Numbered from the stretch's first letter, positions 1 to 64,000 are shown. The stretch: DNA of 64,000 nt from Octopus bimaculoides (GCF_001194135.2 NC_068989.1:69130969-69194968), one strand, 5' to 3'. Notes: a model not told the origin generated them from the letters alone. Numbers and translations: made by a program.

Positions 1-32
1 ACTATGCAAAGATTGTTTATTTTCTTTAGGTA

Positions 33-390
33 CAGGCATGGCCTTGTAGTTAAGAAGTTCTGCAACCACCTGGTTTTGAATTCAATCCAACAATGTGGTA
101 CCCTGGGCAACTGTCATCTACTTTAGCCCCACATCAAAGTATTGTGAGTGAATTTGGTAGACAGAAACTGTAGAGAAACCAGCTGACAATATGTGCATGT
201 GTACATATGTATCATTACTTAACAGCCAGCGGTGGTTTGTTTATGCCCACTGTAACCTAGCAGTTTGGCAAAAAGAACCTGACAGAATAAGTACCAAACT
301 TAAAAGTAAGTACTAGGGTTGATTTGTTCAACTATACCCTTCAACATGATACCCCAGCAAAGCCACAGTCTATTGGCTGAAACAAGTAAA
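33..390 (+). mobile_element. tRNA-derived SINE, decayed
   Basis: Head caggcatggc...gttaagaag...ggttttgaattcaatcc and body ttgtgagtgaatttggtagacagaaactg, shared with many copies in the window. Confidence 0.6.
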
Positions 391-1498
391 TGAGTAAAAA
401 GGTAATAAATATTTAAATTAAAAATATGAGAATAACACATGAAGACTACATCTACTGTTAAATTATCAATAGGCTTTACAACCTGTTGATCAAAGCCGAC
501 AAATGACCAATGTTTCTTAAAAGAAACAATATTTTAATAATTTCAATGTCTCCAAGCAGAACCAAATGATATATATTAGCCCTTTTGTTACCATATTTCT
601 GTTGAGATGCTTTGTGTTTCTTTCAATTAATTTTAAATATAACGAAGAATTTAGTAAAATAATTAAGCTAATGTTTGGAACATAAATTGTGACTAAGGTT
701 TGGTGGAAGATTTTAATTGAGAACTTTTGAAAACAAGACAGTTGTACTAGAGAGCCAGAGACAGTTTCAAGTGGGTTGGTATCAAAAGGGTCTAAGGAAA
801 TTTTATTGGAAATCTCATGATCCAGTGCCATTAGAAATAACTGTGTGCACATTCAGCTATGGCTTCAAATTCAGTCTCTATGGCACCTCCAGCAAGTTTC
901 TTGTAATATAGCCCCAGTTCCATCAAAACCTTGGGAATGGATTTGGTAGATGGAAACTAAAAGAAGCTCATTGTATATGTTTATGTGTCTATCATCATCA
1001 TCATTTAACATTCGATGTTCATGCTAGTATGGGTTGGATGGTGTGACCAGAGCTGGTAAGCTAGGGGTTTGCACCAGACTCCAGTCTGATTTGGCATGGT
1101 TTCTATGGCTGGATGTCCGCCTAGTGTATATACATATATTCGTGAGTATATGTATGTTTGTGTTACTTTGTCTTGACATCACATGGTAGTAAATGAGTGT
1201 CACAGTCATACAAGCATTATTCATTTCTAATATTCTGTGAAAACACATCTGGCTATGGGGAAATATCACCTTGCTTGGAAACATGTGAGGATTGGTGACA
1301 GAAAGGGCATCCAGTTGTTGAAAATCTGCCTCAGTAAACACCATCTAACCCATGCAAGTATAGAAAAGTAGAAGTTAAAACAATGATGATGAAATTAAAT
1401 TAAATGTATTTGAAAATATTATATTTCGGAATGGTCATTTTGCCAATAAAATACCTTCATTACATTTGTTGATAGTAAAATGCATTTAAGTAACTTAC

Positions 1499-1702
1499 CT
1501 TGCCAGACCAAGTACCCAATAAGCTTACACAGACTTTACCATCTTCATAAAGATTAGGGTTGAGTCGATCAGCACAGTAGGACAAATAATGGAACCTGGG
1601 TGGTGATGCAGGGTAATCATTTGGCAACTGGACATCGAAAATAAATAGACCATCTTCATAGGGAGTATTTGAAGGCCCAACTATCATCACTGAGAATAAG
1701 TC
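1499..1702 (-). CDS. UBE2O: UBE2O exon, UBC catalytic core (phase 0-0)
   Basis: [68 protein letters not shown], containing the active-site Cys motif of the UBE2O/BIRC6-type UBC. CAG acceptor, GTAAGT donor. Confidence 0.96.
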
Positions 1703-2070
1703 CTGAGAATAAAGAATAAAAAAAATATATTCAAACTCAGGATAAGAATTACAGACTTTTATTCAAACTGGCAAAGTTGTTGCAGTGTCAGATAAAATGT
1801 TTCACTGTGATAGTTTTGTTTCTTTGCAGTCTTGAGTTCAAATTCCACCAAGGTAAACTTTGCCTTTCATCCTTTCAAGATCAATATAAAAGTACCAATC
1901 TAAGATTATAAACTGGTGGAACTGTAAAGATACTGGATCAGATGCCTTGTGGTGTTTGTTCCAGTTCTTTGTGTTAGAGTTAAAATCCCACAACTTTCTT
2001 CAGTGGTAGACTTAATGAGTGACCTGATTTAACACCATGGCCTGGCATCTTGGTTGCTTTTAACAAAATT

Positions 2071-2280
2071 CATGCTACTCCAGACTGATGATGAGCAATG
2101 ACTCTGAAACCAGTCTCTGAATGCTGGTTTTGCTGGGTGGAGGTGCTTGTCTCCACTTTGGAAACATAAGGACACAGGAAATGTGTCAAGTCCAACAGGA
2201 AACAGTGTTTCCTAGGGCTAAATAGCAGTAGCATTCTTCCCTTTCATGGGACTGTCACATTAAGTTGACAACATACCATC
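2071..2280 (+). repeat. Direct repeat copy 1 (~210 bp, hammerhead-bearing)
   Basis: Aligns without gaps to 4362-4571; 12 substitutions counted by eye (~94% identity). Confidence 0.95.
2079..2121 (+). ncRNA. Minimal type-I hammerhead ribozyme motif, copy 1 (weakened stem I)
   Basis: TCCAGA-CTGATGA-T-GAG[CAATGA]CTC-T-GAAAC-CA-GTC-TCTGAA. Core CUGAUGA/GAAA and a GUC triplet; predicted cut after 2115. One mismatch in stem I. Confidence 0.6.
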
Positions 2281-2650
2281 ACTTTATCGTGCTGCTACTG
2301 CATAAATCTCTCTGAAAGATTTAGAAATGTATTATTTCTATTTTCAAAAATCAGTGAATGTATTTCAAAGGTGGATAGGCATCGACAGCCAGCAAGGCCA
2401 TGCCTTTTTTGTCTACGACACGTTGTCTCCAGTTTGTTACCTGCGGTAAGGGAGTTCGTTTCCTGTTCTGTTTATTGTAAATTTATGTTATTTTGAAGTG
2501 AAATACTTTAATTGAAATCAAACTGTTGTCCTTTGAAAAACAGTAATTTTCGCTCTGCAGGGTGGAAAAATTTCTGTTAATTTTATTGTGAACTGTGATT
2601 TTTACGAATATATTGTCTGAAAATCTTCTTGTCATTTCTGACAAGTGTGA

Positions 2651-3543
2651 AGCAACGAAGTAATAGAGACCAAACCAGCTGTCAATTATGCTGCAGCAAC
2701 AGGAAGGGGTTTGAATAATGATGTTTTGCAAGTGAAAGAAGTGAAGTTCAATGAAAAGAGATTGAAAAAGTCTAATGAACTCATAGTTAAAGAAGGAAAC
2801 AGCCTGAGGCTGACCCCGCCAAAAGAAGCAATAGAGGAAACAGCTAAAAAAAAACTGTAGTGTATAGAATGCTGTCAAATTCAAGTAAAAGGGTGGAAAT
2901 AGCAACCGTTGAAGCAATGGAAGAATGTCTTAAGGACATTAAACACCTAATGACATTCTACACCAGAGTCAAGAAGTATGGCACAGTGGAGGTAGGGTTT
3001 GCAACCGAACAGGACACAATAAAGCGCTCCATGGTGCCATTGAGGTCAGAAGAGTGGGCACTACAGCCAACCTACTGTGGCAAACGTGCAGCCAGAGTTA
3101 GGATTGGCAGAGTGCCCCCAGAAATCGATGAAGCGTGGCTGGTGTCAGCCATCCTCTTCAACACGGAGGAGGAGACCAATGTGCTGAAGGTCATGAGGAC
3201 AACAGAGGTAAACTGGTTTGGATACAGCCTCGAGGTGATGGTCCAAATCAGTTTACCAGACCTGCATAAAATTGCAGATGAAATTATGCTGCCAGAGGAT
3301 GTTGAACTAAGAGTGGTAGTGGAGGGAAGACCTCCCATCTGCTACCACTGTGGAGTACGGGGACACATGAAAGCAAGGTGCCCCCAGAAACAAGAAGTAG
3401 AACAAGAGCAGCAGGAGGAGGAGGTGGAACAAGGAGTGGTAGTACAAAGCCAAGTAAGTGAAGAGATGGAAAATGTAGAAGGAAAATACTCAGTTGGAAA
3501 AAGAAAAAAGAGATGAAAATGCATATTCACCACCAAAAAGCCT

Positions 3544-3588
<45 letters not shown>

Positions 3589-4079
3589 AGAGAGAAAAGG
3601 CAACATAGAGGTGATACGAATTGAAAGAACAGAAATAACACAAAAGAAAATTACAGAAGAAAAAACAAGTATGCGGAAAGGAAAGGAAGCAACAATAAAG
3701 AGTAAGAGAGAGACAGAGATGGTTGCGACACAAAAACCAGGAACATTAGGAGAGAATAGAGATGGGAAACAGGAAGGAGTACCGAAAGGAAAAAATGTGA
3801 GGATGATGATAGTATAAAAAGAGTGTAGAAATAGAGAAACGGATCACTAAATTGAAAAATGTAATCAGAGTAAAATTATTGGGGAATGAGGATACTGAAG
3901 ACAACAAGGCAGTTTTGAGTGAGTGAGTGAGTGAGATAGTGAGTGAGAGAGAGAGAGAGAGAGAGAGATTAAAAGAATTAGTTGGTGAACAAATTGTAAT
4001 AACGGAGTTGCTGGTTCAATGCAACAAACTACCACCAGTGGTACCATTTGACGACATAATAGAGTACATAGTAAATTGA
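2651..4079 (+). pseudogene. Disrupted non-LTR retrotransposon ORF1/gag-like protein with CCHC zinc knuckle (L1/Tx1-like)
   Basis: Frame 2651-2860 (..KPAVNYAAATG..) joins the tracked ORF 2860-3516 across an A9 run. Contains CYHCGVRGHMKARC (CX2CX4HX4C), then a K/E-rich segment and LKELVGEQIVITELL...IIEYIVN-stop at 4077-4079. Interrupted by a poly-A run and a (GAGT)n/(GA)n tract. Confidence 0.75.
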
Positions 4080-4338
4080 AAGTAAGTGAAATTTGTAAAA
4101 CTTAAAATAATGCTTAAAAAAAAAAAAACGTTGTAAAGAAGAATAATGAACTGTTCGTGAATAATGTGTTACATAAACAGTTAAATAACACTACCTGTGT
4201 GGGGTGTGCAGGTAAGACATTTCATTTTTCATTATATCATTATATTCATAATTCCATTCAATCTATGTTTTTTGTACCCCACTGTATTGTGTTGTTTGTC
4301 TTTGCTTGTCCCTTCTTTGTAAGAGCCAATGTGCTTGT

Positions 4339-4351
4339 AATAAAGAATAAA
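4339..4351 (+). promoter_or_regulatory. Tandem AATAAA polyadenylation-type signals at the 3' end of the ORF1 element
   Basis: AATAAAGAATAAA, ~260 nt after the ORF1 stop and just upstream of repeat copy 2. Confidence 0.5.
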
Positions 4352-4354
4352 GCT

Positions 4355-4425
4355 AGCAAGCCATGCTACTCCAGACTGATGACGAGCAATGACTCTGAAA
4401 CCAGTCTCTGGATGCTGGCTTTGCT
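4355..4425 (+). ncRNA. Minimal type-I hammerhead ribozyme motif, copy 2 (extended stem I)
   Basis: Stem I TCCAGA/TCTGGA is extended by GC/GC, AAGCC/GGCTT and AGC/GCT across internal loops. Core CTGATGA 4376-4382, stem II GAG/CTC, GAAA 4397-4400, two-bp stem III AC[CA]GT; predicted cut after C4406. Confidence 0.72.
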
Positions 4426-4571
4426 GCGAGGAGGTGCTTGTCTCCACTTTGAAAACATAAGGGCACAGGAAATGTGTCAAGTCCAACAGGAAATGGTGTT
4501 TCCTAGGGCTAAATAACAGTAGCATTCTTCCCTTTCATGGGACTGTCATATTAAGTTGACAACATACTATC
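4362..4571 (+). repeat. Direct repeat copy 2 (~210 bp, hammerhead-bearing)
   Basis: Matches 2071-2280 at an offset of 2291 nt. Confidence 0.95.
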
Positions 4572-5271
4572 AAAATCCAGTCTGTTGAATGTATTTGGGG
4601 CAGGTTTTCAGTTTTGAAGATATCTCCCCCACCTCCTTCCCTCCTGTCAATCACAAAAACCCTGTAATAGGTCATGGGTACTAAGAGTACAACAAATTAG
4701 AATCTAATTAAACTATATTATAGAAAAGAAATTTTAACAATGATATTCCTTTTTTTCAGTCAATTTACTTTGAACTAAGCAGTTATAACACTTATAAGGT
4801 ACAAATCCTCTGTTTGAACTTGGGGAATTAAGTTGACTGAAACGATTGACTTCAAATCAAGATTACAAAAATGACTCAAGGGAAATAACCACAACACAAT
4901 TGAGTAAGAGTTTACAGCTTACATTACAGCATATATATTGCTCTTAAGAATATATTATAAGTATTATTATTACAATAATATTCCTTCAGGCGTCGATAAA
5001 TTAAGTACCAGTGGGACATTGGGGTAGATGACCAGTCCTCTCCCCACAAATTTCAGATATTGTGCCGTTAGTACAAAGGATTATTACAATAATATATGGT
5101 ATTGCTATTATTACAATAGAAGAAGATGAAACAAACAAGAAACCTGGAGAATATCTATTTTCCAAAGATTTAGCAAAGATCCAAACAACTCACAAAAATG
5201 ATTATACATTTATATATAAATAACAAAAGTAGTGAAAAAAAAAAATGAAAGCAGGAAAAATCAATACATAC

Positions 5272-5334
5272 CATTCTCTCTTCAAATTCTTTAACAAAAA
5301 TACCATCAGGAAGACTAGTTTTTAATAACTTTGA
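5272..5334 (-). CDS. UBE2O: UBE2O exon, UBC domain (phase 0-0)
   Basis: SKLLKTSLPDGIFVKEFEERM, similar to human [26 protein letters not shown] donor. Confidence 0.9.
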
Positions 5335-5566
5335 CTAAAAAGAAAAAGAAAATAAAAATAGAATTTCCAAACAAAAGGATGAATTATGTTCAAGTGGGTA
5401 CTCAGGCAATACATATTCAATTTATTGCTCATATGTGTGTTCCATATTCACCTTATCCACTCTTAATGGTAAAGAGGGATGAAAATGAATGACTAGGAGC
5501 TGTTAATGTGTTAAGATTCTTTGTAATATGTAACTACATTAATACCAATACCAAATTACTAACTCC

Positions 5567-5781
5567 TTAACCATTTAGCATTTAAACAAACCATATCTGG
5601 CATAAATATTGTTTTATATTTAAACTGGCTAGATCTGATGTATCACATTTCCTTTACAATGACATTCAAAGCATATACAATCACATCATTGAAATCTTGA
5701 AATCACAAGATGATTAATTCAAAACAATGTGAATAAAAAAGCATTGTGTTTGACAGAGTAATGTGAATGCTAAAAGGTTAA
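5567..5781. mobile_element. TTAA-flanked MITE (piggyBac-like ends)
   Basis: TTAA-ccatttagcatt ... aatgctaaaagg-TTAA. Confidence 0.6.
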
Positions 5782-5944
5782 TAAAATGTATATCAAAATT
5801 AACAATTATTATTTTGAAATTTGATTTAGTTTTATGACAAGATAATTAAAAACTCAAAAAATTCTAGAGACTTCAACCTTGAGTTCTTCAGAAGCTCCTA
5901 TCATAAGAATTACAGCTCCCAACATAGACAAATTACAAACTAAC

Positions 5945-6042
5945 CTCTCGCTTAAGAGACATGAAGAAAGATCTTTGGCTGCTGAGGTGAGTATGATTAC
6001 AGAAATGATGACAACTTAGAGATCCCTCAACGATTTGGAAGC
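5945..6042 (-). CDS. UBE2O: UBE2O exon, start of UBC-proximal region (phase 1-0)
   Basis: FQIVEGSLSCHHFCNHTHLSSQRSFFMSLKRE, similar to human FSVLEFAPSNHSF...KKFFSTVRKE. Strong acceptor, GTTAGT donor. Confidence 0.85.
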
Positions 6043-6854
6043 CTAAAAGAAGTAAAAGTAAAATAAAGTTAGTAAAAAAAAAAAAACGTCCTCCTTCTCA
6101 TTATTAATGCTTTAACAAAACTGTTCCATGCCTGCATGGGTCAAACACAACGTAGCTGAGGCAGGTTTCCCGACAGCTGAAAATGCTCTTCTTGTTACCA
6201 ATCCTCACCTGTTTGTTTCCATGTATGATAATATTTCTTATAATCCTCTGAATGATAAACAGCTCCAATGGCTGGACATGTTTTCATGGAAGATTGCAAA
6301 TAAATGACATCAGCTGTATAATGGTGACTTTTGTTCACATTTAGCACACTCATGTCAAGAAGTACGTGCTCATGCGCACACACATACTGATGCATGCATA
6401 CACACATACTCACATATAAGCCAGTTTTTCCCCAGTTTCCATATGCAAAATTTCACTCACAAGAAACTAGTCAACTTGTGGTTATAATAGGATACAGGCC
6501 AAGTGTCCATGCAGTTCTGGGGAAAACATCCTAACTACAACAGTAAGTTTGTACCTACAAAGACATTTCTGTTAAATACAAAGATTCTGTTCTTACAGAA
6601 AGAAAAACTCCAAAATCTAGCAGCATTTTGGAAATTTCAAGTAAAAATAAAATTTTTAAAAAAGAGAGCTGAAGCTATTTTAACATTAAAAAAGGATGAG
6701 TTGTCAAGTTACTGGACAACTGACCACATAGTTGGAGGTTCAAATCTCACAATAGTTATTGTATGTAAAAAAAAAACAAAAAAACACATGACTGTTTGCT
6801 CCAGTTGAAAGAGTGATAAAATGGGTTCTACTCACTTCATATGCAATATATGTA

Positions 6855-7773
6855 CATTGGGTCATCCCTTGAATAATGCAGTTTTTTAATTGCATGAACT
6901 AAAAGTCAGAGGGGGATGGGATAAACTACCTGCATCAACTTGCTATAAAAGCAGGTAGTAATTTTACCATGTACTTATTCTTAGTGCAAGTTTTGAAAAG
7001 TGCAGTTCGATTTTAACAGTTTTTCAAAGCTATAATGGAAGTGACAAAGGAGCATATTCAGCATATTTTGCTGTATGAATTGAATAAAAGCAACAACACA
7101 ATAGAAAGTGCATGGAATATCAATGCAATATATGGGGATCGGATAAGTGTAAGCCAGTGTCAACGGTGGTTCCAGAAATTCTAAACTGGAAACTACAGCT
7201 TAGAAGACGAGCCACATCCTGGAAGATCTGTAGAGCTTGACAAGAATGTCCTACAAACCCTCGTGGAACAAAATTCCATCATAACTGTTGAGCAACGAAC
7301 AGAGAAGCTTGGATTTGATCATTCAATCAGTCAGTCAAGTCAGAGCTTAAAGAAAAAAGACCATCTTTGGTTTCAAGACAAAAGGTGTTCTTCCATCAGG
7401 ATAATATTTGGATATAAACAGCGAGAATGACATTCCAAAGGCTGGAGCAGTTTGAATGGGAAATGATGCCCCACCCACCATATTCACCGGACATTGCCCC
7501 ATCTGATTATCAGTTATTCTGCAGTTTTCAAAATCATTTAGACAGAAAAAAATTAGTTCTGTAGAAGAGGTTAGAACAGTACTAGAGGAGTATTTTTCAT
7601 CACGGACAAGTGAATTTTGGAAAAGGGGCCTTACAAGTCTACCAGATAGATGGTAGAGCATTGTAGAAAATGAAGCTGAGTATATTTTAGATTAAAAAAG
7701 AAATTTGTTTATCTTAATTTTGAAAAATAAAAGAAGTATAAGAAAACTGCATTATTTACAGGACGACCCAATA
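6855..7773 (+). mobile_element. Mariner (DD34D-type) transposon, internally deleted and decayed
   Basis: Imperfect TIRs (cattgggtcatcccttgaataatgcagttt / aaactgcattatttacaggacgacccaat) flanked by TA. Peptide remnants WFQKF...EDEPHPGR, VFFHQDN and HPPYSPDIAPSDY...LPDRW. Confidence 0.88.
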
Positions 7774-7847
7774 TATATATATATGTGTATATATATATAT
7801 GTGTGTATATATATATAACAGTTGAGGGAACCCGTGGAAGAGGTAGG

Positions 7848-8406
7848 NNNNNNNNNNNNNNNNNNNNNNNNNNNNNNNNNNNNNNNNNNNNNNNNNNNNN
7901 NNNNNNNNNNNNNNNNNNNNNNNNNNNNNNNNNNNNNNNNNNNNNNNNNNNNNNNNNNNNNNNNNNNNNNNNNNNNNNNNNNNNNNNNNNNNNNNNNNNN
8001 NNNNNNNNNNNNNNNNNNNNNNNNNNNNNNNNNNNNNNNNNNNNNNNNNNNNNNNNNNNNNNNNNNNNNNNNNNNNNNNNNNNNNNNNNNNNNNNNNNNN
8101 NNNNNNNNNNNNNNNNNNNNNNNNNNNNNNNNNNNNNNNNNNNNNNNNNNNNNNNNNNNNNNNNNNNNNNNNNNNNNNNNNNNNNNNNNNNNNNNNNNNN
8201 NNNNNNNNNNNNNNNNNNNNNNNNNNNNNNNNNNNNNNNNNNNNNNNNNNNNNNNNNNNNNNNNNNNNNNNNNNNNNNNNNNNNNNNNNNNNNNNNNNNN
8301 NNNNNNNNNNNNNNNNNNNNNNNNNNNNNNNNNNNNNNNNNNNNNNNNNNNNNNNNNNNNNNNNNNNNNNNNNNNNNNNNNNNNNNNNNNNNNNNNNNNN
8401 NNNNNN
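7848..8406. other. Assembly gap (N run)
   Basis: Ns. Other large gaps are at 12906-13596, 44928-45058 and 56748-57282. Confidence 1.
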
Positions 8407-9559
8407 CTTGTGTTTTTTCTGGTAGTCTGACCTTAGAGTCCCTCATAGCGTGAGGCATTATCGTATAGTAATGCCCTTATATAAATATAAATATATATTT
8501 CGGGAATAAATGATGGATTTTTTCCCTTATGAGGTTTTTTTCACGCTAGCTACTTGATAAATTCTTGTAAAAGAATTTGTCCTATTATTGAATTTATATA
8601 TATATATATATATATATACACATACACACACACAAGGTGTAGAAACAAATGCTCCAAGAAAGAGAAAAAAAACCTATCCCATTGTTATGAGCAACAAAAA
8701 ATGGATACATAGAGTACAAGTAACTTTTGAACAATTTCTGTTTTTTACATTACAGCTGCTCTGCACCATCTTCCCTTTATGCACTGCCATTAATTATCAC
8801 CTCCTCCTAGACCCACTCCTACTTTTCTTTACCTTCCCACCTTAAGTGGATTCACCTTTGACCACACCTCCACCCAAGTCTTTCATTCACAGCATGCACC
8901 TCTAATCATTTGTCACTCTTACATTCTTGCAAACCTACCAAGCCAGCCATCCTCAAACCTCGGTCCCTATTCTCTCACATTTGCTTGTCCCTATTCTTTC
9001 TCATATCTACTTCTTGTATTTTGAGGTTATGCCCTGATACCACATCAAACAATCCTTTCTCCTTTTCTATTCAGAGTCATGATGTATCTCCTGCAAAGGA
9101 GACACATGGCTATCCCAATGAGGATAGCCATGTACCCTCTACTAGGCACCTGTTTGCAACCCACTCTCATATTTTAGCCTTTGAACACCTGGCACAAATC
9201 TACTTCCACCACTCAGCTGAGGGGTTTTGTGAGCTACTTGGTGACAATCATTAGTGCTGGTGACACAAAAAAAGCACCCAGAACACTGTAAAAAGGTTGG
9301 CATTAAGTGCATCTAACTGATGAAATCATCCAAAAGCAAATATTTAAGCATAATGCAGTTCTCTGGCTCATCCGATCCAGTCAAACCCTCCAGTCCATGT
9401 TAACCCTTTGAAGATGGAGCCTCATTTGGAGTTTCAGTGCCAAAAAGAAAAAGCCCTTTTCACAAGGGCATGCACTTATTTTCAAAAAAAAAATTATAAA
9501 AAAACTAATTACTTTACATATATAAAACTATATATATTCTTGGAGGAAATTGAATGAAC

Positions 9560-9616
9560 TAATATAATCTTCTTCATCATTCAACGTTTTGGCTGATAGA
9601 TCAGCCCTGTCATCTC
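9560..9616 (-). CDS. UBE2O: Candidate 57-nt frame-preserving cassette exon of UBE2O (phase 1-1)
   Basis: A pyrimidine tract and TTAG acceptor follow a 78-nt intron. Reads (G)DDRADLSAKTLNDEEDYI(S) in frame. The donor GTTCAT is weak, and direct 9695-to-6042 splicing also keeps the frame. Confidence 0.35.
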
Positions 9617-9694
9617 CTAAGGGTTAAATGATGAAGAAAGAAAAAAAGAAACAAAGAAAATGAGAAAACATGCGAGTGAACTAAGTGGACTAAC

Positions 9695-10758
9695 CATTTT
9701 CATTGCAGACTGCAGGGTCATGTTCAATAACGGTGGTGTCAAGTGAATTTAAGGTCTCTTTAACAAGGTTCGCAGCAGTGATGTCGATTTCATTTGCCTC
9801 TTGAGATTTCTCAGATGTAGCAGAACTAACATTTTTACAAGTATCATTAGAATCGGAAACATTTTTTATATCTGCCTCTGAGCTTGTTTGAATGGCTTTG
9901 TTTTTATTGGGCCAACTGGATAGAGAAAACCAATCAAGACCAGGTGGAGCCTCGACATCATCGACAAAATCACTCTCAGTCTGAATACCTTTATCTTTAT
10001 GCATATCATCACAGAAAGGACTGTTCTTTGTGGCTTCCAGTATTCGTTTCCGCCATTTCTTGTTCACTTCCTTCAGCGTCCGACCAATTCTGTCCTGCAG
10101 CAGTTTTACAAGACGTAAACACGAGTCCTTTGTATTTTCATTCCACTTTGTACAATCGGGATTGAAATTTTTAAAGTCCTGAGTTGAAAAGATCAACTCG
10201 TCAAAGTCCAATTGTGTGTTTGGGTCTGGAGAACTCCCTGCTTCTGTCTTTTTATTTGTTGGAGATTTCCGAGTAACCGGATTATCTGAAATACCAGAAC
10301 TACAGGCCGAGCTTTCATTTGTGGCACTTGACCCTGAGTCTTTGGAACTATCCTCTTTGGTTGTCATATTTGCTTTGTCTACACTTGATTCCTTACCAGC
10401 AACATTTGAGATGTATTGTTTTGTTGCCATCAATAAATTTGATGGCCGTTTGTTTGGAGAAGTTGTAAGTGGTATACAGCTGTCAGAGTGACTGTTACAT
10501 GCTGTGTTAGTATTCAGCCGTTTGTGAATCTCCTCAGAGATTTGTAAAACCAAATCATTGATATCGGGATCGACGAAATGATACATTTTTAACAACATAT
10601 CGAGACTTTGGCAGTTATAGAACATTTTGAGAACATTGTAAGGGTAGCCCGGATCGTTGTTCTTGATCAAAGTCAAAAGGCGAGACAAAGCTCTGTTACC
10701 ACGCTGAATTAAATTATCCAAATGCTCCTTCCGTTCATCATATGTTCCACATCGTGAA
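9695..10758 (-). CDS. UBE2O: UBE2O large exon, 1064 nt (phase 2-1)
   Basis: Open frame of 354 codons containing the tracked 343-aa ORF; phases fit both neighbours. Helical segments (e.g. DSCLRLVKLLQDRIGRTLKEVNKKW) alternate with Ser/Thr/Asp-rich linkers. Acceptor at 10759-10760, GTTAGT donor. Confidence 0.85.
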
Positions 10759-12045
10759 CTAGAAGAAATTAAACAGAAGATATTTAAGGTATATAAAACA
10801 CAACTTCAGAAAATACAACAACAAATAATTATATATAAAAAAAAATAATGTTTATTTGTCAGAATTAAATTATAAATCAAGCAAATGAAATAATCACAAC
10901 AAAACTCAGATTTTGATCATAGAGAAATCTGTTATCAAATTAAGATTGTATATGCAGTTTCTTGATAAAATCTATAGTTAAAAGATAGATTACAATGTAC
11001 TGATTTTCTCCCTACTCATTGATTGCTATATGAATATTGAAAATTGCATTATTAGTTATTACAATTAATATTATAATTACCTAGAGAGTGATAGGCAGAA
11101 CCAGTACTAAGTTGTAATAGTATTTAATTCTATCTCACCATGTTCCGTAGGGGAAGGAGTTCAATATTACTCCCCAATTCTGAATAATAACACAAGTACC
11201 TGTTGACAACTGAGGTTGATTCAATCCATTATGCCACTCACTGGCCAATATATGGCTGGGACCAATGTTAAAAATCATTATTATAATTATTGTTACAACC
11301 AGTAATACTGATGCAGTCCAACAGTAAAGCTGGTAGCAAACATATTTCACAGTCCAATTCTGCTTCACTCACATTACCAAAGGTTTTGCTAAATAAATGA
11401 ACATCAGTTCCCATTATACTTTTATTCCTTTGACTACCGCCATGCTGGAGTACCACTTTAAGGGGTTTTAGTCAAACAAATCGACCCCAGGACTTATTCT
11501 TTATAAGCCTAGTACTTGTTCTATCAGTCTCTTTTTCCAAACCACTAAGTTACAGGGACGTAAACACACCAACATTAGTGGTCAAGCGATGGTGAAGGGG
11601 AAGACAACAAACACACAAATACACACACACATACGACAGACTTCTTTCAGTTTCTGTCAACCATATAATTATAAATCTGATGGTTCTTGTTAAGAAATAA
11701 CTTGTATTCCATCATAGAAATCATGTCAAAAGTAGAACATATGAATAAAACAAGACTCCAAAAGCTGCATTGCAGGCTATTCATTTAAGAGAGGAGCAAT
11801 TAAAAATAATTGCTACAGAGTAAAAGGGACATTTTAGTCTTGTTTCAGATAAACTCTAGTGGCAGTGGAATGATAAAGTGCATCCAGTCCATACAGGAAA
11901 GTGGTTGGTGACAAGAAGAACATTCAGCTGTACAAAGCATACAAAAACAAGGCAAAATAATATGAACGTACACAGGATGTGAATTCCACAAACTGCATCA
12001 TAGGCTTTCTATCTAGCTACAGACAACTTCTCTTGTTGCCTGTCG

Positions 12046-12076
<31 letters not shown>

Positions 12077-13779
12077 TCTGTACGACTCTTACTCTTTCTT
12101 TTAGCCTCCTTCACATTTTCTTCATTCTTCCCACTTTCCTTTTCTCACTCCCCCTCTCTCACATTTCTTGGCCTTTCCTTCATTCTCACTTTCCCTCCTC
12201 TTTTACCTCACTCAGTCCCTTTCCTTTCTTTTTCTCTCTTTCTCGTCCCACCCTAATTCTTCAATCCCTCTGCCCCCTACCTCTCTCCTCTCCTTCCACA
12301 TGACCGGTGTTACGCCAAGCCTGACCTTTCTTTCTTGGTTCAACTACCATCCATGTAGCATCTCTTATATTCATTCCCATGACTTCTATCTCTTATGTTT
12401 TTGCCGTAAGGCTTCACTCCCACACACGCCAGCTTAATTTGAATCGTCCTTAGTCGAAAGACACTTGTTGTTTGTATTTGTAATCATGTACCATTTCTCT
12501 GTTTTTTTCTGTCCTTGTTTTTGTATATATTTGCTTGCTTTCTTCTAAGGAGTTGAGTGCTCTTAGCTTAGATTTTCTTGGAGCAGGCCAGATTGGATAC
12601 ATATACATGTAAGAAAATAAAAAGTAATAATAAGGCAGAATGCTAAACTGAAAGCATATTTTAATATAGATGTGTATAAGGATGATTAAAAAGGATTTCT
12701 AACCAGCTTTCATTGCATGGCAAATTTTCAAGAAGAGGGAAAATGAAAATAATGTTTTTTACAAAAAAATAAAAAATATATAAAAAAATAAATATACCAA
12801 TACATTATATTGTCTTTGAGCTTTTAAAGTTCAATGGTAATCCATGTAGATAATTGTTAGAAAGATTAGGATGCATGTAATTAAAATTAATGTTGTGTTT
12901 AAAAANNNNNNNNNNNNNNNNNNNNNNNNNNNNNNNNNNNNNNNNNNNNNNNNNNNNNNNNNNNNNNNNNNNNNNNNNNNNNNNNNNNNNNNNNNNNNNN
13001 NNNNNNNNNNNNNNNNNNNNNNNNNNNNNNNNNNNNNNNNNNNNNNNNNNNNNNNNNNNNNNNNNNNNNNNNNNNNNNNNNNNNNNNNNNNNNNNNNNNN
13101 NNNNNNNNNNNNNNNNNNNNNNNNNNNNNNNNNNNNNNNNNNNNNNNNNNNNNNNNNNNNNNNNNNNNNNNNNNNNNNNNNNNNNNNNNNNNNNNNNNNN
13201 NNNNNNNNNNNNNNNNNNNNNNNNNNNNNNNNNNNNNNNNNNNNNNNNNNNNNNNNNNNNNNNNNNNNNNNNNNNNNNNNNNNNNNNNNNNNNNNNNNNN
13301 NNNNNNNNNNNNNNNNNNNNNNNNNNNNNNNNNNNNNNNNNNNNNNNNNNNNNNNNNNNNNNNNNNNNNNNNNNNNNNNNNNNNNNNNNNNNNNNNNNNN
13401 NNNNNNNNNNNNNNNNNNNNNNNNNNNNNNNNNNNNNNNNNNNNNNNNNNNNNNNNNNNNNNNNNNNNNNNNNNNNNNNNNNNNNNNNNNNNNNNNNNNN
13501 NNNNNNNNNNNNNNNNNNNNNNNNNNNNNNNNNNNNNNNNNNNNNNNNNNNNNNNNNNNNNNNNNNNNNNNNNNNNNNNNNNNNNNNNNNNNNNNNAATC
13601 CCACCATTTACTTATATACATCAGGTTGGTGCAAAAGTAATGTCCGATTTCTAGAAAAAATGTTTCAGAGCGAATTTATCAATTTTTTAACCTTTTATAG
13701 ATTTAAGATATTCAAAAGGAGTCTGTATTCTGTAATAAAGAGAGACTCTTTATGAATTCAAGGATGATACAACCTGTAG

Positions 13780-14880
13780 CCAACAAATTAGTAGAGGGGA
13801 AAAAATTCTGAAGCTTGGATTTTTGTTATTGGTGCAAATGTCGATGAATGCAATTTTTCTATTTTTTTAAATTTTGATCTGGGATCTGTGCAGAGCCATC
13901 CTTTGACATAGACAGTTTTTTGTTTGGCCTATGTATTTTCTCTTGGCACCCAGAGCAGGTTAGTGCGTATATCAGGTTCTCTGAAGCAGAATGTGAAGCT
14001 GCTTTTCACTGTGAAATGTTGTCCCTGTTTGAAGGAGAACTCTGATCCCTCAACTAAATTTACACATATACCACAGTTGGGTCTTCCGTATTTCTTTACT
14101 GACGGCTTCAGTGTTGTTGTTGAGCATATTCGGGCTTGTGTTAGGAGACTTTTCATAGATTTAAACTGTCTCTTGCTTTTTATGATGGCGTGCGTTTGGA
14201 GGATTAAGTTCATTCTGTGGTCCTTTTTTAGCAGGGTTTTGAAGGATGGTGTCGAAGGCTTCATTGTTAAGAGGGTTGTGTATGGAGATGTATGGTAGGG
14301 CTTTTGGTTGTAAATGTCTGAATTCGTGGATGATGAGTAGGGCATGTTGAAAGCATATGTCAATTAGTAAAGGTGGGTAATTCTTGGTGATGAGTGTATC
14401 CTTTAGTTCATATAGTCGTGTATCTCTGGTGCTTGCATTAGAAACTATAGTACATATCCGTTTTGCTAGGTTGAAGGGGATATTTATTCTGGTGTGTCTG
14501 GGGTGGCATGAGATGAATGATAGATATTGCTTGGAGTCCGTGGGCTTATAGTATATATCTGTTTCTATTATGTTAGATTTCTTAATGAGGATGTTGAGGA
14601 AGGGAAGTTGCTGATGGCTATATTCCATCGTGAATTGAATGTTTACGTTAAGTCCATTTATAAGTGCTTGAAATTCTTTAAGTCTCTCTACTTTCATGCC
14701 AAAGAATGAAACAGTCATCCAGATATCTCTTCCAGTTATTTTCTATGTAGAGGGAGAATGGGCTGCCATATTTTTCTAGAACCTTACAATAAAGACTAAT
14801 TTCTAGATATCCCATGACTAGGTTAGCAAAAGTTAGAGGCAGTGGGTTTCACATGCAGGACCTGCTATTATAGGTGTCAA
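13780..14880 (-). mobile_element. Penelope-like element remnant: RT C-terminal half plus GIY-YIG endonuclease
   Basis: ANLVMGYLE...WKRYLDDCFILW (YLDD at 14714-14725), IYYKPTDSKQYLSFISCHP...IPFNLAKRICTIVS, CGIC, NLIYALTCSGC/YIGQT...QRMALHRSQIK. Multiple frameshifts; boundaries approximate. Confidence 0.88.
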
Positions 14881-14959
14881 TTTGAGGTCATTAGGAGAAG
14901 GGGACTTTGATTATTATGTCTGTGGCTATCCTGCATGCGTTACTTATTCTCTCACTTTT

Positions 14960-15150
14960 GTGTGTATGTATATATATATGCGTATATATATGTGTATGTA
15001 TGTATGTTTATGTGCATATGTATGTGTATATCTATGTATATATATATGTTTATATAGGTGTGTGTATATATGTATGTGTGTATATATGTATGTGTGTATA
15101 TATATATATATGCGTATATATATATGTGCGTATGTACATATATGTTTATG

Positions 15151-15190
<40 letters not shown>

Positions 15191-15212
15191 TATATATACA
15201 CATATGCACACA
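14960..15212. repeat. Compound (TA)/(TG)/(CA) microsatellite
   Basis: Directly visible dinucleotide mosaic. Confidence 0.95.
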
Positions 15213-15419
15213 CTAATATAAAGGGGCTGCTTCTCTTACACAAATACCTTATAAGACGCTTCTAGTAAAATGGCAAAATAGAAGCAAAGCAAAACAAGGT
15301 TCCTGGTTTCTCTGGGAAAGTAGTAACTTTCTAGCAAAACTGATCTGGTTTATGATGTCCTGTTCCATGCATGGTAAAATGGATGTGTGAATAATTATGA
15401 TGATGACAATGATACTTAC

Positions 15420-15574
15420 CTCTGTTCTGCAGCAGGTTTTGGAGATGGAGATTTAGGCTCTAAAGTATCTGGATCTATTTCCTCTTCATTTTCTGTCACC
15501 CAACTACAATCACTGATGTTATCGTCGTCATCATCATCATCTTCAGAAGATTCATCAGAACTGATTTCACTCAG
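15420..15574 (-). CDS. UBE2O: UBE2O exon, acidic segment (phase 0-2)
   Basis: LSEISSDESSEDDDDDDDNISDCSWVTENEEEIDPDTLEPKSPSPKPAAEQ(R), similar to the human acidic SDSWETD region. CAG acceptor, GTAAGT donor. Confidence 0.88.
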
Positions 15575-15603
15575 CTGACAAAACCAAATAACACAAATTA
15601 ACA

Positions 15604-15645
<42 letters not shown>

Positions 15646-15920
15646 CAAAAATTGTGAAAAACAACAAACAGGATTATTCTTCATTTTTACACTATTTTTT
15701 TCCCCATCCTAGTAATGGAAAAACAAACATTGAGCAATTTGTTTTACAGTCAGATGTCCTTCCTGTTGCTAACCCTTACCTGTTTCTCAGATACGGAGGC
15801 ACATCTTCAAAGGCACAAAATCAGAAGACGAATTGTTGACAGGAAAATGACCATATCACCACTTGCAGTTTAGCAGCTTTCAGACAAGCATAATGTAAAC
15901 AAAATCATATGCACACACAC

Positions 15921-16069
15921 GAAGAGCTTCTTTCTACTAAATCTACTAACAAAGATTAGGTTGGCCTGAGGCTACAAAAGACTCTTATCCAAAATATTGT
16001 GGTGTGAGATTGAACCTGAAACCACATGGTTGGGAAATGAACTTCTTCACCTTACAGTCATGCCTGCAC
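15921..16069 (-). mobile_element. tRNA-derived SINE, reverse orientation
   Basis: Reverse complement of the common head (...aaccacatggttgggaa...cagtcatgcctgcac). Confidence 0.65.
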
Positions 16070-16699
16070 CTTTACCTCAACTAAATATTTATACAAGGAA
16101 ATTTGGTTAGAACCTCAAGATATTCTGAACTCAAAAGCATCATTTTACACACACACAAGACTGCTAAAACCTTTCACTTAAAAAGAAAATCAAAATTCAA
16201 CTCCAATCCCTATTAATTATTTAATAAATAGAGTTTTAATAATAAATAAGGCTTCAATATCAAAAAAACTCATTTTCCAAAGAGACAAGAAAACTGCTGC
16301 ATTAAAATGTTTAAAGTACTTACAGCTACTGTATTCATTGTGCTCTCAGAAGACAATTTGAATCATCATCATCATTTAGTGTGCAATTACCATGCTGGCA
16401 TCGTTTCTACAGCTGGATGCCCTTCCTAATGCCAACTACACCAAGAGTGTAGAGGATGCCTTTTACATGTCACTAACATGAATCCCTTTTATGCGTTACC
16501 ATCATGGGTGCCAGTTAGTGACAACTGAACAGGTGCGTTTTATGTGTCACTGGCACAGGTCCTTTTAAGTGTCACCAACACAGGTGCCTCTTACATGTCA
16601 CTGGCACTGTCCACGACTACGATTTCACTTGGCCTGAAGAGTCTTCTCATGCTCAGCAAACTTCCAATAGTCTTCATCATCTGTCATCGTCTCCATGAG

Positions 16700-16900
16700 A
16701 CCCAACATCTAAAGATCATGCTTCACAACCTCATCCCATGTTTTCCTGGGTCTATTTCTTTGACAGCTGTCCTCATCCATGCACATCACATGACCAAACC
16801 AGCACAGTATTCTCTCTTGCACACATCTGATGCTTCTTAGGCTCAATTTTTCTCTCAAGACACTTACACTGTTGTACATGCACATCCAGTGAAGCATACT
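16700..16900 (-). mobile_element. RTE-clade LINE 3' coding fragment
   Basis: SLRSIRCVQERILCWFGHVMCMDEDSC...RPRKTWDEVVKHDL, typical of the RTE ORF C-terminus (WFGHV...GRPRKTW). Confidence 0.75.
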
Positions 16901-17084
16901 AGCTTTGTTTTTTTTTCAAGCTTCCCCATGTCTTCTGCAGTCACAGTCCATTTTTCACTGCTTTGTAGAATGCTGTGTAGCATAGCACACATGCATCTCA
17001 AGGGCCTTTGAGTCATAGGTCTACTTGATCAAGACTAACCTGGGGCTAAACAACAATTATAAACGAAAGAACATGAAAACTAAC

Positions 17085-17219
17085 CTCATCTCCAACAATA
17101 AAAAGCTCTTGTGGGTAGCAGCAAGAAACTTTACTACTTGGCCATTTGATTAGAACAAACCCCTGAGGATCCAGCTGATATACCTGACCAGCAGCTTCCA
17201 CATCACCATTGCTGTTCTC
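17085..17219 (-). CDS. UBE2O: UBE2O exon (phase 0-0)
   Basis: ENSNGDVEAAGQVYQLDPQGFVLIKWPSSKVSCCYPQELFIVGDE, similar to human SVGQVARVDVSSKVEVVWADNSKTIILPQHLY. GTTAGT donor. Confidence 0.9.
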
Positions 17220-18331
17220 CTATAAATAAGAAAAAAGGATAAAGATTAAAAAAAAATAAACAGCCACTTGGGTCATTATATTTCACCCTCAATGCACTCA
17301 TTTTCAAGATATTCTCCTAAACGTTCTGTTATGAAGTATTTTTGAAGCAGTCACAGCATCATCTTTAATCGTATTTGTTTCAGTCACCAGATTGCAGCCA
17401 TGCTGGGACTCTGTCTTGATAAATTATAGTCAAAAAATTTACTCCAGTGTTTATCATTTTCTATAAAACCTGACACTTAATCTATCAGTCTCAATCGTCA
17501 AACTTCTAGGTTACAAGAATGTAAACACACCAACAACAGTTGTCAAGGACAAACACACACAGATTATATATATTTATATACACATTTATATATATACTAG
17601 CAGAAGTGCTCGTCGTTGCTCAGGGCTGAATTGCTTTAAAGTACTGTTAATGAGGTTGGGAAGCAAACTTCTTACCACACAAACAAACCTATGGCCTATT
17701 CATAATATTCACAAAACAAGATGTAATGGGTGTCTTGAGGAAATTTCGAACACTGGGTTCTCATTCCTAAGGTATTTTTCGATATTATTATTAATATTAT
17801 TATTATTAACAACAAACAAGATGAGGACAAATATCTGTCAAATGTAAATAATGTACATAATTCCTGATCTCTTAAATATAGAACAACATGTAATAGGGTT
17901 TAAACTTCATCACAATATGTTTCACATTCTAAATAACAAGAAACATTCTAATTTAACACTGCTCAACTAAAACTAGGTACCATTTTCCTGTTTGAAGCAA
18001 AGAATATAAATCACTTCCATTAAATAAAAGGTTCAAGAAAGAAATGCCATAAGATTTGTACAAAAAGTAAAGTTTCTCCTTTTAAGTGCAAATAATATTT
18101 GTTTATGAAGCATCAACAGTTGGAAACTACAGCATTTCTAATCCAATCTTAGTTATACAATAATAAGACAATTATAATTAGGATTAGGAAGGGTATCCAG
18201 ATATAGAAACTGTACCAAAACGGACAATTGGAGCCTGGACAGCTCCTGTCAAGCCGTCCAATCCATGCCAGTATGGAAAACGGACATTAAACAATGATGA
18301 TGAATAAGACAACAATTGATAAACTGCTTAC

Positions 18332-18440
18332 CTCTGCACCATCAACTCTGATAACTGCATACCCTGGCCGGTACTTGTAATAAGGATGGTCTTTAATGTC
18401 ATACACACTCACTTCACTTTTTAGCGATATTTCTTCAGGT
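18332..18440 (-). CDS. UBE2O: UBE2O exon (phase 2-0)
   Basis: PEEISLKSEVSVYDIKDHPYYKYRPGYAVIRVDGAE, similar to human EEDVSVYDIADHPDFRFRTTDIVIRIG. GTAAGC donor. Confidence 0.92.
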
Positions 18441-18762
18441 CTGACAAAGAAAAAGAAAATAATCGTAAAGCAATACATGAAAACAAAATCAAGTTAAAAA
18501 ATTTCACATAAATAAGCAAATCTATTTCCATATACACTCCACACCTATTCAATGACTCTGAAGAAAGATTCCCAATGCTGTCCCTGAGGGAATACAAAAC
18601 TTCAAGGAAGGAAGAAGTGGCTAAATGGTGGTTGTGATATCTATGACAATCTGTAAGGAATTTCATATCATGTAAATGATACAAAATATTATAATTGGAA
18701 ATGAAAAATTTGTTGTTGGCTTGAATTGGAAACTGAAAAACACTTCAATAAATTATTTTCAG

Positions 18763-18797
<35 letters not shown>

Positions 18798-19317
18798 GTG
18801 GAAGAGACCCTAATTCAGTTATTCTGTTGGATTTAGTCAAAGGACTATGGTCAAGCTAGAGTAACCCCTTATTGCTTTAAATGTATTAGCTAATCCCAGT
18901 GGTTTATCTGGTTACCGACCTCATAAAACACACACACAATAGGCAAGTCATCCTTGCCAGAAGGGAGATAACATGGTCTAACCCAAATACAAGATTTTTC
19001 CTTTTGTGATGACTGCACAAATTTGGTTTACCCACACACACACACACACACAACTGACAGGCTTCCAGTTCCATTGTACCAAATTTTACTTAAGGCAGAT
19101 GAACAGTGAGACTGAACCCAGATTCAGGAGGTTGCAAAGCCAACATCTTATCCACACAGCCATACTTGTCTATGTAACAACAGTTGGATACAACAAACAC
19201 AAACTTAACAAAAACAAAGACAAATGAAAACAAAACTGTTTGGAAAGGCTTTTAAATGCCAGCCCAAAGGACTCAAACCGACATGAAGGTCAATTTAATT
19301 TTAAAAAATAATAATGG

Positions 19318-19748
19318 TGCAGGCCTGGCTGTGTGGCAAGAAGCTTGCTTCCAAACCACATGGTTCCAGATCCAGTCCTATTGCATGGCACCTTGAGCAA
19401 GTGTCTTCAACTATAGCCTCAGGCTGACCAAAGCCTTGTGAGTGGATTTGGTGAACAAACTGAAAGAAGCTCCTCATGTATGTATGCATGTATGTATGTA
19501 TGTGTGTGTGTATATGTATGTGTATACATAAAAGATACCATTTCGAGCGTGGCCATTTTCGTGCGGGTGACACGTAAAAGCACCCACTACACTCTCTGAG
19601 TGGTTGGCGTTAGGAAGGGCATCCAGCTGTAGAAACTCTGCCAAATTAGATTGGAGCCTGGTGTTGCCATCCGGTTTCACCAGTCCTCAGTCAAATCGTC
19701 CAACCCATGCTAGCATGGAAAGCGGACGTTAAACGATGATGATGATGA
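19318..19748 (+). mobile_element. tRNA-derived SINE with microsatellite and conserved 3' tail
   Basis: Head gcaggcctggctgtgtggcaagaagcttgcttcc...; tail ...aacccatgctagcatggaaagcggacgttaaacgatgatgat. Confidence 0.75.
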
Positions 19749-20067
19749 TATATGTATAGATATGCGTGTGTCTGGGTGTGTGCATGTATGTATATCTGTG
19801 TTTGTCCCCCCATTACCACTTGACAACTGATGTTGGTGTGTTTACATCCTCGTAACTTAGCAGTTCAGCAAAAGAGACAGAATAAGTACTAGGTAGTGCT
19901 CCAGCATGGCTGCAATCAAATGACTGAAACAAGTGAAAGAATAAATAAAAGCAGCTCTCGCGTTTTTGAGCATATTACATTTTACAATATTTATAGCAGT
20001 TGTTAACACTAGGCCATTGAACAAGGGTTAATAAGGGTATTTAACTGATTTGCTTCTCAAAACTAAC

Positions 20068-20173
20068 CTATTAGATTTCCCAGCGTCATAAACTTTCATC
20101 CATTTTACCAAACAGGTCCTTTCGGCATGATTGCAACTATAAACCACCCCATAGATATTACTGGTAGCAGAAT
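20068..20173 (-). CDS. UBE2O: UBE2O exon (phase 1-2)
   Basis: (D)SATSNIYGVVYSCNHAERTCLVKWMKVYDAGKSN(R), similar to human VYGVVQSGDHIGRTCMVKWFK. TTTCAG acceptor, GTTAGT donor. Confidence 0.92.
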
Positions 20174-20518
20174 CTGAAAAAAAGTCACAAATCACATAAA
20201 AAATTTGGTTCCTAACATATGAAGTAGGAGCATATTCGATAGTTAACTGTAAACATGAAGTCTGGGTCTGGCAACTATAAAATGTGGACAAAACCTTATT
20301 TTCAACAAGTCATGAATTAAAGAATTTAACCAGCAATAAATTTCTTTCCTTGCAAATTCAAATATTAGACGAGTCACTTCACTGAAGACATTGAATAAAG
20401 ATGCTGAAACAATTATCAAAAAATACGTTAAGCCAAAAAACATTTTTGAGAGAGAAAGAGGGAAGAGAAAGAAAGAAAGAGAGAGAGAGAGAAAGAGAGC
20501 AAGAGAAAGAAAGCTTAC

Positions 20519-20621
20519 CCTTTGCATCCAAAACATAATCTCCAGGAAAAAATTCTAATTCATCTAAATGGTGAATAGGAAATAATTCTGGAGATGGTAT
20601 CCCTATTTCTATTGAACCATC
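20519..20621 (-). CDS. UBE2O: UBE2O exon (phase 0-1)
   Basis: DGSIEIGIPSPELFPIHHLDELEFFPGDYVLDAK, similar to human DGSVECNIRSNDLFPVHHLDNNEFCPGDFVVDK. GTAAGC donor. Confidence 0.93.
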
Positions 20622-20785
20622 CTATAGAAAAACAATTTAGAACACTTTACTAAAAAAAATTTTGGTGTTTTTTTTGTTCATGATTACAAAAAAACAAAAC
20701 ACAAATTATTGATCATTAATTGCTGTCAACATATTTTAGTAACAATAGTAAAACAGTACAAACTTCAAGCTTATATTATTACTGT

Positions 20786-20968
20786 TTAACCCTTTAGTTA
20801 CCATATTTCTATTGAAATGTAGTGTCTTTGTTTCATTATTAATCTGGTATTTGGAACATAAATTAACATGGAATTTTGAGGGAAGGTTTTAACTTAAATC
20901 ACTTTAAAACAAAGATTATATCATTGACTCAGAGGCAGCCTAAGGTATGTCGGTATCATAAAGGTTAA
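20786..20968. mobile_element. TTAA-flanked MITE (piggyBac-like ends)
   Basis: TTAA-ccctttagttacc ... ggtatcataaagg-TTAA; interior related to the 52162-52389 and ~47416-47640 copies. Confidence 0.55.
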
Positions 20969-22363
20969 ACAGATTAAGGATTCTGATGAGTTCCATTTCT
21001 GTGTTGCTAACATCACTTCTCATACATGAAGTAGCAACAGTTTATGCAGAAAAGTTGACTAGCTAATACCAAAGCCTAGTAAAATATTTATTGAGCAGCT
21101 ACTTTAACTTTTAACCCTTTTGATACCAACCCACCTGAGACTGCTCTTGGATCTATGATACAACTTTGTTTCAAAGTGATCTAAATTTAAACCATCAAAA
21201 TTTCATGTTATGTTTCAAACACTAAATTTTCGTTTTACTAAATTCTTTTTTTAATTTTTACTAAATTCTTCATTATTTTTGTTTTACTAAATTTTTCATT
21301 ATTTTCAAAATTAATTAAAACAAAGGTAATTAGTTTCATGGGTTAAATTAATTATTAAAAGAAAAATTCTTATATTATAAAAATTTAGTGTAAGGTAATG
21401 AGAAAAAATTCTTCTTTTACAGTTAAATGTCACTACAAAAGTTTCCACCGAAGCTTAATTCTAATAAAAAACAAAATTACAAGCTTGGAAACTGTAAAAA
21501 TGTATTTTTATTAATATTACAGTAAAAAACAGCTGACCCATATCATAGGAGCTGAATAGTAAGTCAGAATACAACAACAACATATCTTCAAATAAAATTT
21601 TCATCGTGAAATTAGAAACAAAATATTAAGTCAAATGCTCAAAAACAAAAAAAAGATAATTCCAAAGGGAAATTTAGTAACTAAAACAGGTTTTAAAATA
21701 TTTTGTATTCAGAAAATACATCAGGTGTTTCTATTGTTATTGCAAACTACTTTCAGAGCATCATCAGAAACTTCACCATCTTTCAATGTTGGCATAAAAT
21801 TCAGGGCATTTAGGCTAGCTCTCTATTTTGCAGATAACTACCACCCAACACAAACACTTCTGCCTGACTTCTGCCTGTCTCAGAGGTATTAAAAAAGATT
21901 ATGGCTTCTACTCTTTTCTTCTGAATAAGTAAGCTGCAGACATGGTTGTATAGTTATGAAGCTTGTTTCACAGCCATGTAGTTTCAGGTTCAGTGTAACA
22001 GTGCAGTATCTTGTGGAAATGTCTTCTACTATAAACCAGGGGCAAATAAAGCCTTGTGAGTGAATTTGATAGACAAGATTCACTATCATACAAGCAAAGC
22101 TGTGGAACTGAACCCAAAACCTTGTGGTTGGGAAGCAAATTTCAATGATTTTGGGAAGAAAAAATAATATACATAAACAGGTGCAGGTGTGGCAAGAAGC
22201 TTCCTTCTTAACCAAATGATTCCGGGTTCATTCCCACTGCACCTTGGGCAAATGTCTTCTACTATAGCCTCAGGCCAACCAAAGCCTTGTGAGTGGATGT
22301 GGTAGACGGAAACTGAAAGAAACCTGTTTTTTGTGTGTGTGTGTGTGTATGTGTGTGTGTATA

Positions 22364-23228
22364 CAGAGTGCGATGAATAAACTGTCATCTAAATTATGCA
22401 AAAATGAAAATAACACTGACATCTCATTTTAACAGGTATATTTACCAAAATTACATAAAAATAGCTTGAAATACTAAAGAGTAAATTTATTCAATAAAAT
22501 CACCATTGGCTTCAACCATGGCCTCTAGACGACATCGGAATCTCCTGCAACTCTTCTGGATGGTCTCCTTCTTTAAGTTGGTCGATGCTGCCATAATCCC
22601 TGCCAGCAATTCATCTTTGGTGTTACAAGTTTTGCTGGTATCTCACTCAACTGTGCCCCCACACATAATAATCAAGAGGGTTTGCAGTCTGGGGAGTTAG
22701 GTGGCCAGATGTTAGGGGTGATGTGGTCACAGAAATTGTCTGACAGCCATGACTGGGTTCTACTTGTGTGGCATTGCACAGAATCCTGTTGCCAGACATA
22801 GGGTCTTGCAGCAGCCACCCTCTTGATCCAAGGCAGCACTACCTCCTCCAGGCACTTGATGTAGGCCTATGTGTTGAGTCTGAGGTCATGTGGGAAGATG
22901 AATGGAAGTATAACATTGCCATCACTAGTAGTCACTCCAAACACCATTATGTTGACTGGATGTTTGATTTTTATCACTCTTGGTACATGTCCTCAGACTA
23001 ACACCCAAACACTCTGAAATGTTCGTATTGGAGCTTCCAACACAAATGCCAAGCAGAACAACACGTCATTTCCAAATTTTTGGCAGAATGAATTGCATCA
23101 TGGTGCTGCTTTCCTCAAAGACGGTGCCCAACTGATCCTACTAAATACTGTGTAGTCAACAAAATCAAAAACAAACAATGCACGAAATTAAAAATATAAA
23201 ATGGCAACAATTTATCCATTGCACTCTG
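22364..23228 (-). mobile_element. Tc1/mariner superfamily transposon (maT/DD37D-like), internally deleted
   Basis: TIRs cagagtgcgatgaataaactgtc / ggcaacaatttatccattgcactctg. Minus-strand peptide remnants YVWQQDS..HTSR..QSWLSDNF..IWPPNSPDC..DYYVWG...RFRCRLEAMVEANGDFIE. Confidence 0.85.
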
Positions 23229-23440
23229 TGTGTGTTTGTGTGTTTATGCTTGTACCCACCATAACTTGACAACCAATGCTGGTGCATTAAGTACTAGGCT
23301 TACAAAGAATAAGTCATGGGGTCGATTTCTTTGACTAAAAAACCCTTTAAGGCAGTGCTCCAGCATGGATGCAGTCAAATGACTAAAAAAGTAAAAGAAT
23401 ACATATATATATAGTACAAAAACAAAACAAAAAAAATTAC

Positions 23441-24005
23441 CTGCCAGACAACATTAACTAGAGAAAAAGTGTAACAGACTTCTACAGGTATTTTTTCCCC
23501 AGGTTTCAACTCCCTTTCAGGTAAAATTAATTTCTGACGGGCCTTTCTCCCTCGCACTCTCTTCATAAGACGGGTCTTCAGTGCAGGACCATGCTGAAAA
23601 GCTCTCTTCCTGCGTAGCGAAGAACTAGAAGCATTCGAGTGTCCAGATGCAGAAGCTTTATCAGATTCCTCCTCGTCTTCTAGTTCCTCGTATTCTTCAA
23701 GATTCTCAATTTCATCAATGCTTGTCACACACACATTATCACTGACTTCAGGTACACACTGGTCGTTGGCATCAGGTGTCACTGTTGACTCGTTCTCATG
23801 ATTTCCATCTTTTGCCTTCTTCATATTATTTGGTGTAAAGCCATTGACTAGGCTGTTCTTACAAGCATCCCCTCCATTTTGTAAGTTGGGGGGGTTGTGA
23901 TATTTTGGTTGGCTGTTTAGTACAACATCACTCTCCTTGATTGTATAGTAACATTTGTCTCCAATTTGAATAGAGCTGTGGTGAAACCAATCTAATTTCT
24001 GCATT
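23441..24005 (-). CDS. UBE2O: UBE2O exon (phase 2-0)
   Basis: MQKLDWFHHSSIQIGDKCYY...acidic/Ser-rich linker...RKRAFQHGPALKTRLMKRVRGRKARQK...LKPGEKIPVEVCYTFSLVNVVWQ, similar to human FDHAQRQLGERC and FKPGDRVAVEVVTTMTSADVMWQ. AG acceptor, GTAA donor. Confidence 0.93.
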
Positions 24006-24261
24006 CTAAAAAATAAAACAAAACCAATTTAAATTACATTAAACATTTAATTGCTGCAAAGGAACCCAACATTTATTAGCGTGAAATAAAGAAATAACAC
24101 AAGTTAAATAATGTAAACAGAGCTTGAGCTTTGTCACCACATGGTTTCAGGTTCAATCTCACAGTACAACATGTTGGGTGAGTGTCTTCTACAATTCTAC
24201 AATAGCCCCAGGCCAACCATAGCTTGAGGGAATTAGGTGGATGAAAACTGTACGGAAGCCC

Positions 24262-24264
<3 letters not shown>

Positions 24265-24335
<71 letters not shown>

Positions 24336-24345
24336 TGCGTGCGCG
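24265..24345. repeat. (GT)n microsatellite
   Basis: Long near-perfect GT run ending in GC-containing units. Confidence 0.95.
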
Positions 24346-26219
24346 TGTGCCTCCATTTGTCCTCACACTCTACACTATCGCTTGACAACTGTTTGTTTGT
24401 TTGCATCCACATAATTCAACAAGGCAAGAACAGATTTGTTCTCATAGAGATGATACAGGCTGTATATTATAATGGCCTTTAAACCTGGACTGCTTGTACT
24501 AAATTTTATTCAAATGTATTTTGCACACGAGAAAACAAAAGCTCACAAATGTTACTGTAGCCACTGTGCCTGTTCCATGCAAATTCCTAACATTAGATGC
24601 ACAACTGACTGCTAACCTTCACATCTCCAACTAACTGCACAGCCATTTGTGGTAACACACAATCCTTATTATTTATTGATCAACACCAAAACTTTTTTTC
24701 CCAAAGTCCTTCAACTTGAAAAAGAATTAAGTCAACAGCGAAGAAAGGATTAACTCTTTAAAACTGTTCTTAAGACTTCATTTTTATTTTATATCACATC
24801 AGAAGAACAGTAGCACTATTGGTTTCAAGTTTCCAATAGGCTTAATCACAGTGACAAAGGAGTGAATGTAGCTCAGTGAAGAGTAAATATCACAAAGAAC
24901 TTCATTCAAAGAATACTAGATTTTAAAAATGCCTCTTGGCTGTATTTTACATCCAATGCTGGAGAAAAATGGTATGTGTGAATGTGTCAAGGTGTCACAC
25001 TGGAATTCAACCTAAACAACAAAACTGTAAAGCAAACTTCTTATACCGCATGGCTATGCTTGGCCCGAAGCAGTCAAACATTGTAATGCAGAAGATACAG
25101 TTGCATCAAATAAAGGTCATATCATCATCTTCATTTAATGTCTGTATTCTATACTGGCATAGGTTGAACAGTTTGACAGAATTCAAGGAACCAGAAGACT
25201 GCATTGAACTCTTTATAGCAGCTTTGGCATGATTGCTACAGCTGGATGCCCATCCTAATACCAACCACTTTACAGAGTGTACAGGGTACCTTTTTACATA
25301 GCACCAACATTAATAAGGTTACCCAGTAACTCACAAGACAAGACCCTCCATGACAGAGTAGGGGATGCAGTATTGAGGGAGATGACTTTGTGTCAGGTGT
25401 TCAGAGGTTAAAGTATGTTAGAGGGACAGGAACAGTGGTCTTGTTGCAGAAGAAATACAAAATACATGGCTACTTCAGAAGGAAAGGGAGAAAGGATGGT
25501 AGAGATGAGGTGTCAGGGTGTGCTCTTGAAGTACAAGAAGGTGGGTATAAAAGAGAACAGGGACAGAGAATTGAGGATGACAGAGTGTTTATGAGAATGC
25601 TAAAGGAAATTGACAAACAGAGATGAAGATAGAAGTGAATGGTAAATAAGGATGGAGGTATAGACAACAGTGAATCTCAGTTAGGGAGAAGGTAAGGAAA
25701 ATAGGAGTAGGTCAGGGAGGAGCAATCACATAACAGTAAAACAGTAGATAGGTAAAAAATGAGGAGATGATGAGAAGTCTGGAGAGAGAGAGAGAGTGAC
25801 AGAAATGGAGGTCAAAAGCACATAAGGGTAGATATAGTGAATGACTAAATGAAAAGTAAGAACTGATCAAGCAATTAACATGAATAGATTAATTTTAGAT
25901 TTTTTTTTTCTTTTTTTTTTTCATTTTTTTTATTGCACTGCTCAACTAAATCACCATTTCCTATTTCAGCAAACAATACAAGATATTACTAATAGTTTAA
26001 ACAAATCAAATGCCTAAAAATCTGTCTTTAATTTTCAATTAGTTTTATCTTTATCATAACTTTGGGAACAGAAATTATTTTATAGAAAGAGGGAAAAAAT
26101 AAAACATTATGATTGATGGACAATTTTCTGTTCTTATAAAGAGTAGCAAAGCATTTTCAAGGTTAAATTCAGATAAGTTAAAAGAAAAAAGAAAAGATTG
26201 TTATGGTGAATATTGTTAC

Positions 26220-26323
26220 CTTTTTATATCGTCTTTCTTAACAATAAATGGTGGTGCTTCAACATTGGAACCATTTTTAAACCCACAACAAGACCAATGC
26301 ACTTCAACGTCTTTGGTTTTCAC
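26220..26323 (-). CDS. UBE2O: UBE2O exon (phase 0-2)
   Basis: VKTKDVEVHWSCCGFKNGSNVEAPPFIVKKDDIK(R), similar to human VQVVELKVTW...PPPSVITQENLGR. CAG acceptor, GTAAC donor. Confidence 0.88.
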
Positions 26324-27841
26324 CTGAAAATAATAATCTATTTATTGACAATAAACTATGACTATAGATTCATGTTCAAAATATAACTTATATTTCTTTT
26401 GTTAAAAAAATGACCAAATTAGTTCAAAATACTTCAAAGAGAATATATACTATTTCTACCAGCACTAAATGATTATATATGGCTTCATCATGATTTCACC
26501 CCATGATAATGTTTTTTTTTTTTTTTAATCAAACAACTAAGTTGCATTGACAGTAATCATCTCAGCTGAGATCAGCAATTAGTGCACAACAATGGTTCAG
26601 CATATATTTACATCAACTGCTTTAACCAGTTTACAGCAGTGATTCATTCAGTTCCCTGTGCACAGTAATGGTAAACACACCGACTGAGGTCAGTTCTCAG
26701 TGCGAGATAATGTTCAGTATATATTTATGTCGACCGCTTTTGTGCAAGAACTCTTTATTTACCCAAACTATATCCCTGTGCATGATGCTCCTGTGATATT
26801 TTTCCTGAATCAGATCACTCAACAGCACAAGTCAGATCAACTTCATGTATTTACAATCATGTGAATTCAAAACTTCACTTTAGTTTGGTAGAGTTCAAAG
26901 CAGGGTACCACACACAGTGGCATATCACACTGTGAACAATGGCATCTAGTTTCCTCATTTCCTTTTAATTTATACACTATGCATCTCTGAAACATTTGTC
27001 TTCTTGGTAGTGGAGGGAAACAGTTGTGGAAAATGTCCATGTCCCTTCACCATGCAGTGTGGGGATGTCCACACATTCTGTACTTTGGCAAATCTGATGC
27101 TTCTATCATTTCTCGGAACAACAGATTCATACCTTGGAAGAGTACTTCTTTACTTATTCACCCCTGAAAGGATGAAGGGAAAAGCTGACCTCTACCAAAT
27201 TTGATCTCAGACTACTAATAATCAAGACAAATACCACAAAGTATTCAATCTGCCATTTTAATGACTGCCAACTTGCTGTCTTAACAACAATGGTAATTAC
27301 AATAAAAGTAATAATGTTGCTGTAGCCACAGTGCCTTGTGGTAAAAGATAATGATATCTACCATGCTGAAAATGTTGATGGATGTTCAGCATCATCATCA
27401 TTTAATGTTCAGTTTCCATGCTACTATAGGTTGGACAGTTTGACAAGAGCTTGTAAGCCAGAGGACTGTGCCAAGCTCTACTCTCTGCTTTGGCATGGTT
27501 TCTATGGCTGAATGACCTTCCAAACATCAACCATTTTACAGAGTGGAAATGTGGTTGAAATAAGGGAATCCAGCTGTAGAAACTATATCAAATCAGACAA
27601 TAAAGCTTGGCACAGTCCTCTGGCTTACCAACACCTATGCAAATGTGAAAATTTGAATATCCCAGACATGCTGACCTGGGCAAAAAAAGAAAAGAAAGAA
27701 CCTAATTGAAAAGAATTGAACTTTAGAAGCTCAAGCATAAAAAGTGATGCAGTCTACAATTTTACTGTCAATAATGGGCAGAGTCAATAGAAACAATGGC
27801 TAAAAATGAAAATTAGTTAATTATTTGATGCAAGAGCTCAC

Positions 27842-28000
27842 CTCTTCTACAACTGCAATAACATTCATACGAGGTTTATTGTGTGCAGTGTTTTTATTGT
27901 AAAGATGAGTCGTGTGAATCCACTCCACGTCTCGAAGGTCACCCATCACACCGCGAAGCTGTTGCCCAGGATAATAATACCGGTTTACAAATTCTGTATG
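27842..28000 (-). CDS. UBE2O: UBE2O exon (phase 0-0)
   Basis: HTEFVNRYYYPGQQLRGVMGDLRDVEWIHTTH...MNVIAVVEE, similar to human FYPGQVLIG...VQWL...RVVVEE. Strong pyrimidine-tract acceptor, GTGAGC donor. Confidence 0.9.
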
Positions 28001-29729
28001 CTGAGAAAGAGAGAAAGAAAGAAAGAGAAATGTAATAAAGATGATTATGCAGCAGGATTAAGACAAAAAAAAAAAACATCTAAAATTGTTCTAGTGCTTA
28101 AAATAAATGAAATTTCTCATGATGCACCAATTAAATCTAACCTCTCTCAATCAAACTAACAAAAAATCCTCTAAGTAGTCACTCAATCCAACTGAAACAG
28201 CAGTGAAATCTCACTCAAATAGTGCTACCAACTGAAAAAAAAAAACAAAAGTAAAGACACACTGGTTAATGCAGTCCACAATAGACTGCCTGAAAGAGAG
28301 GACAAAAATTATCCCTTCCATTGTAGGCACAAGGTCTGAGATTTTAGGAGAGTGGCTAGTTGATTACATCAACCCCCAGTGCACAATTGGTGATTATTTC
28401 TGAGCCCTAAAATGATAAAAGAGAAAGTCAACCCTGACAGAATTTGAACTCTGTACAAAAAAATGGATGAAATGCCACTAAGCATTTTGTCCACCATGCT
28501 AATGATTCTGCCAGCTCACCACCTTGGAGAAGACAAAAATAAAGACAACCAAGTGATATAGCTGGACAATGACAGCTAAAGTACTTGATTTGGGGTCTAG
28601 TTCATTAGAGCTTATCTGGAAGGGACCAAACAACAACTTCCTTTAAATAAAATAGCTATTGAAGCGTCATACTTAACATTTATACATCAAACGAAAGGCC
28701 TGATGCTGTGGCTTGTGTTAAGTATGATACGTAGATGGCTATTTTAATTGAAAGCTCTTTCAATTGCATTCACTGACTTTTTATGCAGCCTGGGCAGCTA
28801 TTCACTATATCAGTAAAAGTATTATTCACAGTTTCCTATAAAATGGAGGTGAAAAAGTTTCATTTATGCATATTGCTGCGAATATATATTATTGACATAG
28901 CCTAAAAAGGCTGAAATGCATCTAGCATTCACATAAATCACTGCTAAGATGATTTCGTTTTGTCATGCTCAAATATATATTGTGTTTATAACATCTCATG
29001 TCTATGATGAGATTTTATCTCAGACAAACTACAGCACCATGCCTTTCAACAGTGTCTGTAAAGTACAATACACAGATGGTTATTTCAATTCAATACCATT
29101 TCAATTGTGTACACTAAGTTGTCCTTTTATCATACATTCTATACAAAAGTTCAACCCAAATCATCAGTAAACTTAGTTACTTTTTTCTTCTTCTAAGCTT
29201 CATTTTAAAACATTTTCTTTTCTCTTACGGTTTTTCATCCATTTTAACCCCCCCCCCCCCNNNNNNNNNNCTACCCCTAACTATACGGGTGGGAAGATAC
29301 ATTTGTTGGGGGTGATTAGCTCACTTTACAACTTAATAATTTTCCTACTGCTAGGCAGTCAATCATGAAGAAGAAGTGGAACCTATTTTTCCTCTAAGTC
29401 AAGTAAATTGGAGCTAAGTAAATTCAGAGCACAACCCAATGAAAGTAATCAAATCTAAGCATGTGACAATGTGCCCAGCACCTTAATGAAGCCCCATGGT
29501 TAATTACAATAACTGCTACCTAGAAACTATAGTAATGATTTATCTCGACTGCTCTTCTCTTACTGGTAATTAATTAGTTGATTATTTTGATTAATCTTCA
29601 ACTAATTGAATGCTATTTTAATACAAGCAAAAGTTGAAGCCAACTTGTGATAAAATAAACGCCAAGCCTTATATGCAACATTTATGGAGGATTATTTCAA
29701 TCGCACATTGTTTAAAGACAAAGACCAAC

Positions 29730-29790
29730 CTTTCCTCTCTTTTCATTGAGGTCTTCAAAGCTAAAGATGTCAACATCTTGAATCTCACAT
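29730..29790 (-). CDS. UBE2O: UBE2O exon (phase 2-0)
   Basis: CEIQDVDIFSFEDLNEKRGK. The 61-nt length exactly bridges the phase-2 and phase-0 neighbours. TTTTAG acceptor, GTTGGT donor. Confidence 0.75.
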
Positions 29791-31955
29791 CTAAAAGACA
29801 ACACATATTTTTTTTTAAAACAATTACAAGCAGATGAAATAATATTAAAGTGGAACATACATTGAAAGAGGTTACAATTATATAAGATTAGATTAGAAAT
29901 AATAACTCAAGAGCTTAGCAAAATTAACAACATATATAACTATCTATTGATACTAACATTATGATCAGTAACCATGGGAAATGTGGAGCCAGAAAAAACA
30001 AAGATGCTGGCAGTAACCTTGGAAAATGGAATCATGCCAAATGTCAATTTTACAGCTGTTCGGAATAATTCAACTTTATGACCTTTATTACTTCACCAAG
30101 TGGAGAAAAACAGGCAGTTAATATTAATGACAAGGAAACTACAATTGACAGGATCAAAGTAACTGGTTTCTTGAAGCAAAAAAAAAAAAAAATTGTGCAA
30201 TTTAAAAATTAAAAGTAATTGAAATTAAATATTCAGGTATCCCCAGCATACTGTGCTAACAGGACTAACATTTACCATGCTAGTACTGTGCATGACAGTT
30301 GCCACATTTATTGGACAAACCCAATTAAACACACAAACAGTAGCTTAGATGTAGGTAAACAGATGCTTGGTAACGACTGACAATTGCAGTACAACAGAGC
30401 ATTATTCTCCTCTATTAGTGCAGGCATGGCTGTGTGGTTCAAAAGTTTGTTTCACAACCATATGGTTTTAAGTTCAGTTCTATTGGACAGCAAGTCTCTT
30501 CTACCAAAGACCTGGGCCAGCTAATACATTGTGAGAAGATTTGGTAGGTGGAATCTCTGAAGAAGGTAGCCATCTGCTTTTGTGTTTAGATGCAAGTGTG
30601 GCTGTGTGGTTAAGAAGTTTACTTCCCAACCATATAGTTTCAGGTTCAGTCTCATTGCATATCACTTTGGGCAAGTCTCTTCTACTATAGACCCAGGCCA
30701 ACCAAAGCCTTAAGAGTTAATTTGGTCCATGGAAACTGAAAGAAGCCTGTCATGTATGTTTGTATGTATGTGTATGTTTGTGATCCCTTGTCATGATATC
30801 ATGTAATACTTGTAAATGAGTGTCACTGTCATACAAGCAAGATCATTCACTTCCAATCTCCATGTATACAGGTCTAGCTATGAGGAAATACTATGTTGCT
30901 TGGAAACAGTTGAGAGATGGCAACATGAAGGACATCTAGCCATATAAGATCTGTTGCAATAAAACTTTGTCTAACCTATGCAAACATGGAAAATCATCAT
31001 CATCCAGTGTTTTAAATCCAGGTTTTGTCCCCGTTAACGGGGGTGGCCAGATCTACCTCAATGCCTTAGTAACTGAGACAGGTAAGTGCAGCCCACCCCA
31101 ACCTTTGGGTTGGCTGGTGCCCATTCTCCCTTGCTGTCATGAGGCTTTTTTGGAGCTGGATTTTCTACAGGGAGCATGCCCTTGCTTACCTCCAACCTCA
31201 GTTTCTAGACATGAGTGGTCCCGAGACCAAGGCCTCTACCACAATTTTTAAGAAATGTGGTTGTAAACTAGCTCAGGAAGACAGGGATGCTACTCCCTGA
31301 GACCCCTTTCAGAGCCCCCACCACCACCTAAGTGAGCATAAAAATAACAATGGTGGTGATTTGACTCTAGGTATACTACAAAATCTAAATTATTTTCATC
31401 TTTCCAAGACAAAAAAGAAAAAAAAGAGGTTAAGTCAATATCAATAAAATTTAATCTCAGAACAGTCCCTAATCTACTCAAACATTGACCATTACTCAAA
31501 GTTGAGTGGTTGGTATTCATAAAAGATATAAACTCGAACATAAAAGTGAACCACTAGAATCCACAGTAACAAATGATGACCTGCTATCATTAGTTACTTT
31601 TATAATTAGTTATTTACAAATAGTAAATTTCATCTTTCTCAAACAAAAATGGTCCAGCCCAAAACAGACTTCTCTTCATCATAGCAAAACTATTTGATCT
31701 GACTCCACTTTGTGAATGTTGTATAAAAATATATTAGTTGACCGATTGTTCTGATAAGGTCTCCCATATCAGAAGTGGGTTTGATGGGTCTGCTATCCAC
31801 AACATAGCACCACTTTTATCAATCCCAAATACTTTATCTGAAGTTCATCATCAAACATGACCATTTTTTTTACTTATGTTTTATATACATGAGAGCAAAT
31901 GAAGATTTTTAAAAAAATATCGAAGAATTACATATTTAAACAAAGAAATGCTTAC

Positions 31956-32056
31956 TTAGCACCATCTGGAAAACGTAATGTTACAATCACATTTACGACA
32001 TCAATTCGGCCAACCCAAGAATCAAGTACAACATCACCTGGTTCTGGGCTCCACTC
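31956..32056 (-). CDS. UBE2O: UBE2O exon (phase 0-2)
   Basis: EWSPEPGDVVLDSWVGRIDVVNVIVTLRFPDGA(K), similar to human GDYIAYDCWLGKV...LKLSNGAR. TTTTCAG acceptor, GTAAGC donor. Confidence 0.88.
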
Positions 32057-33296
32057 CTGAAAACACAAAATATATCCATGTCAAAAACATTGTAAATTTG
32101 GTTTAAAAGCATAAAAGGGGAGGGAGAACCTGACAAATATAAACGACAGCAAAGGATGACAGTTTTTTCAGTTACTGTATATTGCATATGGGATGCACCT
32201 TTTCTTTTCTTTTTTAATATTATTTACTTACTTTCCAATTGATGCATGAGACTTAGAGTATCCATGCTGTTTTCCATAAATCATGAAAGATGCATACCAT
32301 TATTCAGTAACAGTAAGATAGAAGTGATGTTCAACTCTTTTTATCCTAACTGTACCAGCAGACAAAATATCTCATTTGTTATGCAACCACTAATCATATC
32401 CTGTCAGTGCTTAACCAAATCGATCAATGCTTTCTTTAAACTCCTGGCTAATATCAATAAATGCTTCTTTAAACTTCTGACTGCTGAGTTATTTCACAGC
32501 TGGCAGTCAGGAGATATAATTGTTATAGTGGGCACATTTTAAACATGAATGTTTGTGACATGTAAGTAAAATTACTTGAAAACAAAAAACATTGCTTATG
32601 TGATGTTACATTTAAATTAAAAGCTATACGATTTACACAAAACTACATCATTAACAGTAAAACTGCAGTAATAACCACAAAACTGCAGCTGAATTTGGCT
32701 CTTCAGAGAAACAAGTTGGAGACTGGCTAAAATTTTTTAAAGAATTTGAAATACTCTGAACTAAGAAGGGATGGTAGGGTGACGTATCCACCTGTCTGGC
32801 AGAGAAACAGCAGCTAAAAAAAACTGGATTCTTGATCTGAGACAAACAGAATAGTTACATTGTAACAGTCGGTGCCATTCATCTGAAAGGTGAGGAATTA
32901 ATCCTGCAACCTAGCTTCAAAGCTTCTGCAGGCTGGTGTACAGACCAAAAGTAGCAAAAAAAACCCTCACTTTCTCTGTGCAATCAAAAGTTTTTTTGTT
33001 TGTTTTTTTTGGGGTCATCTTTATCATGTCCCATTGTTATAATCTACACTTCACTAACCTATCACTATCTTATAGTTCATCCAAACTTAGCCTGTTCCAG
33101 CTCAAATTAGTTAATGCTTATTTCTTATTCAGACTTGCCTAGTTACCAAAACTTAAATAATTCCACTGTTGTAGTCCTTATTCATCCTTATTCAAGACAA
33201 TAATTTTACTCATAATAAACATTACAGTCTAACTTTAGTAAAGTAGTCAATTTTCACTTGTTTCTGAATCCATGGAAATTAGTTAAGTATTCAGGT

Positions 33297-33590
33297 GCAG
33301 GCATGGCTGTGTGGCAAGGAGCTTGCTTCCCAGCCACATGGTTCTAGGTTCAATCCCATTGAATGGCACCTTGGGTAAGTGCCTTCTACTTGCCAACAAA
33401 AGCTTGTGAGTGGATTTAGTAAATGGAAACTGAAAGAAGCCTGTCATGTGTGTATGTGTGTGTGTGTCCCACCACTTGACAATCAGTGTAAGTTTGTGTA
33501 TGTCCCTATAACTTAGTAGTTCAGCAAAAGAGACCAATAGAATAAGTACCAGGCTTTAAAAATAAAAGTATTGGGGTCAATTCATTTGAT
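33297..33590 (+). mobile_element. tRNA-derived SINE
   Basis: gcaggcatggctgtgtggcaaggagcttgcttcccagccacatggttc...gaaactgaaagaagcc, followed by (TG)n and the common 3' module. Confidence 0.75.
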
Positions 33591-35434
33591 TAAAACAAGT
33601 AAAAGGCTTAAAGACATAGCAAAGCATAGTCAGATTTAAAATAAAATCTGAGACATTCCTAGCAGCACTGTACAGGTATCAAACTTATTACTATCAAATG
33701 TTGGCCCTTGGAATTTGCTTCACTTCAGCTGCCATCAAACCAAAAATAAATAGCTTAAATCTAGATAGAAATGCTTCCTAGCTCTTGCCAGGGTGAACTC
33801 ATTTGTAATATGGTGTTAGTTTGACAATCATTAAGAAATTAATAAAATACAAAAAAAAAAAAAAAACGAGTTTCTTCTTAGTATCATAGAAACCAGGAAT
33901 ATTAATGAGGGTTTTAAAATGTTCCTTACTGCCACAGGAGGTTCAATATCTATTAGCCATACTAGCAACAACTTGGAGTGTATCCCTAAAGTTTCATTTC
34001 CCAGCAATAATGTTTTTAACACAAATATACTGCATACTGAATCTTAATATTCATACTCAGCTGGTTTTGTATATTGGTAATTAATAGTCAGTGTTTTAAT
34101 TAATTATTCAAAGAACTTTCCATGTTTTAAATATTAAAGGCTTAAATATTTTACTTGAATTGTTTTTTAAGTTAATAATTGAAAGAGGATCAGGAAATTT
34201 TGAAGAAAGCTGGTAAATTTTTGGTAAAATGTTTAACCAAGAATTAGCAGCGAGTGAGAAACAGAAAGGAAGGTTTTTACAAGAAGTTCTAAATGAGATT
34301 GGAATGAAGCCAGCAAATATTAAGGGACAAAACAGGAAACACAATAATTGTAGAATAAAAGCACAAAAGTGTGTAGTATTTGAAACGTTTAAGAAGGAGT
34401 GAAGAGCAAGAGTAAGAGTGAAGAACAGTTTATTAATCAGTTAGATAGATAGGTTTTTCCTACAGACAAGTAGTGACTATATATCAATAATTTATGTATG
34501 AAAACTAAGTATCAATAACAAAAAAGGTTTGAAATAAGCATTGAAAAATATCTCAAGGACAGTTAAGTGACTGTTGATTAATACATAGAAACGAATAATG
34601 CAATGTAATTATCATTAAGAATTAGAAGTTTCTTGTACAATTACAGGGATAGGAATGCAATCTTATAGAGATTTCATTTCAATTGTTGTTTGGGAAACAG
34701 AAGAGAAAACATTATTCAATTTTTCTGATAGAACAAGTACATTCTATGTATGTCACTGAACTCCATTATACTACATACTAGAAATACAAGCTTTACCTTT
34801 TGATATTCAAACAGAAGAATGAGAACAATAGTACAAACAACAATAACAATATTAGAATGAAAGAGAAAATATAAAGAAAAAAGGAAAACAACAAGATAAA
34901 AAAAATAATATTCGAAGGAGGAAATGCCATAGCAGTTGATGAATTGTTTTTGCTTTCCAATTTATAAACCATTAAATATGTATAAATATTCTGGCAATTA
35001 GCAGTTAGTAATTGTAATTAAGAGAAAACTAAATACAGATGTAATGATATTGCATGTATACCCAATAATGAATAAGAAAGCAAACCTTCCCTTTTATTCT
35101 CAGTCAGCACCCAAAGAGCAGCCAGGGAAGCCATTTATCCTCGACCCAGAACAGCAAAAAGGACCAGTTCCAGTATAGATGGATAATTCCACAACTAAAG
35201 AAAGCTTAGACAGACAACTCTTCATTCAGTTGGCAAGACAAGCTGTGTTTACCTTGTCTTATAAGATAAGATTCTTGTTTGCTTAAACCAAGAAATAAAT
35301 TCATGTTGAGAATGAAATAATAAGCAGGATAGAATAGGATGCTGCATGTAATTGATAAAGTACAGATCTAAATATGCATTGGATATATCAGATATTTCCG
35401 AGACTGCTTTTTTTTTTTCCCTAATCGTTGTGGC

Positions 35435-35534
35435 GTGCAAGAGAGACGATTGCGCTGGTATGGACATGTGGTGAGAATGGAGGAGGATAGCTGCGTGAAA
35501 AAGTGCCACACCCTAACAGTTGAGGGAACCCGTG
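35435..35534 (+). mobile_element. RTE-clade LINE fragment abutting a gap
   Basis: RLRWYGHVVRMEEDSCVKKCHTLTVEGTR; the same nucleotides ACAGTTGAGGGAACCCGTG occur at 7818-7836. Confidence 0.75.
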
Positions 35535-38500
35535 NNNNNNNNNNTGCGGGTGGCACATGAGATGCACCATTTTGAGCGTGGCCGTTGCCAGTACCGCCTG
35601 ACTGGCTCCTGTAGGATTTTCGAGCGAGATCGTTGCCAGTGCCCCTGGACTGGTTCTTGTGCGGGTGGCACATAAAAGACACCATTTCGAGCGTGGCCGT
35701 TTTCGTGCGGGTGACACGTAAAAGCACCCACTAGACTCTCTGAATGGTTGGCGGTAGGTAGGGCATCCAGCTGTAGAAACTCTGCCAAATCAGACTGGAG
35801 CCTGGTGTTGCCATCCGGTTTCACCAGTCCTCAGTCAAATCGTCCAACCCATGCTAGCATGGAAAGTGGACGTTAAACGATGATGATGATGATTAATACA
35901 GTTTAACTGTACAAAGGCAGAAAGCATGCAGCATGGCTGAGTGGTTAAGAAATTTAATTCATGACTACGTGGCTCTAGTCTCAATCCTACAGAATAGCAT
36001 CTTTGTCCAAGGTGTTTCCCACCAAAGACACAGAGCGCTCAACACCTTCATAGTGGAATTTGGTGACTGGAAACACATCATTATGTGTACCTTTTAACAT
36101 TGTACATCAAGAACACAGATTGTACCTTTTATCTTTGTATATTGAGAACACAGATTGGTATTTTTGAACAAAAATACCCAAAGGTTATTTTGTTTCACCC
36201 TTATGACGTAGACACTTCTTTGTCATACTCATTATAGTACATGCAGTGAATCCAAGAAGTGGCCTCATAGAAATTTGAAACAAACAATACTATTGGTCAC
36301 AAAATGTGATATAAAAACAGGCCACTTAATACAATCATGTTTCATTCCTTATAATTTCAAGTTCAAATCACATCAAAGTTAAAAACTTTCATCCTTTATC
36401 AGCAGCAGGAGGGTAACAGTAAATACTAGTAATATACTGAGGCAGGAAAGATGAAACAATTTCTACCTTGGAGACTATTTTCAAATTTATAAAGAAAGAC
36501 ATGTACAGATATCATTATAGTAATGACAAGTACTTGTAAAGTTCAATTTTCAGTGGCAAATCGTGTCCATGAGCAGGACATTTTATTTCACACTGCCCCA
36601 GTCCACTCAGCTGGCAAAAATCAGTGGTACCTGTATTTCAAAGGGCCAGCCTTGTCTCACTCTGTCATGCTGAATCTCTATAATTTCTAATTTCTATACA
36701 TTAAAAGTAAACTCCCAGTAGATAACACTCATAAGCTCATTTTAAATCCCAAATTAGTCATTTCTTTCAACACCCCTCAAGAAAGCCATGAATATCACCC
36801 AATCTCTTTTCACTATTTCTTTCCTTCATGTCAAAAAATTTTTAAAATTTTTTAAAATAGATATTTCACATGGATGAAATACATTACAATGACTTAGAGC
36901 TTTAACATTTTATACACAAAAAAAACACAGCCATTTTCCTGATAGACATTGAGAGAGAGAGAGAGGTGCCAATTTGCATGAAATTTATTGTGATGTAATG
37001 AACAGAGGTTAGACATCATATTGCAAGATGCCCAAGGAAATGTCATTACGAAGACTATCCTTAAGGATGCATGCAAGAAAGAAATGGTCTGTCAGTGTTT
37101 CCACTAAATACCCAAGACATCAAAACTAATTATTAGCGTATCAAAACATATTAATATTCCAGCAGAAATGGTAAGGAGATAAGATTTTTCTCTCTTTTTC
37201 TGTTTAAAAAAAAAAATTGGACACTTTAATAGCCATTTACTCTTGCTGCTATTTTGCAGCATTATTATTACAGCAGTGAGGCAAATCAATTCTTCATGTA
37301 AAATTTCCAAATTCAATTCCACCACTACTGCCACTTCAGTTTCTAATGCCAAAAGTTTACAGTAATCAAATGGTAATTGATTGATGATAGGATTTATCAT
37401 GACGGCTCAATATAACCAATAATATATTATATTTAATCTCATCACAAGCTGAAAGGATAGACAAAGTATTTTTGAGAGTAGCTGGTTACAGACTGAAGCT
37501 TTATATTATAGACACACACATACATCTTAGAAAAAAGTGAAGAATATAATTTGAATTTGCTTCAACTATAATTGACAGAATCCACAGACATAAGAACTGT
37601 AACTGCAACTGAATCCACAAGCTTGGTAACTATAAATCAACAGACTTTGGAACAATAATCAACAACAATTCAAGTATATATATGGATTTGGTTACAAAGA
37701 ATAAAATGATCTTAAAAATGAATTGAAATGATCAACTAAAATGTAAACTGATATAATTACAATGTAACCTATCTTATATAGCTGCCAAACCTCAACTAAC
37801 TTCCTACCATTTTAAAAGCAAGGCTCACCAGTTTTAAGTTCTGGTCATAGCTAAAATGTTGTTCAATCACAGAAGTTTGACTGGAAGTGACAGTTGTTAT
37901 CTGTTCTTGAAGGGGCCGAACATACAAGTTGGCAAAAAGTATTTAATCAGCTCTCTCCTTTCTCTACAATCTGCTCAGAACTGACACAGATGATAACTAC
38001 AAAAGGCATATATATATGAAGAAAGAACATCCAATAATTACATTTGGTGGACAATAGGTCTATAACAAAGTCCTGGATTCTTCTATTTAAGAAGTGTATA
38101 TCTATATTATCAATTTCTATCATTCTTCAAAATGGTAATAATATCTTTCTTACTTTTTTGCAGCACTGATTAATTACAATTAGTTACTGGGGTCAACTAA
38201 CTCCATTCCTTCGAAATTGCTAGCCTTGTGCTTAAATCATTAGGAGTTCAAATCCCAATGAGGTCAACTTTGCCTTTCATTCTTCCAGGGTCAATAAAAT
38301 AAAGTACCAGTGAAGTACTGGTGTTGAGGGTATCAACTAACACCCGCCCTTCAAAACTGCTGTCTTTATGCCAAAATCAGAAACCATTATTATTATCAGG
38401 AAAAAAATGCTTTACAACACTTCTGCTGGCTCTTTCTATTCTGAGTTCAAATCCCACCAAGGTTTACTTAGCTTTTCATCCTTCTGGGAGCCATTAAATA

Positions 38501-39793
38501 AAGTACTAGTCAATAATATCGACTGAGCCCCTTGCCTCAAGACTGCCAGCCTTGTACCTAAACCAGAAACAATTATTAGAGGCAATGATTCAATAATAAA
38601 CATCTTTAAATCTGATTAAAACTACATTCTTATTGCGACAATCACCAGCTACAGTTTCTCCAAGAAGATGCAAACAGAAGAAATAATACAACAAAGAATT
38701 AATGAATTAAAATCAGCTCCTGCAGACTTGGCCAACAAATTGATGAAAGGAAAGGATGATAAACTGCCAATAGTAAAAATAAGTCAGTAAGTTATATTCC
38801 TGAAAATCTGTGCCAAAATAGGAATTATTCCAAGCTATTTTGAGATGTGGTCATTAAACTTTGGACACTAATGGTAAGCTAGTTAACGTAAAAACACAAA
38901 ACACTCTAGCATAAATATTTATCAGTTAGAAAAATGCTTAACATTTGTCACTTCTTTCTTCTAAAATTCACCTTCGTTATAGAATTATATACACATCTAG
39001 AATAGGATGTAAATAAGAAAATAATTAAATTTGGTCAGTGAAGAAATCAGACGATAGAAAAGTGAAATAAATCATTTCTGTATTAGATTTACAAGGTTCT
39101 TGATGCAAAAATCATGCATTGAAACAGATTCTGTTGCATCTTGGGAGGTTCATTATGCCAATAATGAATATGCTGGTTCTATATCACTTTTTATTATTTT
39201 TAGTCAATAGTTAATCATTTAATCAATTAACTCCTTGATTGTTTGATTAATCATTCGGTCAATCAATCAATCAGACACCTTTCATTGATATTCGTAACCT
39301 CATCAATGATATGTCCTCTCTATTCCAGGTCTGTCTCTGAGTTTGCAGATTCTGTATTTCTATTTATGGAGATGTGAGAATGAGTGAAAAAAAGAGAAAA
39401 CAAGAGAGAGAGAGAATGCGTGTCCGTGTGTGCACATGCACATCTGTGTGGCATGATGTGGAGTCTGCAAGTGTGTGAGAGAAAATGTGCATGTTAAAAT
39501 AAATAAAACAACAATAATTCATCAATAGCTGCTGGTTAGAAATTCATCAATATGGCTAAACTGACTGGCAGTGTGGAGGAGATAAAACACCAAGTCAACA
39601 GCTCAACACAGATGTTTGATCAGTGGTGTGTCATCAACATGAGGAAATTAGAAAGAAAAAAAAATTAATTAAATGTAATTTGATCAAGTGTCCAGAATTG
39701 CAAAGGAATATATAGAATAATTAATGAATGTGGATTTGAAGTCAAGGAAATAAGTGAAATAATACCATAATATATTAGGATATATTGCAGTTA

Positions 39794-40210
39794 CAGGAAT
39801 GGCTGTGTGGTTAAGAAGTTCACTTCCCACCTGCATGATTTCAGGTTCACTATTTGTGTGGCACCTTAGCTAAGTGTCTTCAAGTATAGCCCTGAGCCAA
39901 CCAATGCCTTATGAGTAGATTTTGTAGATGTAAACTGAAAGCCCATCATATGTGTACGTGAGTAGAGGGTGGATATGTGTTTGTGTTTCATCGTCTTGAC
40001 AACAAGTGATAATTGTAAATGAGCATCATCATCATCATCATACAAGTGACACCCAAATCCAGTCTATTGTGAAAACCTGTCTGGTCATGGGGAAATATTA
40101 CCTTATTTAGAAACAGGTGAGGGTTGGTGACAAGAAGAGTATCCAATCATAGGAAATCTGCCTCAAAGAATTCCATCTGACCCATGCAAGCATGGAAAAA
40201 TGGATGTTAA
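39794..40210 (+). mobile_element. tRNA-derived SINE composite
   Basis: Common head plus 3' module ending acccatgcaagcatggaaaaatggatgttaaa. Confidence 0.65.
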
Positions 40211-42109
40211 AAGAATGATGATGAGGATTCACCAGCTTCAAACCTATGAAGAAGTACATTTCCATATTAGCTTTGGTTAAATTGTCAGAGCCAAAATATC
40301 TGCAAGAATTGTTTATTGGCTAACTAGCTAAATATTACTAATTTCTGAAATGTTATAGACTTGCATATCAAGATGCTGAATTCTATAAGTTATCAAAGTA
40401 AGTTCAAGTAATGATTTTTAGAGTTAAGAGTCCAACACATTAACAACTGAAAACTGACAGATAAAGAACATGTTCAAAGCAATATCAGCAACATAACTTC
40501 TATAGCAATATGTTCTCAGGAAATAGAATCTATAACCCAGTTTCAATACCTCCAGTTATTGCATTCAAGTACAAAGCAAAAGCATCGACTCTTGTTTTTG
40601 TAGGGATTCAACATAAGAATTGCAAATTCTGCAATTTATAGCTCGGAAGTTGATTCACTTGAATTTTTCCTTCTTCAACTAATCCAAAACTAAAAGGGAC
40701 CCATTTCGTTCAACATCAATTTTTAATGACTGATTACTTTCATCAACACCATGATCACAGCTTTCTTTCTACGCCATTAATGTATGAATTTACAACCCCC
40801 ACAACCACTATGACCTACCCTTTCTACTTTATTTAGACAATGTCATGTTGATATTTGTAGCTAAACATTCATAAATCAATATGTTGTGAATACATTATTA
40901 GTAGCTGCAATTCTTAACCTAATTTCTTATACAAATGTCCAACTGCAGAACTAATTCATCTAGCTTGTTTTGGGGGAATAAAAAAAGATTTAGGATATTA
41001 TGTTCAATATAGATTTATCTAATGTTTCTTCAGGGCAGTTTTATAAAACTTCAATATGTACCATGTCATACAGTATCATCTAATAAATATTTCCTGTGTT
41101 GTGCTTTTCAGCAATGACCTGTTAAATTTTTTATTAAGCAGCCTGATCTAAATATAAACCATACCAGCTAAAATGCAAAGGGTTTTCTTATAGTGCTAGC
41201 TTTCAAAATGAACACCATTGGTGTGTTGAAGTTCAAGATGTCTGTATACATGCGCATAATACATAATCATACAAAACCAATTACACAGAAGACCTTATCT
41301 AATTGTCAATGGCTTTCAGAACTACATTATTCAAACAAAATCGATATAGAGATCAATTAAACAAAAACCACCATCATCAGTAATTAATCTACAGTTAAAG
41401 ATTTTTACTTTGAGCTTAGAGATCATCAATGTGTTAGAAACCTCAGTCACTGGAAATGTGGTGGTTTTCAATGATAGACAGATAAAGAAAAGTTTGAAAA
41501 CTTGACAAATAAAATTTATGGCCAATATATTAACGACCAGAATATTAGAGTTAGCAAATGGAAATATTTTATGGGGACCAAAAAACAGAGAACAAAGTGA
41601 AACACAAATGCCTTACATTGCTTTGCATTCTGATCTCAAATTCCACAGAGTTAACATTACTGTTCATTTTTGTTAGGTCAAGAAGAATCAATAATATAAT
41701 GAAATGAATTCCACTGTACCAGGAATATACTGAGATCAATTTCAATGGTGATAGCCCAACTGTCAAAATATGTCAGTTTGTGTTTGTATAAAGAAATCAG
41801 TGTTTTAATAAATCAACACAAACACAATTGCTTGGCTTTAGCTGGTGCAGCATCAAATAGAATGCCTTATGGTATCTGTTCCAACATTACACTCTCGCTT
41901 CAACTCCCAGTGAGGTCAATTTTACTTTTAATTCATCCAGGGTGAAAATCCACAAACAGGGGAACTATAACTGATACTGGATACCAAAACCTGGGAACTA
42001 CAACACAGGATTTGGAACTTAATCAAGTATTAGGGTCAATTCTTCTACCTTGCTTGTTTGCTCTTGGAATCAGAGAAAGGTCAAGCATGTGCTTAGCACA
42101 AAGTTCAAA

Positions 42110-42410
42110 GTTCTCTATTGACAAGCTCCAAACTTTTGTGAATAGATGTCCCGGGATCTTCCTTCAAGTGATATGGCAAAACGGACTCACAAAGCCTTGT
42201 GGGAACAGGTATACCAGCAACATAAACCAAATCAGGAAGAGAAAATGGGGCTAACCAGGACACACTCTATGGAAACCTGTTAGCAAGCCCTCTAATGGAC
42301 ACACCCAACAGAGACAGAAGCATGGAAGACCAAAAATGTGGAGAAGGTCCACTGAAACTGAAGCACAGGCAGGCAGCTACAACTGAGGACAACTGCAATT
42401 CATTGCTAAA
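42110..42410 (+). mobile_element. Decayed RTE-like LINE C-terminal fragment
   Basis: KLQTFVNRC...QIRKRKWG..GHTL.KP...GRPK.WRRSTETE with frameshifts. Confidence 0.7.
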
Positions 42411-42879
42411 GATCAAGACATGGAGAAAACCACTCAAAATACAATGACATAACAATCATATACAATGATGATATCAAAGTTTCAAATGTGCCTGGTTTGA
42501 AAAGGAAGATAGCAGCTGAGAATTAAATGTATTGGAAGAGTGAAGAGTTGTGTATGTCACAAAGATTATAACTATAGCAATTGCCGTAAAAGGGTATCTG
42601 TTGATAGCTACAACAACGTCAGTCTCACACAACTTGAAACACAATCAATAACAGCAGCAACATAAGAGAAGATGCACTAAATGGGAAATTAGCCAAATAC
42701 ATAACAAATACAAAATGATGATCAGGCAAGACTAGACATATGCCAGAAGACTTAAAAAAGAACAAAAACAAAAAAGCAGTAAAATGTTTGTCATGATGGC
42801 TAAAAGATGTATATCAACAACACAGGTTTACAGAAGATTAATTTAAATGATGCATGTACACGTATGTATGAGATACATA

Positions 42880-43275
42880 TACAAACATATATACTTATAT
42901 ATCCACACACATTCATGCATACATCCACACACACACACGTCCACATACACACACATATCCACATCCAAACACACACACATATCCACATCCAAACACACTC
43001 ACACACACATACATATCCACATCCAAACACACATACCCAAACACACTCACATACATATCCAAACACACACACATACATATCCAAACACACACACACACAT
43101 CCAGACACACACACATATATCCAAACACACACACACATCCAAACACACACNNNNNNNNNNCACATATATCCAAACACACACACACATCCAAACACACACA
43201 CACACACACACCCCCAAACACATACATATCCAAACACACTCACACACACTTACATATCCAAACACACACATACAT
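42880..43275. repeat. Minisatellite of CA runs punctuated by TATCCAAA/CATCCAAA
   Basis: Repeated units such as cacacatatccaaacacacac; contains a 10-N gap. Confidence 0.9.
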
Positions 43276-43714
43276 ATCCGTTGTCCATGCTGGCATAGGT
43301 TTGACCAGGGCTGGTAAGCTGACCGTTTGCACCAGACTAGTCTGATTTGGCATGGTTTCTATGGTTGAATGCCCTTCCTAATGCCAACCACTCCAAAAAT
43401 GTAATGGGTGCGTTTACGTGCCACCATCATGGGTATCAGTTTGCATGGCAACAATATCTGTCATGACTATAATTTCATTTGGCTTGATGGGTCTCAAGCA
43501 CAGCATATTGCCAAAGGTCTTGGTCATTTGTCATTCCCTTCATGAGGCCCATCGTTCAGAAGGTACTTTTTACGTACCACTGGCATGGATTCTAGTTATG
43601 CAACACATCAGCCACATCACCTCTGTGGAGCCCAACACTCGAAAGGTACATTTTACATGCCACCAGCAAAGGTGACAGTAATGTGACACAGACCACAGCT
43701 ATGATTTCACTTGG

Positions 43715-43805
<91 letters not shown>

Positions 43806-43890
43806 CAAACACATACATATATATACACACATATCTATACATGTATACATAAATATACATACATATACATGTACATAGATATATATATAT
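43715..43890. repeat. Compound (TA)/(CA) microsatellite
   Basis: Directly visible. Confidence 0.95.
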
Positions 43891-44895
43891 AATGGACTTT
43901 GTTTTAATGTCCACTTTTCCATGCTTGTATGGGTTGGACAGAGTTTATCGAGGCAGATTTTCTATGGCTGGATGCCCTTCCTGTCATCAACCCTCACCTA
44001 TTTCCAAGCAAGGTAAAATTTCCCCATGGCTAGACATGTTTTCACAGAATGTTGAAAATGAATGACGCTGCTTGCACGACAGTAACACTCACAGCTATCA
44101 TACAATATCAAGAAAAGGAGACACCAAGTTACACGCACATACACACGTGTGTGTGTGTGTGTGTGTGTATGTGTGTGTGTGTGTACATATGTATATTTGT
44201 GCATATATGTATGAGGGCACATTGCCTAATGGTCAGGGTGTTGTACTTATGAGCATGAGATAGTGGTTTCAATTCCTAGACTGGGTGGTGTGCTGTGTTC
44301 TTCAACAAAATACTTCATCTCACGTTGCTCTGTGATGACTTTGACACCTGATGCATGGTACACAGTGCAACTGTTCAGACAATGCCAATTTAATGGAGAG
44401 AGTGACTAATGTGAGTACATGATGAGTGACACAAACATTTGATCACTATAAATCATTTTGCGTAGGTCATTCAGCAAGCTGAATGCTGATACGTTGTCTT
44501 CAACGGGAGAGTCCATCATATGTATAAAATGAGCTTCTTTCAGTTTCCATCAAGCAAATACACTCATAAAGCTTAGGTTGACCCAGGGCTTTAGTAGAAA
44601 TCACTTGCTCAAGGTGTGGCACAATAGGACTGAGCCTCAGAAACCATTCTGTGACTGTATTTCTAAGAAAATAAACTGCTTATAACTTTTAAGGAATTTT
44701 TGGTAGTATTTAATAAAATAATTTGGGATATCATTTTCTGAGACAGATATTCTATGGCCAGATGGTTTTTCTGATGCTAATTCTCACCTATTTCCAAACA
44801 AGATAATATTTCACCTTACAAAACAAGAAACAAACAAACACTGTATGACTGATGCTTATTTACAATTAAACACGATATCAAGACAAGGGTACACA

Positions 44896-44927
<32 letters not shown>

Positions 44928-45422
44928 NNNNNNNNNNNNNNNNNNNNNNNNNNNNNNNNNNNNNNNNNNNNNNNNNNNNNNNNNNNNNNNNNNNNNNNNN
45001 NNNNNNNNNNNNNNNNNNNNNNNNNNNNNNNNNNNNNNNNNNNNNNNNNNNNNNNNNNATATATATACACACATACATATGACAACCAAATCTACACTTA
45101 AGGATATGGTTGGCCTAGAGCTATAGTAAAAGACACACACCTGAGCTATCACCAAGTGGGACTGAACTCAAGGCGACATGGTTGTGAAGCAAGCTCCTCG
45201 ACCACAGAGCCAAACCTACACCATAACATTAAGGAAAAAAAAATTGTTTCTTACAACATAAAATTATTTTGAAAGTTTAATTGAAAAATGATTACTTTAG
45301 ACAGCAGAAAGATTACAATACTAAATGAAGTTTTTGGTGTTATCTTCATGACTCAGTAAATTAAATGAGCCTTAAGAATAAGTCAATACTCAGAAGTAAT
45401 AAGAGATTACATCTTTACTCAC

Positions 45423-45596
45423 CCGAATAGGAAGCAAATCTCTGCTGTCAACATTATCAATATATTTTTTGGTGCCCATTACTTGAAGACAACATTTTAC
45501 CGTCATGTCTTGAACATAGCCTCTTTGGCTATCTTCTCCCTGAATCAGACGGCGAACACAATCTCCAGGCATTAAAGAACGGTCCGCCAAAATAAG
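45423..45596 (-). CDS. UBE2O: UBE2O exon (5'-most exon found; phase 0-0)
   Basis: Translates LILADRSLMPGDCVRRLIQGEDSQRGYVQDMTVKCCLQVMGTKKYIDNVDSRDLLPIR, matching the UBE2O N-terminal conserved region (human, from memory: LKLEDRSVVPRDVVR...VNSKDL). Polypyrimidine-AG acceptor and GTGAGT donor. Confidence 0.9.
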
Positions 45597-46205
45597 CTGG
45601 AAGTAAAAAGAAAGATGTAAATGTCTGAAGAATATGAGAGCATTTAGATATCAGTTCTCTGAAATAACAGAATATTTCTCCAAAAATTATTTATAAGAAA
45701 TTGAATACAATTATTTTTAAACATACAAAGCTATCCATTTTATAAACTACATCCAGATTTTATATCCATCATTGATTTTTTTCTTCTTGCAATACAGTTA
45801 TTAAATGAAACAGAATTACTGTATTTACTATCAAATAATGCAATCCAGTATTTTACAAAATAAATATAAAGGTGTGTACATTTATATTTTACACATGAAT
45901 AGTCAAACATGGAAGACCCTTTTGGCGATACGCTGTGCTTAAGAACTCTCAAGCCAAGTGAAATCGTAATTGTGGCTGATGTCAGTACCATTTGACTGGC
46001 ACGTAAAAAGCACTGTTCAAGCATTGGGCCTCACGGAGGCAGCGATAGGTGACTGAGACCTCTAGTGATATACCATGTTTGAGAAGGCCTGTCAAGCCAA
46101 GTGAGTTCATAGTTGTGGCCAATGCCAGTGTCACACCAATGGCACCTGTGCTGGTGGAATGTAAAAAGCATCCACTTCTTACATTCCACTGGCACAGTGG
46201 AATAA

Positions 46206-46261
<56 letters not shown>

Positions 46262-46264
<3 letters not shown>

Positions 46265-46420
46265 TACACAACAGACTTCTTTCAGTTTCCATTTACCAAA
46301 TCCACTCACAAAGCTTTGGTTGGCCCGAAGACACTATAGTAGAAGACACTTGCCCAAGATGCCATGCAGTGCAGAATCATGTGGTTAGGAAGCAAGCTTC
46401 TTACCACACAGCCACTCCTG
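46262..46420 (-). mobile_element. tRNA-derived SINE, reverse orientation
   Basis: Reverse complement of the common head: ...tccactcacaaagctttggttggcccg...agcaagcttcttaccacacagccactcctgc. Confidence 0.75.
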
Positions 46421-49400
46421 CACTTATTGTTTGAAATAAAATAATTGCAGGTTTAATAGTTGTTTATCAAATTATTGAAGTCTTACACCCAATAACACAA
46501 TTCTTTATTTTATCTATATTTCATTTATATTCATTTTATTTAGCCTTTAGGTTTTTATTTTATTTAGCCACGGGACTTCATCATCCATATACTTATAAAC
46601 TGTCCACTGAATCAGTTATTACATAGTGATGTACATTACCTTTTAATATTATTTTTATTTTCATTCTCTTCCCATTAAAAAAAGGAGAAAAATCGTGAGA
46701 GGAACCAGAAAAGTGTTTAAAAGAGGTAGTGGTCTTGCTATGCCCTAATCCTTTGTTACCTTGCCGCTGTTGAAATACACTGCCTTATTACCATGAGTTT
46801 GATAGGTTTTAATTCAGATCAATTTAAAATGGAGTTTGTATCATAGAACCAGAGGTGGTCTCAAGTGAATTGGTATAAAAAGGGTTAACATTTACAGTGG
46901 CTGAGGAACTGCTGGAGCAAAACTGATAATGATTAAGTAGTAGATATTTATTAATACTGTCCAACACTACCAAGTAATAAACACGTGCACCTTTAAATCT
47001 CTTGCTAAAAATACACAAGAGCATTTCATATATCTTCCTCAAAATTCCATCGTTAAATGAATGAGGCTTTCTAACAGATTTAGAGATCATTATTTAGATA
47101 CGGTAAAGTTAATGTTAGGATTAGGACTATATATGAGACAAACTAAAATGTCAGATTAGTACAATGTGAGATAATGTATTCATATAAATAGCAATTCAAT
47201 GAACAATGGATATCTAAACACCAACCAAGTATTTACAATTTTCTTTTTTAACTGAGATACATTTTCTCATTTATGAAAATATCATTATCAGTTTAGCAGC
47301 TGTTTTGGCTGGAGAATGTGCAAATATTAAAAAATTCACATCATATTCCATTTATGTAAAATGAAAAAAAAATTAATAAGTAAAAGATAGTTGACCAATA
47401 CTGACAAAATATACTTAACTCTTTTGATACCAACCTGCCTGAGATCACTTTTACTTCTATGGTACAAACTTCTTATTTTAAAATGATCTAAATTAAAAAC
47501 CTCCCATCAAATTTCATGTTAATCTATATTCCAAACACCAGCTTAATAATGATAAAATTATTTTACTGAATTCTTCCATTATTTTCAGTTAGTTGAAACA
47601 AAGGCAGTGTATTCAAAAAGAAATAGGCTAACAAAAGAGAAAGCTCATCACAGGATTTTCAACTTCAATTCCCACAAATTGTACAATAGGTAAACAGTGC
47701 TTTCATTAATTGTACAAGACAGACTTCAATCTAGAAAAAAAAAAAGCACAGCTCACCATAAACAAAGTATCCAGCATGTGTATATTCTGTGTAACAGCAC
47801 ACACCATCACTATTGTTTAATGTCCATTGCTCCATGCTTGCATGGATCAGATGGGTCACCAACCCTCACCTGTTTCAAAGCAAGTAATGTTTCCCCATGG
47901 CCAGACATGTTTTTCATGGAAAACTGGAAATGAATAACACTGTATAATAGTGATGCTCATTTACAACTATCACATGATGTCAAGACAAGTGTACACACAC
48001 ACACACACAATTGGACCTTTGTTTTAACTATAGTTGAAGACATTTGCCCAAGATACCATGCAGTGGAACTGAACCCAAGACCACATGGTTGGGAAGCAAG
48101 CTTCTTACCACAGTCACACTTGAAACTGTATATCTAATTAAAACTTTATTGCAGGTTTTATTCACTACTAATATGGTAGCAAAATGGTTAAAGTAATTTG
48201 AATTAAAATCTTCCATGAAAATCACACAATTTATATTTCAAACACCAGCTTAATAATTACAAAGTTATATACTAAATTTTCCATTATTTTCAAATGCATA
48301 TGAAACAAAAGTAGTGTCTCCAGAAATATGGTAACAAAAGAGTTAACAGACAACAATGGGATCCGAGTGGCTGACTTAGCTCGATACATATAAAAACAAT
48401 TCTATAGTTTATTTACAGGACTGACAATACTCTCCATATTTTCTTATATATGGTTTCTATTCATTTAAATTTTCTGAATTAATTTTTAAAAATAAATAAA
48501 TAGAAAAAAATGGAGCTATATTGCAGAGTTGTATGAAAATAAATGTGTAACTGTATGTGTTTAACAATATGGTTGGCAAAGTAATTCATAGAAACTTGCA
48601 ACTGCTTTCACATTTAAATCAATTTATTGACTGACGGAAAGATAACGATATCACTAAAAACAAGATACACACATAACCAGTATACCAGGGGGTAAAGATG
48701 TAACACATTTGTCATAGTATTGAGGAAGATAATAGGTTTGTGTTTTGATGCTTGTTTTTTTTTTTTTCTATTAATGCTGATGTAGGGAAAAAACATTAGC
48801 TTAGATAAGTAGCTTTAAAACAAATCCATTGACAAGAATCAACACAATTACAACATAAGTTAAATTCAATTCACAATGCATTAAGTATGTTTTTACTTTG
48901 TTTATTTCTGAGACATGCTTCTCTATACTATAAGCTAGAGTTAATTTTATAACAGCATAGTTATTTGTCCCCAGTTGTTCTTAACTTGTCTAAAATCTGT
49001 GTCATAGATTTTAAATATGTTATACTCTGGGTTGTTTCTAGATGTTCATTGATGGTAGACAATCCATCACCCTGTTCAACACCATCATCTGGTCCTTGAA
49101 TGCCTTAAGCCAAGTCCACTCTGTTGCAAGCCCTCAGGTCAGATTTCTAATCAGCAAAAAACTTCCTCCTTTCTTTCCACTTATTGTGGTATATATTTTA
49201 TCAACTCAAAAAGTTTTAGGAGAGAGGTGGATTCTAATGATATGAACCCAGCAGTTGGTATTTATTCCATTTTAAACCTAGAAGGGTGGAAGATAAAAGA
49301 CAACTCTGATGGGATTTGAACTCAGAAGACAAAAGCAAGACTGTTTTTATCTCTTGCTTTACTAATTCTGCCATATGAATGAGTTTGCAATGCAGAAAAT

Positions 49401-50174
49401 ATTTACATATGCCATTGTCTGTGTGCTTATAAGTATATATTATATATTAAATATATGTGCATGTGCATATATAATACTCCTGATGATTTGGGTAAAAAGA
49501 GCTTTTAAATTAATTTCAATCAATTATGTATCAAACATGCAATTATGGAATTAATGAGGTTTATTCTAATGAAACAGCTGTTGAGCACATAGTGCAACAA
49601 AAATGTGAAATTTATACTTTTCTGCTCTTATTCCAAAGAATATAATCATCAATCCTTATGATCCCGAGTGAATAAAAGATCAAAATGAACTCAAATTAGA
49701 CTGCAGATGAAGAGGTTCTTTACCAAATTATTATTATAAAGTATTAGGGACAAATGAAGTCATGCAGTTCAAATCAGAAATCTAACCTAAAATACAGACT
49801 TAAAAACTAAGCTCTATTCAATCAACGCTACATTTTTACTAGACAACAGCAACAACAATAGAATGACACAAGCTATAGAGAAAACTCTTTGAAACACTAC
49901 AGACTGCTGGTACCTAACAATTTGACAGATGCCCAAATTTGATGTTCCACAGTTCAAGTGAAGGCTTTGAAGAATTTCATAGAAAATATTCAACCCTTAT
50001 AAGTGAATTATCAGCTTTACAAGTCAGTAACAGCAAATACCTGGTTTCTTAATCCTTTAGCACCTGATGCATTGATAAAATGTCAGACTGATTTTAAAAT
50101 TTTCAGTTTGGAAGGAAAACATTAAATAATATTAGGTTGAAAATCAATATAAAAATCTATTTCTATGCATAAAA

Positions 50175-50217
<43 letters not shown>

Positions 50218-50476
50218 TCAGTAAATTTCCTGTATGATAAAACAAATCCCAAAACGTCAAATTACAACTGAAATGGAATGCTAGAATAATCAGGAATTAA
50301 ACATAAAAGGCGATGTATGTGCTACATGTGTACATGACCATGTGTACACACACAATGTGTATGTACATAAAATACATGTACATGCATATATGAACACATT
50401 GCATATGCATATGCACACGTGAATATCTCTAAGTGTGTGTATGTAGTTATATTAAGAGCATTATTTGTACCCAAGT

Positions 50477-50511
<35 letters not shown>

Positions 50512-50537
50512 CATATATATATATATATTTCTTTTTG

Positions 50538-50581
<44 letters not shown>

Positions 50582-51330
50582 AGAAAAACTTGAATGACCC
50601 TTGGAGATACTTGTCTACCATGTTTACTCAGTTTCCATATCGAAAGAGGTTTCCTCTGAGTAATCCAAGATCTTTCAGATCATGTTTATAATCCATTTAG
50701 ACAGGTGAAAGCATTTGTAAACTTATATCAATCTATTATATTTTAATTATCTAAAAGTATGACAAGTCAGTTGACTACCATTAGTGTAATGGTAGTGAAT
50801 CTGAAACAATATACATTTAAGTCATCAATAAGAGTAGGGTTAACTTTCTGCCTTCAGAATAATCCGACATTTATCGTGGATTAGTGACATATTCCTTTAT
50901 GTATTGCAAAAGGAATATTTGAGGAAGACACCTGCTCTGACTTGTAATAAACACATAACTAAATCAAGAATTGCAGAAGATTTTTCTAGCTTCCATCCAC
51001 TCTTTCACAACATAATCCTCATTAAGAAATAAAATAAACAACAAATAAACAGAAAAACCTTATGCATTATGAAAACTTTCTCGAGCAATTCTAAAGCATG
51101 CAGCTTTTAAAAGAATATGCAATATTATTCTGCAGCTGCACAGGATTAATAAAAATAAAACAAAAATCAATTGTTAATTATTAAAATAACATCACCTTTA
51201 TTCTGATATTCCATCTTTCCCCATGTTGCTAAGTAGTTGAACACTTTTACCATTTATTTATCTAACCCCCCACTCCAATTTAAAAGTAGTAAACTCATTT
51301 AAGTAACCTATTGACTGAAATAAAATACTA

Positions 51331-51893
51331 GGATCTTTTTTAAAACGGGGGCCACATTTTTCATTAACGAAACACTTTGAAACTTGGAACACTGGTAGAA
51401 TGTGTCATATAAAACATCTTTTTTCTCTTAGTCTTCTTAAAAAAAAAAGAAATCCATAAGTTATTCCATGTTAAAGTTGTCGTATTTCTGTAATTTCAAC
51501 CAATCACTGACGTCCATTCAGCCAATATACATTAAGTGCCGACTACATAAACAAATGATTCTGAAACAATTAACCCTAACCGTAGGGTTAGGGTTAGGGT
51601 TAAAGCAAATTTAAAATGAAAAAAGCAAATAAAACGAAGGTATGGAGATTAAATACGCTTTACATCGCTTAATCAGCCAAAGGAGTAAATATAAACAACT
51701 GAATACCTGTCAGTGATTGGTTGAAATTATCGAAATAAGACAATTTTTGACATGAAATAAATTCGAATATAAAAATATTTTTCTGTTCTATAACACAAAA
51801 TAGATAAGTATACGAAGTTTGAAAGTCTTTCCGTACCAAAAACACTACATAAAACATTAATGAAAAATGTGGCCCCTGTTTTAAAATAGATCC
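51331..51893. mobile_element. Fold-back MITE with long imperfect TIRs, 8-bp TSD and central TTAGGG-like tract
   Basis: Ends GGATCTTTTTTAAAACGGGGGCCACATTTTTCATTAA / TTAATGAAAAATGTGGCCCCTGTTTTAAAATAGATCC. TSD AAATACTA at 51323-51330 and 51894-51901. Inner inverted match CAACCAATCACTGAC / GTCAGTGATTGGTTG. Confidence 0.85.
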
Positions 51894-51981
51894 AAATACT
51901 ATTGTGAACCATAGTGAATATTAACAAAACACTTCAAAGAATTGCTCTCTCTCCCTCTCCCCCCCTCTCTCTCTCTCTCTC

Positions 51982-52014
<33 letters not shown>

Positions 52015-52161
52015 TGTGTGTGTGAGGGGTTATCAACTTCAACTATCCCCCTTAAAGTAAACAAGTTTAGAGTACATCGTGGTGATATTAAGCTATGAAG
52101 CAAGTATTGCTGTTTTAATCAATCAACTGCACTGATCTAATATTTACACTTTCAAAGTTAA

Positions 52162-52389
52162 TTAACTCTTTTGATAGCAACTCACCCGAGACCGTCCTAG
52201 TTCCATGATATAAACATCCTGTTTTCCAGAGATCTAAGCTAAAAACTTTCCATCAAACTTTCATGTTAATTTATGTCTCAAACACCACCATGATAACGAA
52301 AGTTACTTTACTAAATTCTTCATTATTTTAAAAATTAATCAAAACAAGGCAAATGCATTTCAAAAGAAATATGTTAGCAAAATGGTTAA
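52162..52389. mobile_element. TTAA-flanked MITE (piggyBac-like ends)
   Basis: TTAA-ctcttttgatagcaac ... tgttagcaaaatgg-TTAA; same family as the copies at ~21110 and ~47416. Confidence 0.6.
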
Positions 52390-55300
52390 ACATATATCTT
52401 CGATATACACTATTCACTATTTGTCAATGGAGTCTAAACAAATTTTAATAAAAAAAAAAAGAAAAAGAAACCAACCAAGTTTTCCAATTTAAAGTGTCAG
52501 TCTTCATAACTAACAATAAGTTACGTTATGTCATAGGTGAAGTAAGCAAGAGTGGGGGGTCTTCCTGCTGTAAAAATTTTTTTGCAAGCATGTAAGTATA
52601 GCTGTTTGATTGCTTCACAACCATGTCGTTCTAGTTTCAATCCTACTATGTGGCAGCCTCAGTTTCATTAATACTAGGTGAGTAGAATCTGATATAGTGT
52701 AGAAGCCATTTATTTGCGTGTGTAGTGTGTGTTTCTCCAAAGGATGTAAACTGTTGAGAAAACTGAAAAACCAGTGTGTTATGAACAAAGTCTTCAGACA
52801 TTTGTTCTGCATCAAACTACAAATGCATGAAATCTGAGATTGATCCATTAGAAACCTATAACCAATGATCCTACTATTGACCAATTCCGTGATATAAAAA
52901 TATGAAAAATAGAAAGAAGCAAGCAAGCAAATGTGAAAATTTGCACAAACAGTTCTCATGATAACATGAAAAATCTAACAAAAACAATGAAAAATAAAGT
53001 TAATCTCAACAACAGCTGCAAGATGTCATATTCATGTTTAATATATTTGTATTTGCATCAATCAAGAACAGAACAGCAAACAGATTTTTAAAAATATGAA
53101 CAGGAAAAGACAAAATTATTTTCTTTTTGTGAAGTATAGATACACAGAAAAATAAAACTTCAAGATAAAGTATATGCACCAAAATTTATAGCAGATGCTC
53201 ATCCACTAATCCAAACCAACAGTGAAGCTAACCCATTAACCAGTGTTAAGAATATGCACAATTGAAATCAACTGGAAAGTATAAAAGCAGAACATTGTAT
53301 TAAGGAGGAAACAAGAACAGAGTTCAAGAACTATTGTCTTCCTGCAGTCAAAATGACCGTCTACCAGAAGAAAATTACAATAGCTACCTTCCTCTCTAAG
53401 CAACTAGTTTCAGCTGATGAGGATTCTTCAAGCTAAGTGAGAAGCAGATGTCAAGTGGAATCCACTACATAAACTGGCACCATTTGAAACAATCATTAAC
53501 AAAAATTAACCCAAGCTAGTACGGAAGCCTCTAGATCAGAAGTAGGCAAATTTTTTATATCAATGACTTTTCATGGACTCATTGACAACTTGTTGACCCC
53601 ATCATGTAAATTGCTAAAATAAATTGAGAAGTATAATTATAATAAACAATTTCTTTATTTAAAAACAATGATGCCTTTCTTCTTTTGCACCATTACCACT
53701 TTTTAGATAAATATTCAAAGAAATTTAATAAAAATACTTAACAAAATTAATACAGAACAATAGAAAATCATTCATATATTGATACAGCTGAAATATTTAA
53801 TGTGAAATGTGTTTGATGAATACTAATTATTGCATCAATATTCGGCCGGAAATTAGTGAGTCTTAGCCTTAAATTACTGAACTCTTCCTGATTCGGTTTA
53901 ATAATTCAGCACTCCTAATGCTCAAAATCATTTCAGGTGTTTATCAATCACTTAGATAGCTACAAAGCAAACTTCTCACATACACACAAGCTTTGCCAAT
54001 ACATGCTCCTGCTCTAATCATTCAAATTACAGAAGAAAGCACAAACTGGGTAATATAATCCTACATATACAACCAGGCAAAAAAGAAAAAAAAAAGATAG
54101 GATATTGGAAGTGGTAGCCAAGAACTGCTAAATCAATATATATCAACTGGACTGACCAAGGCATGAATGTCATTTAATGTTTGAACTCTCGTATGAAGAG
54201 CTATATGAAAGGTGCATGTGTACACACACACACATTTATATATATATATATATATATATATACATACACAAAACAGACATCAAGTGAAAGATCACTCAAT
54301 ACCTTTAACTAGAGTATCCTATTTTGTTTTTACAAGGAAAAGTTTGAAAGTGACAAAGTTTTGGCTTAGTTGGTTTTATCAATTAAGCCAAAACTTCAAA
54401 AGTCACAGTTAAACTTTTCCTAGCAAAAATAAAACTTACTCTCTCACATGCAGGCAAGGCTATATGGTTAGAAAATTTACTTCTTAACCATGTGGTTTTG
54501 GGTTCAGCCTCACTGGACAGCACTTTAAGTGTCATTGACTATAGCCCCAGACTGACCAGTCTTATACAAGAGAACAAAAGAATAGAACATCCGAAAAGCA
54601 TTATTGCTCCCACTCAGTCAAACAGAAATAGCTGCATATCAACAATAACTGTAGAGGAATGACCACTGTCACACTCCAACCAAATCCATCTTGCCCGCCT
54701 CTACTGTAGCCATAGCAATAATCTGCAAGCATCCAGAAAAAGACTGGGCAGTGCAGAAAATACATGTCCAGGCTGTTACGATGTACTTGATATAATTTAC
54801 CAACGCATGTTAGAATGTATAGTATTGTCCTCAGTAGGGAAGAAATGTGATATAACTAGGACTCTGTGGACAGCAATTCCTCATTTGACTATTTGCATAC
54901 TCTTGAACTGCTTCATTAAAGCTGTGGGAGGGGGGGTACGCAGCAAAATCTTCATTTTCATTTGAACACTGCAAATAGTTAATGGCACCAAAGCAATACA
55001 CTCAACAAAACACCGTTTCCTCTCAGCTGTGCATACACAATTCACAACCATCACAGAAAAGTGTAATTGCCTAAAATAACATTAGATTTACATACAATGT
55101 ATTCAGTGCACATACTTTTATAAGAGAAAATTTACACAGCATAACAAGATGGTTAAAAAATAAAAGGAATATTTCAATCAAGCCAACTTTATATGCCCAC
55201 AAATTACAAAATAATACAGCCAGCCATATCTAGGTTAAATCCAACTAATCTGTAAAAACAGAGATCCAGAATTGAAAAAAACCAGCTACCTCACCTAAAT

Positions 55301-56596
55301 AAGAGATTTTAGTATTTACTCTTTTACATTTCAGCTGATTTACCTTGATCTTTGATTTCAAAAAGTTAATCCAATTTGTGACCAATGTCATTATAGCTGT
55401 TCTTATGATTGGTAAAAACACACAAAAAATCTCATTTAAAGTATAAATATAGCAATTGTTATTTAATTTTTTATTAGGTTTGAAATGTAAGAGCAAAAGT
55501 AAAAAGTTACGATATTAATTCCTTTGAGCAAAGCATCAATAAGCACAGCAAAATATATTTTGAAACTGAGCCATACATTGAACAACCAAAGTTATGATCA
55601 GGTTTAAGTATTTTGTCCAGAAATATAATGTAACATTGACAGTAAGGTGTAAACAGAAACTGGATTCTTTCTACCATGGTCTAGTGTATCTGATGAAAAA
55701 CAATAATCCTTATTTCAGAACAAGGAGCTTTTACTGTTAGCAGAGGAAAACAAATACTATTATTTACATTGATCCCAAAATATTCATGAAGACTAATTTA
55801 GCATAACTGTAGAATATGAAATCATAAAGGGATAGTGCCAACAAAATATGGCAAACAATGTAAAACAAACTCCAGAATTGCTGTCTTATATTTTATGCTG
55901 TTATAAGCAAGCACCCTGACATCATTTCCTACTTGAAACACTTTAACTTCAATCAGCTTCAAGTCATCGAATGGATACATTAAATCAAATTCACATTGAT
56001 CATCAGAATCTTCTAGAATTTTCAGTACCACATCATAATCATTAAACATACATTTTCCATATTGGCAGGATCCAGCAAGCTCCATTGTCAGCTTTAACAT
56101 GGTTCTACAAGCTGGACGCCATTCCTAATATCAACTACTTTATAGTGTGTATTGGGCGCTCTTTTGCATGCCACTGACACTAACGAGAAAAGACCAGTAA
56201 AAAGAAAAAGTCCCGAAAACTAAGTAAACAGGAATATTCGAGGAGGGCAGTGATTTCACACAGGGTGTTGAAAGGGTTAAACTATGACAGCGGGAAACGG
56301 AAACAAAATGACTGAGAACCACCAGAATGACCAGAACCATGCTTCAAGAAATTTTGAAAATTTCAGCATGCTAGCTCTGACCATGCTAATTATCTGGTCA
56401 AAGTGATTGAAGTGATCAATAAAGATACACATGTGTTGCGCATATTGATTTACCTCAAGAACCAATAATGTAGTAGATCTGAGCAAAAACTGTTGAACAA
56501 CAAACAGATACTCAAGACGGTTCAGAAGTGGGAATGTAACAGCAAATACTAGAAATGTACACTGGTAGGAAACAAAAAAAGAGAGAGAGAGAGAGG

Positions 56597-56630
<34 letters not shown>

Positions 56631-57590
56631 AAGAGAGATAGAGAGAGAAAGAGAGAGAGAGAGAAGAAGAAAAACTGTTGAAGGTTACTTTCAACTACTA
56701 TTAATTACTTACAGAAGGGACTGTGCTATGTTTAGTGAAGGGAATAGNNNNNNNNNNNNNNNNNNNNNNNNNNNNNNNNNNNNNNNNNNNNNNNNNNNNN
56801 NNNNNNNNNNNNNNNNNNNNNNNNNNNNNNNNNNNNNNNNNNNNNNNNNNNNNNNNNNNNNNNNNNNNNNNNNNNNNNNNNNNNNNNNNNNNNNNNNNNN
56901 NNNNNNNNNNNNNNNNNNNNNNNNNNNNNNNNNNNNNNNNNNNNNNNNNNNNNNNNNNNNNNNNNNNNNNNNNNNNNNNNNNNNNNNNNNNNNNNNNNNN
57001 NNNNNNNNNNNNNNNNNNNNNNNNNNNNNNNNNNNNNNNNNNNNNNNNNNNNNNNNNNNNNNNNNNNNNNNNNNNNNNNNNNNNNNNNNNNNNNNNNNNN
57101 NNNNNNNNNNNNNNNNNNNNNNNNNNNNNNNNNNNNNNNNNNNNNNNNNNNNNNNNNNNNNNNNNNNNNNNNNNNNNNNNNNNNNNNNNNNNNNNNNNNN
57201 NNNNNNNNNNNNNNNNNNNNNNNNNNNNNNNNNNNNNNNNNNNNNNNNNNNNNNNNNNNNNNNNNNNNNNNNNNNNNNNNNNGGAGGCGACGGGAGGCAG
57301 AGGCGACGGGAGAGGGAGAGAGAGGTAGAGTGGTGGCAAGGAGGAAGGGGACAAGGAAAAAGGGGGGACAAAAACGAGAAGGGGGAGTGGGGGCAAAGAC
57401 AAGAAGACGAAGTGGGGGCAAAGACAAGAGGGGAAGGTGAGGGAAAAGACAAGAGGTGTAAGTAGGGGCAAAGAAGAGTGGGGCTGAAGGGATCAAAGAA
57501 TGGAGGAGCAGATGGGATCAAAGAGAAGGGCAGAGGGGATCAAAGAGGGATGTGTCAAAGAAGAGAGGAAAGGCAGTCAAAGAGAAAGAA

Positions 57591-57650
57591 GGGGCTCAAA
57601 GAAGAGAGGAGGGGCTCAAAGAAGAGAGGAGGGGCTCAAAGAAGAGAGGG
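57591..57650 (+). repeat. 3 x 20-bp tandem repeat GGGGCTCAAAGAAGAGAGGA within a purine-rich tract (57283-57690)
   Basis: Three adjacent near-identical units. Confidence 0.9.
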
Positions 57651-58549
57651 GGGACAGGAGGCAAGCAAGAAAGATAGTTGAAGGAAAAGAGAGAAAAGCC
57701 AGTTTGCTCAGTGAGCAATAAACAATGTGCACTCAAAAGAGAATGGCCAATGCTAAAGTCACAACTGTTGGAACTCCATCATATTCTAGAGTGTTTGCAT
57801 GGCATGCATACAAAAACTACTTAAAATGATTAAAACACCAATACCAACATCGATTGGCCTCTTGACATTATCAGCTCTTCACGTAACTCTGATGCCTGAG
57901 CTAATTAGTCAAAGAGATAAATAATTCTCGAGAACAGCAATTTAATGCTAATGAAGTTGTTATTAAAAAGATGAGAAAGTGAAGTAATGTTTTTTAACGA
58001 CTAACATATTTGCATAATAAAGTTAGTTCTTAATAGATAAACAGGTAAGCTGCAGAAATTACGACACAAACATACAAGTGTGTGTGTGTGTGTGTGACCT
58101 ATGACATGACTTAAGCTAAATTGGTGTTGCATAACATCAGACATGTTTCACATTTGAAAAACAAAAACATTCAATTGTAATCCTAATAAGTCTTGAGTAT
58201 CACATGTTATTTTATTTCAAAGCCCCACATTCATAATTTCTCCTTACAAACTGGACTCATCATCCTCAGAATAATTAAGAGAGCATCTAATATTTTCCAC
58301 AGGTTGTTTTTGAATACTGCATAGAAAATTTTGCTATCCTGCAAAGTTCCGTATTTAAAAATCATTTCTTGAGAATTAAGACAATGATCACATCAGACCA
58401 ATATAGAAAAAGTTCACAACTTATGACACATAGAAAAATGCAGTTGGACCAAAGCTGGGGGTAGAGTCTTTCTCCTTAATATAATTTTAAAAAATAAATA
58501 AATAAAAGCAGCAATCAGGAAAGTCGTTTTTAAAAATACATCAAATAGG

Positions 58550-58860
58550 CATAAGTGTGGCTATGTGGTACAGAAGCTTGCTTAGCAATGTGATTTCAGG
58601 TTCAGTTCCACTGTGGCATCTTGGGCAAGTATTTTCTAATATAGCCTCGGTCCCACTGACATCTAGGGCAAGTATTTTCTAATTTTGCCTCGGACCAACA
58701 AATGCCTTGCAAATGAATTTAGTAAACAGAAACCGTGAAAGCCTGTCATATGCGTGTGTGTGTGTGTGTGTCCACCACCACTGCTTGACAATCAGTGTTG
58801 GTTTGTTTACATCCCCATTACTGAACAGTTCAGCAAAAGTGATAGAAAGCATAAGTACCA
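58550..58860 (+). mobile_element. tRNA-derived SINE with a short internal duplication
   Basis: Common head; gggcaagtattttctaat...gcctcgg appears twice (58622-58650 and 58666-58693). Confidence 0.65.
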
Positions 58861-60569
58861 GACTTAAAAAGAAGTAAGAGTGGAAGGAAAGAAGGAAGGA
58901 AGGACTCACTCACTCACTCAGACAGACAGACAGACACAAAGGAGGAGGGGAAAGATCAAGTAATCAAGAAAATGGTATTGGGTTAAAATCATTACATAGA
59001 TTGCAAGTTTGGCAGCTAAGTTTTTCTCCTCAATTCTATCAGAGAGAATAAATGCTATATGTGCTACTGTAAACAAGGTAAATATGAAGAAGCACAGAAT
59101 ATTATCACTAGTTAAATGTTCAAAATTTCATGGTTAATGAATTTAATTTGCCAGTCACCAGTTGAAATGAAAGAATGAAGTATAAAACCAATTATCCAAT
59201 AACAATAAAGAACCTTGCTAAGAGAGTACTTTTATAAAGAAATAAAACTAATTATGGCACACATTCGGTAAGGTTATTAAAAATATCCTACCACTTAATA
59301 GTAATATGAAGAAAAGACCAGCAATAATCTACAAAAATTATTTTGTCTAGATACACAGGCCACTTTTTTTATCTTCAAAAGAGAGAATTACAGCCAATTG
59401 AATTAACCAAAGTTATATTATCAATAGTTATTTCATCAAAGGTAGGAAGATGAAAGACAAAAACAACAACAATAACTTGTGAACATGTAAATCAAGGCAT
59501 TAAAACATCTCCAGTACTCCACAGCCTGTAACACTATTTTTCAGATGTTCAACTGATGAAATGATAAATAAAATACTTTTTACATGCTTAATATTAGACT
59601 TCAAGAGAATGAAAAGTATAATCCTGACTTTCCTGTGGTGAAGAGAGAATGATTGTTTAGTGGTTATTACCCCTATGTTGAGACAGTTAATAACCCAGGT
59701 TTAAGTCATGGTTATGACTAACTTTAACAGTAGTGCTCCAGCATGGCTTGTAAAGCCCACTAGCAAAACAGATAAACAAAAACAAGGAAAAAAGGATAAA
59801 CACACAGAGACTCACACGGAAGTAGCATAAAAATATACAAGTCTAATGCAGATGACAAATGGCAGGGAAGCAATAAGGTAAATAGAATACATTGTCTAAA
59901 AGAAATACCATTCTAAATTTGAGCTAGTATTTATCTCTTAATTAAAACACAAAACAGAAAATGACAGTTGGAAGCAGAAAGTGATTATTAAATACACAAT
60001 TCATTTGACAAATAACATGGTCAGCTTTAATGGGATCGGAAGATGAGCATGGAAAATAAATATGGATTACAGGAGAAAGCCACCCTCTAGAGTTCATTTC
60101 CAGTACTCTGCCACCACAATGGTACAATCCAATAGGAAGCTGTTGATGTAAGACACAAGAAACACTTAACCAAATTTCTTGAAGGTATAATGGTCAACTG
60201 TTGTTTAACAGAAAGGACTCCAGTAGATCTGATTTCAAGAAAACTGTACTGGTGATCATTGGAGAGAGAGATTCTAGGGATGGTAGTTTCCATTATGTTT
60301 GAGAGATGGTGAAAGTGAAGTAGGAAGAGTCAGAGGGAGAATAAGATATTTGACAAAGATAGGGACTAGCCCCTATCTTTTCCCAACACATAGGCAGTAT
60401 GAAAATGTGATTCATTCAAGAACACTATATTCTTCCTTAAGAATGAGGAGTAAGCTTGGAATAAATTTTCCTGTTTTCTCTACTCTTTATTAAACTCTTT
60501 ATGTAAAGCAAAGCGTATCCAAATTAAATAAGACATCTAATATAATAATGAGCATAGTGTTTTTATATC

Positions 60570-60634
<65 letters not shown>

Positions 60635-62076
60635 TTGTCCAGAATCACGCCCGACACAGAGGAGAGAAAATAGCAATTCAGTGAAGGAGAAGTAGTGAGA
60701 GTAATAGCCCTGACTGAGAGGGAATGATAGAAAGTAATAGTAATGAGAGAAAGAAAGGGGCAATAGATGAATAAGGAAGGAAAGGGGTGAAAAAAAAAAA
60801 CATTTTAACTCTGCATGAGTATATGTGTGTGCATGTACAAGAGAAATATGTGAATGTTTGTATGTGTGATTATTATGTACCTTATTTTTACATAAAATAC
60901 TAGAATTAGCTGTCATTATTGATGCCATGTGGTCAGCTAGTAATCAATGAAGAACAATCTTTAACTAATTTCAGTCATTGAACTGCAAACATGCTGGGTA
61001 TCATCTTCAATAAATTTTAGTCATTTATTGTAACCTCAGGATTTTGCAACTTGTTTTATCAACCTCAGAAGACACAAAACTGACAGGGGTGCAAGAGACA
61101 CAGCCAGAACATAAAACCAATCTCCAGTTCAAAAGAGTTCACACTGAAAATAAAACCATTATAAATTTTAAGTATGACTTTTTAGGATATATCTAAATAC
61201 TAGATTAACTAGATTAAGAAAAGAGAAAATCATTTTCATATATTCCTCTGAGTAGGTTACAAAAATTAAAAAATAAACAAATATTAGAAATCTGATCACA
61301 AAAGGAGTTACTGTATTGTCAGCTATTAAATTATGATAAAAATTTAAGTGATTACAATCAAAACTATTTAAACTTACATACCAACCTCTACAGGTCAACT
61401 GACCTTCAAGAACTAGCAAACAAATCGCTCCCAAATCACAATATTTGCAAATACAGTGTAATGTAGTCCTATTAAAGGAAACCTTGAGAAAAAGAACAAG
61501 ATCGTGATGACTAGAACATCTTTGACCACAGAACTGCTCAGTTAAAGTTGAACTAAAGTTAAACAATGAAGCTCAACTTTACTATGAAAGTCTATTTATA
61601 CTAGTGTTAACTGTCACACAACTGGTTATTTTGAAAGTAACCTGTCACATGACAGGTTAGTTTGAAAGTATACATTTGCAACAATGGATAATATCAGGAA
61701 ATAGGTGGCATACATTCAATAATTATAATTAAACCTTAACTTTCTAGATGCAATGAAGTGAATGCTAAATTCCAAAAGAAAATATCTATAACCTTAGAAT
61801 AAAATTTTTCCCCATTTTTGATTTTATGAGGAAGTTTGCACACACACACACAATGCACTCCTCTCCCCATCTCTTAAGATACATGGAGAAACACTAGTAT
61901 CCCAAGACACCATACACTAATGAGCTGAGTGTTATGAACAGTCATCATAAAAGGGAGTTGTTCTATGACATACATTACAGGAACTAGCATCTGTCTGTAC
62001 ACATAGTGAATATGCAAATAATTGTTTCAGATTTCACTGCACATGGTGCAAATAACAATTTTACATTATATATATA

Positions 62077-62410
62077 GGCATAGGAGTGGCTGTGTGGTAA
62101 GTAGCTTGCTTACCAACCACATGGTTCCAGGTTCAGTCCCACTGCATGGCACCTTGGGCAAGTGTCTTCTACTATAGCCTTGGGCTGACCAAAGCCTTGT
62201 GAATGGATTTGGTAGACAGAAATTGAAAGAAGCCCATCATATATATATGCATGTGTGTGTCCCCCCCAACATCACTTGACAACCCATGGTAGTGCGTTTA
62301 CATCCCCGTAACTTAGCGGTTTGGCAAAAAAGACTGACAGAATAAGTCCTGGAGTCAATTTGCTCAACTAAAGGCAGTGCTCCAGCATAGCCACAGTCAA
62401 ATGACTGAAA
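62077..62410 (+). mobile_element. tRNA-derived SINE, near consensus
   Basis: ggcataggagtggctgtgtggtaagtagcttgcttaccaaccacatggttccaggttcagtcccactgc... Confidence 0.8.
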
Positions 62411-63745
62411 TAAGTAATATATACATATAAATAATATAATCAAAATAAGCAACAAAGGTATCCAGAGGTAATGCAGTATGATCGTTTCAGGCAACTCCAT
62501 TTAATTGAACAATGCAGTTATTACATCAATTTAAATGCAGAGCAATCCTCAGCCGCATAAAGATATAGAATTAAATTAAAACAGATGGACACATTAGTAT
62601 ACTTTTACCTAAAACCTCCAAGAAGGTAAGGAGATAGACAAAGAACATGCTGTCTTCACTTCAGCTTAGAAGCTACTAAGGTATCTGGAAGAAAGACTTG
62701 TTAGAGATCTAGCTTGTCACTGTTTTTTGGGGTCAGTTTTAATTCATAGTCTTGTTTATCAAATCTTTGTACATCAAAATCTAAGGCCAAAGAACAAGGA
62801 GCAGTGTCTGTTAGGAAGGGGGCTGAAGGAGTCGACAGAAATCATAGTGGGTATAGTCATAAAACTATCAAGATTAATTTGAAGCAATATAATGAAATTT
62901 GGTAAAGGAAATCTTAAATCAAGATGTAAGCTGACAATTAAAGGGGCAAGATACTAGTAGACTTTCTCTTGTTCTCCTTGTAAACTGTATCATCATTACT
63001 ATCATTATTATTATCATCCTGCCACTCTCCCCCCAAACTCTTCCATATCCCTCTACCTTCAATAACTCATGCATCATTAATCATCCATCACTCTCTAAAT
63101 CCACCCATCAAAACTACCCAATCTTTGCAGATGTTGCATACCACCCATTCCCCCATCCCTTGCTCCGCTAAACACTTTTGCAAAACCCCAACCTCCCACA
63201 CACCAAGTTTCTCTGACCCCACTCACTTCTACTCACCTCATATCTCAAGGAAATGCCTAGACTTGCAGCTCCAACTGATCATTCTCACCCTCACTTCTAA
63301 ATGGGTGTAGCAATGTATCATCTCTACAAGAAACTGCTCACCCCCACCCCCATCTCATCTCCTTTCATAAAGCTCGACCCAATAGGTTTTGTAGTCTTGC
63401 AAGATACATGGTAACATCACTAGTGCTAGGGTGTGAAAAAGAACACAGTACATGCAGTAATGTGGTTGACATTAGGAAGGACATCCAGCCACAGAAATCA
63501 TGACAAAGTAGACACTAGAGTACAATGAAGTCCTCGGATCCATCAGATGATGTCATATCATCATCAACCCATGCCTGCATGGAACACGGACATTTAATGA
63601 TGATGAATATACAAAGTTACAAAATATATAATATACAAATTCACAATATATTATGTATATCTATACTATAAAAGGCAAATCTACTCTGTGTGTGTGTATG
63701 TTTAAAATTCATACATTTACACATTTCTTCAATTAAACAATCACA

Positions 63746-64000
63746 GGATCTTTTTTAAAACGGGAGCCACATTTTTCATTAACGAAACACTTTGAAACTT
63801 GGAACACTGGTAGAATGTGTCATATAAAACATCTTTTTCTCTTAGTCTTCTTAAAAAAAAAAAAGAAATCCCTAAGTTATTCCATGTTAAAGTTGTCGTA
63901 TTTCTGTAATTTCAACCAATCACTGACGTCCATTCAACCGATATACATTAAGTGCCGACTACATAAACAAACGATTCTGAAACAATTTTATCGGTGTTAG
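63746..64000. mobile_element. Second copy of the same MITE (cut by the window end)
   Basis: Near-identical to 51331-51570. Confidence 0.85.

What the first reader, a model, noticed from the sequence alone, without database searches (positions are those of the whole stretch)
2071..4571. Hammerhead-ribozyme-bounded element carrying a gag/ORF1-like gene but no reverse transcriptase
Seen in the sequence: two ~210-bp direct repeats (offset 2291 nt, ~94% identical) each begin with a type-I hammerhead core. Between them lie a CCHC zinc-knuckle ORF1-like frame, a 3' UTR and AATAAA signals, and no endonuclease or RT sequence. Weaker similarity may continue past the repeats (aaaatcagtgaatgtattt at ~2347-2365 vs aaaatccagtctgttgaatgtattt at ~4572-4596). 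Established: minimal type-I hammerheads occur in Penelope-like element terminal repeats and in small non-coding metazoan retrozymes, whose RNAs are cut to unit length, can circularise, and are thought to be mobilised in trans. Inference: cleavage after 2115 and 4406 would release a 2291-nt unit RNA encoding its own RNA-binding protein, i.e. a protein-coding retrozyme-like element. I do not know this architecture as described, but cannot exclude that it has been. The alternative is a target-specific Tx1-like half-LINE inserted into a hammerhead repeat with an unusually long duplication.
Basis: partly seen in the sequence, partly recalled or inferred. Interest (0 to 1): 0.85.

Follow-up and report, generated by a model that had tools for sequence, protein, structure and literature searches.

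The report
ORF1-only retroelement inside hammerhead repeat
In an octopus genome, a decayed mobile element that carries only an RNA-binding "ORF1" gene sits at a fixed spot between two copies of a small hammerhead-ribozyme repeat. It is most likely a half-LINE that targets this repeat, not a new protein-coding ribozyme circle.

Summary
Two 211-nt direct repeats (2071-2281 and 4362-4572, 94% identical, 2291 nt apart) each start with a hammerhead-like core. Between them lies a CCHC zinc-knuckle gene and no RT or endonuclease. This is not a chance duplication, because an independent Octopus sinensis locus has the same layout.

The parts look like two separate elements. The repeat is a ~330-nt, strongly self-paired, retrozyme/pLTR-like monomer (M). 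M1 (2071-2403) is complete and M2 (4362-4572) is partial. Its hammerhead helices covary between octopus lineages, but both window copies are degenerate and Rfam finds nothing.

The interior (2404-4360) is a separate unit. It has a 5' UTR, a frameshifted ~470-aa RRM+CCHC ORF1-type gene and a 3' end just after AATAAA. In O. bimaculoides, three diverged units of this kind sit head to tail between one pair of hammerhead repeats, separated only by a 13-17-nt motif. In O. sinensis, a 67-nt copy of the unit's 3' end lies elsewhere with a perfect 17-bp target duplication and no hammerhead.

Best reading (about 0.5): an ORF2-less LINE-type element that inserts at one site of a hammerhead repeat. The "protein-coding retrozyme" reading remains possible (about 0.25-0.3).

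The parts
2071..2403 (+). M1: a complete ~330-nt hammerhead-repeat monomer (retrozyme / PLE-pLTR-like), running from CATGCUACUCC to GGCCAUGC
   Evidence: Positions 2071-2281 repeat at 4362-4572. As a 328-nt circle the monomer folds at -114.4 kcal/mol against -77 +/- 5.6 for shuffles, z = -6.8. The L001 homolog gives z = -5.1.
2078..2122 (+). Hammerhead-like motif 1 (type I topology); predicted cleavage after C2115
   Evidence: The core CUGAUGA...GAAA...GUC is present. Helix I has 4 bp and helix II has 3 bp flanked by a U.U mismatch. The helix III segment ACCAGU is not palindromic. No Rfam hit.
2125..2400 (+). Long-range rod stem of M1 (2125-2167 pairs with 2358-2400)
   Evidence: Helices come from the minimum-free-energy fold. 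The same 12-bp closing helix is predicted in L001 (8953-8964 with 9244-9255).
2387..2403 (+). 5' junction motif AGCCAGCAAGGCCATGC (candidate target-site duplication, upstream copy)
   Evidence: It matches 4351-4366 at 15 of 17 positions with one indel. This is not significant within the window alone. Its weight comes from homologous junction motifs in L001, L002 (four copies) and L003.
2404..4360 (+). B: ORF1-only, LINE-type body (5' UTR, ORF1-type gene, short 3' UTR), with no ORF2
   Evidence: Boundaries are inferred from the junction motifs, from the L002 unit borders and from the 5'-truncated solo copy in L001 that ends at ...AATAAAGCTAGCAAAG.
2663..4079 (+). Ancestral ~470-aa ORF, now a pseudogene. 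Segments: 2663-2854, 2848-3513, 3506-3811 and 3813-4076, in three different frames. The start codon is ATG->ATA.
   Evidence: tblastn of relatives against the window. Relatives P0001 and P0004 and the L001 ORFs read through these borders.
2860..3516 (+). Surviving 218-aa ORF: two RRM-like halves plus one CCHC knuckle (knuckle at about 3337-3387)
   Evidence: Pfam zf-CCHC. The family alignment has conserved P67, G71, C158, C161 and C171. In the AlphaFold model, residues 71-150 have pLDDT around 80 and the best Foldseek matches are RRM domains.
3546..3586 (+). Run of 41 A inside the decayed linker of the ORF (an expanded microsatellite, not a retroposition tail)
   Evidence: Sequence. Coding similarity to P0001, P0004 and L002-B continues downstream of it.
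4339..4351 (+). Two overlapping-spaced AATAAA signals at the 3' end of B
   Evidence: Sequence. Conserved in L001, and as AATAAAGAA / GATAAAGAG at the end of each L002 unit.
4351..4366 (+). 3' junction motif AGCTAGCAAGCCATGC (B 3' end / candidate target-site duplication, downstream copy)
4362..4572 (+). M2: partial second monomer of the hammerhead repeat, possibly continuing to 4596 with a ~64-nt internal deletion
   Evidence: 94.3% identical to 2071-2281. At each locus the two repeats are each other's closest relatives: 22 locus-specific sites against 1 position-specific site.
4369..4413 (+). Hammerhead-like motif 2; predicted cleavage after C4406
   Evidence: Same as motif 1, but with C.U flanking helix II and a 6-bp helix I.

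Best explanation
Two nested mobile elements, not one.

(1) M is a ~330-nt non-coding repeat that is strongly self-paired and rod-like. It carries a type-I, Penelope-style minimal hammerhead. It is present here as a partial tandem (M1 complete, M2 partial), which is how metazoan retrozymes and Penelope pseudo-LTRs are laid down.

(2) B (2404-4360) is an ORF2-less, LINE-derived element (a 'half-LINE'). It encodes only an ORF1p-type RNA-binding protein (RRM-like domains plus a CCHC knuckle) and ends a few bases after its AATAAA.

B integrates by target-primed reverse transcription, using a reverse transcriptase supplied in trans. Its preferred site is the monomer junction of M, about 15 nt upstream of the hammerhead. 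There its 3'-terminal AGCUAGCAAG matches the target AGCCAGCAAGG, and a 16-17-nt motif is left on both sides.

Shown: the anatomy, the recurrence at the same site, independent B copies, and the structure and covariation of M. Inferred: the TPRT mechanism, annealing of the 3' end to the target, the trans-acting RT (octopus L1-Tx1 LINEs or Penelope elements), and past activity of the hammerhead.

The window copy is dead. It has a lost start codon, at least three frameshifts and degenerate ribozymes. Repeat divergence of about 6% suggests an age of several million years.
For: B occupies the same site in M at every informative locus.
- Window.
- L001, O. sinensis: the 5' junction ACAGCTAGCGAGGCTATGCC|TTTTTTGTC is homologous to window 2384-2412.
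- L002, O. bimaculoides: three ORF1 units are only about 35-45% alike as proteins by my reading of the ORF translations (not computed). They lie head to tail between ONE pair of hammerhead repeats (8145-8324 and 12668-12847, 93%). They are separated only by CTAGCCGAACAAT-type motifs at 8395, 9126, 10937 and 12565. Each unit ends in (A/G)ATAAAGA, and the last motif is followed directly by the hammerhead.
- L003: a diverged B is preceded by a 5'-truncated M and an ACAGCTAGCC motif.

B moves without M. L001 11961-12035 is a 67-nt copy of the B 3' end. It ends in AATAAAGCTAGCAAAG, is flanked by a perfect 17-nt duplication (ACTTGAACTTGCACCAA), and has no hammerhead repeat nearby.

B is LINE-ORF1-like.
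- It has a zf-CCHC knuckle and an RRM-like fold.
- RRM(s) followed directly by CCHC defines the Jockey-like ORF1p class (PMC3905857).
- The family has 462 representatives, and those with a species name are cephalopods: mostly Octopus, plus one Argonauta.
- None of the ten longer members scanned has RT or EN.
- In contig L004 a distant member is followed after about 400 nt by an ORF starting MSICLGCLNVKGLRSNWKQGRFLN. From my own knowledge this resembles the start of an AP-endonuclease ORF2.

M is a unit of its own.
- Fold z-scores are -6.8 and -5.1.
- L001 carries an inverted 5'-truncated M copy abutting the direct one, a Penelope-type insertion hallmark (PMC8557442).
- Hammerhead helix I is fully replaced yet still complementary between the window and L002. 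The middle pair of helix II goes A-U, then A.C, then G-C. Helix III is palindromic in L001 and L002. These features are listed for Penelope minimal hammerheads (PMC4209133).

M and B have different divergence between the window and L001: 82.7% against 88.2% identity. This fits separate histories.

Active L1-Tx1 LINEs and Penelope elements are both reported in O. vulgaris (PMC13282606).
Against: - No ORF2-bearing relative was seen at this site, and no uninterrupted M-M junction was seen, so the 'target' is inferred rather than observed.
- All six B units examined lack ORF2, even though they are deeply diverged. That is unusual for sporadic deletion derivatives.
- There is no poly(A) or simple-repeat tail at the B 3' end.
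- The 17-nt junction repeat is not significant within the window alone (179 of 300 shuffles match a 12-mer score as good).
- The window and L001 share the same outer boundaries (start at 2071-2073, end at 2281). That is equally natural if the whole composite is copied as one unit.
- The AP-endonuclease reading of L004 rests on 24 residues, with no Pfam or PDB support.
- Only four octopus loci could be examined.
Confidence: 0.5

Rival explanations
1. Composite 'cargo-carrying retrozyme'. B once inserted into a retrozyme monomer. Since then the composite (unit 2282-4572, or 2116-4406 as RNA) has been transcribed, possibly cut by the two hammerheads, and copied as ONE unit by Penelope-type machinery. 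That copying regenerates the terminal repeats as pseudo-LTRs.
For: - The window and L001 share the same outer boundaries and align end to end, including both repeats.
- At each locus the two repeats are sister sequences, as expected if they are regenerated at insertion.
- L001 has an inverted 5'-truncated copy, and L002 has a 'tail' at one end. Both are Penelope-style insertion features (PMC8557442).
- B sits next to the closing stem of the M rod, so the M fold (95 pairs inside 2116-2403) and the hammerhead helices survive in the composite RNA.
- Non-autonomous Penelope-type elements with pseudo-LTRs are known, as is one Penelope-type family with an upstream zf-CCHC ORF plus a hammerhead.
Against: - L002 still requires B to insert site-specifically on its own three times.
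- The L001 mini-copy uses the B 3' end, not the end of the repeat.
- M and B differ in divergence between the two composite copies.
- In L002 the outer boundaries differ (start at the equivalent of 2162, end at the equivalent of 2338).
- The window hammerheads share a non-palindromic helix III and an unpaired 10.1/11.1 position, and no Rfam hit was found.
- Known metazoan retrozymes are 170-400 nt and non-coding (PMC7229834).
Confidence: 0.28
2. An internally deleted Penelope-like element whose ancestor encoded this ORF1 upstream of RT-EN. On this reading the repeats are its own pseudo-LTRs and the RT-EN ORF has been lost.
For: - Pseudo-LTR-like repeats carrying a hammerhead.
- ORF1s exist in some Penelope-type elements, including a zf-CCHC ORF in Chlamys-2_cBra (PMC8557442) and esterase ORF1s (PMC3905857).
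- A possible Penelope-like RT fragment lies elsewhere in the window at 13929-14718, minus strand. This rests on motif resemblance only.
Against: - No RT or EN remnant exists in any of six units.
- The ORF ends about 280 nt before the unit's 3' end in all of them.
- Three units share one pair of repeats in L002.
- No family member among those scanned is fused to or adjacent to a Penelope RT.
Confidence: 0.08
3. A gag-only LTR-type non-autonomous element (LARD/TRIM-like) with 211-bp LTRs.
For: Direct terminal repeats. The repeat can be read as TG...CA (2074...2281). A CCHC gag-like gene lies between the repeats.
Against: - There is no tRNA-type primer-binding site after 2281 (the sequence there is CTTTATCGTGCTGC...).
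- The repeat limits differ between loci.
- An inverted partial copy abuts the 5' repeat in L001.
- Three units lie between one repeat pair in L002.
- The protein has RRM-like domains rather than a capsid fold.
Confidence: 0.03
4. A chance local or segmental duplication around a retroposed gene, with no element biology behind it.
For: Only one copy exists in the window.
Against: - The same layout occurs at an unrelated O. sinensis locus with different flanks.
- Related layouts occur in O. bimaculoides.
- The two repeats are sisters at each locus.
Confidence: 0.02

Closest known systems
HAL1 ('half-L1') elements of mammals (own knowledge: Bao & Jurka 2010)
   Same: A LINE derivative that keeps the 5' UTR, ORF1 and a short 3' end but has no ORF2. 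It must use RT/EN supplied in trans, and can persist and diversify as a family.
   Different: - The ORF1 here is of the RRM+CCHC (Jockey/Tx1-like) class, not the L1 coiled-coil/RRM/CTD class.
- Copies are concentrated at one site of another repeat.
- There is no poly(A) tail.
- The autonomous partner has not been identified.
Target-specific Tx1-clade LINEs, e.g. Tx1L inside the tandem PTR-1 repeats of Tx1D in Xenopus (own knowledge: Garrett, Knutzon & Carroll 1989; Kojima & Fujiwara 2004)
   Same: A non-LTR element inserted at one defined sequence of another repeated element, so that copies are flanked by direct repeats of the host element. The ORF1 has RRM+CCHC. L1-Tx1 LINEs are reported as active in O. 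vulgaris.
   Different: - No ORF2 is present, so clade membership cannot be tested.
- As far as I know, the target (a hammerhead-bearing retrozyme/pLTR-like repeat) has not been described as a LINE target.
Metazoan non-LTR retrozymes (Cervera & de la Pena 2020, PMC7229834; Li et al. 2026 preprint 10.64898/2026.07.22.740005)
   Same: M matches on four counts: a ~330-nt monomer, a type-I hammerhead, short tandem copies, and a highly self-paired RNA. Penelope elements are present in the same genome.
   Different: - Only about 1.6-1.9 monomers are present, and they are interrupted.
- The window hammerheads are degenerate.
- Expression and circularity are untested.
- The 2291-nt composite is far larger than known retrozymes (170-400 nt) and is coding.
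Penelope-like element pseudo-LTRs with minimal hammerheads (Cervera & de la Pena 2014, PMC4209133; Craig et al. 2021, PMC8557442)
   Same: - Partial tandem giving direct terminal repeats.
- An inverted 5'-truncated copy at the 5' end (L001).
- A 'tail' at one end (L002).
- A short helix I, a nucleotide between A9 and 10.1, and a small palindromic helix III (L001, L002).
   Different: - There is no RT/GIY-YIG ORF between the repeats.
- Helix II has only 3 bp, against 6-8 bp in the published minimal hammerheads.
- An extra nucleotide precedes G12.
Chlamys-2_cBra (a green-algal Penelope-type element with an upstream zf-CCHC ORF and a 3' hammerhead; PMC8557442)
   Same: A gag-like CCHC ORF and a hammerhead in one retroelement.
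   Different: That element also encodes EN+RT and belongs to a different kingdom. No homology to it was tested.

Membership tests
Hammerhead ribozyme, type I (Penelope-style minimal form) | Conserved core CUGANGA ... GAAA ... UH in type-I order | tested here: met
   Both window copies have CUGAUGA...GAAAC..GUC. L001-5' has A9>C and L002 has G5>A, as expected for dead copies.
Hammerhead ribozyme, type I (Penelope-style minimal form) | Helices I and II are base-paired, and the pairing is maintained by covariation | tested here: met
   Helix I is CCAGA/UCUGG in the window and L001, against UCUGUG/CACAGA in L002. The middle pair of helix II is A-U (window), A.C (L001) and G-C (L002). Only three lineages were compared, and helix II has only 3 bp.
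Hammerhead ribozyme, type I (Penelope-style minimal form) | G10.1-C11.1 pair with a bulged nucleotide after A9; a small palindromic helix III that allows a dimer | tested here: inconclusive
   A bulged N followed by a G...C pair is present, but an extra U or G precedes G12. Helix III is palindromic in L001 (ACUAGU) and L002 (AUUGCGAU, using G.U pairs) but not in the window (ACCAGU). The features are those listed in PMC4209133.
Hammerhead ribozyme, type I (Penelope-style minimal form) | Match to the curated covariance models (Rfam Hammerhead families) | tested here: not met
   No hit at gathering score in the window and none at E<=10 in 1900-4800. Published minimal hammerheads also needed relaxed descriptors.
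Hammerhead ribozyme, type I (Penelope-style minimal form) | Self-cleavage | not testable with these tools
   Needs in vitro transcription of monomer and dimer constructs.
Metazoan non-LTR retrozyme | Short tandem repeat of 170-400 nt with one type-I hammerhead per monomer; non-coding | tested here: met
   This holds for M alone: the monomer is 328-333 nt, there are two copies, and each has the motif. The 2291-nt composite does NOT meet the size or the non-coding criterion.
Metazoan non-LTR retrozyme | Highly self-paired RNA | tested here: met
   Circular fold z = -6.8 for the window and -5.1 for L001, against dinucleotide shuffles.
Metazoan non-LTR retrozyme | Expressed as linear and circular unit-length RNA | not testable with these tools
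Penelope-like element (autonomous) | ORF with a telomerase-like RT and a GIY-YIG endonuclease | tested here: not met
   No RT or EN domain was found in the window interior or in the L001 and L002 units. There is no room for one beside the 1.4-kb ORF.
Penelope-like element (insertion style) | Partial tandem (pseudo-LTR), an adjacent inverted 5'-truncated copy, and a one-sided tail | tested here: met
   Direct repeats occur at three loci. An inverted copy lies at L001 8758-8900. The L002 3' repeat extends about 57 nt further than those of the window and L001. The features are those described in PMC8557442.
LINE ORF1p, Jockey-like class | One or two RRM domains followed immediately by one or more CCHC knuckles | tested here: met
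   zf-CCHC hit. In the model, residues 73-153 form a beta-alpha-beta-beta-alpha-beta fold, and the best Foldseek matches are RRMs (TAP, UPF3, IMP3; E 7e-4 to 1e-2). The first RRM-like half is inferred from the alignment only. Class definition: PMC3905857.
LINE (autonomous non-LTR retrotransposon) | ORF2 with endonuclease and RT downstream of ORF1 | tested here: not met
   ORF2 is absent from all six octopus units. The only hint is an ORF2-like start after a distant family member in L004, which is unsupported by Pfam or PDB.
Site-specific non-LTR element (Tx1-like behaviour) | Independent copies at the same target sequence, with the target motif on both sides | tested here: met
   Five full units at four loci sit at the homologous site of M, and L002 has four motif copies at its unit borders. 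One truncated copy lies elsewhere, so the behaviour is a preference, not an absolute rule. The sample is small.
Site-specific non-LTR element (Tx1 clade) | RT phylogeny places the element in the Tx1/L1 clade | not testable with these tools
   No RT is present, and octopus genomes could not be searched by DNA.
LTR retrotransposon derivative (LARD/TRIM) | Identical LTR limits, a PBS next to the 5' LTR, a PPT, and a 4-6-bp target duplication | tested here: not met
   By reading the sequence, there is no TGG-type PBS after 2281. Repeat limits differ between loci.

The most novel reading that the evidence does not exclude
The composite is a working unit: a retrozyme that has acquired a protein-coding cargo. 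A ~2.3-kb RNA bounded by two type-I hammerheads keeps the retrozyme rod and ribozyme intact. It encodes its own RRM+CCHC RNA-binding protein and is copied as a whole by Penelope-type reverse transcriptase. A whole cephalopod clade of ORF1-only elements would then live in obligate association with hammerhead repeats.
Probability: 0.25. Interest if true: 0.75.

Novelty: new variant of a known kind. Interest (0 to 1): 0.45.

Why it matters
If the best reading holds, octopus genomes contain a diversified clade of ORF1-only retroelements that home to one position of a hammerhead-ribozyme repeat. That would be a new target class for site-specific non-LTR elements. It would also be a case of one non-autonomous element parasitising another.

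It also identifies a retrozyme/pLTR-like hammerhead family in cephalopods, with helix covariation between species.

If the rival reading holds, it would be the first protein-coding animal retrozyme. It would link ribozyme-processed RNAs to ORF1-type RNA chaperones. Either way the copy in this window is a dead relic.

A practical point follows for annotation. These composites mimic LTR elements, and fragments of the ORF are mis-annotated as parts of host genes.

Tried and rejected
- Rfam at gathering and permissive thresholds found no hammerhead.
- The single-sequence AlphaFold model was useless (pLDDT 37). A second model built from a 9-sequence alignment was usable only for residues 71-150.
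- A PDB sequence-profile search returned only zinc-knuckle hits.
- Two profile searches with the word-indexed protein tool returned almost nothing. As a result only four extra loci could be fetched, and proteins such as P0008 (623 aa, intact) could not be looked up.
- One metagenome scan with a conserved 25-mer of the repeat found no match.
- I considered whether the run of 41 A marks the end of a retroposed mRNA. Rejected, because relatives read through it.
- I considered whether the SINE-like halves at 1833-1897 and 4980-5113 are a long target duplication around a 3.1-kb insertion. Rejected, because the overlap is only about 73% identical, so they are two different copies.
- A codon-position test between the window and L001 gave 19, 17 and 29 mismatches, which is not significant. 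Most of that divergence is post-insertion decay.
- The junction motif as a target duplication within the window alone is not significant.
- The AP-endonuclease reading of the L004 end got no Pfam or PDB support because it is only 24 residues long.
- The possible Penelope RT fragment at 13929-14718 got no Pfam hit.


Full report
**Organism and context.** Relatives of the encoded protein come from Octopus sinensis, O. bimaculoides, O. vulgaris and Argonauta hians. The window is therefore octopus DNA. The feature lies in a region rich in SINE-like repeats.

**1. The observation**

The repeat finder and blastn confirm a 211-nt direct repeat at 2071-2281 and 4362-4572. It is 94.3% identical with a 2291-nt offset, and there is no further copy in the window.

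Each repeat begins with CUCCAGA-CUGAUGA-N-GAG-CAAUGA-CUC-U-GAAAC-CA-GUC-UCUG(G). The GUC lies at 2113-2115 and 4404-4406. A relaxed type-I descriptor finds only these two sites in 64 kb on both strands, against 0.03 expected in shuffles. I wrote that descriptor after seeing the motif.

Rfam finds no hammerhead at gathering score or at E<=10. The minimum-free-energy fold of the 60-nt motif alone is unremarkable.

The 218-aa ORF at 2860-3516 carries a zf-CCHC knuckle that just passes Pfam's cut-off. No RT or endonuclease domain is found in any interior ORF.

**2. The gene is longer and broken**

tblastn with relatives shows that the ancestral ORF spans 2663-4079, about 470 aa. It is split into four segments in three frames:
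- 2663-2854
- 2848-3513
- 3506-3811
- 3813-4076

The start codon has changed from ATG to ATA. The run of 41 A at 3546-3586 lies inside this decayed linker and is not a retroposition tail.

The protein family has 462 representatives at E<=1e-3. Members with a species name are cephalopod. Full-length members are 400-860 aa. They share:
- a core of two RRM-like halves followed by one CCHC knuckle;
- a low-complexity linker;
- a small C-terminal domain.

The ten longer members scanned have no RT or EN. Some are chimeric gene models containing WD40, LDLa or RGS domains.

A model built from nine sequences is confident for residues 71-150 (pLDDT around 80), and its best PDB matches are RRM domains. 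RRM(s) followed directly by CCHC is the Jockey-like class of LINE ORF1 proteins (PMC3905857). A PDB profile search sees only the knuckle.

**3. Related loci**

- **L001** (O. sinensis CM016877.1). The whole 2.5 kb, including both repeats, aligns at 81% (8898-11319) with unrelated flanks. This excludes a chance duplication. An inverted, 5'-truncated copy of the repeat (8758-8900) abuts the direct copy.
- **L002** (O. bimaculoides CM046603.1). It has 180-nt repeats at 8145-8324 and 12668-12847 (93% identical, 4523 nt apart). Between them lie three different ORF1 units.
- **L003** (O. bimaculoides). It holds a diverged unit preceded by a 5'-truncated repeat. Its 3' side falls in an assembly gap.
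- **L004** (a 1.9-kb Logan contig of unknown species). It holds a distant family member followed after about 400 nt by an ORF starting MSICLGCLNVKGLRSNWKQGRFLN. From my own knowledge this resembles the N-terminus of a LINE AP-endonuclease. It is too short for Pfam or PDB support.

**4. The repeat is a unit of its own (M)**

Window 2071-2403 forms a complete monomer.
- Permuted at the predicted cleavage site and folded as a 328-nt circle, it gives -114.4 kcal/mol against -77 +/- 5.6 for dinucleotide shuffles (z = -6.8).
- A long stem pairs 2125-2167 with 2358-2400.
- The L001 homolog gives z = -5.1 and has the same 12-bp closing helix.

High self-pairing, a ~330-nt monomer, a type-I hammerhead and short tandem copies are the published traits of metazoan retrozymes (PMC7229834). 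A 2026 preprint relates retrozymes to Penelope pseudo-LTRs. The partial tandem, the adjacent inverted truncated copy and a one-sided tail are Penelope-type insertion features (PMC8557442).

**5. Is the hammerhead real?**

Comparing the five copies:
- Helix I is CCAGA/UCUGG in the window and L001, but UCUGUG/CACAGA in L002. The sequence is fully replaced and still complementary.
- The middle pair of helix II is A-U in the window, A.C in L001 and G-C in L002.
- Helix III is palindromic in L001 (ACUAGU) and in L002 (AUUGCGAU, with G.U pairs), as in Penelope minimal hammerheads that act as dimers (PMC4209133). In the window it is ACCAGU.
- The position after A9 varies (U, C, A, A, A), like the published bulge. 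An extra U or G precedes G12, and helix II has only 3 bp.
- L001-5' has A9>C and L002 has G5>A.

I conclude that the family ancestrally carried a Penelope-style hammerhead. All copies seen are impaired, including both in the window.

**6. The interior is a second element (B) with its own ends**

In L002 the three ORF1 units (my reading of their translations suggests roughly 35-45% protein identity; this was not computed) are separated only by CTAGCCGAACAAT-type motifs at 8395, 9126, 10937 and 12565.
- The first motif follows M1.
- Each unit ends in (A/G)ATAAAGA just before the next motif.
- The last motif is followed directly by the hammerhead.

The window has the homologous arrangement: AGCCAGCAAGGCCATGC at 2387-2403, then the unit's 5' UTR, and AATAAAGAATAA-AGCTAGCAAGCCATGC at 4339-4366, then the hammerhead. 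L001 and L003 have matching 5' junctions. Within the window alone the 17-nt repeat is not significant. Its weight comes from the cross-locus pattern.

L001 11961-12035 is a 67-nt copy of the unit's 3' end. It ends in AATAAAGCTAGCAAAG, is flanked by a perfect 17-nt duplication, and has no hammerhead repeat. This is the signature of a 5'-truncated target-primed insertion that uses the unit's own 3' end.

Between the window and L001, the M parts are 82.7% identical and the B parts 88.2% identical.

At each locus the two repeats are sisters: 22 locus-specific sites against 1 position-specific and 1 conflicting site. They were therefore made from one template when the array, or the composite, was laid down.

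**7. Mechanism and alternatives**

Best reading (about 0.5): B is an ORF2-less LINE derivative (a half-LINE) that integrates by target-primed reverse transcription using RT supplied in trans. Its preferred site is the monomer junction of M, about 15 nt upstream of the hammerhead. Its 3' AGCUAGCAAG matches the target. Repeated hits at that site build the L002 array.

Both candidate RT sources, L1-Tx1 LINEs and Penelope elements, are reported as recently active in O. vulgaris (PMC13282606).

Main rival (about 0.28): the composite itself is copied as a unit by Penelope-type machinery.
- This explains the identical outer ends of the window and L001 copies.
- B sits beside the closing stem of the rod, so the M fold and the ribozyme helices survive in the composite RNA.
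- It still needs independent site-specific B insertions to explain L002.
- It does not explain the solo B fragment.

I judge an internally deleted Penelope element with its own ORF1, an LTR-type gag-only element, and a chance duplication to be unlikely, for the reasons given under the rival explanations.

**8. Limits**
- Only four octopus loci could be fetched.
- No octopus genome could be searched by DNA.
- No uninterrupted M-M junction, no ORF2-bearing relative at this site and no RNA evidence were available.
- The half-LINE and composite readings can be separated by the census, tree and RNA experiments listed under next steps.

**9. Verdict**

The feature is a new variant of known kinds: a half-LINE nested at a fixed site of a retrozyme/pLTR-like hammerhead repeat. 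The window copy is a relic. With about 6% divergence between its repeats it is roughly several million years old, using the calibration quoted. That age is an inference.

Noticed in passing
window 13929-14718 (minus strand): Two overlapping ORFs (185 and 144 aa) contain ...LPFLNILIKK...DIYYKPTDSKQYLSFISCHPRH... followed by a Cys-rich stretch. From my own knowledge this resembles the C-terminal RT/linker region of Penelope-like elements. The fragment is 5'-truncated and runs into the N gap at about 12.9-13.6 kb. Pfam gave no hit, and no repeat similar to M lies next to it.
   Followed up: partly
L001 11961-12035: A 67-nt, 5'-truncated copy of the ORF1 element's 3' end, flanked by a perfect 17-nt duplication (ACTTGAACTTGCACCAA). 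It lies about 640 nt downstream of the full copy, shares that copy's subfamily-specific bases, and starts with a junction-like motif (AGCTAAGCCAACAA). Why a truncated copy carries that 5' motif is unexplained.
   Followed up: partly
L004 1857-1930 (Logan contig from SRR11869391, species unknown): About 400 nt after a distant ORF1 family member, an ORF starts MSICLGCLNVKGLRSNWKQGRFLN and runs off the contig. It may be the start of a LINE ORF2 endonuclease. It is unsupported by Pfam or PDB because of its length.
   Followed up: partly
window 1833-1897 and 4980-5113; L001 4278-4448, 7531-7708, 8047-8194: A ~170-nt SINE-like family (GAGTTCAAATTCCACCAAGG...AAGTACCAG...TTTCAGACCTTGTGCC...(ATT)n). 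The two window pieces overlap by about 30 nt of the consensus but are only about 73% alike there. They are therefore separate copies, not a duplication around the element.
   Followed up: yes
window 16709-16897 (minus strand): A short ORF ending ...RILCWFGHVMCMDEDSCQRNRPRKTWDEVVKHDL looks like the C-terminal tail of a LINE reverse transcriptase (own knowledge). It was not analysed.
   Followed up: no
window 9690-10721 and 23375-24004 (minus strand): Two long ORFs (343 and 209 aa) that are Ser/Asp/Glu-rich and free of repeats. They are probably exons of a host gene in whose neighbourhood or intron the element lies. Not searched.
   Followed up: no
window about 7.8-8.4 kb, 12.9-13.6 kb, 42.9 kb and 56.7-57.3 kb; L002 about 7.2-7.4 kb; L003 11030-11600 and beyond: Assembly gaps (runs of N), mostly next to microsatellites. 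The L003 gap hides the 3' end of a related element.
   Followed up: no
window 3917-3969: (GAGT)n and (GA)n microsatellites lie inside the decayed C-terminal part of the ORF. The only permissive-threshold Rfam match (snoZ178, E 7.9) lies on this low-complexity stretch and is spurious.
   Followed up: yes
proteins P0023, P0144, P0123: Annotated octopus gene models fuse fragments of this ORF1 family to WD40, LDL-receptor or RGS domains. These are probably annotation chimeras caused by intronic copies of the element.
   Followed up: no
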